This document shows, piece by piece, positions 1-64,000 of a stretch of DNA of 64,000 nt (position 1 is its first letter; each line of letters begins with the position of its first letter). The notes under the pieces are model-generated. The model made no database searches and was not told the DNA's origin. It saw nothing but the letters and a program-made list of their open reading frames with translations. The DNA comes from an uncultured Gemmatimonadales bacterium (GTDB lineage Bacteria > Gemmatimonadota > Gemmatimonadetes > Gemmatimonadales > GWC2-71-9): NCBI GenBank assembly GCA_963748815.1, contig CAVVKJ010000008.1, positions 151,102 to 215,101 on the forward strand, given 5' to 3'. Made by a program: the position numbers and the translations under genes.

Positions 1-1
1 C

Positions 2-226
2 GACCACGTCCGTCCGCGCCGCGGCCAGGACGCCTATGACCGCCCCGACAACCTGGTCCTCGCCTGCCGCGATTGCAACGCGGCCAAGGCCGACACACCC
101 CTCGTCGCGTTTCTCATGCAGCGACGCTCCCGCGGCGTGTTTCTCCTGCACTACGGAGAGCACCTCTCCGAGCCGCTGAAGGAACTGGCCCGGAAGGCGT
201 CGGAGAGGCCGATACTCCCTGCCTGA
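2..226 (+). CDS. HNH endonuclease family protein, C-terminal part (truncated by window start)
   Basis: Manual frame-2 translation DHVRPRRGQDAYDRPDNLVLACRDCNAAK...; DH-x-P...NL-x-x-ACxxCN-x-x-K is the HNH signature; stop TGA 224-226. Confidence 0.85.
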   Translation, partial: DHVRPRRGQDAYDRPDNLVLACRDCNAAKADTPLVAFLMQRRSRGVFLLHYGEHLSEPLKELARKASERPILPA

Positions 227-231
227 CGGCA

Positions 232-342
232 GGGGGCGGGAATGCGGGGAAGCGGGTCGGTAACAGCCGAAACGGAGAGTACCCAAGTGGGCGCTCTCCG
301 TTCTCACATTGTTTCCGCTTCCCCGCTTCCCCGCTTCCCCGC

Positions 343-345
<3 letters not shown>
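232..345. repeat. GCGGGGAA-type octamer repeats, inverted around a hairpin
   Basis: G-rich copies at ~232-256 and (CTTCCCCG)3 at ~318-341 flank the 271-302 hairpin. Confidence 0.75.
271..302. terminator. Hairpin between convergent genes, probable terminator
   Basis: aacggagagtaccc-aagt-gggcgctctccgtt imperfect inverted repeat. Confidence 0.6.
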
Positions 346-3966
<3,621 letters not shown>

Positions 3967-4120
3967 GCACCACTCCGCTGCCTTGGGAAGTCCGTTCGCG
4001 GGGCCCCGGGGACCCCGGACAATCGTCCGAAAGATAACCGCGCGCCGCTCTTGCCTCCCTCCCCACGCCTCGGTAACCTCCCACGGGTCTCCCCGTGACC
4101 TTCCCCCTCACCATCCTGCC

Positions 4121-5227
4121 ATGCGACTTCGCGCGCCGACGACGTTCCTTGCGGGCATGGCAGCCTTGGCGGCGTGCGAACGACCGACCGGCGCGGCCGT
4201 CATCGGGTATGCCTTTCCGCGGGACGGTCAGCGGGCGGCGCTGGTGGCGGCAGCAGCCCTGCCAGCGGACACCACGCTGGGGGCCACTCGCATCGTGGGC
4301 GACTGGGACTCTGGCGGGACCGAGTCGACGGTGGAGATCGCGAGGGCGCGGCGGCTGATTGCGCTGCCCGGGATCGTCGGGGTCGTGGGCCACGCCGGGA
4401 GCCGGAGCACCCTGATCACGGCGCCCATCTACACGGAGGCCGGCATCCCGCTGGTGGTGCCGACCGCCACGAGCGGCCGGCTCTGGGAGGTCGGGGATTG
4501 GATCTTCCCGATGGCCCCCACCGATTCTATCGAGGCGGCTTTCCTCGGCGAAACTGCGGTGGACGGACTCAAGGCGTCCCGCATCGCGGTGTACTTCGTC
4601 AACACGGCGTACGGCACCGGGATCCGGGCCGAACTTCGCCGCTGGCTGGCGGGGCGGGGCATGGCCCCCGTCGACGAGGTCCCCTACGTGATCGGCGCCG
4701 ACCTGCAGACGCTCGTCGAGGCCTCCCTCCAGCGTGGCAAACCCGACCTCGCCCTGCTCGTGGGGCGCCGCGTCGAGGTCGCCCAGATGGCGGCCCTGAT
4801 CTTCGAGCACGACCCCTCCATCAAGCTGCTGGCGGCCGACGGCGCCTACGACCAGCTCGCCGAATTGATCGCCGCCGCCGGCGCCGCCGCCGACTCGCTC
4901 TACCTGACCACCTTCTGGGTGGCGGACACCACGGTCGAAGTTCAGCGCGAGTTCATCCGGCGTTACCGGCTCGAGACCGGCCGCGAACCGGCCGCCTTCG
5001 AGGCGATGCGTTTCGACGCCCTGATGGTGCTGGCCCAGGCCATCCGCGAGGTCGGTCCCGACCGGGCGGCGGTGCGCGACTGGCTCCATTCCCTCGGCGG
5101 GGAGCGCCCGCCGTACCAGGGCGTCACAGGCGACATCAGCTTCCGACGCGGGGCCCGGCGCAACCTGCTCCTGGTCCGGCTGCACGAGGGCGTCCCCGTG
5201 ACGGTACCGGAAGCCGGGGTCTGGTAA
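4121..5227 (+). CDS. Branched-chain amino acid ABC-type periplasmic binding protein (LivJ/Peripla_BP_6-like lipoprotein)
   Basis: Lipobox-like LAAC; GVVGHAGSRST, YG-x-GI and YQGVTGDISF motifs; start placed at ATG 4121 within the longer ORF. Confidence 0.85.
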   Translation: MRLRAPTTFLAGMAALAACERPTGAAVIGYAFPRDGQRAALVAAAALPADTTLGATRIVGDWDSGGTESTVEIARARRLIALPGIVGVVGHAGSRSTLITAPIYTEAGIPLVVPTATSGRLWEVGDWIFPMAPTDSIEAAFLGETAVDGLKASRIAVYFVNTAYGTGIRAELRRWLAGRGMAPVDEVPYVIGADLQTLVEASLQRGKPDLALLVGRRVEVAQMAALIFEHDPSIKLLAADGAYDQLAELIAAAGAAADSLYLTTFWVADTTVEVQREFIRRYRLETGREPAAFEAMRFDALMVLAQAIREVGPDRAAVRDWLHSLGGERPPYQGVTGDISFRRGARRNLLLVRLHEGVPVTVPEAGVW

Positions 5228-7188
5228 TGGCGACTGGCAGTCACCCCGTGGCGCGCCGCTGGCCGCGCGCGCTCAGCATCCGGACGCTCTTCCTGCTGCT
5301 CGTGAGCATGGTGGGGCTCTACGTCCTGGGTGTCTCGATCTTCCTCGCGGCGCGGATGCACCCCGGCGCGGTACTCCTCCGCCGGGACACCGAACCGGTG
5401 GTCGAGCTGTTCGGCGTCCTCAACGGCCGTTCCCAGCGACTCGAAGCGGAGGTGCGCGACCTGCAGGGGCTGGTGGCGCTCGGGCCGCCGGGGTACCCCG
5501 CCTCACTGACCCGACTGCGGGAGCAGCTCACCGAGGCGCCGGACGAGCGCAGCACGCGCGCCTTCACCGCCGTGCCGGAGGCCATGCGCACCGCGATGGC
5601 GACCGCCGACGAGGCGATCGCACACCTGGAGACGGCGGCGCTCGAAGTGGTGAGCCTCCTGGAGCTGGGCCGCTATGAGGCGGCCGCCGCCCGGATGATG
5701 GCGGTCAACGCCCTCGTGGGCGAGATGAACCGGCACCTGGCCGAGGCGGAACGGCGCGGACTCTCCGACCTGGTGCGTCGGGAGGACGAACTTTCGCGCG
5801 CCACCGGCCAGGCGTTGCGGGCGGTGATCGTCTGGCTCGCCATCGGACTCTTCTTCCTGCCGATGGTGCTGCTGTTGGCGTATCGCCGGCTCGGGGCGCC
5901 ACTGCGGGACCTCGAGGCGGGGCTGGCCCAGGTGGCCGAGGGAGACCTCCACGCCCAGGTGCCGGTCCGGCACGCCGACGAAATTGGCCGGCTCGCCGAC
6001 CACTTCAACCACATGACGTCGGTGCTTCGGGAGCGGGCGGAGGAGCAGGGGCGCTTCGCCGCCGCGGGGGAACTCATCGCGGGGGTGGCCCACGAGGTCA
6101 ATAACCCGTTGATGGCCATCTCCGCCATTGCCCAGCAGCGGTTGGAGGACAACGACCTGCGCGCCGACGACCGGCAGGACCTGGTGCAGATTCTCCGGCA
6201 GTCCCGGCGCGCGGGCAAGCTGCTCTCCGGCCTCCTTCGGTTTGCGCGGAGCGGGAGCGAGCCGCGCGCGGAAACCGCCAACCTCGGCAAGGTCCTCCGC
6301 GAAGCCATCGACCTCGTGTCGTACCAGTTCGGCGTCGCCGAGATCACCCTCGACGCCGGCATCGCGGCCGAGTTGCCGAGGGTGTACGGCGATCCCGCCC
6401 GCCTCGAGCAGGTCTTCGTCAACCTGTTGAGCAACGCGATTCACGCTGTGCGGCAGGTGCCGCCGCCGCGGAAGATCGCGATCGCGAGCGGGCAGGACGC
6501 GGACGGCGTCTGGCTGACCCTCTCCGACAACGGTCCCGGCATCCCGACCACCGTCCATCGGCGGCTCTTCCGCCCGTTCGTCACCACCAAGGGGCGCCAG
6601 GGGACGGGGCTGGGGCTCTACATCTCGCGGCAAATCGTCCGCGACGCCGGGGGGGAGATCGAGGCGGATGCCGCACCGGAGGGGGGCGCGCGGTTCCGGA
6701 TCCGGTTGCGGCCCGCGGAGGATGGCGACTGGCTCATTACTCCGCGCGACCAGGTCCGCCCCGGCATCCCGGCCACGCTGCTGGGTGTGCGCGTGCTGGT
6801 GGTGGACGACGAGGCGGCGCTGCGGCGGCCGATCGCGCGGTTCCTGGCCCGTCGGGGGGCGGCGGTGGAGGAGGCGGGCGATGGGGTGGAGGCGCTGGAA
6901 CGGATTGCGGCGATGGACGGGAAGTTGGACGTCCTGCTCGCCGACCTGCGGATGCCAAGGATGGACGGCGTGGCGTTGCACGCCGAGCTGCGAAACCGCT
7001 ATCCCGCGCTCGCCGACCGGGTGGTGTTCCTCTCCGGCGACCTTTCCCACCTGACGAGCGGCTCGCACACCATGCGCGCGGGGGAAAGCACCATTTCCGC
7101 CGACCGCATCCTGCTCAAGCCGGTGTCGCTGGAGGAGGTGGAGGCGCGCCTTCTCCAGGTGGTGCAGCAGGCGCCACCGGCGGGCTGA
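5227..7188 (+). CDS. Hybrid sensor histidine kinase (2 TM, HAMP, HisKA, HATPase, REC)
   Basis: AGVAHEVNNPL H-box, QVFVNLLSNA N-box, DNGPGI, GTGLGL, VLVVDDE and DLRMP receiver; ATG overlaps upstream TAA (TAATG). Confidence 0.92.
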   Translation: MATGSHPVARRWPRALSIRTLFLLLVSMVGLYVLGVSIFLAARMHPGAVLLRRDTEPVVELFGVLNGRSQRLEAEVRDLQGLVALGPPGYPASLTRLREQLTEAPDERSTRAFTAVPEAMRTAMATADEAIAHLETAALEVVSLLELGRYEAAAARMMAVNALVGEMNRHLAEAERRGLSDLVRREDELSRATGQALRAVIVWLAIGLFFLPMVLLLAYRRLGAPLRDLEAGLAQVAEGDLHAQVPVRHADEIGRLADHFNHMTSVLRERAEEQGRFAAAGELIAGVAHEVNNPLMAISAIAQQRLEDNDLRADDRQDLVQILRQSRRAGKLLSGLLRFARSGSEPRAETANLGKVLREAIDLVSYQFGVAEITLDAGIAAELPRVYGDPARLEQVFVNLLSNAIHAVRQVPPPRKIAIASGQDADGVWLTLSDNGPGIPTTVHRRLFRPFVTTKGRQGTGLGLYISRQIVRDAGGEIEADAAPEGGARFRIRLRPAEDGDWLITPRDQVRPGIPATLLGVRVLVVDDEAALRRPIARFLARRGAAVEEAGDGVEALERIAAMDGKLDVLLADLRMPRMDGVALHAELRNRYPALADRVVFLSGDLSHLTSGSHTMRAGESTISADRILLKPVSLEEVEARLLQVVQQAPPAG

Positions 7189-8803
7189 GGGGCCGCCAGG
7201 CGGCCAACTCGTTTCTCATCCGATTCTCGTCCCAGTCCAGCTCCCGCCCCAGGAGAGCCGCGACCCTCGGCGCCGCCTGTGCGCCGTGGTCGGTGGTCTC
7301 GTAGTGAAGGTGGATCCGGCGCACCAGCACATCGTCAATGCGGGTCGCCAGCTCCCGCCGCGCGTGGTGGACGACTTCCGCCTCGATGGCCGGGTGGTCG
7401 GGATGCAGGCGCGCCAGGAGTCCCCGTTCGAGGCGGCCCAGGTTGCAGATCGCCGCGGCCTCCGTGCCGTAGTGCGACAGCAGGTGGGCCGCCGTTTCCT
7501 CGCCAAGTCCGAGGTCGAGCACGGTCTGTCGCATCGGTTCGAGGTCGGCGGCCTCTCCTCCCGGGAGCGGCTCGGTGTCGGTCGGGGCGGCGGCGGGTCG
7601 CGGCCGTCCCTCGCGTCGCGTGAGCTCCGCCACCACCTCGTCCACGAGCTCCGCGGCCATGGAGCGGTAGGTCGTCAGCTTGCCCCCCGCGATGGTGAGC
7701 ATTCCCGCCGGGCCCCGTCGGATGATGTGTTCCCGGCTCACCGAGGAGGCGGTACCTGGCTCCCCGGTCGCAAGCAGCGCGCGGACGCCGGCCCAGCGCG
7801 AGACGACGTCGTCTTCGGTCAGGTGCGCCTGGGGGAAACAGGCGTTGGCCGAGCGGAGGAGGTAGTGCACATCGGCCTCGCTCGGCGTCGCAGCCTCCGG
7901 CGGGCCTGGTTCGTCGGTGTCGGTGGTGCCGATGTAGGAGAATTCGCCCCAGGGGAGGACGAACATCACCCGGCCGTCGATCGGACTCGTCAGGGTAACG
8001 GCGTCGGTGTGGCCCAGCCGCTCGCGGCGGACCATAACGTGCGCCCCGCGAGTGCGTCGGAGGATCGGCCGGGCGGCGGGGTCCTCGAGCCGACGGAGGC
8101 CGTCGGTCCAGGGGCCGGTGGCGTTGACGACGACGGCCGCCCGCACCTGCGCCTGGCGCATGAACTCGTCCTCGACGATCGCCCCGCGCACCGCGCCGCC
8201 GCTCCGCTCGAGGCCGATCACGCGGGTGTAGGTCGCCACATCGGCGCCGTGCAGCATCGCCGAGCGGGCCGTGGCGATCACCAGGCGGGCATCGTCGCAC
8301 TGGGCGTCAAAGTACCGGGCGCCGCCGACGAGCCCCCGCTCGCGCAGCATCGGCTCCCGGGCGAGCAGGGCACGCTTGCCGAGGATGCGGTGTCGGCGCA
8401 CATTCCGGAGCGGGGCCAGCAGGTCGTAGAGCAGCATCCCGGCGGCCAGCTTCCAGAGCGGCACCCGGTCGCCCTTGTGCACGGGAAATACGAAGGGCAG
8501 CGGGCGCACGAGGTGGGGCGCAATCGTGAGGAGCGTCCGGCGCTCTCGCGTGGCCTCCCGCACCAGGTGAAATTGCCCCTGTTCGAGGTAGCGCAGGCCG
8601 CCGTGGATCAGGCGGCTGGACAGCGAGCTGGTTCCCGAGGCGAGATCCCGGGCTTCGATCAGTGCCGTGCGGTAGCCCCGCATGGCGGCGTCCCGGGCGA
8701 TTCCCGCGCCGGTGATGCCACCTCCGATGACGAGCAGGTCGTATGGCCGTGCCGTTAGCCGGTCCAATGTCGCACAGCGGAAGGAAACGTTACGAGTGTC
8801 CAT
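7115..8803 (-). CDS. glpD: FAD-dependent glycerol-3-phosphate dehydrogenase
   Basis: DLLVIGGGITGAGIARDAAMRG, SSRLIHGGLRYLE, IAGGKLTTYRSMA; exact start uncertain. Confidence 0.92.
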   Translation of the reverse strand: MDTRNVSFRCATLDRLTARPYDLLVIGGGITGAGIARDAAMRGYRTALIEARDLASGTSSLSSRLIHGGLRYLEQGQFHLVREATRERRTLLTIAPHLVRPLPFVFPVHKGDRVPLWKLAAGMLLYDLLAPLRNVRRHRILGKRALLAREPMLRERGLVGGARYFDAQCDDARLVIATARSAMLHGADVATYTRVIGLERSGGAVRGAIVEDEFMRQAQVRAAVVVNATGPWTDGLRRLEDPAARPILRRTRGAHVMVRRERLGHTDAVTLTSPIDGRVMFVLPWGEFSYIGTTDTDEPGPPEAATPSEADVHYLLRSANACFPQAHLTEDDVVSRWAGVRALLATGEPGTASSVSREHIIRRGPAGMLTIAGGKLTTYRSMAAELVDEVVAELTRREGRPRPAAAPTDTEPLPGGEAADLEPMRQTVLDLGLGEETAAHLLSHYGTEAAAICNLGRLERGLLARLHPDHPAIEAEVVHHARRELATRIDDVLVRRIHLHYETTDHGAQAAPRVAALLGRELDWDENRMRNELAAWRPLSPPVAPAAPPGEGAPPPPPATPA

Positions 8804-9353
8804 GGCTTCCGAAGGGCGGCTGGTCCTGCCCAGTACCTGGTTCACGTGGCACGATTACCTCATTCGTCCGGGAATGCGCGTCCTGGATCTCGCGTGTGGC
8901 ACGGGCCGGCACAGTCTTGCCGCCGCCGCGCGGGGGGCCGAGGTCACGGCCTGGGACCGAAGCGCCGCCAAGCTGGAGGAGGGCCGTGCGGCGGCGGCGG
9001 CGCGCGGCGTCCGGGTCGAGTGGCAGGAGGTAGATCTCGAGGGCGACTGGCCCGCGGCGCCGCCTTTTGATGCCGTGCTCCAATTCAACTATCTTGACCG
9101 GGAGCGCATGACGCGGGTACTGGACGCGCTCGCCCCTGGTGGAACGCTCATCATGGAGACGTTCCTGACCACCCAGCGGGACCTGGGCTGGGGGCCGACG
9201 AACGAGAAGCACCTGCTGGACCGGGGCGAACTGGCCAGCCTGATCGGGCCGCTGGAAGTCCTCCACGGCCGCGAGGTGCTCGAACCGGTGGACGTGGAAC
9301 GCTGGCGCGCGGTCGCGAGTGTCGTGGCCCGCCGGCGTCCTGATGAACCTTAA
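8802..9353 (+). CDS. Class I SAM-dependent methyltransferase (TehB-like)
   Basis: RVLDLACGTGRHS motif I; NYLDR and LAPGG motifs. Confidence 0.85.
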   Translation: MASEGRLVLPSTWFTWHDYLIRPGMRVLDLACGTGRHSLAAAARGAEVTAWDRSAAKLEEGRAAAAARGVRVEWQEVDLEGDWPAAPPFDAVLQFNYLDRERMTRVLDALAPGGTLIMETFLTTQRDLGWGPTNEKHLLDRGELASLIGPLEVLHGREVLEPVDVERWRAVASVVARRRPDEP

Positions 9354-9368
9354 CACACGAACGATAAC

Positions 9369-10664
9369 ATGCTGACGATCCCAGCCGGACGACGGGCAGC
9401 CGTCGTCGCCGGCATGCGGACTCCCTTCGCAAAGAGCGGCACGGCGCTCAAAGACGTCAACGCAGTCACCCTGGCCCGCCACGCCACGAAGGAACTGCTC
9501 TACCGGATGGACCTGTCGGGCGCCGAGGTGGACGAAGTCATCTTCGGGCAGGTCATCCCCTCGGTCCTGGTGCCCAATCTCGCCCGCGAAGTGAGCCTCC
9601 TCCCCCAGTTTCCCAAGACCATCCCCGCCTACTCCCTCAACCGCGCCTGTGCCTCCGGTGCGCAAGCCGTCGTCAACGCCGCCGACCAGATCATGCTTGG
9701 ACGGGCCGATGTCGTCGTCGCCGGCGGTGCCGAATCGCTCTCCGACATCCCGATCCTGCATTCCCGGCGATTCAGCGCGCTCCTGGTCGAGGCGAGCAAG
9801 GCGCGGAGCCTCCCCCAGCGACTCGGCGTCCTGTCCCGGGTCAGGCCGCGGGACCTCGTGCCGGTCACCCCCGCGATCGCGGAGCCCTCCACCGGTGAAT
9901 CGATGGGGCAGTCCGCCGAGAAGATGGCGCAGGAAAACGGCATCCGGCGGGAGGACCAGGACCGGATCGCGCTGTTGAGTCACCAGCGGGCCGCCGCCGC
10001 CACGGCCGATGGTCGCCTCACCGCGGAAATCGCCCCCTGGTTCGGGGGCCGCGGGATGGACGACATTCTGGCCAGCGACAACGGCATCCGCGCCGACACC
10101 TCGCTGGAGGCGCTGGCCAAGCTCAAGCCCGTCTTTGACCGCCGGTACGGGTCGGTCACCGCCGGTAACGCCTCGCCGTTGACCGATGGTGGCGCGGCCG
10201 TGGTGATGATGGCCGACGAGAAGGCGCGCGCCCTTGGCTATCGTCCGCTCGCCACGGTGCGGAGCTACGCCGTGGCGGCGGTGGACCCGGGGTGGCAGCT
10301 CCTCATGGGGCCCGCCATCGCGGTGCCCCGCGCCCTCGAGCGCGCCGGGCTCACCTGGAACGACCTCGGCCTGGTCGAAATTCACGAGGCATTCGCGGCG
10401 CAGGTCCTGTCGAACGTGCAGGCCTGGGGCTCGAAGGCGTGGGCCGATCGCCTCGGCCTTCCCGCTCCGGTGGGTGAGGTCAACTGGGACATCACCAACG
10501 TGCTCGGCGGCTCGATCGCGATCGGGCATCCCTTCGGCGCCACCGGCGCGCGGATCGTCACCACCCTTGCGAACGAAATGCAGCGCCGGGACGTCCAGTT
10601 CGGGCTGATTTCCATCTGCGCCCAGGGCGGGATGGGGTTCGCCATGGTTCTGGAGCGCGCATGA
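9369..10664 (+). CDS. fadI: Acetyl-CoA C-acyltransferase (3-ketoacyl-CoA thiolase)
   Basis: NRACASG, EIHEAFAAQVL, GHPFGATG, CAQGGMG; coupled to fadJ. Confidence 0.92.
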   Translation: MLTIPAGRRAAVVAGMRTPFAKSGTALKDVNAVTLARHATKELLYRMDLSGAEVDEVIFGQVIPSVLVPNLAREVSLLPQFPKTIPAYSLNRACASGAQAVVNAADQIMLGRADVVVAGGAESLSDIPILHSRRFSALLVEASKARSLPQRLGVLSRVRPRDLVPVTPAIAEPSTGESMGQSAEKMAQENGIRREDQDRIALLSHQRAAAATADGRLTAEIAPWFGGRGMDDILASDNGIRADTSLEALAKLKPVFDRRYGSVTAGNASPLTDGGAAVVMMADEKARALGYRPLATVRSYAVAAVDPGWQLLMGPAIAVPRALERAGLTWNDLGLVEIHEAFAAQVLSNVQAWGSKAWADRLGLPAPVGEVNWDITNVLGGSIAIGHPFGATGARIVTTLANEMQRRDVQFGLISICAQGGMGFAMVLERA

Positions 10665-12803
10665 GCACCTTTACCGTAGTCGAGGAGCAGGGCGTCGCCG
10701 TCGTCTCCATCGACCAGCCCGGTTCGCCGGTCAACGTCCTCACCGCCGCCGCCAAGTCGGAGTTCGAGACGATCCTCGAACGGCTCCGCGAGGACAAGGC
10801 GGTCCGCGCCGTCGTGCTCATCTCGGGGAAACCCGACAACTTCATTGCCGGCGCCGACATCGAACAGTTCGTGGCGCTCCCCAACCAGGCCGCCGCCGAG
10901 GCGCTCTCGCGCGACGGCCAGGCCACGATGGATCGGGTGGCCGACTTCCCGAAGCCGATCATCGCGGCGATCCACGGCAGCTGCCTCGGGGGCGGGCTCG
11001 AGCTCGCGCTCGCCTGTCACTATCGGCTCGCCACCAACCATCCGAAGACGCAGCTCGGCCTGCCCGAGGTGCAGCTCGGCATCCTGCCCGGCGCCGGCGG
11101 CTGCCAGCGCCTGCCACGCCTCATCGGCGTGCGCGCCGCCCTCGACATCATTCTCGCCGGCAAGTCGGAACGCGCCGCCAAGGCGTTCAAGCTCGGCATG
11201 GTGGACGAACTGGTGCCGCCGCCGCTCCTGCGCAGCGTCGCGCTCGCCGCCGCGGTGCGCCTGATGTCCTCGGGCGCCCCCCGGCGCGCCCGGCGGGGCG
11301 GCGCCGCAGGGTTCCTCCTCGACGGCAACCCGCTCGGACGAGCCCTCGTCTACCGAATGGCCCGGAAATCGGTGCTGGCCAAGACGGGCGGACACTACCC
11401 GGCGCCGCTCGCGGCGCTCGCGGCGGTCCGCACCGGGATGGAGCGCGGCATGCGCGCGGGGTTCGTCGATGAACACCGCCGGTTCGGCGAACTGGCCGTC
11501 AGTCCCGTCTCCCGGAAGCTCGTGCAGATCTTCTTCGCCACCACCGCCCTCAAGAAGGACGACGGCGTGGCCCCCGGCACCGCCACGCCGCGACCCGTCC
11601 GGCGCCTCGGTGTGGTCGGGTCGGGATTCATGGGGGCGGGGATTGCCGGCACGGCGGTGGCCCAGGCCGGGGTCGAGGTGCGGATGAAGGACGCCGACCT
11701 CGCGCGCGTGGGGAAAGGGCTGAAGGCCTCGACCGGCATCCTCGACGGGCGGCTCAAGCGCCGCCGCATCACCCGGCAGGAACACCAGCGGCTCTCGGCG
11801 CTGCTCAGCGGGGCGGCGGACTTCACCGGGTTCCCCCGCACCGATCTCGTCATCGAGGCGGTGTTCGAGGACCTGACCGTCAAGCGAACCGTCGTCGCGG
11901 AGCTCGAGGCGACGGTCGGCGACGCAGGCGATCATCGCCACCAACACCTCCACCATTCCAATCACCGACATCGCCGCCGGCGCCCACCACCCTGGGCGCG
12001 TGCTGGGGATGCACTTCTTCAGCCCGGTGGATCGGATGCCGCTCCTCGAGGTCATCCCCGGGGCGGCCACCGCGCCGGATGCCATCGCCACCGCGGTGCA
12101 GTTCGGGCGGCGGATGGGGAAGACGGTCATCGTGGTCGCCGACCGCCCCGGCTTCTGGGTCAACCGGATTCTCTCGCCCTACCTCAACGAGGCGGGGCAC
12201 CTGCTGATGGAAGGCACCCCGATCGAGGCGATCGACCGCACCATGACCCGATTCGGCTTCCCGGTCGGCCCGATCGCGCTGCTCGACGAAGTGGGGCTGG
12301 ACGTGGCGGCCAAGGGTGGCGGCGTCATGCACCAGGCGTTTGGCGAGCGGCTGACTCCGGCCGACGCCATCGGCAAGATGCTGGCGGACAACCGGCTCGG
12401 CCGGAAGAACGGCCGGGGATTCTACCGCTATGAGGGAGGGAAGAAGGCCGGGGTGGATCATCCGGTGTACCGGCTGCTTTCCATCACGCCGTCCGATCGC
12501 GTCAGCCCGCACACGATCGAGCAGCGCCTGATTTACGCCATGTTGAACGAGGCGGCCATGGCGGCGGGCGAGGGCGTGGTGCGTTCGCCCCGTGACGGCG
12601 ACATCGGCGCGATCTTCGGGATCGGCTTCCCGCCCTTCCGCGGCGGCCCCCTCCGGATGATCGACGACCTCGGCGCCGCGCAGGTGGTGTCGACGCTGCG
12701 GGCGCTGGCGGCCGAATTCGGCCCGCGGTTCACACCCGCCGGCTCCCTGGTGGCGATGGCGGAGTCGGGCGGCAGGTTCTACGAGGAAACGAGTTCCCGT
12801 TGA
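10661..12803 (+). CDS. fadJ: Fatty acid oxidation complex alpha subunit; +1 frameshift near 11921-11927
   Basis: Enoyl-CoA hydratase domain (FIAGADI, GLPEVQLG), GSGFMGAGIA; continues in another frame as AIIATNTSTIPI...GMHFFSPV; ORFs 10661..12433 and 12000..12803. Confidence 0.9.
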
Positions 12804-12826
12804 TTCACTCACACTGGAGTTTGGTC

Positions 12827-14401
12827 ATGCGCAAACTGTGCTTGTTCGCGTTGCTCGGGGCGTTCTTCGCTCCCGTGACATCCGCCTGGGGGCAGGGGTT
12901 CAGCTCCAACGATCCGATCATCAAGCGAATCTGGGCCATGGGGATGGACAGCTCCCAGGTCGGCGCGCTCGCCCAGGTGCTCGACGACTCGATCGGTCCG
13001 CGGCTGACGGGCTCGCCCGGCATGAAGTCGGGCAACGACTGGCTCGTCAAGACGTACGCGCGGTGGGGCATCGGCGCCGAGAACGTCCAGTACGGCACCT
13101 GGAAGGGATGGAAGCGCGGCGCCAGCCACATCGACCTCGTCGCGCCCCGCGTGCGCTCGCTCGAGGGGATGATTCTCGCGTGGAGCCCGGGCACCAAGGG
13201 GAAGCCGGTCGACGGTCCGGCCGTCATTCTCCCGGATGCCGCCGATTCGGCGGCGTTCGCCTCCGCGATCGCGTCGGTCAAGGGCGCCTACGTCCTGATC
13301 AGCGCGCCGGAACTTACCTGCCGGCCCGACTCGAGCTACAAGGAGTCGGCGCTGCCGGAGGAGTTCGACCGGATGGTCAAGGAGCGCGACGAGTACCGGG
13401 CGGCGTGGGCCGCACGGGTGAAGCGCACCGGGTTGAACAACAAGGCGCTGCAGCTGGCGCTCCAGGGCGCCGGCGCGAAGGGCGTGCTCACCAGTAACTG
13501 GTCACGGGGATGGGGCGTCTTCCGGGTGTTCGACGGCAAGACCACCGAGGTCCCGGCCGCGGTGCTGAGCTGTGAAGACTACGGGCTGGTCTTCCGGCTC
13601 GCGGAGAACCGGCAGGGGCCGGTGCTTCGGGTGACCGCCGACGCGCAAGACCTGGGCGAGGTCCCCGTGTTCAACACCATCGCCACGATCCCCGGCACCG
13701 ACCGGGCGGGTGAATACGTCGTGCTGTCCGCCCACTTCGACAGCTGGGACGGGTCCTCCGGCGCCACCGACAACGGCACCGGCACGGTCGTGATGATGGA
13801 GGCGATGCGCATCCTGAAGGCGGTCCTCCCCCGTCCGAGCCGGACCATCATCGTGGGGCACTGGAGCGGCGAGGAGCAGGGGCTGAATGGCTCGCGGGCC
13901 TACATGGCCGACCACCCGAAGGTGGTCGAGGGGCTGCAGGCCCTCTTCAACCAGGACAACGGCACGGGGCGGGTGGCCTACGTGAGCGCCGCGGGGCTGA
14001 TGGAGGCGGGCGGCTTCCTGGCGGACTGGTTCTCGAAAGTGCCGTCCGAGATCACCGGCAACTTCAAGGCCTTCTCGGTGCCTGGCACCCCGGCGGGCGG
14101 CGGCTCCGACAACGCCTCGGTGGCCTGCTATGGCGCGCCGGGCTTCGGCCTCGGCTCGCTGCCCTGGGAGTACTTCTCCTACACCTGGCACACCAACCGC
14201 GACACCTACGACAAGCTGGTGATGAGCGAATTGCGGAACAACGCGACGCTGACCGCCATGCTCGCGTACCAGGCGGCGCAGGACCCGAACACGATCCCGC
14301 GGGACCGCCGCGTGATGCCGATCAACTCGCGCACCGGTGAGCAGCAGACCTGGCCGGAGTGCCAGCCCGCGGCGCGGTCGTTCGCGGAGTACACGCGCTA
14401 G
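12827..14401 (+). CDS. Secreted M28 family metallopeptidase (carboxypeptidase Q-like)
   Basis: Signal peptide; SAHFDSWD, GATDNGTG, SGEEQGL, GGSD, WHT-x-x-DTYD; GGAG RBS upstream of ATG 12827. Confidence 0.88.
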   Translation: MRKLCLFALLGAFFAPVTSAWGQGFSSNDPIIKRIWAMGMDSSQVGALAQVLDDSIGPRLTGSPGMKSGNDWLVKTYARWGIGAENVQYGTWKGWKRGASHIDLVAPRVRSLEGMILAWSPGTKGKPVDGPAVILPDAADSAAFASAIASVKGAYVLISAPELTCRPDSSYKESALPEEFDRMVKERDEYRAAWAARVKRTGLNNKALQLALQGAGAKGVLTSNWSRGWGVFRVFDGKTTEVPAAVLSCEDYGLVFRLAENRQGPVLRVTADAQDLGEVPVFNTIATIPGTDRAGEYVVLSAHFDSWDGSSGATDNGTGTVVMMEAMRILKAVLPRPSRTIIVGHWSGEEQGLNGSRAYMADHPKVVEGLQALFNQDNGTGRVAYVSAAGLMEAGGFLADWFSKVPSEITGNFKAFSVPGTPAGGGSDNASVACYGAPGFGLGSLPWEYFSYTWHTNRDTYDKLVMSELRNNATLTAMLAYQAAQDPNTIPRDRRVMPINSRTGEQQTWPECQPAARSFAEYTR

Positions 14402-14428
14402 CGCTCGACGGTCCACCATGACCGCAAG

Positions 14429-14456
14429 ACGAGGCGTCCCATCCGGGGCGCCTCGT
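14429..14456. terminator. Hairpin between convergent peptidase and rho
   Basis: acgaggcgtccc-atcc-ggggcgcctcgt. Confidence 0.6.
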
Positions 14457-14482
14457 GTTGTATTCGAACCCGGGCGAGTCGC

Positions 14483-15613
14483 CTAGCGCGTCAGCGTCGG
14501 GATCAGTTCTTCGTTGGTCTTGGCGCCACGGAAGAGGGAAAGCAGGTCCTGCATCGCGTTGATGGAGGGCATCCCCGCCGTGCGCTGCCGCAGGGCGTGG
14601 GAGGCCGCCAGCGCCTCGGGGGAAAAGAGCAGTTCTTCCCGCCGGGTGGAGCTCGCCGGGATGTCGATGGCGGGGTAGATACGCCGCTCCGCCAGCTCGC
14701 GGCTCAGCACCAGCTCGCTGTTGCCGGTTCCCTTGAACTCCTCGAAAATGACCTGGTCCATCTTCGATCCGGTGTCCACCAGCGCGGTGGCGATGATGGT
14801 CAGCGACCCGCCGCCGCGCGACGGGTCGACGTACCGGGCACTGCCGAGAAAGCGCTTGGGCTTTTCCATCGCGTTGGCGTCGAGGCCGCCGGACAACGTC
14901 CGGCCGGTGCCCCGTTCCAGCGTGTTGTAGGCCCGCGCAAGGCGCGTGATCGAATCGAGGATGATGACCGAATCCCGGCCGAGTTCCACTTGGCGCCGGG
15001 CCCGTTCCAGCGTGAGTTCCGCGACTTCGGCGTGGCGTTCGGCCGGCTGGTCGAAGCTCGAGGCCACCACCTCGCCCGCCCCCGCCATCTCCATCTCCGT
15101 CACTTCCTCCGGCCGCTCGTCGACCAGCAGGATGAAGAGCTGCGCGGCGGGATGGTTGCGAGCGACGCCCTCGGCCACCGCCTGCAGCACCGTGGTCTTG
15201 CCCGCCTTGGCGGGAGCGACGATGAGTGCGCGCTGTCCCTTGCCGAAGGGGCAGAGCAGGTCGATGAGCCGGGTGATTTCATGGGCGGTGCGCCGGGTGC
15301 CGGGGGGCACCTCGAGCGTGAGCATTTCCTTCGGGTGCGTCGCGGGAAGTTTCGAAAATTCGGGGCGCCGCGCGATCTCCTCGGGCGCGAGCCCGTTGAC
15401 CGTGGTCACCTTCTGGAGACTGGGACCGCGCCCCTTGCCGCCACGCCCCCCCTCACCGGCGATTTCATCGCCGGTGCGGAGGCCGTACTGCTTCACGAGA
15501 TGGGGGGGGACGAAGAGGTCGCCATCGGCCGGCGCATAGGCCGATTCACGGCGTCGTATGAAGGCGGTCCCGCGGTCCGTCAGTTCCAGGATGCCCAGGA
15601 GGGTATCGCTCAC
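14483..15613 (-). CDS. rho: Transcription termination factor Rho, short form (376 aa)
   Basis: GILE..AFIR RNA-binding domain, [55 protein letters not shown] start overlaps upstream TGA (GTGA). Confidence 0.93.
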
Positions 15614-16041
15614 TGCGCCCCGGCGTCCCAGGAATCCCACGTCAGATGACAGCGTGTCACGAAGTACTCCGGCGGATGGCCTGTGCGCTCCAGCAAGTCG
15701 TGGAGCATCTCGTGGCGAACGACCATTTCGTTCCCCACGTAGGCGCCGGCGATGGTGATCCGGGAGACGTTGCCGACCCGCTCCCAGAGACCCACCTTCT
15801 CGCCGATGCTCGTCTCGAAAGTAGCGACGTCGGGCACCACATACCACTCGATGCCCTCCATCGCGCCGCGCAGCTCGGCGCACGCCTCGGTGCGGGCGTA
15901 CCAGGTGGCATACTCGGCGGGAGCGGTCATCAGGACGGCGCCCTCGGGGGGGGCGCTCGGTTCGAGGCCGGTGCACGACGCCGCGACCAGCCAGATGGCC
16001 ATGACGGGTACGAGGCGATGGGGAACGGATGCTGGGCGCAT
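15610..16041 (-). CDS. Small lipoprotein with HExxH zincin-like motif
   Basis: Signal peptide ending VAASC; VRHEMLHDLLERTGHP; GGAG RBS at 16047-16050. Confidence 0.75.
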   Translation of the reverse strand: MRPASVPHRLVPVMAIWLVAASCTGLEPSAPPEGAVLMTAPAEYATWYARTEACAELRGAMEGIEWYVVPDVATFETSIGEKVGLWERVGNVSRITIAGAYVGNEMVVRHEMLHDLLERTGHPPEYFVTRCHLTWDSWDAGAQ

Positions 16042-16126
16042 GGTGTCTCCACAACGCCCGATAAGCTCAAGGCCATGGGATCGCTTTCCCGGAGGGAAGG
16101 GTGTCCTGGCCCCGCTTCTCTGCCTG

Positions 16127-16216
16127 CCTTCGGCACCGAGCTATCTCCGGCCCATTCGGGCCTGAGACCTCAAGTTTTGCGGCCCCGGATCACTCCGGGT
16201 GTGCTCTTATCGGGCG
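16127..16216 (-). ncRNA. GEMM-I (cyclic di-GMP-I class) riboswitch, A20 variant (possible c-AMP-GMP sensor)
   Basis: Minus strand CGAUAAGAGC-ACA-CCCGGA-GUGA-UCCGGG-GCC-GC-AAAA-CUUGAGGUCUC...GAGAUAGCUCGGUGCCGAA matches the GEMM layout (P2 with GNRA loop, GCAAA junction, P3, GCCGAA); recognised by eye, no covariance search run. Confidence 0.82.
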
Positions 16217-16418
16217 GGTCGTTGGTGGACTGCGGAAGGGGTAGAACGCAAGTCCGGGGCCGACCAGCCCCGAGATGGCCTAAGTTGAACAGGCGGCTCC
16301 GCTTAGCCGGGGTGATTTGTCCGGAACTTGTTGTCCTGACATAGTTTAGGTAGCTTCGTGGCGATGCCCGGGCGCGCCGCCCAGGCCGCTATGGACCCCC
16401 GTCGAGGGACACCTGCTG

Positions 16419-17354
16419 ATGATGCGCACCTTCCTACTGTGGCTGTCGGAGCAACAGGGTGTGTTCAACTTCCTGCGGCGCAATGGCCTCGCCCGAAAGT
16501 TCGCCAGCCGCTTCGTGGCGGGGGAAACACGGGAGACCGCCACGGCGGCGGCGCTCGAATTGAAGACCCTCGGGATCATGACGACGCTGGACCTCCTGGG
16601 GGAGAGCGTCAACCTGCCGGCCGATGCGATCGCGGCCCGCGACGAGTACCTGCGCATGCTCGACGGGCTCGCCGCCAGCGGCGCCGACATCAACGTGTCG
16701 GTCAAGCTCACCCAGATGGGCTTCGACATCGACGAGGCGCTCTGCCTCGACAACATGCGGCGCATCCTGGCCAAGGCGCGCGACCTCGGCGGCTTTGTCC
16801 GCCTCGACATGGAGAGCTCGGAATACACGCAGCGCACTCTCGATTTCTTCGAGCGGCACCTGCTCGCCGAGTTCGGCAGGCACACTGGCGTCGTCATCCA
16901 GTCCTGCCTCCGCCGCTCCACCGCGGATGTGCAGCGGCTCATCGGGCTCGGCGCGCGGGTGCGCCTCTGCAAAGGGGCCTACCTCGAGTCCCCCGACGTC
17001 GCCTTTCCGGACAAGAAGGACGTGGACCGGCAGTTCATCGCGTTGATGGAGGACCTCCTCCGGCACGGCAACTATCCCGGCATCGCCACGCACGACAACC
17101 GGATGCTCGAGCATGCCCGGGCCTTCGTGACCCGTGAGGGGATTCCGGCCGACCGCTTCGAGTTCCAGATGCTCTTCGGCGTGCGGCGCGACCTGCAGGA
17201 GCGACTCCGCAAGGACGGCTTCAACATGCGGGTGTACATCCCGTTCGGCACCCAGTGGTATCCGTACCTGATGCGCCGGCTCGCCGAGCGCCCGGCCAAT
17301 ATCGTCTTCATCTTCGGCAACGTGGTTCGCGAGACGCTCGCCTTGAAGGGTTGA
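16419..17354 (+). CDS. Monofunctional proline dehydrogenase
   Basis: SRFVAGE, SVKLTQMG, VRLDMES, RVRLCKGAY, ATHD, YLMRRLAERPAN. Confidence 0.92.
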   Translation: MMRTFLLWLSEQQGVFNFLRRNGLARKFASRFVAGETRETATAAALELKTLGIMTTLDLLGESVNLPADAIAARDEYLRMLDGLAASGADINVSVKLTQMGFDIDEALCLDNMRRILAKARDLGGFVRLDMESSEYTQRTLDFFERHLLAEFGRHTGVVIQSCLRRSTADVQRLIGLGARVRLCKGAYLESPDVAFPDKKDVDRQFIALMEDLLRHGNYPGIATHDNRMLEHARAFVTREGIPADRFEFQMLFGVRRDLQERLRKDGFNMRVYIPFGTQWYPYLMRRLAERPANIVFIFGNVVRETLALKG

Positions 17355-17665
17355 TGGAAGCCACCCTCGGCGGGTACATGAACAAGCACGGCCGCGCGGC
17401 CGCGTTCGGGGGGAGCGATGGGCACGCCTATTCGGTGGGGCTCTACGTGGACGACGACCCCGACGAGCGGGGCCGCTACGGCGCGGCGCTGCTCTTCGTC
17501 CGGTGGGATGCCGCCGGAGCCGCGCCGGTCGGGCACGTGGAGACGGAATTCCTCGCCTGGGGGCGCACCGCCCTCGAGGCGGAGGAACGGGTGAAGGCGC
17601 TCTCGCTCTACGACGTCAAGGCGGCGCTCGACGAGGCCATCGCCCGCCAGCCGGGGGAGTGGTGA
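17354..17665 (+). CDS. Hypothetical protein
   Basis: ATG overlaps upstream TGA; stop overlaps rsgA GTG; typical codon usage. Confidence 0.7.
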   Translation: MEATLGGYMNKHGRAAAFGGSDGHAYSVGLYVDDDPDERGRYGAALLFVRWDAAGAAPVGHVETEFLAWGRTALEAEERVKALSLYDVKAALDEAIARQPGEW

Positions 17666-18564
17666 CGGGCGTCCCGGGGACGGTGCTCGAGCGCGACGGG
17701 GCGGCGTATCGGGTGATGACGGAGCGTGGCGAAGTGCGCGCCGTGCTGAGCGGGAAGACCAAGCGGGACACCCCGCGAGTCGTGGTGGGCGACCGTGTCA
17801 CCATGGTGCCGGACCCGGTCGGTGGCCTTTCCAGCATCACCGAGGTGGCCCCGCGCAAGACCCTCCTCGAGCGGCGCGTCCCGCTCGGGCGGGGCACGCG
17901 GCCCATCGCGGCCAATATCGACACCGTGTTCGTCGTGACCTCCAACGTCGATCCCGCGCCCCTCCCCCAGCTCATCGACCGCCTGCTCGTCGTGGCGGAA
18001 GCCAACGAGATTCCCGCGGCGGTGGTGATCAACAAGGTGGACCTCGATCCGGGGGTGTGGCTCGAGCAGCGATGCCGGCAGGCGGGATACCCGGTCTACC
18101 GGACCAGCGCGAAGTCCGGGGAGGGGCTGGCGGAGTTGCGGGCCGCCATGGCGGGGCGCGAATCGGTGGTCACCGGCCCCTCCGGCGCGGGGAAGTCGAG
18201 CCTGCTGAACGCCCTGCAGCCTGGACTCACGCTGCGCACCGGCGAACTGAGCGCCAGGCACCGCCGCGGCCGGAACACGACGGTCTCCGCGCTCATGCTG
18301 CCGTTCGAAGGGGGCTACCTGGTGGATACGCCGGGCTTCAACGAGGTGGGGCTCTGGGGCATCGAGCCCCGGGAGCTCGCGAGCTGCTTTCCGGAGTTTC
18401 GACCGCTCATCGGCGAGTGCCGCTTCCAGGACTGCCGGCACGTCAGCGAGCCGGGGTGCAAGATCCAGGATGCGGTGGCGGCCGGCGCGATCGCGCCGGA
18501 CCGCCTGGAGAGCTACCGGATGCTGCTGGAGGAGACCGAGTCGGAACCGGAGGAGTGGGAGTAG
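17662..18564 (+). CDS. rsgA: Ribosome small subunit-dependent GTPase A
   Basis: Circularly permuted G motifs NKVD...GPSGAGKSS...DTPG; C-terminal CRFQDCRH-x-x-EPGC zinc site. Confidence 0.93.
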   Translation: MTGVPGTVLERDGAAYRVMTERGEVRAVLSGKTKRDTPRVVVGDRVTMVPDPVGGLSSITEVAPRKTLLERRVPLGRGTRPIAANIDTVFVVTSNVDPAPLPQLIDRLLVVAEANEIPAAVVINKVDLDPGVWLEQRCRQAGYPVYRTSAKSGEGLAELRAAMAGRESVVTGPSGAGKSSLLNALQPGLTLRTGELSARHRRGRNTTVSALMLPFEGGYLVDTPGFNEVGLWGIEPRELASCFPEFRPLIGECRFQDCRHVSEPGCKIQDAVAAGAIAPDRLESYRMLLEETESEPEEWE

Positions 18565-18885
18565 CTACCTGGCTTTCCTCGTCCAGCGATCGGCGTCCCG
18601 CCCCTCCACCTTGGCCATCATCCGGTCGAACGCGTCCTGCAGGTCGATCCCCTCGCGGTTGGCCATGCAGATCAGCACGAACAGGATGTCGGCCATCTCC
18701 ATCCCCAGCTCCCCGTCCGCCTCGCTGTCCTTCTTCGTCTTCTGGCCGAAGCGGTGGTTGACCTCCCGCGCCAGCTCCCCAACCTCCTCGGCCAGCCGGG
18801 CCATGTTGGTGAGCGGGTCGAAATAGCCCTCCTCGAACTGGCTGATCCAGTCATCCACTCGGCGCTGGGCGTCGGACAGGGTCAT
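18565..18885 (-). CDS. MazG-like nucleotide pyrophosphohydrolase (YpjD type)
   Basis: RLAEEVGELAREVNH and EMADILFVL motifs. Confidence 0.9.
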   Translation of the reverse strand: MTLSDAQRRVDDWISQFEEGYFDPLTNMARLAEEVGELAREVNHRFGQKTKKDSEADGELGMEMADILFVLICMANREGIDLQDAFDRMMAKVEGRDADRWTRKAR

Positions 18886-19004
18886 CGGGGAAGTCCGGTT
18901 GAGGTCCAATCGGGGGCGGGGGAACGCCCCTCGCCAATCGCTCCGGAGTATAGCATCTTTTTCGGGTCCCCTCGCACGCGCCATTCCTCATTTCCGGCCC
19001 TGTC

Positions 19005-19253
19005 ATGCGCTCACGCGAACGAATCCTCGGCAATCTCGAAACGCTCTACCGCGAGACCTTCGAACGGGCCCGTACCTCGGGCGACCAGCGCCGGGTCGAG
19101 GAGCTCGACGCGGCGTACGTGCGCGATCAGCTCATGCTCGAAATCCTGCTCGACATCCGCGACCTCTTCTCGGTGGCGCCCGCCGCGCCGTCGCAGGGCG
19201 GGTCCGCGCTCGAGAAACTTGAGGCGCTCCGGCGGCTCACCACCCTTCGCTAG
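19005..19253 (+). CDS. Hypothetical protein (helical)
   Basis: 82-aa ORF with typical codon usage, 9 nt upstream of the next gene. Confidence 0.65.
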   Translation: MRSRERILGNLETLYRETFERARTSGDQRRVEELDAAYVRDQLMLEILLDIRDLFSVAPAAPSQGGSALEKLEALRRLTTLR

Positions 19254-19262
19254 GAACGTCCC

Positions 19263-20952
19263 GTGACGCGTCCCCTCCGGTTCGGTGCGGTGGATCGCCT
19301 GCTGCCTGCCCTCCTCCTGTCGGCTGTCTCGGGGCTCGCCTGTGCGTCCCCCCCCGCGCCGGCGACCACCGTGGCGTTCGGCCGGGTCTGGACCGGGAAC
19401 CCCGATCAGCCCTGGGCCGGCGGCGTGGCCATGCGCGGGGACACGCTCGTGGGCGTGGGCGACAGCAGTGACGTGGCCCGCTTCGTCGGCGAGCAGACCG
19501 TGGTGGTCGCCGCGCCGGGCGGGATGGTCGTCCCCGGATTCATGGATGGCCACACCCATTTTCTCGACGGCGGCATCCAGCTCGTCAGCGTGGACCTGCG
19601 GACCGCCGATTCGCCCGAGGAGTTCACCGCCCGGATCGCGGCGTTTGCCGCGGAACGGAAGCCGGGTGAGTGGATCATCGGCGGCGACTGGGACCACGAG
19701 CGGTGGCCGGGCACGCCCCTCCCCACCCGCGCGTGGATCGACTCGGTGACGCCGAACAATCCCGTCTTCGTGAACCGGCTCGACGGACACATGGGCGTGG
19801 CCAACAGCGCGGCGCTGCGCGCGGCGGGCATCACCAGGTCCACCCAGGACATCCCAGGCGGGGAGATCGTCCGGGATCCGCGCACCGGGGAGCCGACCGG
19901 CATCCTCAAGGACAACGCGATGCGCCCGGTGTACGCGGCCCTGCCGCCGCCGAGCGAGGCGCAACTCGACGCCGCCCTGGCGCGCGCCGTGGCGTTCGCG
20001 GCAAGCAAGGGTGTCACGGCCACCAACTTCATGAGCGCGCCCACCGCCTGGCTCGGCGCCTTCCAGCGTGCCCGCGCGGCCGGCACGCTGACCGTCCGGA
20101 CCAAGATGTTCTTCCCGATCCAGGCCGTGGCAGTGGGTGGCGGACACCGTCGCGGCCATCGGACCCGGTGACGACTGGCTCCGGATCGACGGGGTGAAGG
20201 GGTACATGGACGGCTCGCTCGGCTCGACGACAGCCCTGCTTTTCCGCCCCTACCGCGACGCGCCGAACACCCGCGGCCTGGAGACCACGCCGCTCGACTC
20301 GATCCGGCGCTGGGTGCAGTCCGCCGACTCGGCGCAGCTCCAGGTGGCCATTCACGCCATCGGCGACCGCGCCAACGCCCTGCTCCTCGACACCTTCGAC
20401 TCCGTGACGGTCGCCAACGGGGCCCGCGACCGCCGCTTCCGCATCGAGCACGCGCAGCACCTCCGGCCCGAGGACATCACCCGCATCGCGAAGATGAACG
20501 TCATCCCCTCGATGCAGCCCTATCACATCATCGACGACGGCCGTTGGGCCGCCAAGCGGATCGACACCCTCCTCCTGCAGACCACCTACGCCTTTCGGAC
20601 CCTGATCGACGACGGCGCGCACCTGGAGTTCGGCTCCGACTGGACGGTGGCGCCCCTCGACCCGCTGCTGGGCATCTACGCCGCGGTCACCAGGCGGACG
20701 CTCGACGACAAGAACCCCGGCGGGTGGTTCGCGGCGCAGAAGGTCACCGTGGACGAGGCGCTGCGCGCCTATACCGCGGAAAACGCCTACGGGGTCTTCG
20801 CGGAGGGCCGCCGGGGCGTGTTGAAGCCTGGCATGCGGGCCGACCTGGTGCTGCTCGACCGGGACGTGACCGCCATCGACCCGGTCGACATTCCGAAGAC
20901 ACAGGTTCTGGCCACCATCGCCGGCGGGCAAGTGGTGTACCGGGCGCCCTGA
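19263..20952 (+). CDS. Amidohydrolase (YtcJ-like lipoprotein); +1 frameshift near 20124-20127
   Basis: PGFMDGHTH, RLDGHMG; second frame carries KGYMDGSLGS, HAIGD, RIEHAQ, FGSDW; ORFs 19263..20171 and 20137..20952. Confidence 0.88.
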
Positions 20953-20995
20953 GCGCCCCCGTCGACGGTCACACCCTGAAGGGGAGGCTCGACCC

Positions 20996-23287
20996 ATGGT
21001 GAACCGGGTGGTCGCAGCGGCGCTGATGGCGGCGTGCGTTCCGGTCGTCGTGTCGGCGCAGTCGGCGGCCGCGCCGGCGGCCACATGGGGCGCGGGCTAC
21101 GCCCAGGTCAAGGCGATGCTCCCCGCCACGGGTCGGGGGGCCTCCGTGAGCGGACTGGTCCTGCAGCGGGAAACGGGACAGTTCGTCTTGTCGAGCGGGA
21201 CGATGGTGCTGTTGGCGCCGGTCGGGAACCGCGTGATGGGCGCGGCATTCCGGGGCAGCGGGACCTTCCGCTTCACGCCGGCCACGGAGCTCGAGCAGCA
21301 ACAGCTCCGACGCACGCACAAGGACACTGCCCTGACGGTCACGTTCGCCGAGGCCGTCTTCCTCTTCTCCGATTCGACGCTCGCGGAACTCGAGCGCCAG
21401 GTCTCCTTTCAAGACGGCGCCGCGCCCGGCCTCTCGAACGCCCGGTGGTCGCAGACGCTGGATTTCCTTGGCGACGATCAGCACAACAGCATCGACCCCG
21501 ACGTGATGCTCGACCTCCTCAACGGCGCCCCCGGCGGGTTCTTCTACGCGCATATCACTCCGGCCAGCGGCGGCCCCCTCATGTTTCTCGTCACGCCGAG
21601 AGAACGGGAGGGGGTGGAGTTACGGGAACGGGATCGCAGCAGCCTGTCCTCGGGCTACACCACCACCACCGTCAAGGAGCGGGCCACCGGCGTCGACCCG
21701 TCGCGCCCAGGACCGGAGCGCCGGGGCGACGCGCTGGTCCGGCACTACGCCCTGGATGTCTCGCTGCCGAACACCGGGTCCGGCGACATCGGCTTCTCGG
21801 CATCGGCCCGACTGGTCATCGCCAGTGAGGCGGCGGTGGGACCGTGGGTGGCGTTCTCCCTCTTCGAAAAGTTCATCGTCGACTCGGCGGTGTGGCTGGA
21901 CGGCAAGCCGGCGGTGTTCGAGAAGAAGAAGGACAGCCCCTATCTCTGGGTGCGGCTGCCCGCCGTTCTCCCCGCCGGGGAAACGATCCAGCTCAACGTG
22001 TACTATCGCGGCGACCTGATCGACCGGTACGGCGACTTCTTCTACATCAAGGGTTCCACCGCCTGGTACCCGCGGCCGCTGGCGGGGCGGGCCCTCGCCA
22101 CCTTCGAGATGATCTACCACTACCCGTCGAACTACGGCTTCGCCAGCGTCGGGGAACTGATGGACTCGAGCACGACCGATCGGACGACCACGAGCCGCTG
22201 GGTGACCGCGCGGCCCATCCGCAACGCGTCGTTCAACATCGGGATGTTCAAGCGGTACACGCCGGTGGAACCGGGGGCGCCGCCGGTCACCGTGCTCGTC
22301 TCGGAGAGCGGCCACCGCTCGATCGGCACGAAGGCGTACTCCGCCGACGAGGTGAGCAAGGACATCGCCCGGAGCATGAAGCTCTACACCTCGATGTTCG
22401 GCCCGCCGCCGGCGGACAATTTCTACGCGACGGAGATCCCCGCCGGGCACGGGGAGGCGTTTCCCGGGTTGATCCACCTGTCGATGTCCACCTTCGGGAT
22501 GACCGCCAGCAAGGGCCACAACGAGGTGTTCCGGGCTCACGAGGTGGCCCACCAGTGGTGGGGGATCGGCGTGGATTTCGCCAGCTACCGCGATCAGTGG
22601 CTCAGCGAAGGGTTCTCGACCTTCGCCGCGCTGTGGTACCTCCAGACCGTTCGGGGCGACGGGAAGCAGTACTTCGCCATGCTGGACGAATGGAAGGCGG
22701 AACTCCTGGCGCGCGGTGCGGAACCGGCGCCGATCGGGCTCGGGTACCGCGCGGCGGACGCCGACAATCCCGGCGACTACAACCTGGTCGTCTACGAGAA
22801 GGGCGCCTGGGTGCTGCACATGCTGCGGGCGATGATGATCGACTTGAAGACGATGAACGAGGACCGCTTCTCCGGCATGATGAAGGATTTCTACCAGACC
22901 TACCAGGGCAAGCAGGCCTCGACGGGGGACTTCCAGCGCACGGTCGAGCGGCACACCGGGCAGCCGATGGGGTGGTTCTTCACGCAGTGGGTGTATCGCT
23001 CGGCGCTGCCAACCTATCGGACGGCGTACCAGGTGACCGAGGCGCCGGACGGCAAGCTCGTGCTCCGCCTGCGTGTCCGGCAAGAAGGCGTGCCGGACGA
23101 CTTCCTGGCCTACATGCCGGTGGCCATCGAGATGGGGAAGGACCAGGTGGTGCGGGTGCGGATGAAGGTGACGGGTCCGGTGAGCGAACTGGAGCTTCCC
23201 GGGCTGCCCGCGAAGCCCAGGAGCGTGAAGTTCAACGACCTCGACGGCGTGCTGGCCGACGTCAAGACGGAGAATTGGGGCTCCTGA
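20996..23287 (+). CDS. Secreted M1 family aminopeptidase
   Basis: Signal peptide; [10 protein letters not shown]...WLSEGF and [12 protein letters not shown]. Confidence 0.88.
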
Positions 23288-23378
23288 GCCCCCCGCTTTC
23301 TCCCCCCTCTTCGGGGAGGTATCTTCCGGCAGCCGGTGTTCCCGGCCATTTCCTGCCTCCACCGAGGGTGAATTCCTG

Positions 23379-25511
23379 ATGGCCACACGCACCTCGGCGC
23401 CCACGAAGAGCGCACCGTCGGCCCGGCTCGACAAGGCCGAGCTCCTCGACATCTGCCGGCTGATGCTGCTCTCCCGGCGCATCGACGACCGCGAAATCCA
23501 GCTCAAGCGCCAGAACAAGATCTTCTTCCAGATCTCCGGTGCCGGACACGAGGCGGTGCTGGCGGCCGCCTCCAAGGTGTTCCGGCCGACCTACGACTGG
23601 TTCTACACCTACTACCGGGATCGGGCGCTCTGCCTCGGGCTTGGCATGACGGCCACCGAGCAGTTGCTCTCCGCCGTGGCCGCCGCGGACGACCCCAATT
23701 CCGGCGGCCGGCAGATGCCCTCGCACTGGGGGCACAAGGACCTCAACATCGTCTCCGCCTCCAGCCCGACCGGCACCCAGTTCCTGCAGGCCGTCGGGTG
23801 TGCCGAGGCGTGGCTGCGCTCGACGCAGACGCCCGGCATCGCCGGGCCGGACGCCCCGTTCCACGGGGACGAGGTCGTCTTCTGCTCGACCGGCGACGGC
23901 ACCACCAGCCAGGGCGAGTTCTGGGAGTCGATGAACACCGCCTGCAACCTGAAGCTGCCGGTGGTGTACCTCGTCGAGGACAACGGGTACGCCATCTCCA
24001 CGCCGGTCGAGGTCAACACCGCGGGCGGCTCGGTGTCGAAGCTGCTGGGCGGCTTTCCCGGCCTGTACATCCAGGAGGTCGACGGCTGCGACGTGATGGC
24101 GTCCTACGACGCCCTCACCCGCGCGGTGGAGTATGCCCGTCAGCGCAAGGGCCCCGCGCTGGTGCATGCGCACGTCATCCGGCCCTACAGCCATTCGCTG
24201 TCGGACGACGAGGTCAACTACCGGACGGCGGAGGAGCGCGCGGCGGACGCCGAGCGGGACCCGGTCACGACCTTCCCGCGGTGGCTGGTGGCGCAAGGCA
24301 TCGCGTCCGAGGCGGAAATCGAGCGCATGCGCGTCGCGGTGGCGGAGGAGGTCGACGTCGCCACCGATACCGCGCTCGCCTCGCCGCAGCCCGGCACCGA
24401 CACCATCTACGACTTCGTGTATTCCCCCGACGTCGACCCGACGTCGGAGCAGTTCGACACCGAGGACGACCCCCAGTTCACCGGGGAGCCGACCACGATG
24501 GTCGACCTGATCAACGGCTGCCTGAAGGACGAAATGGCGCGGGACCCGCGGATCGTGGTCTTCGGCCAGGATGTGGCGGACGTGAGCCGGGAACTGCACC
24601 TCGGTGACGTGAAGGGGAAGGGCGGGGTGTTCAAGGTGACGTGGGGGCTGCAGAAGCTCTTCGGTGGCGACCGGGTCTACAATTCGCCGCTCGCGGAGGC
24701 GAACATCATCGGCCGCGCCATCGGGATGGCCACGCGCGGCATGAAGCCGGTCGTCGAAATCCAGTTCTTCGACTATATCTGGACCGCGTACATGCAGCTG
24801 CGCGACGAACTGGCGCTGATGCGGTGGCGGTCGAACAACACCTTCAGCTCCCCGGTCGTCGTGCGCGTCACCTACGGCGGCTACCTGAAGGGCGGGTCGG
24901 TGTACCATTCGCAGACGGGCGCCGCGATCTTCACCGGCGTGCCGGGCCTCCGGGTGGTCTGTCCCTCCACGGCGCTCGACGCCAACGGCCTGTTGCGCAC
25001 CGCCATCCGGTGCGAGGACCCGGTGCTCTTCCTCGAGCACAAGCACCTCTACCGCCAGACGTACAACAAGGCGCCGAATCCCGGCCCCAACTTCATGATC
25101 CCCTTCGGCAAGGCGAAGGTGGTGAGGGAGGGGACGGACGTCACCGTGGTGACCTACGGTGCGGTGGTGCAGCGTGCCGTCGTGGCGGCCAAGGAGCTGG
25201 AGGAGGCCGCGGGGGTGAGCGTCGAGGTCATCGACCTGCGCACCCTGAGCCCCGTCGACTGGGAGACGATCTACGCGTCGGTCCGCAAGACCAACCGTGT
25301 CATCGTCGCCTACGAGGACTCGCTGTCCTGGGGGTACGGGTCGGAAATCGCCGCCCGGATCGCCGACGAGGCCTTCGCCTGGCTCGACGCCCCGGTGCGC
25401 CGGGTGGCGGCCACCGACACCTTCGTGGCCTACGCGCCCGAACTCGAGGACGTTATTCTTCCGCAGGTGGAATCGCTGCGCCAGGCGATGGCGTCGATCG
25501 CCGCCTTCTAA
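23379..25511 (+). CDS. 2-oxoacid (branched-chain type) dehydrogenase E1, fused alpha/beta subunit
   Basis: GDGTTSQG ThDP motif, [26 protein letters not shown]. Confidence 0.9.
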
Positions 25512-25529
25512 CGAATCGTGGAGTGCCTC

Positions 25530-26423
25530 ATGGTGTTCGACACGCGGACAGTTCGGCCGCACGGTCGTGGCCGCAGTCCTGATGCTCGGCGCCTCCCTCG
25601 GGTCGCGGCGGCCCAGGAGGCCACCGAGTACAAGAACCACCTCTATGACAAGTGGCAGGTCGACGGCTGTCCTTCACGACGGTGCTGAACAACTCGGACG
25701 CCCGGGTGGACGGGTCCGATGGGAATGTCGGGACCAACATCAACTTCAAGGATCTCCTCGGCGTTTCCGGAAGCACGGTGCAGCCGGCGACTCAGGCTGG
25801 CGTGGAAGCCGGGGCGGAAGACGGAGTTCGACCTGGGCTACCAGTTCCTCAACACAAGCGGCAGCCGGGCGTTCTCCGATTCGCTGGTCATCGGTGACAA
25901 CGAGTTCTTTGGCGACATCGACCTGAACACGAAGCTCGGCTCGGACAACGCGACGCTCCAGTTCAAGTATTCGATCTTCGCCAAGGAACGGCACAACATC
26001 GGTCTCGCCATCGGGCTGGGCGCCATCTTCTTCAGCGCGGAGTTCGACGGCTCGGCCGAACGGCTGCGTCGGGGACGCCTGTGACAGCACCGGCGCCGGT
26101 CAGCCTCAAGAAGAAGCTCACCGGCCCGACGGCCTCGCTCGGCGCGTTCGGCAACTGGCGGTTGGGCGATCGCTGGTACATCGGGGGAGACGCCCGCGGA
26201 CTCGGCGCCCGGGTGGACCGGTTCGACGTCTCGATCTTCGAGGCGGATGCCAACCTGCGGTACTACCTGTCCAACCGGTGGGGGGCTGGGGCTGGGCTGG
26301 TACTACACCAACGTGACGGTCGACGTCGGCGCCAAGTCGGGCAGCGCGGCCGCGCAGGACCTGGTCGGCAAGCTCGCCTACAACTACACCAGCCTCCGGT
26401 TGGGCGTCGTCGCCGCCTTCTAG
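25530..26423 (+). pseudogene. Outer-membrane beta-barrel-like protein with multiple frameshifts
   Basis: GGAG RBS and ATG 25530; amphipathic beta-strand segments spread over several frames (ORFs 25652, 25719, 26081); ends ...LRLGVVAAF-TAG with terminal Phe. Confidence 0.65.
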
Positions 26424-28324
26424 GGCTCGATCGCTTCCTTCACTTCGCTCGCCGCGGCGATGGCCCCGTCCACGTCGCGGCTGAGCGCCCGGGCCTGCTG
26501 GGTGGCGTTCGTCAGGTCGCCCAGCACCGCCCCCACCCCCGCCGACTTCAGCCGCAACAGGTCGAACCGGACGTTCTGCATCGCCAGGATGCAGGACTCG
26601 AGGTTGGCCGCCACCTGGTCCCGCCGGCTCCGCAATTCCGTCAGCTGATTCTTCTGCCGCTCGAGGAGGCCGATCCGGCGAGCCCGTTCCTCGTCATCCG
26701 GCTCCCGCATGATGGCGGCAATCCGGTCCTCGATCCGGCTGAACCCGCCGGTCTCGAGGTTGGCGTCCATGGCGTGCAGCGTTTTGCCGAGATCGGTGGC
26801 CCGCGCAAAGAGGGCATCGGCCGTCTGGATGACCTCCGGCAGCATCTTCTTGTCCGAGGCCGGCAGCCGCTCCATCAGGCCCAGGATGGCGATGCGGTCG
26901 CGGTAGAGCTGCTGGATCTGCGGGAGGCCCACACCGTAGTCCGCCGCGGTCGGGGCGGGGAGGAGGCGAGGGAGCTTGCCGCCGCTCGACGTCAGCTTGG
27001 TTTCCGCGGAGTCGTGCGCCGCCGGGCGGCTCAGCACGTCCCGCCAGCTGTACCCCGACTGCCAGAGCGTCGCATAGCTCCGGAGGAGCGGAATCCCCAT
27101 GCCACCAATGACGAATAGCGACCATGGATTGCCAATCCCGGTGCCGATGTTCAGCAGCAAGCATCCGCCGCCGACGGCCGCCCAGCGCGCAAAGATCGCC
27201 CTGGTTTTCTGGACGATTTCCGGCTCGCCGGTATCGACCGGGGGACGGTCCTTGTCCTTCTTGTCGGCGTCCCACCGCGAGGAGCGGTCGGGGCGCAGCG
27301 CCTGTCCGTCCCGCCGCAGGGGTCGCCGCTCGCCCTGTCGCGCCGGAAGCGACCCGGCCAGCGGCCGGAGCGGACGCTCGGCGGTGGATGCCCGCGGCGA
27401 AGCCGTCCGGCCCGCCGTGCGCGACGCCTTCCACCCCGTACCGGTCGGCCGGTACCCGGTCACCGTGCGCGTCTCCAGCGCCCGGCGCAGCGCGTCGGCC
27501 GTGGGCCACCGGTTTTCCGGGTCCTTCTCCAGGCATCGGCTGATGGCGAGCGCGAGGTCCTCCGGCACATCGGGCCGCTTGAGCGTCACCAGCGGGGCGG
27601 CCTCGGTGATCTGCTTCATCAGGATGCCGGCCACCGTCGGTGCCTGGAACGGCAATTCCCCCGTCACCATCTGGTAGGCCACGATCCCGAGGCTGTACAC
27701 ATCGGAGCGTCCGTCGATCTCCCGCTCACCGGCCGCCTGCTCCGGACTCATGTAGGCGGGGGTCCCGATGGCCACCCCGGCGCCCGTCAGCGTCGCCCCG
27801 GAGCCGGCGGCGGAGAGCGCCTTGGCAATGCCGAAATCGGTCACCATGACCCGGCCCCGGGTGCCCTCGAGGAGGATGTTGTCGGGCTTGATGTCGCGGT
27901 GAACCACGGAAAAGGCGTGGGCGGCGCTGAGTGCGTCGGCCGTTTCCTTCATGATGCGGCGGACCTCTTCGGCGGGAAGCTGGCCGCGCCGCTTGATCCG
28001 GGCGCCGAGGGACTCACCGTCCACCAGGCCCATCACGAAATACACGAGCCCGCCGCCTTCATCGACGCCGTGAATCGGGACGATGTGCGGATGGGAGAGC
28101 CGGGCGGCGGTCTGCGCCTCGCGCATGAACCGCTGGCGGATTTCATCCTGGAAGGCGAGCTCGGGGGGGAGCACCTTGATGGCGACGCGCCGCTGTAGCC
28201 GCTCGTCGCGCGCCCGATAGACCACGCCCATGCCACCCCGACCGATCTCGCCTTCGATCGTATACGCGTCTCCCAGGGCCAGGCCGAGACGGGAGGCGAG
28301 AGGTGTTTCCTGGGGTGCGTTCAT
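26420..28324 (-). CDS. Hanks-type Ser/Thr protein kinase with 2 TM segments and helical C-terminal domain
   Basis: GRGGMGVVY, VAIK, HRDIKPDN, DFGIA, GTPAYMSPEQ, SDVYSLG; start placed at ATG 28324. Confidence 0.92.
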   Translation of the reverse strand: MNAPQETPLASRLGLALGDAYTIEGEIGRGGMGVVYRARDERLQRRVAIKVLPPELAFQDEIRQRFMREAQTAARLSHPHIVPIHGVDEGGGLVYFVMGLVDGESLGARIKRRGQLPAEEVRRIMKETADALSAAHAFSVVHRDIKPDNILLEGTRGRVMVTDFGIAKALSAAGSGATLTGAGVAIGTPAYMSPEQAAGEREIDGRSDVYSLGIVAYQMVTGELPFQAPTVAGILMKQITEAAPLVTLKRPDVPEDLALAISRCLEKDPENRWPTADALRRALETRTVTGYRPTGTGWKASRTAGRTASPRASTAERPLRPLAGSLPARQGERRPLRRDGQALRPDRSSRWDADKKDKDRPPVDTGEPEIVQKTRAIFARWAAVGGGCLLLNIGTGIGNPWSLFVIGGMGIPLLRSYATLWQSGYSWRDVLSRPAAHDSAETKLTSSGGKLPRLLPAPTAADYGVGLPQIQQLYRDRIAILGLMERLPASDKKMLPEVIQTADALFARATDLGKTLHAMDANLETGGFSRIEDRIAAIMREPDDEERARRIGLLERQKNQLTELRSRRDQVAANLESCILAMQNVRFDLLRLKSAGVGAVLGDLTNATQQARALSRDVDGAIAAASEVKEAIEP

Positions 28325-28561
28325 CGAGGCGCGAGCCCTCGCTGTGGGAGTCGAATCCAGGGCGTTCAACGGGAACACAACAATCTGTCGCGGTTCACCC
28401 GATAGGGCAACAATTTCGGGCAAGGAGAAGTACCGCTGCCGCTCACAAGGTCGGCCTGTCTCTTTGGCAGGGGGGTGGCCGGGTCGGGTGGTGTCTGTTC
28501 CGAATTGCACCCGCGCACCCCATACGGGGGCAGCTCTCAAAGAGATTCTGGCGCCTTCGTA

Positions 28562-28577
28562 TGGCACAGGGGGTGCA
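28562..28577 (+). promoter_or_regulatory. Putative sigma54 -24/-12 promoter for lon
   Basis: TGGCACAGGGGGTGCA has GG-N10-GC spacing, ~70 nt upstream of the lon ATG. Confidence 0.55.
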
Positions 28578-28647
28578 TTCTCGGTACTATCTGAGAGTTC
28601 CACCTGCCATTTTCGCCCTCGGTCGACGAGGGATGCGAGGATTTCCG

Positions 28648-31164
28648 ATGTCTGAACGCCTGACCATACCGGTCCTTCCCCTGCGGGATGTCGTGCTCTT
28701 CCCCGGCGTCACCGCACCGATCGGCGCGGGTCGCCCCGGCACTCTGCGGGCCATCGAAGCCGCCCTGGCCACACCCGAGAAGCTGGTCTTCGCGGTGTCT
28801 CAGCGCGAGAACGTCGAGCACGTCAACCCCGAAAACCTGTACACCATCGGCACCATCGCCCGGATCGGGCAGCTCCAGCGCGGGCTCGCCGGCATGCAGC
28901 TCCTGCTCCACGGCGAGCGGCGCGGGATCGCCATGCACATGGTGGAGAAGGACGGGTTCCTGCAGGCCGTTGTTCGCGACGCCGAGGAGCTGGCGCCGCT
29001 CGACCCCGACGATCCCGCCTTTCTGGCGCTGCACCGCGAGGCCCGGAGCCGGGCGGCGGAGCTGGGGCAGAAGTCGGGCCTTCCGGAGGAAGTGATCCAG
29101 CAGGTCCTCGCCGGCGTGCACGACGCCGCGCGGTTCTCCGACCTCGTCGCCGGGTATGTCGACATCACCCCCGTGCAGCGCCAGACGCTTTTGGAGACGC
29201 TGTCGGTCGAGGACCGTCTCCGCCGCCTGCTGGTCCACATCCAGCGCCAGATCGGGTTGGTCGACGCGCAGGAGGACATCAAGTCGCAGGTGCAGGAGGA
29301 ACTCGGCGAGCGCCAGCGGGAAATGTTCCTCCGCGAGCAGATGAAGACGATCCGCCGCGAGCTGGGCGAAGACGACGAGTCCGATGACATGGAGGAGTTG
29401 CGCACCAAGCTCGCGGCGCTTGCGTTGCCCGACGCCGCTCGCCGCGAGGTGGACCGCGAGCTCGGCCGCCTCGGCCGCATCGCGCGGGAGTCGATGGAGT
29501 CACAGGTCATCCGGACCTACCTGGAAACGATCCTGGAGCTGCCCTGGTCGACGCGCAGCGACGAGCATCTCGACCTCGCCGAGGCCCAGCGCATCCTCGA
29601 CGAAGACCACTACGCCCTCGGCGACGTGAAGGATCGGGTGTTGGAGTTTCTCGCGGTGCGGCAGCTCCGCGAGGCGGGGAAGCGGGACAGCGGGGAAGCG
29701 GGGAAGCCCGAGGTTGCGCATGACACCCGGGTCCCGACTGCGGAACCGGAACAGGTGACGCCTCCCCGCGTCCCCGCGTCCCCGCCCAGTCGCGCCGACG
29801 GCGCGAAAGGTCCCATCCTCCTCTTCGTCGGCCCCCCCGGCGTCGGCAAGACTTCGGTGGCCAAGTCCATCGCGCGCGCCATGGGGCGCGAGTACGTCCG
29901 GATTTCGCTCGGCGGTGCGCGCGACGAGGCCGACATTCGCGGGCACCGGCGCACCTACGTTGGGGCGATGACGGGCCGCATCCTCAACGGGATGCGCCAG
30001 GCCGGCACCCGGAACCCCGTTTTCCTCCTCGACGAGGTCGACAAGCTGAGCGTCTCCTTCCAGGGTGACCCGGCGGCGGCGCTCCTCGAGGTCCTCGATC
30101 CGGCGCAGAATGACTCGTTCGTCGATCACTACCTCGGCGTGCCGTTCGACCTGAGCGAAGTCCTCTTCATCGCAACCGCCAACTTCCCGCAGAACATCCC
30201 GGCGCCGCTGCTGGACCGGATGGAAACGGTGGAGTTCAGCGGGTACACCGAGCGGGAAAAGCTTGTTATCGCGCGGAACTTCCTCATCCCGCGCCAGCTG
30301 GAGGAGAACGGCCTCTCCACCGAGCAGATCGAACTGACCGAGGGCGCCCTGCAGGAGGTCATCTCAAGCTACACGCGAGAGGCGGGCGTCCGGCAACTGG
30401 AGCGGGAGCTCGGCAAGCTGTCCCGGAAGGTGGCCCGTCGCATCGCGGCCAGAGAGGTCGAGCGGGTCACGGTGGACCACCAGGTCGTCGACGACCTGCT
30501 CGGGCGTCCGCGGGTGTTTCCCGAGCGCGCCGCCCGCGAGGACCAGGTCGGCGTGGCCACGGGGATGTACTACTCCACAACCGGCGGCGACATCATGTTC
30601 GTCGAGGCGTCGGTCATGCGCGGCAAGGGGGAACTGACCCTGACCGGGCAGCTTGGCGACGTCATGAAGGAGTCGGCCCGGGCCGCCTGGACGTACGCCC
30701 GGTCACACGCCGCCGGACTGCACATCAAGGAAGACATGTTCGAACGGGATCTCCACATCCACGTGCCGGCGGGCGCCATTCCGAAGGACGGCCCCTCGGC
30801 CGGTGTGACGATGGCCACCGCCCTCGTCTCGGCGATGTCCGGCCGGCCGGTGCGCAACGACATCGCGATGACCGGCGAAATCACGCTCCGCGGTCACGTC
30901 CTGCCGATCGGCGGCGTGAAGGAAAAGGTGCTCGGGGCGGTACGCGCGGGCATTACCAAGATCGTGCTGCCGCGCAAGAACGAACCCGACCTCGAGGACC
31001 TGCCCGAGGAAGTACGGAAATTGATCGAGGTGTTTCCGGTCGACAGCCTGGGGGAGGTGTTGGCGTTGACCCTTCGCGGCGCGTCGCTGCGGGAAGGGCG
31101 CCTGCTCTTCGGGGACGAGAATCCGCGGGACGTCGCGCCGCTGGTGGAACGGTTCGCGCACTAG
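28648..31164 (+). CDS. lon: ATP-dependent Lon protease
   Basis: [13 protein letters not shown]-domain, [24 protein letters not shown] (catalytic Ser), IGGVKEK. Confidence 0.96.
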
Positions 31165-31168
31165 GCGG

Positions 31169-31489
31169 CTATTCCACTCCCCCGTTCGCGAAGGCCACTG
31201 CAATCTCCTGGATGCCCGCCTGGACCTCGGCCAGACGGGCAGGGGTCCAGTGGGGTTCGCTCCGGAGCAGCCGCTCCAACTCCCGCGCCGTCGCGCTGAC
31301 CTGCGGAAATCCGTACGCCCCGCCCGAGCCGGCCAGCCGGTGAAAGAGCACCGTCAGGCCAGTCTCCGCCCCGTCCTCCCCCGCCGCGAGCGCCTCCAGG
31401 CCCCGCTGCAACTCTGCGACCCGGGCGGAGCTCCCCGCATGGTACTCCCGTCGCAATTCCCGGAGCGCCTCCGCCACCGGATCGTTCAC
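31169..31489 (-). CDS. Stand-alone Hpt (histidine phosphotransfer) domain protein
   Basis: FHRLAGSGGAYGF motif; start overlaps upstream stop. Confidence 0.85.
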   Translation of the reverse strand: MNDPVAEALRELRREYHAGSSARVAELQRGLEALAAGEDGAETGLTVLFHRLAGSGGAYGFPQVSATARELERLLRSEPHWTPARLAEVQAGIQEIAVAFANGGVE

Positions 31490-32172
31490 GGCGCTGTCCC
31501 GAACCGCTCGAAGGCCAGCACTGCGGCCGCGACGAACGCCGGCGCGGTACTCCAGTGGCCAAGGACATCCGCGCCCACCCGGGCGGCCATGACCGCGCTC
31601 TTCTCATCGACGACCGCCACGAGCGGTTGACCGGGCCACTGGTGCCCGGAGTGCGCGAGGCCGACCTCGGCGAAAGGAAGATCGACCGGTTCCAGCGCAC
31701 GGAGGTGGAGGGTGACCCCTGAGCCCGCGGCCTTGCGGAGCGACGGCGTGAGGATGGGGTAGGCGTCGGCGGGTGCCAGGAGCCGAACGGACGTCGTGGC
31801 GCGACCGACATCGTGGGCGATCAGCTGCAGCGAACCGCGCGCCGATTCGATCTCGACCAGCGTGGGGGACTCGGGGACCGATATCTCGGCCAGGTGCTCA
31901 CGCAACGCATCGAGCGCCTGGCCATGTTCGCTCGCGATCCGCGCCACGAGCGCGGTCGGGGCCTCGGGACGATACCGCTTCGGGCGCGTGCCTTCGACAC
32001 GAGCCGCGCCCTTGCTGACGAGCCCCTCGAGAGCGCTGTAGGCGTTCGCTCGCGCGAGGCTCGCCGCACGGGCGATCCCGTAGCCGGTACCCGGCCCGGT
32101 GGTCAGGAGCACCTGGTAGACCAGGCTCTCGGTCGGGGTGAACCCGAACGGCATGAGATTGAGGGTACGCAT
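31486..32172 (-). CDS. TrmB family transcriptional regulator
   Basis: FGFTPTESLVYQVLL...ARANAYSALEGLVSKG winged HTH; PKRYRP. Confidence 0.85.
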   Translation of the reverse strand: MRTLNLMPFGFTPTESLVYQVLLTTGPGTGYGIARAASLARANAYSALEGLVSKGAARVEGTRPKRYRPEAPTALVARIASEHGQALDALREHLAEISVPESPTLVEIESARGSLQLIAHDVGRATTSVRLLAPADAYPILTPSLRKAAGSGVTLHLRALEPVDLPFAEVGLAHSGHQWPGQPLVAVVDEKSAVMAARVGADVLGHWSTAPAFVAAAVLAFERFGTAP

Positions 32173-32278
32173 GGAGAGTAGTATGGGATGGGACTACTGT
32201 GCTGGCAAGGGGTTGTGCCTCTGACAGCAAACGAAAGGGGCGCAAAGCATTGCGCCCCCACCCCTCCGCTTCAATATT

Positions 32279-32318
32279 CGCTTCCCCGCTTCCCCGCTTC
32301 CCCGCTGCCCCGCTTCCG
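32279..32318. repeat. (CTTCCCCG)n octamer tandem repeat
   Basis: cgcttccccgcttccccgcttccccgctgccccgcttccg, next to a hairpin at ~32236-32259. Confidence 0.8.
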
Positions 32319-32322
32319 AACC

Positions 32323-33480
32323 CTACACCATTTCCAACTCCCACCCCAGGTGCTTCGCTATGAGGGCGAGCCGAAACGTCAGGTCCACTTGCCGTGATTC
32401 CGCCGTCTTGGTTTCCGTGGCGAGCGGGAACATGTGATACGCGATCCGGTTGGTGCCCTTCGGGAGGCTCCGAAGACCCTTCGGATGCCAGACGCCCGTC
32501 TCGTCGCAGTCCCTCAGGAGGCGGCCAAGGACCTTGGTGGCGACGGGCGCGGTGTGGAGCGCGCCGATCCGTGCGAGGAGTTCGATGTAGTGCAGCGCGA
32601 GCGGGACGTCCTTCGCGACTCCCTTGCCATCGGCCTCGATCGGGTCACCGAGGAGGAGGTGCTGGGGCTTGAAGGTCTTCTTCCCGACATGAAGCCAGTA
32701 GGACTTCTTCGGCGCCGGCTGAGCCAAATAGGTGCCCAGCCGTTCGGTGAAGCCTGCACGCTCACGCTGGAGTGAGGGCATGGCCGCCACCATCGCCACG
32801 GAATACCAGCTCGGCGGATACGCCTCCGGGTGGAGGATCGTCTTGGCGCCCGCCTTCACGAACGGCTTCTCGGAGAGTGGGCTGCGCAGGAACTGCGACA
32901 CTGCGCTGGCCACCTTGTGTGCGGAGCCGCGGAGTCGCGGGTCCTCGATGTGGCCTGCCTCGGCCAGGGCGGCGCAGGACGCCTCGCGGATGACCCAGCG
33001 GGCCCAGGACTCGGCGTGCGCATCCCCCGCGGCCATCTTCTTGAACTCGAAGAGCAGGGCGGGGTCGTCGTCGCGAGAGAGCAGGCGGAAGAGGAGCCGG
33101 TCGGCGAGCTTGAACGGCCGCCCGCTGAGCGGAAAGCCCATCTGGAGCAGTCGGCGGTATTGCGGGATGGTGCCGACGTCCTTGATGCCGGTGGTCTTGG
33201 AGGGCGCCAGGCCGAGCAGGTTGCCTGCCCAGACGCCGGTGTCCTTCTGCTTCTTGACGACGGAGGCGACGGGCTTGACCTCCAGCAGCGCCTGATGGGC
33301 GGCCTCGACGGCCGCCGGGTCCGCGGAGCCGGCCGGCGCCAGCTCCGTGAGGGAGCGGTAGCGGATGATCTCGCCGCCGTGCTGGAGCAGCCAGGTGAGC
33401 GGCACGCGGTGCTGCGATGGGAGTTCCAGAGAGGCTCCAGGTCGGAGTGATTCCGAGGAGAAACGCCCGCGAAAGTACAC
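32323..33480 (-). CDS. Hypothetical protein (start uncertain)
   Basis: 385-aa ORF with GC3-biased codons; no motif confidently recognised. Confidence 0.7.
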   Translation of the reverse strand: MYFRGRFSSESLRPGASLELPSQHRVPLTWLLQHGGEIIRYRSLTELAPAGSADPAAVEAAHQALLEVKPVASVVKKQKDTGVWAGNLLGLAPSKTTGIKDVGTIPQYRRLLQMGFPLSGRPFKLADRLLFRLLSRDDDPALLFEFKKMAAGDAHAESWARWVIREASCAALAEAGHIEDPRLRGSAHKVASAVSQFLRSPLSEKPFVKAGAKTILHPEAYPPSWYSVAMVAAMPSLQRERAGFTERLGTYLAQPAPKKSYWLHVGKKTFKPQHLLLGDPIEADGKGVAKDVPLALHYIELLARIGALHTAPVATKVLGRLLRDCDETGVWHPKGLRSLPKGTNRIAYHMFPLATETKTAESRQVDLTFRLALIAKHLGWELEMV

Positions 33481-33584
33481 CGGATGCCGGTACAGGTCTA
33501 GGGGGAGTCCTGATTCGGTCAGGGGCGTCGGGGTGGTGACGAACAGACGTAAGTTCCTATGACACAGCGTGTTGCATAAGTGAA

Positions 33585-33614
33585 AATGGGGAGCCCGATC
33601 TCGGGCTCCCCATT
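33585..33614 (-). terminator. Rho-independent terminator-like hairpin downstream of the M28 peptidase
   Basis: aatggggagcccga-tc-tcgggctccccatt perfect stem, followed by a short T-run on the minus strand. Confidence 0.7.
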
Positions 33615-33663
33615 CTGTTGTGGTGTCATAGTGGTGCGACAGTGACGCGTCGCTGTGTGTATA

Positions 33664-35340
33664 CTATTTCGATGTGGCTGCCTTCAGGCGCGCTTCGCCG
33701 ACCGCCCGGAACTCCGAATCGACATCCCAGGTCGGCTGGGCGGAACCATCGGCGGCATAGATGGCTGTCCGCAGTCCGACCCGGGTCTCGGGAAGCACTC
33801 CGTCGAGGGAGTACCACGAGCCAAACTCATCCTGCGGCCGGTGATATCGCTTGGTCGTGTACTCCTCCTGCACCTTCTTCGCGTAGTCCTTGGGACGGCC
33901 GACGAAGTCGCTGCCCGGTTCGAACGAAAGGGAGGGAATCCCCGCCCGGGCGAAGGGGAAATTGTCGGAGCGGAAGAAGGTGCCGCGGAACATTCCGGCC
34001 GAGTCTTCCGTCACCTGCAGTCCTTCCAATCGGGCGGCCGCCTGCAGCGCGCCAAGGAGCGACGATTGATCGGAGCCGTTGGCTGCGATGTCCCGCGCGC
34101 GCCCGTACAGGTTCGCGCCGTCGAAGTTGAGCATGGCCGCCACGTTCCGGAGGGGCATGAACGGCCGGTCGATCATCGCCTGGGAACCGAGCAGGCCGGA
34201 TTCCTCACCGCCGAACGCCGCGAACAGGATCGACCGTTTCCCCTTCAGCTCCGCGCGGTTCATCGCCTCGGCGATGGCGAGCATCTCGGCGACGCCCGCG
34301 GCGTTGTCTCGCGCCCCGTTGTAGATCGAGTCGCCGTCGACCGGCTTCCCGATGCCAAGGTGATCGTAGTGCGCGCCCAGAACCACCACTTCCTGTGCCA
34401 GTGGCCCGCCGGTGCCCGGGAGGCGGCCGAGGACGTTGTACATCGTGGTCCGGGTCATCGGGGCGCGGACTGTGGCCACGACACGCGTCGGCAGTTCGTA
34501 GCCGACGAAGCCCTGTTTCCCCGCCAGCGTCATCGCCTGCTGGAGGTCTCCCCCCGCCGCCTTGAAGGCGCGCGCCATCACGTCGTGCTGGACCCAGCCC
34601 GCGACCTTGAGGGAGGTCGGGGCCGTCTCCAGCCGGACCTGCGGGCCGCTGTAGCTGCCCTCCACGACGGCCCACGGGTACGTCGCGCTCTCGTCGGTGT
34701 GAATCAGCAGCACACCCGCCGCCCCCTGCCGCGCCGCCTCCTCGTACTTGTAGGTCCACCGCGCGTAATAGGTCAGCACCTTCCCCTTGAAGGTGGACGG
34801 ATCGCGGAGGCCGGGATCGTTGACCATGACCGCGACGATCTTCCCTTTCACATCCACGTTCGCATAGTCGTTCCACCCATACTCCGGCGCCACGATGCCG
34901 TACCCCGCGAAGACCAGCGGTGCGTCGACGGTCACGAGCGAGTCCCAGCGCATCGGCCCGAGCACGAAGTCGGTCGGGTAGGCCAACTCCGAGGCCCCGA
35001 GGGCGAGCGTCGGTTCCGGCGTGAAGGTGATCACCGGCACTTCGAAGAAGTAGGTGCCGTCGTCACCCGCGGGCTCGAGGCCGAGCCGCATGTACTGGGC
35101 GGCGATGTAGCGGGCGGCGATATCGCCGCCCCGGGTTCCGGAGCCCCGTCCTTCCAGGGCGTCGCTCGCCAGAAAGTCGATATGGGCGCGGATGACCTCG
35201 GTGGAAACCGCCCGCGCAGCCTTGTCGACCCCGGTCTGCGCATGGGCGGCAGCGACCGGGGCGAGGAGGCACAGGGACAGGGCGTGCACCGCATGTCTTC
35301 GGATGGCAATCAACTCGTTCACTCCTCTGGCTGGCTGCAC
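33664..35340 (-). CDS. Secreted M28 peptidase with PA domain (start probably slightly downstream)
   Basis: LASDALEGR, GAHYDHLG, GARDNAAG, GEESGLLGS, RSDNFPF, YHRPQDE. Confidence 0.9.
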   Translation of the reverse strand: MQPARGVNELIAIRRHAVHALSLCLLAPVAAAHAQTGVDKAARAVSTEVIRAHIDFLASDALEGRGSGTRGGDIAARYIAAQYMRLGLEPAGDDGTYFFEVPVITFTPEPTLALGASELAYPTDFVLGPMRWDSLVTVDAPLVFAGYGIVAPEYGWNDYANVDVKGKIVAVMVNDPGLRDPSTFKGKVLTYYARWTYKYEEAARQGAAGVLLIHTDESATYPWAVVEGSYSGPQVRLETAPTSLKVAGWVQHDVMARAFKAAGGDLQQAMTLAGKQGFVGYELPTRVVATVRAPMTRTTMYNVLGRLPGTGGPLAQEVVVLGAHYDHLGIGKPVDGDSIYNGARDNAAGVAEMLAIAEAMNRAELKGKRSILFAAFGGEESGLLGSQAMIDRPFMPLRNVAAMLNFDGANLYGRARDIAANGSDQSSLLGALQAAARLEGLQVTEDSAGMFRGTFFRSDNFPFARAGIPSLSFEPGSDFVGRPKDYAKKVQEEYTTKRYHRPQDEFGSWYSLDGVLPETRVGLRTAIYAADGSAQPTWDVDSEFRAVGEARLKAATSK

Positions 35341-36224
35341 TCGATTAGGTACAGGGTGCCGGGGCTGGTCGAACTGGACTCGCTGGTCAGGAGGAGGCGG
35401 CGCTCATCCAGCCAGGTGACCCCCTCGCCCTGCGGCTCGATGGGGCCGAAGAAGCACTCCAGCCCGTGGTCGGGGGCGAGCCGCCCGCCGGCCTCGACGG
35501 TAAAGAAGAAGACGGCGGAGTAGGTGCGCACCGCCACCCGGGTACCGTTCGGAGAGAGGGCAGCGTCGCTGACCCAATGCCCGATGCTGATGTCCGGCGT
35601 GATCGGCAGCGAGTCCACGCGCACCGGCACGGCCGGGCCGCTCGCTGACCAGGCGCTCGCCGGGAGGTGGAAGAGGAGCATCCCCTTGGTCCGCCCCTTC
35701 GACACGAAGAACAGGTCACCCGCGGCGTCGGCGTAGATCGCCTCGACGTCGTGCGGCCCGTCAGGGTAACGGATGCTGAGCGATTCGGCGGGCGCCGTGA
35801 CCCCCAGTTCACCCTTGGCCAGCGCGTCGACCCTGGGCTCCGGAATCCGGTACAGCGTGACGCTCGGCCTGGTCTCGGGGTTGTCGCCGATGTCGCCGAT
35901 GATCAGGCACTGGCCGGCCGGGCAGGGCGAGGTGGTCAGGGTCTCCCAGTCGAAATTGCGGGCGCCCTCCACCCGAAAGGTGCCGAGCGAACGACCGGTC
36001 GAATCGACGGCGTAGACCCACGGGGCGTTCCCGGAATCGTTCAGGGTCCAGATGACGCCTGGCTGCGCGCGACTGGCCGCCGCGGCCGATGCCTCGGAGA
36101 GGGTGCTGTCTTCGAACGTACCCAGCCGGACGATTTGGGTGGGTGGGGTGATCTTCCACGGCGACTGCGCAGCCGCGGGCGTCGCCGCGAGCACGGCGAC
36201 GAGGGTTAGGGTCAGGGGGTGCAT
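35319..36224 (-). CDS. Secreted hypothetical protein (beta-propeller-like)
   Basis: Signal peptide; WTLNDSG, DWE, IGDIGDN, DVEA, PQGEGVTW motifs. Confidence 0.75.
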   Translation of the reverse strand: MHPLTLTLVAVLAATPAAAQSPWKITPPTQIVRLGTFEDSTLSEASAAAASRAQPGVIWTLNDSGNAPWVYAVDSTGRSLGTFRVEGARNFDWETLTTSPCPAGQCLIIGDIGDNPETRPSVTLYRIPEPRVDALAKGELGVTAPAESLSIRYPDGPHDVEAIYADAAGDLFFVSKGRTKGMLLFHLPASAWSASGPAVPVRVDSLPITPDISIGHWVSDAALSPNGTRVAVRTYSAVFFFTVEAGGRLAPDHGLECFFGPIEPQGEGVTWLDERRLLLTSESSSTSPGTLYLIECSQPEE

Positions 36225-36320
36225 GGCCTGTATTCTAGTCCGCCCCGCGCCCTACGCAAACAATCCTTGCTCCGGCCCCGCCGAGCGGGCATTTTGAGGC
36301 AACCAGGAGAATGCCTGCCC

Positions 36321-38372
36321 ATGCTCGAGAGCCTCAAGTCCCGCCCGATCACGACGCTGCCCGACGCCATCACCTTTGACGGCCGGATCCTCTACCTGAC
36401 GGTGGACCCGGACCTGATCCGCGGCCAGCTCCAGGGCCGGGACCTCGCCTGGACCCCGGCCGTCCCGCTGCGTGACGACATCTCCACCGACGAGATCACT
36501 CCCGCATACATCTGCTACTACTACGACCAGACCCTGGGCGACTTCCCCTATCTGGGCCTCAAGTGTGGCGAGGAGTTTCCGATCACCCGCGGGTCGGTGC
36601 GGCAAGGGGGCTTCGTGGCCTCGGTCAGCGGCAAGCGGCGGGGGAAGGGGTCCAGCCGTGAACAGTCGCCCTATGCCGAGTTGATGGCCGGCATCAAGCT
36701 GGTGGTTGCCGAAAACATCGAGCGCATCTACCGGGAGAACTGCCAGAATCTCGGCGTGTTCACCAGCACCGACTTCTCCGTGCTCGACCGGGTGCGCCGC
36801 GGCGAGCCGATTCCGCTCTCGGTGTTCACCGACGGGGAAGGGGGCATCACCCGCGGCATCATCGAGCACGGCGGGCTCTTCCAGTACAACGTGGCGCGCA
36901 TGCAGGGCAAGGTGCGCGTCCCGGAAGTCACCACCAGGAAGCGCCCGATGACGATTGCAGAAAAGGTGCTGGCCCGCCGCTGGGTGACCGACCTGTCCGG
37001 CGACCGGGTCGGTGTTCCGTACGTCAAGCCGGGGGACGAAGGCTTCGTCCGCACCGACATCCGCTTCAGCCACGAGTACGTCACCCCGATGGCGGCCATT
37101 TTCTGGCGCGATTTCGTGGGAGCCGACGAGAAGGTGGTGGATCCCGAGTCGATCTTCTTCTTCCGCGATCACCTGACCTTCCTCGAACTGGCCATGACCG
37201 ACGCCCGGAAGGCGGAGGGGTTGCTCGACGTGGCGCTTGAGCTGAAGAAGAAGCAGGAGGAGTTCTCGGAGGAGCAGGGGATCAAGCTCTACGGCGAACT
37301 GCCCCGCACGGCGCTCAACAGCATCGTCCAGGGCTCCGAGGCCATTTGCCACTCCAAGATGTTGGAGCGGCACGTCCTGCCCGGGCAGGTGGTCATCGGG
37401 AGCGACTCCCACACCCCACACAGCGGCGCGGTCGGGTGCGTTGCCTTCGGCGTCGGCACCACGGCCATCTTCAATTCCTGGCTCACCAAGGACGTCCGCC
37501 TCAAGGTACCGCCCTCGGTGCTCATCCGGGTCAACGGCACCAAGCCCGCCAACGTGACGGCCAAGGACTTCATGCTGCAGATTCTGCGGCAGCCCTACGT
37601 GAAGAGCGGCCGGGCCATCGGCAAGATCGTCGAATACGCCGGCGAGGCGGTCCGGGCGCTGTCGATCGACGAGCGCGCCACGATGACCAACATGGCCGCG
37701 GAGGTCGGGGCGTTTACCGGCATCATCGCGCCGGACGCGGTGACGGTGGACTACCTCGCCCGCGAGCGGGGGCTGCCGCGCGCCGAGGTCGAGGCGATGC
37801 TCGAGGGCCTCTTTTCCGATCCCGACGCCGAGTACGAGGAAGTGATCGACATCGACGCGTCGGCGCTGCAGCCGATGATCGCCCTCCCCGGCGACCCGGG
37901 GAACGGGCAGTTCATCCGCGAGCTCGGCGAGCAGGTCAAGCTGGACATCGCCTACGCCGGGAGTTGCACCGCGGGCAAGAAGGAAGACATGGACATGTAC
38001 GCCGCCGTGCTGCGCGAGGCGGTGGACGCCGGGGAGCGCATCCACCCCGACGTGCGGTTCTATATCCAGTTCGGCAGTCAGGACGTGAAGCGGTATGCGG
38101 AGGAGCAGGGGTACGTGCGGATCTTCGAGGCGGTGGGGGCCGAGATCATCGAGCCGTCGTGCGGCGCCTGCATCAACGCCGGCCCGGGGGTGAGCTACGA
38201 CCGGAAGACCGTCACCGTCAGCGCCATCAATCGGAACTTCCCGGGCCGGTCGGGTCCCGGGCAGCTCTACCTGGCCAGCCCGTACACCACGGCCGCCAGC
38301 GCGCTGGCGGGTTACATCACCGGCTGGGAGCCCAGGGCCAGTTTCGCGGGGGCCAGCCCCGACTCGCGGTAG
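36321..38372 (+). CDS. Aconitase-family dehydratase, LeuD-like swivel domain fused N-terminal to LeuC-like domain
   Basis: DDISTDEITP and GSSRE (small subunit), then DSHT, GSCT, CGACIN, NRNFPGR (large subunit, Fe-S cysteines). Confidence 0.88.
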   Translation: MLESLKSRPITTLPDAITFDGRILYLTVDPDLIRGQLQGRDLAWTPAVPLRDDISTDEITPAYICYYYDQTLGDFPYLGLKCGEEFPITRGSVRQGGFVASVSGKRRGKGSSREQSPYAELMAGIKLVVAENIERIYRENCQNLGVFTSTDFSVLDRVRRGEPIPLSVFTDGEGGITRGIIEHGGLFQYNVARMQGKVRVPEVTTRKRPMTIAEKVLARRWVTDLSGDRVGVPYVKPGDEGFVRTDIRFSHEYVTPMAAIFWRDFVGADEKVVDPESIFFFRDHLTFLELAMTDARKAEGLLDVALELKKKQEEFSEEQGIKLYGELPRTALNSIVQGSEAICHSKMLERHVLPGQVVIGSDSHTPHSGAVGCVAFGVGTTAIFNSWLTKDVRLKVPPSVLIRVNGTKPANVTAKDFMLQILRQPYVKSGRAIGKIVEYAGEAVRALSIDERATMTNMAAEVGAFTGIIAPDAVTVDYLARERGLPRAEVEAMLEGLFSDPDAEYEEVIDIDASALQPMIALPGDPGNGQFIRELGEQVKLDIAYAGSCTAGKKEDMDMYAAVLREAVDAGERIHPDVRFYIQFGSQDVKRYAEEQGYVRIFEAVGAEIIEPSCGACINAGPGVSYDRKTVTVSAINRNFPGRSGPGQLYLASPYTTAASALAGYITGWEPRASFAGASPDSR

Positions 38373-39535
38373 TCGCTGCGGGGGTTCCACAGCACCCAGC
38401 TCTCGATCCCCACATCCGCCGCAGCCTGGATTTGCGCGCGGACGTGCTCCCCGGTGTAGCGCGGGGCCCCGAGCGTGAACGCCTGCAGGTAGGGACGAAT
38501 GCTGGCCGGGCGTTCGAGCGGTGCGCTCCGCCGGAGTCCGTCTTCCAGCGCGCGCCGGACCACGAGGTAGGGCTCCGCGTTGGGCGTCTGAGTGCCGTAC
38601 ATCCCCGGCGCATAGTGACTGGGATACACCATCGGCAGGACCACGTCCGACAATCCCACCAGGTCTTCCCATACCTGGCCGATGCCCATGTCACCCGTCA
38701 TGATCGTCGTCATCCCGAAGACATCGAGGGTCACGGGCACGTCGAAGGGGCGCATCCGCTCCCGCACCAGCATCAGGTTGCGCTGGACCCCGCCGCGGGT
38801 GGACTCGCCCGCGCGGCGCGCCGGGAAGACGGCGCTGGCCATCCGGCTCCGCGGCTCGTCCGGGAACCGCACGTAATCGAACTGCACTTCGGCGAATCCC
38901 ATCGCGACCGCCTCGGCGGCGAGCTGCGTGGCGTAAATCCACACCGAATCGTTGAAGGCGTCCACCCAGGCGGTCCCCCGCCGGTCCCGCCAGAGGCCGC
39001 CATCCGCGGTCTGGATGGCCCACGCCGGCTTCCGTTCCGCCAGGAGGGGATCCTTGGCGACCACGATCCGGGCGATCGGATAGATCCCGTGCGCCAGCAT
39101 CTCCCGGACGCGCGCCTCGGTGTCGCGGGCGCGCAGTTCCTTGTTGGCGCCGATCGCGATCGCGGTGGGCACCTTCGAGGGATAGGTGAGATAGCCGGTG
39201 TCGTCCTTGAGGTCGATGACCAGCGCGTTGACCTCGGTCTCGTCGGCCAGCCGGATCAGCTCCCGGAAGCGGCTGCCGCCGAATGCCCATGCGTTGACAT
39301 AGAGCGCGCGCACCTGGTCCGGCTGGCGGACCAGCGGCGGGCTGGGCCAGGGGGAGTGAAGGTGAGACGGGAGTGCAGGGAGCGGGGCGAGGAAATCGAT
39401 CCCGTAGCTGCCCGGCAACTCCGAATGCCACTGCCCTTCCTGGGCCGCGGCGGGGATGCCGAGGATTGCACTCAGTGCCACGACGAAGCACAGGGCTGGA
39501 CCGCGCACAGGGACGCTCCGGCCCCGGGGGGCCAT
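38312..39535 (-). CDS. Putative glycoside hydrolase (DUF4015-like TIM barrel), secreted
   Basis: NALVIDLKDDTG, YPIARIV, EVQFDYVRFPD, PMVYPSHY, RPYLQAF; signal peptide. Confidence 0.8.
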   Translation of the reverse strand: MAPRGRSVPVRGPALCFVVALSAILGIPAAAQEGQWHSELPGSYGIDFLAPLPALPSHLHSPWPSPPLVRQPDQVRALYVNAWAFGGSRFRELIRLADETEVNALVIDLKDDTGYLTYPSKVPTAIAIGANKELRARDTEARVREMLAHGIYPIARIVVAKDPLLAERKPAWAIQTADGGLWRDRRGTAWVDAFNDSVWIYATQLAAEAVAMGFAEVQFDYVRFPDEPRSRMASAVFPARRAGESTRGGVQRNLMLVRERMRPFDVPVTLDVFGMTTIMTGDMGIGQVWEDLVGLSDVVLPMVYPSHYAPGMYGTQTPNAEPYLVVRRALEDGLRRSAPLERPASIRPYLQAFTLGAPRYTGEHVRAQIQAAADVGIESWVLWNPRSDYRESGLAPAKLALGSQPVM

Positions 39536-39579
39536 TGCAGGACGCCAGTTGTCGTGCAGGGGGTCAGGGTGGGCGAGCG

Positions 39580-41019
39580 CTAGGAGCCGATGATCCTGAT
39601 GTCGGCCCGGCGGTTCTCCGCGGGGGCCGCGTTCGGGTCGGCCCCGGTGGAACCTGCGCCGCGTGCCTGCAGTTGCTGGGGGCTGACGCCCTTGCTGAGC
39701 AGGTAATTCCTGACGGCATCGGCGCGGGCCGCGGAAAGCTGAAGGTTGGCCGTCTGGGAGGAGGCATCGTCGGCGTGACCGACGATCTCCACCGCGAGTC
39801 GCTGGTCGGCCTTGAGCACGCCGATCACCGAGTCGAGAACGGGCAGGGCAGCACCGCCGATGGTGCTGCTCTGGGGGGCAAACGCCGTGCCGGGCACCGT
39901 CCAGGGGCCTGGCGCCGGCGCCGTCGCGACGGCGGCCGCGCCAGCGGCTGCACCGACGGCGACTGCAGTGGGCGAGGGGGTCGGCGGCGTGGCGGAGGGT
40001 GGGCAGCCGAAACTGTTGACGGTGGCGCCCGCCGGCGAACTCGGACATTGATCGACGCCGTCCGGCACCTTGTCGTTGTCGGAATCGCCGGGACAGCCAA
40101 GCGCGTCTACCGTGGCGCCCGCCGGCGTCGCGGGACAGCGGTCCAGCCCGTCCGGCACGCCGTCGGTATCGGCGTCGGTGGGGCAGCCGGTCGCGTCCAC
40201 CTGTGCCCCCGCCGCCGTGTCCGCGCACTGGTCGACGCCGTCCACCACTCCGTCCTTGTCGGTGTCGCTGGGGCAGCCGGCCGGGTTCACGGTCGCGCCG
40301 GCCGGCGTATTCGGGCAGCGGTCGAGGCCGTCCGGAACGGCGTCGCCGTCGGTGTCGGAGGGACAGCCCTGCTTGTTGACGATGGCGCCGACCGGCGTGT
40401 CGGGACACTTGTCCTTCCGATCGAACACCCCGTCCCGGTCGCTGTCGATCAGTGGGCGGCTCCCCACCATGAACGCCAGCCCGAGGCTGCCGACGATGTT
40501 GTCGAAAGAGTCGAGGTCGCTGTTGCGCTGGTAGTCGACTTCGCCGCGGATCATGATGGTCGGAGAGAGGGCCGCCCGGAATCCGCCCCCAAGCACGAAT
40601 TCGGACGCGGAGCCGCAGGGCCCCGAGCCGGGCACGGAGACGGCCGGGCAGCTGTCGCCGTACTTGGTCGTGCCGAGCCCGGCCTTCAGGAAGAGGGAGC
40701 TCGATTCACCGGCGCGGATGTTGTAGAGGAGCGATGCGGTGCCGGAGAGGACGCTGGTGGACGCGCCGTTGGCGGCCTTCGGGTTGGAGGTCAGCCCTTC
40801 GAGTTCGATCCCGAGACTCATCGGGAGCCAGAACCCGGCGCGCAGCGCGCCCCCGAACCCCGCGTCGAGGTCGGTGACCGAGGCGAAAGACGTGACGGCG
40901 CCCGCCGCGCCGAGTTCCAGGAGGTACTGGCGCCGCTGGGCGAGGAGCGGCGTGGCGAGGAGGAGGAACAGGGCGGTGAGCGCCAGGGCGCGCGGGCGGA
41001 GGGTCGGCATCGCCTTCAT
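39580..41019 (-). CDS. OmpA family protein with thrombospondin type 3-like Ca-binding repeats
   Basis: N-terminal beta-barrel, five DxDxDGVxDxxDxCP repeats, LSAARADAVRNYL and NRR OmpA C-domain. Confidence 0.9.
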   Translation of the reverse strand: MKAMPTLRPRALALTALFLLLATPLLAQRRQYLLELGAAGAVTSFASVTDLDAGFGGALRAGFWLPMSLGIELEGLTSNPKAANGASTSVLSGTASLLYNIRAGESSSLFLKAGLGTTKYGDSCPAVSVPGSGPCGSASEFVLGGGFRAALSPTIMIRGEVDYQRNSDLDSFDNIVGSLGLAFMVGSRPLIDSDRDGVFDRKDKCPDTPVGAIVNKQGCPSDTDGDAVPDGLDRCPNTPAGATVNPAGCPSDTDKDGVVDGVDQCADTAAGAQVDATGCPTDADTDGVPDGLDRCPATPAGATVDALGCPGDSDNDKVPDGVDQCPSSPAGATVNSFGCPPSATPPTPSPTAVAVGAAAGAAAVATAPAPGPWTVPGTAFAPQSSTIGGAALPVLDSVIGVLKADQRLAVEIVGHADDASSQTANLQLSAARADAVRNYLLSKGVSPQQLQARGAGSTGADPNAAPAENRRADIRIIGS

Positions 41020-41134
41020 AGATACGGGCGGAACGTGAGCGGGGCAAGCGCCCCGCTTGGAAAGCGCGCCGTGCCGCGCTACGATTGACGGACGGTGCTA
41101 CACGCCGGTCCCCCCCCACCCACGGGATGTGCAG

Positions 41135-41365
41135 ATGAAATTCACCATCCAGTTCTGCGTCGTTTGAAACTATCGCCCCCGGGCCGCCGGTCTGGCGGTC
41201 GAGCTGGAGCGGGAGTTTCCCGGCGCCGAAGTCCGGTTGATCGAGTCGTCCGGCGGGCTCTTTGAGGTGACGATGGACGGCCGACTCATCTTCTCGAAGC
41301 AGTCGCTCAAGCGTCACGCCGAACCGGGCGAGGTACTTCGCCTGGCGCGTGAGGCGCAGGGCTGA
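41135..41365 (+). CDS. Rdx family (SelT/SelW/SelH-like) selenoprotein, CxxU
   Basis: MKFTIQFCVV-TGA(41165)-NYRPRAAGLAVEL...SSGGLFEVTMDGRLIFSK; Rdx motifs run through the in-frame TGA; 76 aa. Confidence 0.9.
41182..41200 (+). promoter_or_regulatory. Bacterial SECIS-like hairpin
   Basis: ggccgcc-ggtct-ggcggtc starts ~15 nt after UGA; the GGUCU apical sequence resembles the E. coli fdhF SECIS. Confidence 0.7.
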
Positions 41366-41370
41366 GCCGC

Positions 41371-42450
41371 GTGCGGATCGCCATCTCGACCGGCGGAGGA
41401 GACGCGCCGGGCCTCAACGCCGTCATCCGGGCCGTCGTCCTGGCCGCGCACCAGCGCGGCTGGCAGTGCTACGGGATCCGGCGCGGTTTCGGCGGGCTGC
41501 TTGGCAACGACGGCATCATGACGCTCAACACCGCCGCCGTCCGCGGCATCACCCACCTCGGCGGCACGATCCTCGGCACCACCAATCGCGGGAACCCCTT
41601 CCGCTGGGCCACCCCGCAGCCCGACGGGACCGCCGTCGAGGTCGACCGGTCAGGCGACCTCGTCGCTGCCTTCCGCGCCAGCGGATTCGACGCGCTCGTC
41701 TCGATCGGCGGCGACGGCAGCCTGAAGATCGCGCATGATCTCTGGATGCAGGGGCTGCCCGTGGTCGGGGTGCCGAAGACCATCGACAACGACGTCGAGG
41801 GCACCCTGGTGACCTTCGGATTCGACAGCGCGGTGACGACCGCCACCGAGGCGATCGACAAGCTCCACACCACCGCGGAGAGTCACGACCGGGTGATGGT
41901 GGTGGAGTTGATGGGGCGGGACGCCGGATGGATCGCGCTCCACAGCGGCGTGTCCTCCTCGGCGGACGTGATTCTGCTCCCGGAAATCCCGTTTGACATC
42001 GAGCGGGTGTGCGATGCCATCCGCCAGCGCGAGGCCAGCGGGCGGCACTACAGCATCGTGGTGGTGGCGGAAGGCGCGCGGCCGAAGGGCGGGGACGCCC
42101 TGCTGGTCGAACGACGGGCGGCGGGGACGGTGGACCGGCTCGGCGGCATCGGGAGCAGGGTGGCGGCGGCCATCGCCGAGCGAACCGGCAAGGAGACCCG
42201 CACGCTGGTGCTTGGGCACCTGCAGCGGGGTGGAAGTCCGACGACGTTCGACCGGCACCTGGCGCTCCGGTTCGGCACGGCGGCGGTGCGCGCCATTGCG
42301 GACGAAAAGTTCGGTACGATGGTGGCCTACACGCCGCCCACCATCTCCACCGTGCCGATGGCGGACGTCATCGGCCGGAGCAAGCACGTCCCGCTCGACT
42401 CGGACACCATCCAGACCGCGCGGGACATCGGCATCAGCCTCGGCGACTGA
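41371..42450 (+). CDS. pfkA: 6-phosphofructokinase
   Basis: TGGGDAPGLN, GGTILGT, GGDGS, PKTIDND, ELMGRDAGW, LGHLQRGG. Confidence 0.93.
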   Translation: MRIAISTGGGDAPGLNAVIRAVVLAAHQRGWQCYGIRRGFGGLLGNDGIMTLNTAAVRGITHLGGTILGTTNRGNPFRWATPQPDGTAVEVDRSGDLVAAFRASGFDALVSIGGDGSLKIAHDLWMQGLPVVGVPKTIDNDVEGTLVTFGFDSAVTTATEAIDKLHTTAESHDRVMVVELMGRDAGWIALHSGVSSSADVILLPEIPFDIERVCDAIRQREASGRHYSIVVVAEGARPKGGDALLVERRAAGTVDRLGGIGSRVAAAIAERTGKETRTLVLGHLQRGGSPTTFDRHLALRFGTAAVRAIADEKFGTMVAYTPPTISTVPMADVIGRSKHVPLDSDTIQTARDIGISLGD

Positions 42451-42467
42451 TCCGCCGCTCCCCGCCG

Positions 42468-43037
42468 CTACCATCCGCCATCCAGGAATCGCCCCACGAT
42501 CCGGTGCCCCACCCCGGTGAGCACCGACTCGGGGTGGAACTGCGTGCCGACGACCGGATGCGCGCGGTGCCGGACCGCCATGATCTCCCCATCCTCCGCC
42601 GTGCCGGTGACCAGCAGCTCCGTCGGCAGCGAGGCGCGCTCCAGCGCGAGGGAGTGATACCGTGTGGCCTTGAACGGGTTGGGGAGGCCGGCAAAGAGTC
42701 CGGTCCCGTCGTGCGAAATGTCCGAGGTCTTGCCGTGCATCGGGCGGCCCGCACGGACCACCCGCGCGCCGTAGGCGGCTCCGATGGCCTGGTGTCCCAG
42801 GCACACGCCGAGGATCGGGTGGGTGGGGCCGAATCGCCGGACGACATCCACCGAGATGCCGGCCTCGGAGGGCGTGCACGGCCCGGGGGAGATGATGATG
42901 TGGGACGGTGCCAGTGCGGCAATCTCGTCGAGTGTAATCGCGTCGCTCCGGCGCACCAGCGGCTCCCGGCCCAGCTCGCGGACGTAGCGCGCCAGGTTCC
43001 AGACGAAGGAGTCGTAGTTGTCGAGGAGGAGGATCAC
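42468..43037 (-). CDS. pabA: Aminodeoxychorismate/anthranilate synthase glutamine amidotransferase component
   Basis: LLDNYDSF, SPGPCTP, GVCLGHQ, RYHSL, QFHPES; GTG overlaps pabB stop. Confidence 0.9.
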   Translation of the reverse strand: MILLLDNYDSFVWNLARYVRELGREPLVRRSDAITLDEIAALAPSHIIISPGPCTPSEAGISVDVVRRFGPTHPILGVCLGHQAIGAAYGARVVRAGRPMHGKTSDISHDGTGLFAGLPNPFKATRYHSLALERASLPTELLVTGTAEDGEIMAVRHRAHPVVGTQFHPESVLTGVGHRIVGRFLDGGW

Positions 43038-44416
43038 GGCGGCGACTCGAACGCGTGCCGGATGCCGGCGGCCTTGTCGAGCGTCTCCTGGTATTCGAGC
43101 GCGGCTTCGGAATCGGCCACGATGCCGCCGCCGGCGTGGAAATAGGCCTGCCCCCCCTGCAGGGTGACGGTCCGGATGGCGATGCTGGTGTCCATGGCGC
43201 CGGTCACGCTGAGCCAGCCGATCATACCGCAGTAGACGCCGCGCGCCACCGGCTCGAGCTCCGCCAGGATTTCCATGGCACGCACCTTTGGCGCGCCGGT
43301 GATCGACCCGCCGGGAAAGGACGCGCGGAGCAGGTCGGTTGCGGTCCGACCCGAGTCGAGGCGGCCGGTCACGACCGACTCGAGGTGATGTACGGTCGGG
43401 TGGCTCTCCAGCGCACAGAGCGCGGGGACCTCCACCGATCCGGGCTGGCACACTTTCGAGAGGTCGTTCCGCAGCAGGTCGACGATCATCACGTTCTCGG
43501 CCCGGTCCTTCTCGCTCGCCAGGAGCTCGTCGGCGAGCCGCCGATCCTCGGCGGGTGTCGCCCCCCGGGGGCGGGTCCCCTTGATCGGGCGGGTCTCGAC
43601 GTTGCCCGCCACGTCCACCGAGAGGAATCGCTCCGGCGAGGCACTGGCCACGGCAAAGCCGGCTCCCTGCAGGTAGGCGGCGAACGGCGCCGGATTCGCG
43701 GCAATGAGCCGTCGGTAGAAGTCGAACGGTGCGCCGGCCCACGGCGTCACGAAACGCTGGGAGAGGTTGGCCTGGAAGATGTCGCCGGCGAGGATGTACT
43801 GCCGCACCCGCTCGACGGCGCGCAGGTATTCGTCCCGCGTGAAGCCGGACTGGAATGTCGCCGGTGACTCGGCGGATCTGTCGGCACGGCGGATCGGACG
43901 GGCCATTCAATCGCCGGACGATATCGTCCCGGATCCGTCGCATGCCCGCGGCCCGTCCCCGCGTCCCCGCGTCCCCGCGTCCCCGCGCTCCCTCGCCATC
44001 ACCCAGGTCCTTCCTTCGAGATGGTCCCACGCAATCACCCACTCATACGCACCGAACCAGGCATCCGGCAGCTTCAGATCATCCGCGCGTGGTTCCGGCA
44101 GCCGCTCCAGGCGCCGGCCGAACTCGTAGCCGAGGAAGCCGGCCACGCCGCCCTGGAAGGGAGGAAGCCCGGCGATTGGATCCTGCCGGTTGGCGGCGAG
44201 GTAGTCCGACACTTCCTGCAAGACATCCCGGTCGTCGGCGGGATGGCTGGTCCAGATGCGGGAGGGATCGGCGGTGAGGTAGGAATAGCGGCTCAGCGCC
44301 GTGCCGCGGGCCGAACTTTCGAAGAGGAGCGGGTAGGGGAGATCAAGCAGCCGTGCGCAGGCGTCGGCAGGGGAAGGCGCGTCCTGCAGCTCCTCAACGA
44401 GGACCGGCTGCGGAAT
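43034..44416 (-). CDS. pabB: Aminodeoxychorismate synthase component I; interrupted near 43907-43990; possible ATT start
   Basis: N-part LLFESS..SRYSYL..FQGGVAGFLGYE; C-part GDIFQANLS, SPERFL, PIKGT, AENVMIVDLLRND, FPGGSITGAPK; in-frame TGA at 43907-43909. Confidence 0.85.
43955..43986. repeat. (GTCCCCGC)4 tandem octamer inside pabB
   Basis: Four perfect copies counted directly. Confidence 0.85.
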
Positions 44417-44417
44417 C

Positions 44418-44765
44418 TCAGCGCTCCTTGACGAACTTGCGTGTCGTGCCGCGAAGGGCGGATTCCCTGCCCGGGCGCCAGAGCACGACCTCGTCGATCT
44501 TGCGCGCCAATTCCAGGTCCTTGTCCGTCACGCCCCCGGCGGTGTGCGTGTTCAGGCGGACGCTCAACTTGCCCCAACTGACGGTCAGGTCGGGGTGGTG
44601 GTCGGCCGCCTCGCAGAGAAAGCCGATGGCGTTGACGGCCATGAGCGTCGTGGGCCAGCCATCGGTCTCGTAGAACCGGATGATCGAGTCCTCCTGGAAC
44701 TCCCAGCCGGCCGGGAGGCGATCACCGAGGTTGGACAGGTCCCAGGTCCGCTCTTTCCCGCTCAT
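44418..44765 (-). CDS. Pterin-4-alpha-carbinolamine dehydratase
   Basis: EAADHHPDL, THTAGGVTDKDLELA. Confidence 0.9.
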   Translation of the reverse strand: MSGKERTWDLSNLGDRLPAGWEFQEDSIIRFYETDGWPTTLMAVNAIGFLCEAADHHPDLTVSWGKLSVRLNTHTAGGVTDKDLELARKIDEVVLWRPGRESALRGTTRKFVKER

Positions 44766-44768
44766 CGG

Positions 44769-45272
44769 TCAGTCCTTTCCGTCGAAGCGCACGCTGAATC
44801 CGGCGGACTGCCCGGGGCTCTCTTCCACCTCGATGTCGAGCCGCGTCAGGTGGCTGTGTCCCTCGGCCAGCAGGGCGTCCCGCACCTGGACCGCGAAGTA
44901 CTCGGCGAGCATCTCCACCGTGGTGTTCTTGACCGGGACCAGCGCCACGTCGCTCCTGGGGAAGACGAAGCGGCCCTTGCCGAAGTAGTCGACGATCACC
45001 GCGTCGTGTTCCTCCCGGAGCCCGATCTTCTCGTTCTGGGTGGGGAGGAGGACCTTGTGGTCCACCGCATCCACCATCGGCTTGATCAGCTGCTTCAGGA
45101 CCGCGAAGTCGAGCACGAACAGGCACTCGCTGTCCACGTCCCCCTCGACCACCACGGCGAGGCGGTAGTTGTGGCCGTGCAGCGACTCGCACTTGTGGCC
45201 GCGGAAGGTGATGAAATGCGCCGAGGAGAAGGAGAGATAGTCCTTGGCGACGGAAACCCGGTAGGAACGCAC
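44769..45272 (-). CDS. queD: 6-pyruvoyl-tetrahydropterin synthase family (QueD/PTPS, CExxHGH motif)
   Basis: FSSAHF, CESLHGHNY, TTVEMLA, VEES. Confidence 0.85.
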   Translation of the reverse strand: MRSYRVSVAKDYLSFSSAHFITFRGHKCESLHGHNYRLAVVVEGDVDSECLFVLDFAVLKQLIKPMVDAVDHKVLLPTQNEKIGLREEHDAVIVDYFGKGRFVFPRSDVALVPVKNTTVEMLAEYFAVQVRDALLAEGHSHLTRLDIEVEESPGQSAGFSVRFDGKD

Positions 45273-45454
45273 GCGCAATAGTCCTGGTCGAGGGAAGCGG
45301 AGGCCCAAAGGTAGGCCGCCGGCGTCCTCGAGTCGAGGGGAGTGTGCTCGGCGTCACGTGGATTCCAGCGGCGGAGCGTGAAGCGTCCTCCTCCGCGGAC
45401 ACTGCGCAGGCTCGGCAGAAAGCGTAAGCTGTTGTGCCGTAACCGGTTTCGCAG

Positions 45455-45472
45455 TTGGCACGCACCTCGCTT
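45455..45472 (+). promoter_or_regulatory. Putative sigma54 -24/-12 promoter
   Basis: TTGGCACGCACCTCGCTT has GG-N10-GC spacing, 40 nt upstream of ATG 45512. Confidence 0.6.
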
Positions 45473-45511
45473 TTGGCCATGGCGTCTCCAACAGAGAAGC
45501 TCGGAGGTTTC

Positions 45512-46066
45512 ATGTCTGCCAATTTTCGTCGGCCCCTGGCCGCGTCATTCTTCGGTTCAGCGTTCGTACTCGTTGCCATTTCCATCTCATCCTCCCCCGT
45601 CGCCGCGCAGGTATCCGGCGCCGTCGTCATCAACAGCGGCCCCGTGCGGGGCCGGGTTGCCGTCGGCGAGCCCGTCTTCCTGCCGCGTCCCGTCATCATC
45701 TATCAGCCGGTGCGCGGCCGGCGCGTCGAGGTGGCGCGCTACGCCCCCCAGGTGGTGTACGTCGAGCGTGCCCATGGACGGAACGGCAAGTCCGCTCGAT
45801 GGTATCAGAGGCACGGGTATCGGCCGGTGACCCTCTTCTATTCGCAGGGCCGTTACTTCACGCAGGTCTTCTCGGCGCGCGGCTACCGCGGGGGCCCACA
45901 GTTCATCGCCGTGACTGCGTGGGAGCGGCGTGGGCGGTTCTACCTCGAAGCTGGCGGGCAGCCGGATCGCTACGGATACACCAGCAGCTATGACGAGCAT
46001 TCGTCCCACGGGTATGTGTATCAGGATGACCGCCCGAACGGCGACGGCCGGGACTGGGACGATTAA
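45512..46066 (+). CDS. Secreted hypothetical protein, Arg/Tyr-rich
   Basis: GGAGG RBS; signal peptide ending VAAQ. Confidence 0.7.
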   Translation: MSANFRRPLAASFFGSAFVLVAISISSSPVAAQVSGAVVINSGPVRGRVAVGEPVFLPRPVIIYQPVRGRRVEVARYAPQVVYVERAHGRNGKSARWYQRHGYRPVTLFYSQGRYFTQVFSARGYRGGPQFIAVTAWERRGRFYLEAGGQPDRYGYTSSYDEHSSHGYVYQDDRPNGDGRDWDD

Positions 46067-46090
46067 CCGGGGCCGGAAGGCCCCACTTTC

Positions 46091-46163
46091 CGCCTCAACA
46101 GAGGCGTTGCCATAGATGCAGTACCAGGGGGCGGATCCCGGCGAAGGTGCCGGGGTTCGCCCC
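46091..46163 (+). repeat. Structured direct repeat, copy 1
   Basis: Shares a 27-nt identical core ACCAGGGGGCGGATCCCGGCGAAGGTG and two hairpins with copy 2 (offset 932). Confidence 0.85.
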
Positions 46164-46236
46164 ACTGGGTTTCACCAGGGTTTCTGGCACCTGAGCGAGG
46201 TGCGGTCGGCTCACACGTTGAGTCTCGGAGGTTGCC

Positions 46237-46983
46237 ATGCGTTTGCACCTGATGCTCGCGTGCCTGGCCCTGATGCCGGATGGCTGCGAGTCGGGGCCTT
46301 CGGCCGTCAAGTCACTCTATCCCTTGGTGTCCGACAGCGCTGCGAGCTGTGAGCCGGTGCTCACCGGGGCCTGGGTCCGCGATGCCGATTCCACCGGCCC
46401 GGTGGTGTGGGTCGTCCTGGGCAGCGATCCATCCGATTCCACCTGCACCCTCGAATTGGTCTTGAGTGATAGCAGCGTTGCCCGGGCTGTGCTGGACACC
46501 CCTGAAGGACGGTGGCTCCAGGGGGACAGCACGACCAGAGCCGAAATGGACGTGGAGATGCGGCGACGCGGGAGATGTATCTGGCCGACCAGTCGAAGCT
46601 CGAAGCGCTGCTGGAACCTAGGAGGAGGGCGATTCCGCGCTGATTCACGGTTTGGGAGGTTCGGGCGGTTCGGCGCGGGGCGTACCTCTTTCTCGATATT
46701 TCCCGTGATGAGGTCCAGGCTTCGCCTTGGGGGGACACTCCGATCCGCACGCATTGGCTGTGGAGGGCCGACCTGGAAGCGGATCGCCTGACCTTGAAGC
46801 AGTTCGAGCCGAATCTGGCTCCAGGCGATGTCGGACTCAGGGCGTGTCATGGTCGCGCACGCGGAGCTCGATGGAGAATTTGTATTGACGGCGCGAGGGG
46901 AGGAGCTTGTCGCGCTCATGGAGCGGTTCGCAGCCGACACCGAGGCCTTTCCGGAGCACGGGGCGATCCACCTTCGAAGGTAG
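46237..46983 (+). pseudogene. Lipoprotein-like hypothetical gene with frameshifts
   Basis: GGAGG RBS and signal peptide, SLYPLV..EPVLTGAW; the reading continues in another frame to ...FVLTARGEELVALMERFAADTEAF...-TAG 46983. Confidence 0.5.
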
Positions 46984-47022
46984 GGGAAGCTTGAGCCGAG
47001 GCGTCGGACCCGGCGCGCTTCC

Positions 47023-47095
47023 CGTCGCACGAGCGGCGTAGTCATCAAGGCAGGACCAGGGGGCGGATCCCGGCGAAGGTGACGGGGGTTCGCCC
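47023..47095 (+). repeat. Structured direct repeat, copy 2
   Basis: Aligns to 46091-46163; followed by TCTTT. Confidence 0.85.
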
Positions 47096-47234
47096 TCTTT
47101 GCGTCCATTACGCAATTGTGACAACTCTACTTGCATATCGAGCCGGCACCATGTATATGTGGGGAAGGAACCGCCTTCAGGCTATTCCGGTCCACGAGTT
47201 CGGCACCCTCTACCCCCTTCTGAGGTCGCGCTCG

Positions 47235-48957
47235 ATGAAATACCCTTTCCAGACGCTGCGGATGGCAGCAATGACGGTCGCCCTGGTGTCCCTCGCGGCA
47301 CCGCCCCCAGTCTCGGCGCAGCAAACGTCCAAGAAGCCCAACATCCTCTTCATCATGGGCGATGATATCGGCATCATGAACGTCGGCGCCTACCACCGGG
47401 GCCTGATGGTCGGGGAGACGCCCAACATCGACCGCATCGCGCGCGAAGGCACGCTGTTCATGACGGCCTACGCGGAACAGAGCTGCACCGCCGGACGCAC
47501 CTCATTCATCACCGGCATGAACCCCTTGCGGGCTGGCATGATCATGCCGCAACTGCCGGGATCCAGTACTTCCCTGCTGCCAGGCACGCCGGATCTCGCC
47601 GTGTTTCTGCGTGATCTCGGGTACAACACGGGCGAATTCGGCAAGAACCACTTGGGCGACAAGACGAACTCCCTGCCAACGGCCCATGGCTTCCAGGAGT
47701 TCTGGGGCTACCTGTACCACCTGGATGCGATGCAGGGGGTCAGCTTCCCGGACATCAACAGCAGCCCCACGGTGCAGGCCGTTGTGCCACCCTGCAAGAA
47801 CACGCCGGTCCCCGGTCTCTCCGAGTCCCGTGGGTGCAGTGGATCCAACGACCACGTTCTGCATGACGCCACCCCGGCCTGTCATCTGGTGCACCTCGTC
47901 GGACGGCACCGAGAAGAACCAGAGCTGCAAGGACGAGGGGCCGCTCACCCTGGAGCGCTCGACGACCGTTGATGAGGAAATTTCAGCCAAGGTCATCGAC
48001 TACCTTGATCGCAATGACCCGAAGAAGACCAACAAGCCATTCTTCGTCTGGTACAACCCGGCCCGCATGCACATCACCACGATGCTCTCGCCGAAGTACC
48101 TGGCGATGCTGGGTAACAAGGGCGGCAAGGACTGGGGCATCAACGAAGTCGGCATGAAGCAGATGGATGACAACATCGGCTTGGTGCTGGCCAAGCTGGA
48201 GGCGATGGGGCAATTGGACAACACCATCGTCGTCTTCACCACGGACAACGGGGCCGAGGTCATCACCTACCCGGACGGCGGGGTCACCCCATTCCGGGGC
48301 GGCAAGCTGACCACCTGGGAAGGCGGCATGCGAGTCCCGATGATGGCCCGTTGGCCCGGACACATCCCGGCGGGCACCACCAACGACCAGATCTTCTCGA
48401 TGTTGGATTGGTTGCCCACCCTCGTCAACATCGCTGGTGGCCCGACTGGTGACGGACTGAAGAAGCAGATCGAGGCCGGCAAGTATCCCGGCATTATCAA
48501 GACGACGCTCGATGGCTTCGACCAGCGCGCCTACCTGGAGGGCAAGGGCGAATCCGCGCGCGACCACCTCTTCTACTACAGCGGGACGCATCCCTCGGCG
48601 GTGCGATACAAGAACTGGAAGTTCTACTACGCCATGGCACCCTCGGACGCCACCGGCGGCCTGTTGGGGGTTCAGTCCTTTCACTGGACGCAGGTCGGCA
48701 ACCTCAAGCGGGATCCGTTCGAGGCGGCCGTCGGCGCCAGCCAGTTGACCCTCCTGGGCATGGGTGGTGCCCTGGCCGCGCCGAGCACGGCGTACATCTA
48801 CGACTGGAACCTGTTGCCCATTGGCCAGATGCTGTGGATGAAGGAGCTGATGACCTACAAGCAGTTCCCCGCGCTCCAGACTCCGTCGAGCTACAACCTC
48901 GATCAGATCATCCAGGAAATGCAGGAGTCGAAGACTGGCAGCCACGCGGGCGAGTAG
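47235..48957 (+). CDS. Arylsulfatase (Cys-type); +1 frameshift near 47826-47832
   Basis: KPNILFIMGDDIG, SCTAGR, GKNHLG; second frame FTTDNG, WEGGMRVP; ORFs 47079..47972 and 47611..48957. Confidence 0.9.
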
Positions 48958-48986
48958 CGTCCGCGGGCCATCATTCAGCAGGCAGG

Positions 48987-49015
48987 CGGGCGCCCGAGTT
49001 CCGGACGCCCGTTTT
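48987..49015 (+). terminator. Terminator-like hairpin
   Basis: cgggcgcccg-agttc-cggacgcccg followed by TTTT. Confidence 0.5.
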
Positions 49016-49049
49016 GCCAGCACTTGCCACCCGATTGTGAGGCATCGAG

Positions 49050-50078
49050 ATGACATTCCCTGGAAGGGCACTTCGCCTTGGTGCGGTCGCTCTCGGGGGC
49101 GTGCTGTTGATTGGCCGGCCCACGGCCGTCACGGCACAGGCCAACCCGCTGCCATCGTGGAATGACGGCGCCGCCAAGGCCGCCATCATCGAGTTCGTGG
49201 ACGCGACCACGAAAAAGGGCTCCCCCGCGTTTGTGCCCGAGGCCGAGCGCATCGCCACCTTCGACAACGACGGCACGCTCTGGGTCGAACATCCCATCTA
49301 CACGCAGCTGGTTTTCGTCCTGGACCGGGTGCCGGCAGTTGTGAAGGCCACGCCGGCACTCGCCGGCCAGGAACCGTTCAAGACGGTGATGTCCGGAGAC
49401 CGAGCGGCGATCTCAAGGCTGGGGATGGAAGACCTGATGAAGCTGTTCGCGGCCACCTCGACGGGCATGACGGTGGAGCAGTTCCAGTCGGAGGCCAAGG
49501 CCTGGTTCGCGAGCGCAAGGGATCCGCGGTGGAAGAAGCCGTACACGGACCTGGCCTACCAGCCGATGGTGGAGCTGCTGCGGTATCTCCGCGCCAACGG
49601 CTACAAGACGTACATCGTGACGGGCGGAGGACAGGACTTCGTCCGGACCATCTCCGAGCAGGCCTACGGCATTCCGCCGGAGCAGGTGATCGGCACCGCG
49701 GGAACGACGACGTACGGCCATGACAAGAGCGGCATGGCGGTGCTGACGAAGGACCCGAAGGTCATGCTGAATGACAACAATGAGGGCAAGGCCGAAGGGA
49801 TCCATCTCATGATCGGCCGCCGGCCTCACTTTGCGTTCGGGAACACCAGCGGCGACCAGCAGATGCTCGAATACACCGGCACCGGCGACGGCGCCCGCCT
49901 GTCGATGCTGCTCCTGCACGACGACGCCACGCGGGAATATGCATACGGGCCGGCCCGCGGCCTGCCAGACTCAAAGGTCGGCACCTTCTCCGTCGCGCTG
50001 GACAGCCTCGCGAAGGCGCGGGGGTGGACGGTTGTGAGCATGAAGCGGGATTGGAAGCGGATCTTCGCGTTCGAGTAG
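49050..50078 (+). CDS. Secreted HAD family hydrolase (acid phosphatase-like)
   Basis: LPSWNDG, FDNDGTLW, IVTGGG, FGNTSGD. Confidence 0.88.
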   Translation: MTFPGRALRLGAVALGGVLLIGRPTAVTAQANPLPSWNDGAAKAAIIEFVDATTKKGSPAFVPEAERIATFDNDGTLWVEHPIYTQLVFVLDRVPAVVKATPALAGQEPFKTVMSGDRAAISRLGMEDLMKLFAATSTGMTVEQFQSEAKAWFASARDPRWKKPYTDLAYQPMVELLRYLRANGYKTYIVTGGGQDFVRTISEQAYGIPPEQVIGTAGTTTYGHDKSGMAVLTKDPKVMLNDNNEGKAEGIHLMIGRRPHFAFGNTSGDQQMLEYTGTGDGARLSMLLLHDDATREYAYGPARGLPDSKVGTFSVALDSLAKARGWTVVSMKRDWKRIFAFE

Positions 50079-50095
50079 CATCGGCGCAAATTGAC

Positions 50096-50121
50096 TGGAC
50101 CCCCGCTTTCGCGGGGGTGAC
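50096..50121 (-). repeat. REP-like palindrome
   Basis: Minus strand GTCACCCCCGCGAAAGCGGGGGTCCA. Confidence 0.55.
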
Positions 50122-50228
50122 ACCATCGCTACCATCCTTCCCCGCTGCCCCCGGACCGTTGGTAGTCATACGGGCAGCAATCGACTCGACGCCCGGGAGT
50201 CGCGGGAGGTGACACGCCATCGATACCG

Positions 50229-50270
50229 CGCGTCCCCGCTTCCCGCTCCCCGCTTCCCCGCTGCCCCGCC
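50229..50270. repeat. Degenerate CCCCGCTT octamer repeat
   Basis: cgcgtccccgcttcccgctccccgcttccccgctgccccgcc just upstream of the helicase. Confidence 0.7.
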
Positions 50271-50282
50271 TATCTTTCGCCC

Positions 50283-52904
50283 GTGCATCCCACACGGAAC
50301 CACTTCCTCCCCCCCGATCCCGACGCCTTCAAGCGGGAACGCCCCTCGAAGGGGCGCATCATCGTCATTGCCCCCACCCGCGCCGCCTGCGAAACCATCG
50401 AGTTGGCCCTCGGCCTGACCGGCGTGGACACGGTGCTGGAACGGGAGCACGGCGCGGAACTCCGCGACTGGGCGCTCGGCGGCAAGGGGTTCGGCATCGT
50501 GGCCGGTACCGGCACGGGTAAAACGCTGGGCATCCGGCCGGTGGCGGAGTCGATCCTCGGGGAGTCGCTCCGGGTCGGCGTCGTCAACCGCGAACGCGAG
50601 GCCACGCCGGATACGCCGACCTGGAACGTGGTCATCGTCACCACCGGCATTGCGCGGCGGTGGTTTCAGGACGAGCTGATTACCCGCCACGATACGGTGG
50701 TGGTGGATGAAATCCACCAGACCTCCGCCGAGCTGGAGCTCTGCCTGGCGCTCGGCAAGCGCGCCGGCGTGCGGTTCATCTGGCTCAGCGCCACCGTGGA
50801 CCCCACGTTCTATTCCGCGTACCTGAACAGCGCCAACGTGCTGGAGACGGCGGCGTTCGATCCCGCCCTCCGCGCCCGCGTGCGGGTCGAATCGAAGCAG
50901 GCCGAGGAGTTCTTCGACGAGCGCTTCATGCGGCACCTGATCCAGCAGAAGCGCGGCGTGGCGGTGTTTGTGCCGACCCGGCGCGAGGTTGAGCAGCTCG
51001 CGGCCGATCTCGGTGCCCGGTACCCGAAACTGAACGCCGCCTTCTACCATGGTGGCGAGCCGATCCGCGTCATTCGCCAGTTCCTCGAGGGCGATCCTCC
51101 CAAGCCGTTCCTGCTGGCCATGACCGCCGCGGGGCAGTCCGCCATCAACGTGCGCGGGCTCGACACCGTGGTCATCTACGACGCCCGCTACGGCAACGTG
51201 GTGGAGCGAGGCCGGAACGTGCTGCACCGGCTCTACCTCGGCGCCAACGAGATTCTCCAGATGGCGGGGCGGGTCCACGGCCGGGTGGCCCAGGGCGAGG
51301 TGTACATCCTCTCCGATCGGCGGATGAACTTCGAGGAACTGGTGCCGGGTCCGCCGGAGTTCCAGCTGGCGGGTGACGCCGAGCGGGTGGCGATCACCTG
51401 CGCCTCCATCGGGGTGGACGCCGCCGACCTGGAGTTGCCGGTGCCGCTCGACAAGACGGCGTACCGGCGCGCGATGGCGACGCTGATCGACCGCGGGCTG
51501 ATCAAGGATGGACGGCTCACGCCGTACGGCCGGGAGGTCGAGGCGATGCCGGTCGAGCGGCCGTGGGGCGAACTCCTGGTGCGGGCCGATCCGGAGCTGG
51601 TCCCGCTGGTGGCCACCGCGGCCAATATCGATTCGCTGCACCGGATGACGCGCGACGAGCGGGATCTCCACGGGCTGGTCGCGAACGGGAGCGATCACCT
51701 GACCGCGGCGAATGTCTATGCCGAGGCGGTCAACCAGCACGGCTATCTCGGCGAAGTCTACGGATTGCCGCGCCATCTCTTCGAGGAGGGGCTGACGGAG
51801 TGGGCGGAGAAGCGTGGCGTGCTGGTCAAGTCGGTGGAGGACACCGCCCTTGGCGTGGCCGCGGTGTACCGCGCGCTGGAGGTCCCCCTGCCGAAGACGA
51901 TGCCCTATGCGTCCAAGGAGCTGCGGACGCGTTTCGTCGAGCTGGTCGCGCGGGTGATGCCGTTTGACCTTGTCATCGATGAACACACGGTGGATGGGAC
52001 CGAGGCGCGGATTTCGAAGACCTCGATGGCCGGAAGTTGGGGAGCGGTGGCGGGGAATCTCCGGTTCTTCGGGGACCGAAACGGCATTGCCCGGGCCGGG
52101 ATCGAGGGGACCACCATTTCGTATGACCTGATCCGGAAGAACGCCCGGAGAGGGCAGCCGACCATCAGTGTCTCCGGCGCGCGGAAGCACCGGCACCTGG
52201 CGGTATCCCGCCGGCTGACCTACTTCGGCTTCGAGCTCGAAACAATCATGGAGGAACTCCGCGGCGCGGTGCCGCCCGACTTGCAGGAGCAAGCCCGGGA
52301 CGCGCTGGCCGATGCGCTGATGTCTGGCGATACGCCCCACCCCGACCAGGGGCGGATCCGCCGCGCGCTCTCGGAGCTTGGCGAGCTCTGGCGCCGCTCC
52401 GGAGGCACCCTGGAGCAGGCGGCGACGGCGTCGCTGCGTCCCCGGATTCGAGAGGCGCTGGCCGAGGTGTCGAGCTGGCAGGAGTTCCTCGGTGTGCGGG
52501 TGGCGCTCGACGCCGATGCGCTGGTCGATGGCGCGACCCGGGCCCGGCTGCTGGAGCTCCCGTCGATGGTGCGCCTCCTGGGGGACGCGGTCCCCCTCGA
52601 CTACGAAGTGGAGGACGGCGAGGGCGTGGTCGTGCTGCGGCTCCGGGAGGGGCAGCTCCGTCGGCTCAAGGAGGAGGACCTCCCGAAGGTGGACCGGCCG
52701 CTGCGGTTGGCCGTCATGCGAGGGCAGAAACCCGCGTTGCGGGGCCGCACGCTCGATGAGCTTCGGGATGCCATCCAGAATGAGCCGAGGGAGCGGCGGG
52801 GCCGGCACACCGAGTTCCGCGGCCCGAAGCGTGGCGGGGGTGGCGGTGGACGGGGTGGCGGCCGTGGCGGGCGACCAGGGCGAGGGGGGAAACGGGGCCG
52901 CTGA
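50283..52904 (+). CDS. SF2 DExH-box (HrpA/HrpB-like) helicase with RGG tail
   Basis: GTGTGKT, TTG, VVDEIH, SAT, VFVPTRREVE, QMAGRVHGR; C-terminal RGG repeats. Confidence 0.88.
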   Translation: MHPTRNHFLPPDPDAFKRERPSKGRIIVIAPTRAACETIELALGLTGVDTVLEREHGAELRDWALGGKGFGIVAGTGTGKTLGIRPVAESILGESLRVGVVNREREATPDTPTWNVVIVTTGIARRWFQDELITRHDTVVVDEIHQTSAELELCLALGKRAGVRFIWLSATVDPTFYSAYLNSANVLETAAFDPALRARVRVESKQAEEFFDERFMRHLIQQKRGVAVFVPTRREVEQLAADLGARYPKLNAAFYHGGEPIRVIRQFLEGDPPKPFLLAMTAAGQSAINVRGLDTVVIYDARYGNVVERGRNVLHRLYLGANEILQMAGRVHGRVAQGEVYILSDRRMNFEELVPGPPEFQLAGDAERVAITCASIGVDAADLELPVPLDKTAYRRAMATLIDRGLIKDGRLTPYGREVEAMPVERPWGELLVRADPELVPLVATAANIDSLHRMTRDERDLHGLVANGSDHLTAANVYAEAVNQHGYLGEVYGLPRHLFEEGLTEWAEKRGVLVKSVEDTALGVAAVYRALEVPLPKTMPYASKELRTRFVELVARVMPFDLVIDEHTVDGTEARISKTSMAGSWGAVAGNLRFFGDRNGIARAGIEGTTISYDLIRKNARRGQPTISVSGARKHRHLAVSRRLTYFGFELETIMEELRGAVPPDLQEQARDALADALMSGDTPHPDQGRIRRALSELGELWRRSGGTLEQAATASLRPRIREALAEVSSWQEFLGVRVALDADALVDGATRARLLELPSMVRLLGDAVPLDYEVEDGEGVVVLRLREGQLRRLKEEDLPKVDRPLRLAVMRGQKPALRGRTLDELRDAIQNEPRERRGRHTEFRGPKRGGGGGGRGGGRGGRPGRGGKRGR

Positions 52905-53417
52905 TCAGGGGAGGAGCGCAAGCCAGAGGCGGTGGTAAGCCTCATGGACTGCTTCTTCGGGTGCCCCCAGGTGGAGCGAGAGCTGGAATCCCTCGAGGGC
53001 CGCCTCCGCGAGGAGCGCTTCGTCCGGCCGGAGCGAGGAAACGCCAAGGGCGCGACCGATGGCGGCGCCGAGCGCGGTCAACCGATCTGACGCCGCCGGC
53101 GGCAGTGAGATCTCGGGCTCGGCAACCAGGGCAGCCCAGGCACTCCACGCTCCGGAGCGTACCTCGACCTCCAGGGCCTCCCAGAGCCGATCCAGCGCCT
53201 CGGCGCCCGAGTCCTCGAGGGCTGTCAGACGCCGAGCCGTTCGTTCGCGGTGGAGGTTACTCGCCACGACCGAGAGCAGTCGTCTCTTGCTTCCGTGGTG
53301 GTATGAGATCAGGCCTTTGGCGCAGCCGGCTTCGGCGGCAACGCGGTCCACACTCCATTTCTGAAGACCGTCCCTGAGCAGCACAGCGGCGGCGGCGGTG
53401 GCGATGTAGTCTTTCAA
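52905..53417 (-). CDS. TetR/AcrR family regulator
   Basis: SVDRVAAEAGCAKGLISYHHGSK HTH. Confidence 0.85.
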   Translation of the reverse strand: MKDYIATAAAAVLLRDGLQKWSVDRVAAEAGCAKGLISYHHGSKRRLLSVVASNLHRERTARRLTALEDSGAEALDRLWEALEVEVRSGAWSAWAALVAEPEISLPPAASDRLTALGAAIGRALGVSSLRPDEALLAEAALEGFQLSLHLGAPEEAVHEAYHRLWLALLP

Positions 53418-53444
53418 GTCGTTACTCCTGAAATATTTACAAAC

Positions 53445-53462
53445 TGACTGAACGGTCAGTCA
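53445..53462. promoter_or_regulatory. Palindromic operator, probable TetR site
   Basis: TGACTGA-ACGG-TCAGTCA perfect 7-bp arms between divergent tetR and eamA, overlapping a CATAAT -10-like box. Confidence 0.7.
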
Positions 53463-53486
53463 TAATATCGGATCGAGGGCTCTGCT

Positions 53487-54404
53487 TTGCAAGTCGGCGT
53501 CCATCTCCTGCTCTTCCTCGTTCAGATTCTCTTCGCGAGCCTGGCGATCGTCGGCAAGATCGTCCTCCGGGACTTTCCCGCTGGCTCGATCGTGCTGTTT
53601 CGCGTTGTGGGCGCGGCCGGAGTCCTCCTACTCGTCAACCTGATCTGGACCCGTCGCTGGGTCCGAGATCGTCGGGACCTGCTGGGCCTCGCGGTGTTGG
53701 GGCTCCTCGGCGTGGTACTGAACCAGACGCTCTTCCTGCTCGGCCTCAGTCATACCACCGCCATCAACGCCACCATCCTCGTCACCACCATCCCGGTGTT
53801 CACCGTCCTGTACTCTGTGGTGAGCAAGCGGGAACCGCCCTCCGCGCTCAAGTTCGGTGGCATCGCCGTGGCGGGCGCCGGCGCGGTCTACCTGATCGGA
53901 CCGGACCGGCTGTCGCTGGCCCCCGACCTGGCGCTGGGCAACCTGCTCATCGTCGTGGCGATGTTCTGCTATTCGCTCTACCTCGTCCACTCGAAGGCGA
54001 TGGTCCTCAAGTATGGCCCGGTCACCGTCAGCGCCTACGTGATGATGTTCAGCGCCATCGGCACCCTGCCGCTCGGCCTCTCCGGCCTCGCGACCGTCGA
54101 CCTCGCCGCCATACGACCGGTCACCTGGATGTGGGTCATCTACGTGGTCGTGTTCCCGACGATCGTGGCGTACTTCCTCAATATCTGGGCGCTGAAGAAG
54201 GTCTCCCCCAACCTCGTGGCGGTGTACATCTACCTGCAGCCGCTGTTCACCGCGGCGGTGGCTCCCGCCGTCCTGACCGGCGAGCAGGTCACCACCCGGG
54301 CCGCCATTGCGGGGGCCGCGATCTTCCTTGGCCTGGCGCTGGTGATTCTGGGTGAGCGCGTTCAAAATCGAGTTGTGCCAGCCCAAGTGCTGCCTGGTGA
54401 GTAG
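53487..54404 (+). CDS. DMT/EamA family transporter
   Basis: About 10 hydrophobic segments in two repeats; GLSHTTAINATIL, YIYLQPLF. Confidence 0.9.
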   Translation: MQVGVHLLLFLVQILFASLAIVGKIVLRDFPAGSIVLFRVVGAAGVLLLVNLIWTRRWVRDRRDLLGLAVLGLLGVVLNQTLFLLGLSHTTAINATILVTTIPVFTVLYSVVSKREPPSALKFGGIAVAGAGAVYLIGPDRLSLAPDLALGNLLIVVAMFCYSLYLVHSKAMVLKYGPVTVSAYVMMFSAIGTLPLGLSGLATVDLAAIRPVTWMWVIYVVVFPTIVAYFLNIWALKKVSPNLVAVYIYLQPLFTAAVAPAVLTGEQVTTRAAIAGAAIFLGLALVILGERVQNRVVPAQVLPGE

Positions 54405-54578
54405 TCCGCAGGCCCCTGTCCACACGGTGGAGAGGGGGTGGGGAGTGAGGTGAAACGTCGCTGGCTCGTATTATTGAGCTAACATACTGTGATATCATCA
54501 TGTTAGAACAGATTTGAAGTGGGTCGCAGCCGTGTCTCTCATTGAAACCTTTTTCGCTGCTCTGGCGTATCATCCCCT

Positions 54579-55046
54579 ATGAACGCCCCACAGACTTCTC
54601 ATCCGACGCCCCTGCCGTCCGTCTTCTCTCCCCTCGCCAAGGCCCTGCTGGACGGCTTTAGCGAGGGGGTCGTCGTCTTCGACGCCGCCGGTCGGGTGCT
54701 CTATGCCAACAGCCAGGCTCGCGCCCAGCTGGAAGGCGACACCGACCTCGGCACTGAAACCGCCGAGGACCTGCAGCCACGCCTTGCCGCCATCGGCGGC
54801 CGGATCCGCCCGCTCAGGGTGGGCTCCCTCGAGCTCGGCGAGGCGCTCTTCCTCCCGGCGGTCGAAGGGCCGACGACGTTGGCGGCCCGCGAGAAGGATG
54901 CGATCGTCGCCTCGCTCGACGCGCACGGCTGGAAGCTGGCCGAAACGGCCAAGAGCCTCGGGATCAGTCGCACGACCCTCTGGCGCCGGTTGAAAGCGTA
55001 CGGCCTCCATCGTGACGGGCGGAGCCGGTGGGCGTCGGCTTCCTAA
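54579..55046 (+). CDS. Small PAS-like plus Fis-type HTH regulator
   Basis: EGVVVFDAAGRVLYAN and ETAKSLGISRTTLWRRLKAYG. Confidence 0.85.
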   Translation: MNAPQTSHPTPLPSVFSPLAKALLDGFSEGVVVFDAAGRVLYANSQARAQLEGDTDLGTETAEDLQPRLAAIGGRIRPLRVGSLELGEALFLPAVEGPTTLAAREKDAIVASLDAHGWKLAETAKSLGISRTTLWRRLKAYGLHRDGRSRWASAS

Positions 55047-57169
55047 TCGCCGCGGTTGCCCTCTCCGCTCCGATCGCACCACCCGCAGACACCCTTCCGA
55101 CCTATTCTTCCGAGGCGACGCGCGCGCTCGTCTCCCGGGCGCAGGAACGCCACGCCGCCGACGATACCACCGTCTCCGATTACACCGCCAAGCTCCGGTA
55201 TCGCGTCTCGTTTGCTCTCGGAAAACGGAAGTGGGCCCGCGTGCCGACCTACGCGGTCGAGGAGCAGGAGGGCACGGTGCAATGGCAGGCGCCGAACGAC
55301 CTCCGGCTCGACATCCTCGGCCGGCGGAGCGCGAGCCGGTCGAAGGACATCGACCTCTCCAGCGACTTCAGCCGGCCCTGGTTCGTTCCGCGGGGGCTGG
55401 GCGACTCGGTTCGCATCTTCGGCAACGACTTTCCGACCCGCGCGGCGCTGCACCCGCTCGCCGCTGACGGGCCGGAGTGGTACCGCTACGAACTGACCGA
55501 CAGCATCGCGCTCGCCACGGCGAGGGGAACCTCGGTCCGGCTCTATGCGGTGGAAGTCGTGCCGTCGCGTCCCGGGCCGTCGCTGGTGGCGGGGACCATC
55601 TGGATCGACTCGGCGACCGCCCAGGTCGCGCGCTTCACATTCCGGTACGTGGGCAACGAACTCTGGGTCGACCGGGACGACGACGATCCGGACATCGGCA
55701 AGATGGGTGGCGCCAAGAAGGCGAATTCCTTCATCAACAAGATCTTGACCGTCGATTCCGACCTCGAGTACGGGCTGCAGGAGGAGCGGTACTGGATGCC
55801 GTCGCGGCAGGTGCTTTCCGGCACCCTGCAGATCCCGATCATCAGCGACATCATCATTCCCTTCGAGGCGATCACCACCTTCTGGGACTACGACATCAAC
55901 AGCGGACGACCCGTGGTGTTCGACACCCCGCCCCCGGATACGGGGGCCAAACGGACCATGGACCGGGAGTCCGACTCCCTTGCGCCGGTCGTCCGCTCCG
56001 GCGTGTGGGCCGACGGCCGGTACGAGGTGCATCGCCCCCCCGTGGACACGCTGAAGAGCTACGCCGCCTGGGGGGATTCGCTGACGCTGGACCTCAGCCC
56101 CCAGGAGGACCAGCAGGTGCGGCAGGTGCAGGCGGAACTGGCGCTGCTGGCCGAGGGGCTCCCGTCTGACGTCACCGGCATCAAGCCGGGCGGCGTCAAC
56201 TACGAGGCGTTCGCCGACATCATCCGGTTCAATCGCATCCAGGGGCTCTCCCTCGGCTACGGGTACGCCGTGGACGTGCCGGGATGGTCGTTCACCCGGG
56301 CGCAGGCCACCCTGCGCTTCGGTTTTTCCGACGCCCGGCTCACCGGACAGCTGGGGCTGATCCGCGAGGCCCCCGCGGGGCGGTGGCGCCTCGAGGGCTA
56401 TCGCTCGATCGGCGAGGTCGAGCCGTTCTTCCGGGTGAACACTTTCGGCAACACGATGAACGGCATCTTTGCCGCGCACGACGACGCCGACTACTACCTG
56501 GCGCAGGGCGGGCGCATCGGATACGAGACGTCGGTGGGGCGCGGCCTCGAGCTCGACCTGCGGGCCCGATTCGAGGACCAGCAGAGCGTGGAGACGGACG
56601 CCACCAGCGCCATCAACGACTTCCTCGGAGGCAGCGGCGATTTCCCCGCGAACACGCCGGTGACCGAGGGGTTCTTCGTCGGGGTGACGGCCACGCTGAG
56701 CGGTGTGGCCGGCACCGGCACCTGGCGCATCGGCGCCGAGGGGCTCGGGGGCGAAGCCGGCACCACGGGGCGGTTCATGGCGGAGGTCCGGCAGCGGGCG
56801 TTCGGGGCGCGCGGCGTCACGATCACGGGGCGCGGTGGCGTGACCACCAACGATCCCCTCCCCCAGATGGCCTTCCGACTCGGCGGCCTCGAGACGGTGC
56901 GCGGTTTCGACTACGGCACCTACCAGGGCCAGGCCTTCTGGTCGATGCAGGGCGACTGGACGCCGTTCAAGGGGAGTGTCCGGCCGGTCCTCTTCGCCGA
57001 TGTTGGGCAGGCGGGAGAACTGGGGAGCGTCCTTTCCCAGAAGCCACTGGTCGGGATCGGGGCTGGCCTCTCGTTCTTCAACGGCATCGTGCGGTTCGAC
57101 TTGAGCGTCCCAGTCGCGGGGCCGACACACGGGTTGAGGTTCGACATACAGTTTGGGGCACCAAGGTAG
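55028..57169 (+). CDS. Outer-membrane protein (C-terminal Omp85/BamA-like barrel)
   Basis: Signal peptide; RFNRIQGLSLG; LGGLETVRGFDY (VRGF motif); beta-strand C-terminus. Confidence 0.75.
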   Translation: MGVGFLIAAVALSAPIAPPADTLPTYSSEATRALVSRAQERHAADDTTVSDYTAKLRYRVSFALGKRKWARVPTYAVEEQEGTVQWQAPNDLRLDILGRRSASRSKDIDLSSDFSRPWFVPRGLGDSVRIFGNDFPTRAALHPLAADGPEWYRYELTDSIALATARGTSVRLYAVEVVPSRPGPSLVAGTIWIDSATAQVARFTFRYVGNELWVDRDDDDPDIGKMGGAKKANSFINKILTVDSDLEYGLQEERYWMPSRQVLSGTLQIPIISDIIIPFEAITTFWDYDINSGRPVVFDTPPPDTGAKRTMDRESDSLAPVVRSGVWADGRYEVHRPPVDTLKSYAAWGDSLTLDLSPQEDQQVRQVQAELALLAEGLPSDVTGIKPGGVNYEAFADIIRFNRIQGLSLGYGYAVDVPGWSFTRAQATLRFGFSDARLTGQLGLIREAPAGRWRLEGYRSIGEVEPFFRVNTFGNTMNGIFAAHDDADYYLAQGGRIGYETSVGRGLELDLRARFEDQQSVETDATSAINDFLGGSGDFPANTPVTEGFFVGVTATLSGVAGTGTWRIGAEGLGGEAGTTGRFMAEVRQRAFGARGVTITGRGGVTTNDPLPQMAFRLGGLETVRGFDYGTYQGQAFWSMQGDWTPFKGSVRPVLFADVGQAGELGSVLSQKPLVGIGAGLSFFNGIVRFDLSVPVAGPTHGLRFDIQFGAPR

Positions 57170-57226
57170 CGCGCGAGGGGGGGTGGCGTCCCGCATCCCC
57201 GCCTCCCGCCCCGCTATCTTTTCTGC

Positions 57227-57691
57227 ATGCCCAAGCCCTTCGTCATCGAAGAGTACGTCCGCTGGTCGGACGTCGACTTCGCCGGGATCATCTTCTACGG
57301 CTCCTACGTCCGGTTCTTCGAGCTGGCCGAGACGGAGCTGTTCCGCGCCGCGGGGCTCCCGTTCGGGACGGTCTTCGATCAGTACGACGTCTTTCTCCCG
57401 CGGGTCCAGGTCCACACCGAGTTCCATTCCCCGCCGCGACTCGACGATCACCTCGCGGTGGCGGCGTATATCGGCCGCGTCGGTCGCACCTCGATGACCA
57501 TCGAATTCGAGGTGGTGCGCCGCCCCGACGGGACCCACTGCGCCGACGGGCACATGGTCCTGGTGTGCGTGGACCGCAAGGAGCTGAAGCCCTGTCCCAT
57601 TCCGGCGGCGTTCATCGCACAATTGGCGCCGTACACCATGCCGCGCGCCGAGGCGCGGCGTCAGCTCGGCATACCGGCAGGCGACAGGTGA
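57227..57691 (+). CDS. Acyl-CoA thioesterase (4-HBT/YbgC family)
   Basis: VRWSDVDFAGIIFYGSYVRFFE. Confidence 0.88.
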   Translation: MPKPFVIEEYVRWSDVDFAGIIFYGSYVRFFELAETELFRAAGLPFGTVFDQYDVFLPRVQVHTEFHSPPRLDDHLAVAAYIGRVGRTSMTIEFEVVRRPDGTHCADGHMVLVCVDRKELKPCPIPAAFIAQLAPYTMPRAEARRQLGIPAGDR

Positions 57692-58248
57692 GAGGTGCAC
57701 CGGGATCGGCGCTCGTCCTGCTCCTGCTCGCGGGATGCAATCCGCTGGGCGGGGCCGGCACGCTGACGGCCCGGTGGATCACGCCGGCGGACACCGCGAC
57801 GGTCACGATGCCGGTCACCGGGCGGTGGTGCGTCGGTCCCAGCCGGCTCGACCTCCGCGCCGCGGTCGGTGACACCGGGCTCGGTCTCGCCATCTTCCCG
57901 TCCGACAGCGCGGCCCTGGCCGGGACGTACGCCATTCTCCCGCCCGGTGGGCAGGTGCAGGTCCGCCCCAGCGCGGGCGTCGCGCTCCGGTGGGTGGGGA
58001 AGGTGCTGGTGCAGGGATGGTGGGGAGACTCCGGATCGGTGGTGGTGTCGGGGGGTCGCCTGCGCGGTCTGTCCGGTACCGGCCAGGCGTGGCTGATCTC
58101 GGGCCTCGGTCCCGACTCGGTGACCACCCTCGAGTTCAGCTTCCGTGGCGTGCGGTTCAGCAACGACACGCTGTGCGACGCGCCGGTGCTCCCGGTGGCG
58201 GTTCCGATCGAACAGCCGGCCACTCTCCCGGCGCCGGAGGTAGATTAG
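57688..58248 (+). CDS. Hypothetical lipoprotein
   Basis: Lipobox LLAGC; GTG overlaps upstream TGA. Confidence 0.7.
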   Translation: MRGAPGSALVLLLLAGCNPLGGAGTLTARWITPADTATVTMPVTGRWCVGPSRLDLRAAVGDTGLGLAIFPSDSAALAGTYAILPPGGQVQVRPSAGVALRWVGKVLVQGWWGDSGSVVVSGGRLRGLSGTGQAWLISGLGPDSVTTLEFSFRGVRFSNDTLCDAPVLPVAVPIEQPATLPAPEVD

Positions 58249-58251
58249 GCC

Positions 58252-59472
58252 ATGGACCAGACCTACTTCCGGAAGGGCTTCGGGCTCAAGAAGGACATCC
58301 AGGGAACGCTCACCTCCGACTACGCGAGCGGGGTGGTGGACGCCTTCCTCAAGGGGGGGCACACCCTGACGGTGGGACCGCTGACCTTTCGGCTGGCCAA
58401 GGAGTTCGGCTTCTGCTACGGCGTCGACCGGGCGGTGGAGTATGCCTACGAGACCCGGGCCAAGTTCCCGGACCGGCCGATCGCGCTGGTGGGCGAGATC
58501 ATCCACAACCCCCATGTCAACGAACGCCTGCGCCAGATGGGGGTCCGCTTCCTGGAACGCGGTGCGGACGGCGAGTTCGACTTCTCGGGGCTGACCGCCG
58601 ACGACGTCGTCATCATGCCGGCGTTCGGCGTCACGATCCGCGACTTCGAGCGGCTGCGGTCGGTGGGCTGCGTACTGGTGGACACCACCTGCGGTTCGGT
58701 GCTCAACGTCTGGAAGCGGGTCGACTCGTACGCTCGCGACGGCTTCACCGCCATCATCCACGGCAAGAGCTACCACGAAGAGACCAAGGCGACGGCGAGC
58801 CAGGTGACGAAGCATCCTGGGGGGCGCTACCTCGTGGTGTTCGACATGGACGAGGCGCGCATCGTCTGCGACTTCATCGAGGGGCGGGGGGACCCGGCGG
58901 CACTGGCCGCGCGGTTCAAGGGAAAGACGTCCCCGCAATTCGACTTCACGACCGACCTGCAGCGCGTGGGCATCGCCAACCAGACGACCATGCTGGCCGG
59001 GGAGTCGCTCGCCATCGCCGCGGAGTTCGGGTTGAGCATGGGGCGCCGCTACGGCGAGGCGCACCGTGACGACCACTTCCGCAGCTTCGACACCATCTGC
59101 TCGGCCACGCAGGAACGGCAGGACGCGGTGCTGGCGCTGCTGGAGGAACCACTCGACCTGATGGTGGTGGTCGGCGGGTACAACTCGAGCAACACCTGCA
59201 ACCTGGCGGCCATCTGTGCGGCGAAGGGAGTCCGGACGGTCCATATCGAGGACGCCGACTGCATCGACGTCGGGACCGGCGCCGTCCGCCACCAGCCGAT
59301 CCGGCAGAAGCGGGAGGAAGTCGCCCAGGGTTGGCTATCTGGCGCGCGGCGGATAGGATTGACGGCAGGCGCCTCGACCCCCAACAACAAGATCGGCGAA
59401 ACCGTCGCGCGAATTTGCGAAAGCGCGGGCGTGATGGCCGGACTTCGAGAGGCGCTGACCCCGGGGACCTGA
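58252..59472 (+). CDS. ispH: 4-hydroxy-3-methylbut-2-enyl diphosphate reductase
   Basis: GFCYGVDRA, IIHNP, DTTC, HEE, QTT, TICSATQERQ, SSNT, TAGASTP. Confidence 0.95.
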   Translation: MDQTYFRKGFGLKKDIQGTLTSDYASGVVDAFLKGGHTLTVGPLTFRLAKEFGFCYGVDRAVEYAYETRAKFPDRPIALVGEIIHNPHVNERLRQMGVRFLERGADGEFDFSGLTADDVVIMPAFGVTIRDFERLRSVGCVLVDTTCGSVLNVWKRVDSYARDGFTAIIHGKSYHEETKATASQVTKHPGGRYLVVFDMDEARIVCDFIEGRGDPAALAARFKGKTSPQFDFTTDLQRVGIANQTTMLAGESLAIAAEFGLSMGRRYGEAHRDDHFRSFDTICSATQERQDAVLALLEEPLDLMVVVGGYNSSNTCNLAAICAAKGVRTVHIEDADCIDVGTGAVRHQPIRQKREEVAQGWLSGARRIGLTAGASTPNNKIGETVARICESAGVMAGLREALTPGT

Positions 59473-59480
59473 GGTGCCGC

Positions 59481-60911
59481 ATGCCCCATCCTGCTGTCTC
59501 CCCACGCCGTCTTCTCGCCCCATTGGTCGCCGCCGCGGTGCTCTCGGCGTGCAACGACCCCTCCAGCACCGATTCCCCCTATTTCGTCACCCCGGTGACG
59601 ACCGCGGCGCTGGCCGGGACGCCCGGCTGGGCGTTGACGGACACGCTGGTGGTCGAGGTCCGGGACTACGAAGGGAATCCGGTGGCCGGCACCCGGGTGC
59701 ACTGGTCACTGCCGCAGGGGGGGAGACTGGCGGTCCAGCTGGCTGAGGCGGACGACCGGATGACGGGCACCACCGACGACCGCGGCAGGAACTACGCGGT
59801 GTGGACGCTGGGCATGACGGAGGGGACCCAGGTGGCGAAGGTGGCGGCGGGGTTCGGTGAGCCCGCCGAGTTCGGTGCGACGGCGACCGCGCTCCATGTA
59901 CTCGATGTCACCGTCGGAAGCGACCACATCTGTGCCATCCTGCCCGACCAGCGGCCGGTGTGCTGGGGAGGGAATTCGGAGGGGCAGTTGGGGGTTGGGG
60001 ATTTCACGAAGCGTACCTCGCCGACGCCTGTCGAGGGGCTCACCGCAGTCTTGCAGATTGTCGCGTCGCCGAACTATCACACCTGCGCACGCGACCTGGT
60101 GGGCGATGTCTGGTGCTGGGGGTGGGGCGCCGCCCGGCAGACGGGACCACTGGCCGAATCCAGGCAGGCAACGCCGGTTCGGGTGTCGGGCGCCTCCGGG
60201 GCAACGGCGCTCGACCTCGGATACAACTTCAGCTGTGCGATCCTCGCGGTCGGCGGCGCCCGGTGCTGGGGAAGCAATGAGGCTGGTCGCCTCGGCATCG
60301 GGGCCCCGACCATTGGAGGCACCCCTTACCCCGATCCCCAGATAGTCGTCGGTGGGGATGACTTCAGAAGCATCCGGCTAACGTACGATCGGGCCTGCGC
60401 CCTGGACTCGACCGGGGAGGCCTGGTGCTGGGGTTATGCGTCCGGCGGTGAACTCTCGCCGGCTCCCGGCACGAACTATTACTCGCCGATCCAGCCGATT
60501 CCTGGATACAAGTTCTCGGAGGTGGCGCTCAACTGGTACACCAACTGCGGGATCGCGGTCGGAGGCGTCGCGCTATGCTGGGGCAACAACTACGGGCTCG
60601 GGTACGAAGTCCCGCCGTGGGAGACGCCGACACCACTTTCCCCTCGAGTTGACGGCACCTTCGCTCAGATCGCATCGGAACAAAATGGATTCTACGGCCG
60701 GACCCGCGACGGAGGCCTTCGAGTGTGGGGCAACTACGGTTGCTGCGGGATCCCAAGCCCCGGGGATGCGTCCCTTCCAGTCCGCGCGGTCGACGTGGCC
60801 GCTGGGGGATACGGTTACTGCATCATTGCCGAAACAGGCGCGCTCTATTGCGAGCAGGACACCTATCCGAAGAGTGGGTTACGGGCATTTCCCGCGTCGA
60901 TGGTGCCGTGA
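59481..60911 (+). CDS. RCC1-repeat lipoprotein
   Basis: Lipobox LSAC; repeated H-x-CA...CWG-x-N-x-x-GQLG units. Confidence 0.85.
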   Translation: MPHPAVSPRRLLAPLVAAAVLSACNDPSSTDSPYFVTPVTTAALAGTPGWALTDTLVVEVRDYEGNPVAGTRVHWSLPQGGRLAVQLAEADDRMTGTTDDRGRNYAVWTLGMTEGTQVAKVAAGFGEPAEFGATATALHVLDVTVGSDHICAILPDQRPVCWGGNSEGQLGVGDFTKRTSPTPVEGLTAVLQIVASPNYHTCARDLVGDVWCWGWGAARQTGPLAESRQATPVRVSGASGATALDLGYNFSCAILAVGGARCWGSNEAGRLGIGAPTIGGTPYPDPQIVVGGDDFRSIRLTYDRACALDSTGEAWCWGYASGGELSPAPGTNYYSPIQPIPGYKFSEVALNWYTNCGIAVGGVALCWGNNYGLGYEVPPWETPTPLSPRVDGTFAQIASEQNGFYGRTRDGGLRVWGNYGCCGIPSPGDASLPVRAVDVAAGGYGYCIIAETGALYCEQDTYPKSGLRAFPASMVP

Positions 60912-61870
60912 CCGTTCGTCAGCTGACCCTCGGCGGTATTCCCGCCGTCTCCCTCTCCAACGACTTGCTCGAACTGGTGGTGGCCCCCACCCTGGGCATG
61001 AAGATCACCAACCTCCGTCGCCGCCGAGGCCGGGAGTGGCTCTGGCGCAATCCGGCCATTCCCTATGCACCGGGCGTTCCCGGCAGCTCCTACGTGGAAA
61101 CCGCCGACAGCGGCGGGTGGGATGAGTGCTTTCCCACTCTCCTCCCCTCCCGCATTCCCGGCGCGCCCCCCGAAACACCGCCCCTTCCCGATCACGGCGA
61201 GCTCTGGTCTGCCCGGTGGGAATCTCGCATCTATGAGCATGCGGACGGGACCGTGATCTCCGGCACGGCGCGGGGGGTGGCCCTGCCGTATGAATTCACC
61301 CGGGAAGTCTCGCTCTCGGCGGACGAGCCCATCGCGGTGCTTCGCTACCGGGTCCGGCACACTGGCGGGGCGCCCTTCCCGTGGATTTGGGCCGCGCATC
61401 CACTCTTCGGTGTGCGCCCGGGGATGCGGATCGTCCTTCCCTCTGTGGAGCGGGTGCGCCTTTCCGACGTGGTCGGACGGAACGACTGGGAGGCGGGGCA
61501 GGTGGTTTCCTGGCCCCTTGATGAGGGAGACGGCGCTTTCGTCTTCCCGGAACAGCCGGGGTGGGCGGCGATGGCACATGCCGACGTCGGCAGCTCAGGG
61601 AGGGTGCTGCTGCAGGACCCGGAGGCGGGGGAGTGGCTCGATTTCCTTGTCGATCCGGTGGAGACGCCCCAGGTGGGGCTCTGGCTCAACTGTGGCGGGT
61701 GGGCCCCGGGGGGGATCGAGCCCTACTACAACTGCGCCATCGAGCCGGGCATCGGCGCGCCGGGGAGGCTGCAGGAAGCTGCAGGTGAATGGGGGGTGGC
61801 CCCGACCTTGCACCCCGGGGAAGAGCGTGCGTGGCGGTTGACCGTGGGCCTCTGGAACGAGGAGGACTAG
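60908..61870 (+). CDS. Galactose mutarotase-like (aldose epimerase superfamily) protein
   Basis: GGWDECFP, DHGELW, WAAHP, AIEP. Confidence 0.8.
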   Translation: MTVRQLTLGGIPAVSLSNDLLELVVAPTLGMKITNLRRRRGREWLWRNPAIPYAPGVPGSSYVETADSGGWDECFPTLLPSRIPGAPPETPPLPDHGELWSARWESRIYEHADGTVISGTARGVALPYEFTREVSLSADEPIAVLRYRVRHTGGAPFPWIWAAHPLFGVRPGMRIVLPSVERVRLSDVVGRNDWEAGQVVSWPLDEGDGAFVFPEQPGWAAMAHADVGSSGRVLLQDPEAGEWLDFLVDPVETPQVGLWLNCGGWAPGGIEPYYNCAIEPGIGAPGRLQEAAGEWGVAPTLHPGEERAWRLTVGLWNEED

Positions 61871-61933
61871 CGGAACGGCCGATCGCGCTGCACCTTAGCT
61901 GCCCCCAGTTCCTCGACCCGGGAAGCTCGCGCG

Positions 61934-62311
61934 ATGGCCCGACCGATATCCGACGCGTACCGCCTGGTGCAGGCCGCGATCACCGACCTGCCCAACGTCA
62001 CCACCCGGAAGATGTTCGGGGCGGAGGCGTATTTTCACGGGCGACGCATGTTCGCCTTCCTGCGCGAGGACCTCGTGGTCCTCAAGCTGCCGGAAAGCGA
62101 GCGCGACGAGTTGCTGGAGGCGAAGGCCGCGCGGCCCTTCCTGGTGAACGAGAACGCCGGGTTTGGTCGGTGGGTGGAGATTCCGGGGACGGGCGACGCG
62201 GCCGCGCGGGCGGTGCTGCTGGTGCAGTCGGCCTACGCCGCCGCCAAGCGCCCCGACCGGGATGGCCCGCGCCGCCGCCGCCGACGGCGGAGCGCCAAGA
62301 CCGACGCGTGA
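61934..62311 (+). CDS. TfoX N-terminal-like protein
   Basis: TTRKMFG...GRRMFAFL...LKLP. Confidence 0.7.
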   Translation: MARPISDAYRLVQAAITDLPNVTTRKMFGAEAYFHGRRMFAFLREDLVVLKLPESERDELLEAKAARPFLVNENAGFGRWVEIPGTGDAAARAVLLVQSAYAAAKRPDRDGPRRRRRRRSAKTDA

Positions 62312-62326
62312 ACCGACGGCCCGCCC

Positions 62327-63292
62327 TCAGGAGCGGGCCGTTTCCTTGTCAGCCTGCGCCGTGAGCATCCTGGCCACCGCCGCGATCGTGAGCGGGGCGC
62401 TCCCTTCCGCACGATTGTTCACCAGCACATACGCCGGTATCCGCGCCTTCACCGCCGTCTCGATGAGGCGGGCGAGGTCGGCGCGCAATTCAGGGTTCCG
62501 GTCCTGGATCCGGTCATACGGCTGGAAGGCATCCACCGCCTCGGCGTAGTACCGCCCGGGCCGCAGCAGCGCGCGGGCCACCACGAAGGGCGCGCCGATG
62601 ACACCCGGCAGGTCGAGCTGCTCGCCGATGGAGGGCATCCGGGTCCAGGAGTTGAAGCAGTGGGCCACGCTGTGCTCGCGCAGCACGGCGAAGTATGCTG
62701 GTGTCAGGTACTCCTCGTTCCGGAGCTCCACCGCGTAGGGCGCCGTGCGGGGGAGGGCGGAGAAGAACTGGTCGAGCCGGTCGGCGAATGCCTGCGGCGC
62801 CGGCTTCGACTTCCCGGTGAGCGCCTGGAATTCGAACACGAACGGGCCGAGGTGGTCGCTGAAGTGCCGCAGACAGGGATCGAGTACCGCTTCGACAAAC
62901 AGCTCCGGATTGAGGAAATCGGGGTTCGGCTGACCGGCGTGCGCCTTGTCGCGCATCTTGGAATGGGTGTGGACGGTGATCCGGTCCCACACCTTGCTCA
63001 CGCACCGGAATCCCGGTGGCAGTGCGGCGGCGTACTCGGTGAGTGTCTTTTCCGAGAGGGGATTGTAGAAGCTGGAGTCGATGCCGACGGTGGAGAAGAG
63101 GGGCCACCGCGCGTATTCGGCCAGCATCTTTCCGCTGGCGCCGGTCTTGGGGTACTTCTTGTGGTAGATGAGGCCCTGCCACCCCGGATAGTTCCACGAG
63201 GAGGTCCCGAAATGAACGCCCGCGGGGAGCGCGGACTGGAGGCGTTCGAGTTCCTCCCCCCCGGGTGCCTCGTCGCTCGCCACCTCAGTCAC
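62327..63292 (-). CDS. DUF72 family protein
   Basis: GTSSWNYPGW, DSSFY, AVELRN, VNNRAEGSAP; start 63292 or 63283. Confidence 0.88.
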   Translation of the reverse strand: MTEVASDEAPGGEELERLQSALPAGVHFGTSSWNYPGWQGLIYHKKYPKTGASGKMLAEYARWPLFSTVGIDSSFYNPLSEKTLTEYAAALPPGFRCVSKVWDRITVHTHSKMRDKAHAGQPNPDFLNPELFVEAVLDPCLRHFSDHLGPFVFEFQALTGKSKPAPQAFADRLDQFFSALPRTAPYAVELRNEEYLTPAYFAVLREHSVAHCFNSWTRMPSIGEQLDLPGVIGAPFVVARALLRPGRYYAEAVDAFQPYDRIQDRNPELRADLARLIETAVKARIPAYVLVNNRAEGSAPLTIAAVARMLTAQADKETARS

Positions 63293-64000
63293 CCGGGGCA
63301 ATCCGGTAGATCGTTCCATTCGCGAGGACCACATACAGCTCGCCCCGGGCGTCCTCACCGAAGCTGGTGATCTGTTGCTTCGTGTCGAGCGTCGGCCAGG
63401 ATGACGCCCGGGTCACGGCGCCGTTCCTGTACACGAAGCTCCGGATCCATCCGCTGCAGTAGTCCCCATAGAAATAGGTGCCGGCGAGTTCCGGAATCGC
63501 GGCGCCGCGGTAGACGAAGCCCCCCGTGATCGAGCAGCCGTCACCGTGGCCATACTCGATGACGGGCATGACCAGGCCCGTCCGGTTGCAGGTGGAGCTC
63601 TTGTAGCAGTGGTCACCCTCCATGATGGCCCAGCCGTAGTTCTCCCCGCCGGCGCTCGCGGCGGGCTGCACATCCACCTCTTCCCACTCGTTCTGCCCGA
63701 CATCGGCGATGTAGAGGTCGCCGGTGGCGCGGTCGAAGCTGTAGCGCCAGGGATTGCGCAGGCCCCAGTTCCAGAGTTCGCCGCGCATGTTCGGCGTGCC
63801 CACGAACGGATTGCTGGCGGGAACGGTGTAGGGGAGCCCGTGGTCGAGGTCGAGGCGAAGCAGGGAGCCCAGCAGGTCGTCGCGATTCTGTCCGTGGCCC
63901 TGCGGGTCGCCGCCGCTGCCGCCGTCGCCGAAGCCGGCGTACAGGTAGCCGTCCGGTCCGAACACGACGTTGCCGCCGTTGTGGTTGCCGTAGGGCTGGC
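63285..64000 (-). CDS. PQQ-dependent glucose/sorbosone dehydrogenase family protein, C-terminal part (truncated by window end)
   Basis: NHNGG, FGPDGYLY, GLRNPWR, DVGQ, NYGW, SITGGFVYRG, SFGED. Confidence 0.9.
   Translation of the reverse strand, partial: QPYGNHNGGNVVFGPDGYLYAGFGDGGSGGDPQGHGQNRDDLLGSLLRLDLDHGLPYTVPASNPFVGTPNMRGELWNWGLRNPWRYSFDRATGDLYIADVGQNEWEEVDVQPAASAGGENYGWAIMEGDHCYKSSTCNRTGLVMPVIEYGHGDGCSITGGFVYRGAAIPELAGTYFYGDYCSGWIRSFVYRNGAVTRASSWPTLDTKQQITSFGEDARGELYVVLANGTIYRIAPGD

Follow-up and report, generated by a model that had tools for sequence, protein, structure and literature searches.

The DNA analysed here, a stretch of 64,000 nucleotides from an uncultured Gemmatimonadales bacterium (the window), carries a GEMM-I leader with A where the Vc2 riboswitch has G20, which raises the question of what ligand this A20 aptamer senses and what it controls. 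The initial annotation, made from the letters of the DNA, had read the leader as a cGAMP-type riboswitch with a translational expression platform, in a lineage from which no such system was known to the annotator. Judged by comparison with its relatives, the element is a genuine, conserved A20 GEMM-I riboswitch in Gemmatimonadales. The whole explanation put forward here, namely, a lipoprotein-rho2 operon driven by sigma54 and controlled by a translational A20 riboswitch, seems to us somewhat probable on balance. Our literature search for GEMM-I, cGAMP, or c-di-GMP riboswitches in Gemmatimonadota gave no paper on this system among the records listed, in agreement with the annotation; the main text of PMC5473149 does not name the phylum, and its supplement may list Gemmatimonadota.

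The covariance model of the c-di-GMP-I riboswitch (RF01051) matches the leader over model positions 1 to 87 with 53.8 bits against a gathering threshold of 35 (E = 1e-7), and this is the sole Rfam match within the window. In the alignment, A16205 stands opposite the initial G of the GGC consensus. The published numbering of Gs1761 (G8..A14, A41, and G74-C75-C76; PMC7288161 and PMC6274999, excerpts) translates into G16211..A16205, A16178, and G16134-C16133-C16132 here; because the two registers agree, the binding triad is A20/A47/C92 at 16205/16178/16133. The aptamer thus has the A20 of GEMM-Ib RNAs together with intact A47 and C92, and it lacks the G20 that marks high-affinity selective c-di-GMP binding. 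The pair beside the pocket, G16204-C16179, is a Vc2-like G-C and not the C15-G40 of Gs1761. The GEMM-I call, the A at the G20 equivalent, and the annotated GUGA tetraloop (16193-16190) and GGUCUC/GAGAU P3 were all borne out.

A20 is present in all 33 aptamer copies of the genus (17 genomes), so that base 16205, which the annotation had wanted confirmed, is not a sequencing error. The base is also unchanged in a contig of run X3 from an independent study (15955-16260), whose sole difference lies at 16230, and in a contig of X2 that shows 0 differences; two short X2 contigs carry one difference each, at an unlisted place. These X2 and X3 sequences are assembled contigs, not raw reads. The P2 tetraloop is GUGA or GCGA across the genus copies. 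RF01051 matches were found in 74 of 101 genomes of the order and in 16/16 genus relatives. A scan with a pattern derived from the aptamer returned at least 120 stretches, and 56 of the 80 listed are from Gemmatimonadota, a proportion biased by a pattern built from this RNA.

Features of the riboswitch locus within the window (positions count from the first letter of the window)
Feature	Position	Strand	Basis or remark
sigma54-type promoter, GG-N10-GC (GG 16261-16260, GC 16249-16248)	16248..16262	-	
P1 5' strand and J1/2; anti-P1 partner in the ligand-free fold	16206..16216	-	
c-di-GMP-I (GEMM-I) aptamer	16129..16215	-	RF01051, 53.8 bits; two-sided changes in distal P3, 17 orthologues
A, selectivity position equivalent to G20	16205	-	RF01051 alignment; register per Gs1761 numbering
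GUGA (GYRA) tetraloop of P2	16190..16193	-	RF01051 alignment
A47 equivalent, intercalating base	16178	-	RF01051 alignment
C92 equivalent, intact; partner of ligand guanine	16133	-	RF01051 alignment
Linker hairpin, places anti-P1 beside aptamer	16063..16117	-	Length-variable; two-sided changes, 17 orthologues
Anti-P1 strand CUUAUCGGGCG	16055..16065	-	Invariant in 16/16 genus copies; two G-U-preserving changes in G044
GGAG ribosome-binding site (RBS)	16047..16050	-	4 bases from helix; ATG at 16041
GCGCCC at start/first codons; alternative partner of anti-P1 (16059-16054)	16034..16039	-	Inferred
Predicted lipoprotein, 143 aa; HExxH plus third His, minimal zincin-like fold	15610..16041	-	Lipobox read from sequence
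Second Rho (rho2), 376 aa, without N-terminal helical domain	14483..15613	-	Pfam Rho_RNA_bind and ATP-synt_ab

The annotation had also described an 11-nt complementarity between the 5' strand of the aptamer and a segment ending 4 nt before the GGAG. The match of 16216-16206 to 16065-16055 is exact (11 bp), and neither the 11-mer nor its complement is found elsewhere in the 3.16-Mb assembly. Two-sided changes affect 10 of 61 consensus pairs among 17 sequences, the linker hairpin and distal P3 being the parts that vary. In the ligand-free fold, the P1 5' strand pairs with anti-P1, and the helix extends through GUUGUGG as far as the leading G bases of the RBS; in the consensus fold with P1 enforced, anti-P1 pairs instead with GCGCCC, enclosing RBS and AUG. 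No terminator was seen in the leader of the window. With a conserved anti-P1 and this RBS/AUG hairpin option, the annotated translational platform gains support, and translational control is very probable.

The second pairing recurs beyond this leader. For the lipoprotein-rho2 locus of the genus (locus A, 16 copies), a complement of at least 5 bp to anti-P1/SD was found at the start codon in 13/13 distinct copies (2.2 expected from 2276 genome starts); complements of at least 6 bp were found in 9 of 14 copies of the other genus locus (locus B, 17 copies in total; 0.8 expected) and in 16 of 29 from other genera (1.9 expected), counting only copies with an anti-P1-like segment before a GGAG. The changes on the two sides are matched (for example, GCGUGG/CCACGC, GUGUGG/CCACAC, and GGCAUGGG/CCCAUGCC). 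Because the pairing of anti-P1 with the first codons encloses RBS and AUG, an OFF switch is favoured, and we regard this direction as fairly likely. Without ligand, the anti-P1 strand would capture the P1 5' strand in an 11-bp helix; ligand would stabilise P1 and free anti-P1, which could then pair with the first codons and form a hairpin over RBS and AUG, so that less of the zincin-like lipoprotein would be translated and, through coupling, less of the short second Rho.

An ON switch, in which the ligand-free anti-P1 helix and its extension would block ribosome loading until ligand frees the RBS, is a tentative alternative that we consider unlikely. It draws on the reach of the ligand-free pairing through GUUGUGG to the RBS and on the mean unpaired probability of the SD, which is greater with P1 enforced in 16/16 locus-A copies; against it stand the recurrence of the anti-P1 complement, with matched changes, at the start codons of unrelated downstream genes and the absence of a net gain in opening energy. 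The energy of RBS opening, bound minus free, is -0.1 +/- 1.8 kcal/mol for locus A (16 copies) and +0.4 +/- 1.8 kcal/mol for locus B (17 copies); equilibrium folding of the whole leader gives no separation of the two states. Compared with synonymous-codon controls, the locus-A hairpin has no excess stability (-15.8 versus -15.4), and a modest excess was seen elsewhere (14/14 locus-B copies above the control mean stability and 19/29 from other genera). A search for the longest Watson-Crick pairing of the 5' strand with sequence farther downstream (226 aptamers) was set aside as too crude beyond close relatives, among the results listed, and its G-U-allowed version stayed near background.

Upstream of the aptamer lies a GG-N10-GC element, which we take to be the sigma54 consensus, and transcription would start near 16236-16233. 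Such an element precedes 33/33 genus aptamers and, in other genera, 30/36 A20 and 5/49 G20 aptamers (three aptamers in the promoter and GYRA tallies are from G125), versus 0/93, 0/108, and 3/144 control windows (3/345 in total); the kin genomes behind these counts are not independent. The source genome (G000) encodes RpoN, and a sigma70 promoter scan of 14300-16600 gave 0 sites. Use of this sigma54-type promoter is highly likely. Our literature search for sigma54-riboswitch coupling found no paper on such a system among the records listed. Two similar TGTC..GGA/GACA elements, a candidate regulator site, lie in the intergenic region near 16315-16345, and a divergent proline dehydrogenase gene occupies 16419-17354 (plus strand).

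The first gene behind the leader encodes a predicted lipoprotein with 196 homologues, the named ones being from Gemmatimonadota. Residues H110, E111, H114, and H122 are invariant in 80/80 aligned sequences. No known family was found in Pfam or Atlas, and a Foldseek search with the structural model (pLDDT 88.2) gave nothing at E<=0.001; the best fold match, a weak one, is abylysin (Z 6.2, rmsd 3.7, 84 residues). The protein may be a small, zincin-like surface peptidase.

The second gene, rho2, can be aligned with residues 53-414 of E. coli Rho and shares 50% identity with the main rho at G000:C10:1155500. Its GTG start overlaps the lipoprotein stop (GTGA), an arrangement kept in 16/16 genus copies and in genome G044. 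Most genomes of the family have two rho copies; G035 has two equal-scoring short ones (G035:C8:6683-7723 and G035:C4:477056-478096) besides its main rho. The link of aptamer and lipoprotein also occurs outside the genus (for example, loci L084, L288, and L290), and this genus and G044 were the only places where the lipoprotein-rho2 junction was seen. Neither the lipoprotein nor the aptamer pattern occurs at 26 other rho2 loci. The lipoprotein gene is upstream of rho2 at 4 of 30 loci, 3 of these in this genus. A riboswitch over rho2 as a family trait was rejected, an Rfam match being present in 1 of 20 non-genus rho2 loci. Our literature search for Rho paralogues in Gemmatimonadota gave no paper on this system among the records listed. 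One contig of RNA run X13 covers 15748-16051 and none covers the aptamer; such contigs are mute on start, strand, and level. A G+C-rich hairpin (14429-14456) separates rho2 from the converging M28 peptidase gene (12800-14401), beyond which a multifunctional fatty-acid oxidation gene (10661-12803, plus strand) is split into frames 10661-12433 and 12000-12803, probably by an assembly frameshift.

The annotation had advised a search for other A20 aptamers in the genome, which turned up one, at G000:C5:308472-308556, before genes for STAS, receiver, and ABC ATPase proteins. This locus (L002, G000:C5:308472-311470) also has a sigma54-type promoter and the same design of anti-P1/start-codon hairpin, and it includes two membrane genes that resemble ccmB/ccmC by eye. 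The STAS-locus A20 is kept across two families, even where a genome uses G20 elsewhere, and one orthologous STAS-locus aptamer is G20 (L031). At another locus (L079, genome G069), a sigma54-type promoter and an A20 aptamer directly precede a GGDEF gene of the Asp type, an arrangement that may form a feedback loop. G20 aptamers stand before genes for pilin-like, Ig-domain, and outer-membrane-barrel proteins (L032, L303, L306, and L309), unlike most A20 copies.

We surveyed 201 genomes of the order with DNA patterns, which miss variants, and related genomes are not independent; the tallies include the unpublished genomes G030, G125, G137, and G249, on which no conclusion hangs. In these genomes the Hypr pattern occurs in 38, A20 in 55, and G20 in 71. 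A20 and the Hypr pattern coincide in 4 of the 55 A20 genomes (10.4 expected; Fisher p 0.009, overstated by kinship) and, within the family, in 4 of 43 (11.4 expected); A20 itself occurs in 42/86 family genomes. True Ser GGDEFs account for 29 of the 30 Hypr loci fetched, and canonical Ser-type Hypr GGDEFs (Ser; Tyr or His at the cross-dimer site; GGDEF) occur in other Gemmatimonadales (L234-L263). Many genomes with the Hypr pattern have G20 or no pattern-detected aptamer.

What, then, does the A20 aptamer bind? The annotation had treated the GYRA loop with a GUCUC-type P3 as a GEMM-Ib signature. The comparison does not support this: GYRA loops are carried by 35 of the 49 G20 aptamers from other members of the order, 25 of them with a GUCUC-type P3. 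The loop seen here is not diagnostic of GEMM-Ib, and the literature excerpts available gave no supporting passage for GYRA with a helical receptor as such a marker. Position 20 is described as a selectivity factor and not a hard filter (PMC9262584, excerpt). In PMC6140456 (excerpt), Vc2 G20A has affinities of 120 nM for cGAMP and 53 nM for c-di-GMP, and bispecific binding is also reported for several natural GEMM-Ib RNAs. The pair beside the pocket in Gs1761 is C15-G40, and its weight for selectivity is a second-hand statement in the excerpts available. A bispecific pocket (c-di-GMP and 3',3'-cGAMP), or else c-di-GMP as the ligand, seems rather likely. In most A20 genomes the signal would most likely be c-di-GMP, with A20 as a lower-affinity setting. 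Evidence against a c-di-GMP or bispecific ligand comes from the STAS-locus A20, retained in two families despite G20 elsewhere.

The search for Hypr GGDEF and CD-NTase genes, also proposed in the annotation, gave no Ser/Thr-type Hypr or SMODS match. No Ser/Thr Hypr GGDEF was found among 12 GGDEF matches in the source genome (86% complete) or among the 28 read of 29 matches in G001, G008, and G012; the Hypr DNA pattern was found in 0/5 genus relatives and SMODS CD-NTase (PF18144) in 0/17 genus genomes. A relaxed Ser/Thr pattern, run on the 17 genus genomes, was set aside because its matches were by eye mostly chance or out of frame. In five sister-family A20 genomes (95-100% complete), the GGDEF matches number 40: the strongest 29 have Asp without exception, a weak one that was read is degenerate, and ten weak ones are outside the count. 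Of the cGAMP signalling that the annotation had proposed, the A20 aptamer stands, and selective cGAMP binding leans negative given the lack of Hypr and SMODS matches and the Vc2-like G-C pair.

The source genome does encode one cyclase candidate, a GGDEF protein (G000:C5:397490-397960) with a 4Fe-4S, Fe-hydrogenase-like sensor domain. Its sites were assigned from the GacA spacings 304/339/348/374 (PMC6456294, excerpt), which it fits, and from a PleD alignment: it has Asn at the Ser348/Asp344 site, Phe at the Tyr304/Arg site, and the GGDEF motif, that is, a non-Arg cross-dimer residue with GGDEF and not GGEEF. Among 37 such Fe-S GGDEF domains, picked from the GGDEF and pattern matches and all with the GGDEF motif, the selectivity residue is Asn in 35 and Ser in 2, and the cross-dimer residue is Phe/Tyr in 35 (two by eye), Val in 1, Leu in 1, and Arg in 0; the Ser/Tyr orthologues are those of G057 and G128. 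In a tree whose outgroup consists only of the genus's own Asp enzymes, the Fe-S GGDEFs form one clade (100/97) adjoining a Ser-type clade (98/90). The Asn GGDEF pattern occurs in 75/86 family genomes versus 2/87 of the sister family and therefore cannot serve all A20 aptamers; no full-length Fe-S GGDEF was found in the five sister-family A20 genomes. A membrane HD-GYP gene (RxxR; G000:C5:399828-400331) lies about 2 kb from the Fe-S GGDEF gene.

On the degradation side, 2 of 5 HD-GYPs in the source genome have RxxQ (C8:120627-121127, with a receiver domain, and C10:90546-91037), a signature of cGAMP phosphodiesterases (bioRxiv 10.1101/600031, excerpt). The RxxQ pattern is found in 177/201 genomes of the order and 86/86 of the family, and being nearly universal, it is not specific to A20 genomes. 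The HD-GYP with the receiver domain carries Glu at one site that is usually an acidic Asp. Production of cGAMP by a GGDDF enzyme has been described, but that enzyme has Ser (PMC8835794, excerpt); the GGDDF protein of the source genome has Asp at the selectivity site.

Taken together, the RxxQ phosphodiesterases and the Asn/Phe GGDEF keep cGAMP in play. A circuit in which the A20 aptamer would be cGAMP-selective, the Fe-S GGDEF a Hypr-like synthase, and the RxxQ HD-GYPs the enzymes that degrade the signal is, as read from these sequences, rather doubtful. It would account for A20 in every genus copy, for the GacA-like spacing without Arg at the cross-dimer site, for the adjoining Ser-type clade, for the RxxQ motifs, and for a Ser/Thr Hypr pattern in 38 of the 201 genomes. 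It fits poorly with the depletion of A20 where Ser-type Hypr is present, with Asn GGDEF and RxxQ patterns that do not track A20 within the family, with the lack of SMODS in the genus and of a candidate synthase among the domains read in the five sister-family A20 genomes, and with the Glu in the receiver HD-GYP; our literature search found no tested Asn-type cGAMP synthase among the records listed. A20 showed no positive co-distribution with Ser-type Hypr, where it is depleted, or with Asn GGDEF and RxxQ, each present in nearly all genomes of the family. The broader proposal of a Gemmatimonadales cGAMP circuit, in which the Asn/Phe 4Fe-4S GGDEF would be a new synthase class, RxxQ HD-GYPs would erase the signal, and sigma54-coupled A20 riboswitches would read it, is unlikely. 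If it were true, A20 switches would shut off translation of the STAS-receiver-ABC operon and, in this genus, of the surface zincin and second Rho, and redox state would thereby be tied to termination by Rho.

A different dinucleotide as ligand, such as c-di-AMP or a linear product, would agree with the finding that no synthase class co-distributes with A20, but it is very improbable. Binding of c-di-AMP has been reported to need G20A/C92U, and the intact C92 argues against it; no DAC domain was found in the source genome at 86% completeness, and the triad matches characterised RNAs. We give practically no credence to a sequencing error or non-functional relic, for although assembly frameshifts occur elsewhere (the GGDEF genes on C17 and C10 of the source genome are split by them, and probably the fatty-acid oxidation gene too), 17 genomes and independent contigs all retain A20 and the platform, with compensatory changes across orthologues.

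Our findings add an order that is abundant in the environment to the range of A20 GEMM-I riboswitches (55/201 genomes sampled), and in this order A20 does not follow the known cGAMP synthase. The order is a clean test case for two readings of A20, as a predictor of cGAMP sensing or as no more than a tuner of c-di-GMP affinity. The Asn/Phe GGDEF is noteworthy because its orthologues switch to the Hypr Ser/Tyr pair. The RxxQ candidate list of bioRxiv 10.1101/600031, available in excerpt, may include Gemmatimonadota. It would be unusual for a second messenger to control a second Rho through such a switch, and the gene order is local to two genera. The analysis adds features that the initial annotation did not mention: a conserved promoter of the sigma54 type, a rival hairpin over RBS and AUG, a second Rho coupled to the lipoprotein, phosphodiesterases with RxxQ, and the GGDEF with Asn/Phe.

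Compared with Vc2 (RF01051), a translational OFF switch acting via P1 (PMC9262584, excerpt), the aptamer shares a fold above the gathering threshold, A47, C92, and the G-C pair beside position 20; it differs by its natural A20, its GYRA loop with a helical P3, its sigma54-type promoter, and a linker hairpin and anti-P1 with a competing RBS/AUG hairpin. With the Geobacter GEMM-Ib RNAs (Gs1761, Gm0970, and pilM), it shares A at position 20 (A14) and the A41 and C75 equivalents, whereas it has G-C in place of C15-G40, a translational platform with no terminator seen, no Ser-type Hypr GGDEF in the genus genomes searched, and other regulated genes. The Fe-S GGDEF resembles GacA, GSU1937, and Bd0367 in its GGDEF motif, aromatic non-Arg cross-dimer residue, and non-Asp selectivity residue; as read from sequence alone, it differs by Asn versus Ser/Thr (35/37) and by its Fe-hydrogenase-like 4Fe-4S sensor. 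Like abylysin, selecase, and jannalysin, its best fold matches (Z 5-6), the lipoprotein has HExxH and a third His; unlike these minimal zincins, to which it is 8-18% identical with Z values within the range of a common arrangement, it bears a lipoprotein signal. Finally, rho2 resembles the Type 4/group B Rho proteins (PMC11347177, excerpt) in being a second copy with no N-terminal domain and an intact ATPase domain, and it differs from those described there by its position downstream of a riboswitch, found in only this genus and G044.
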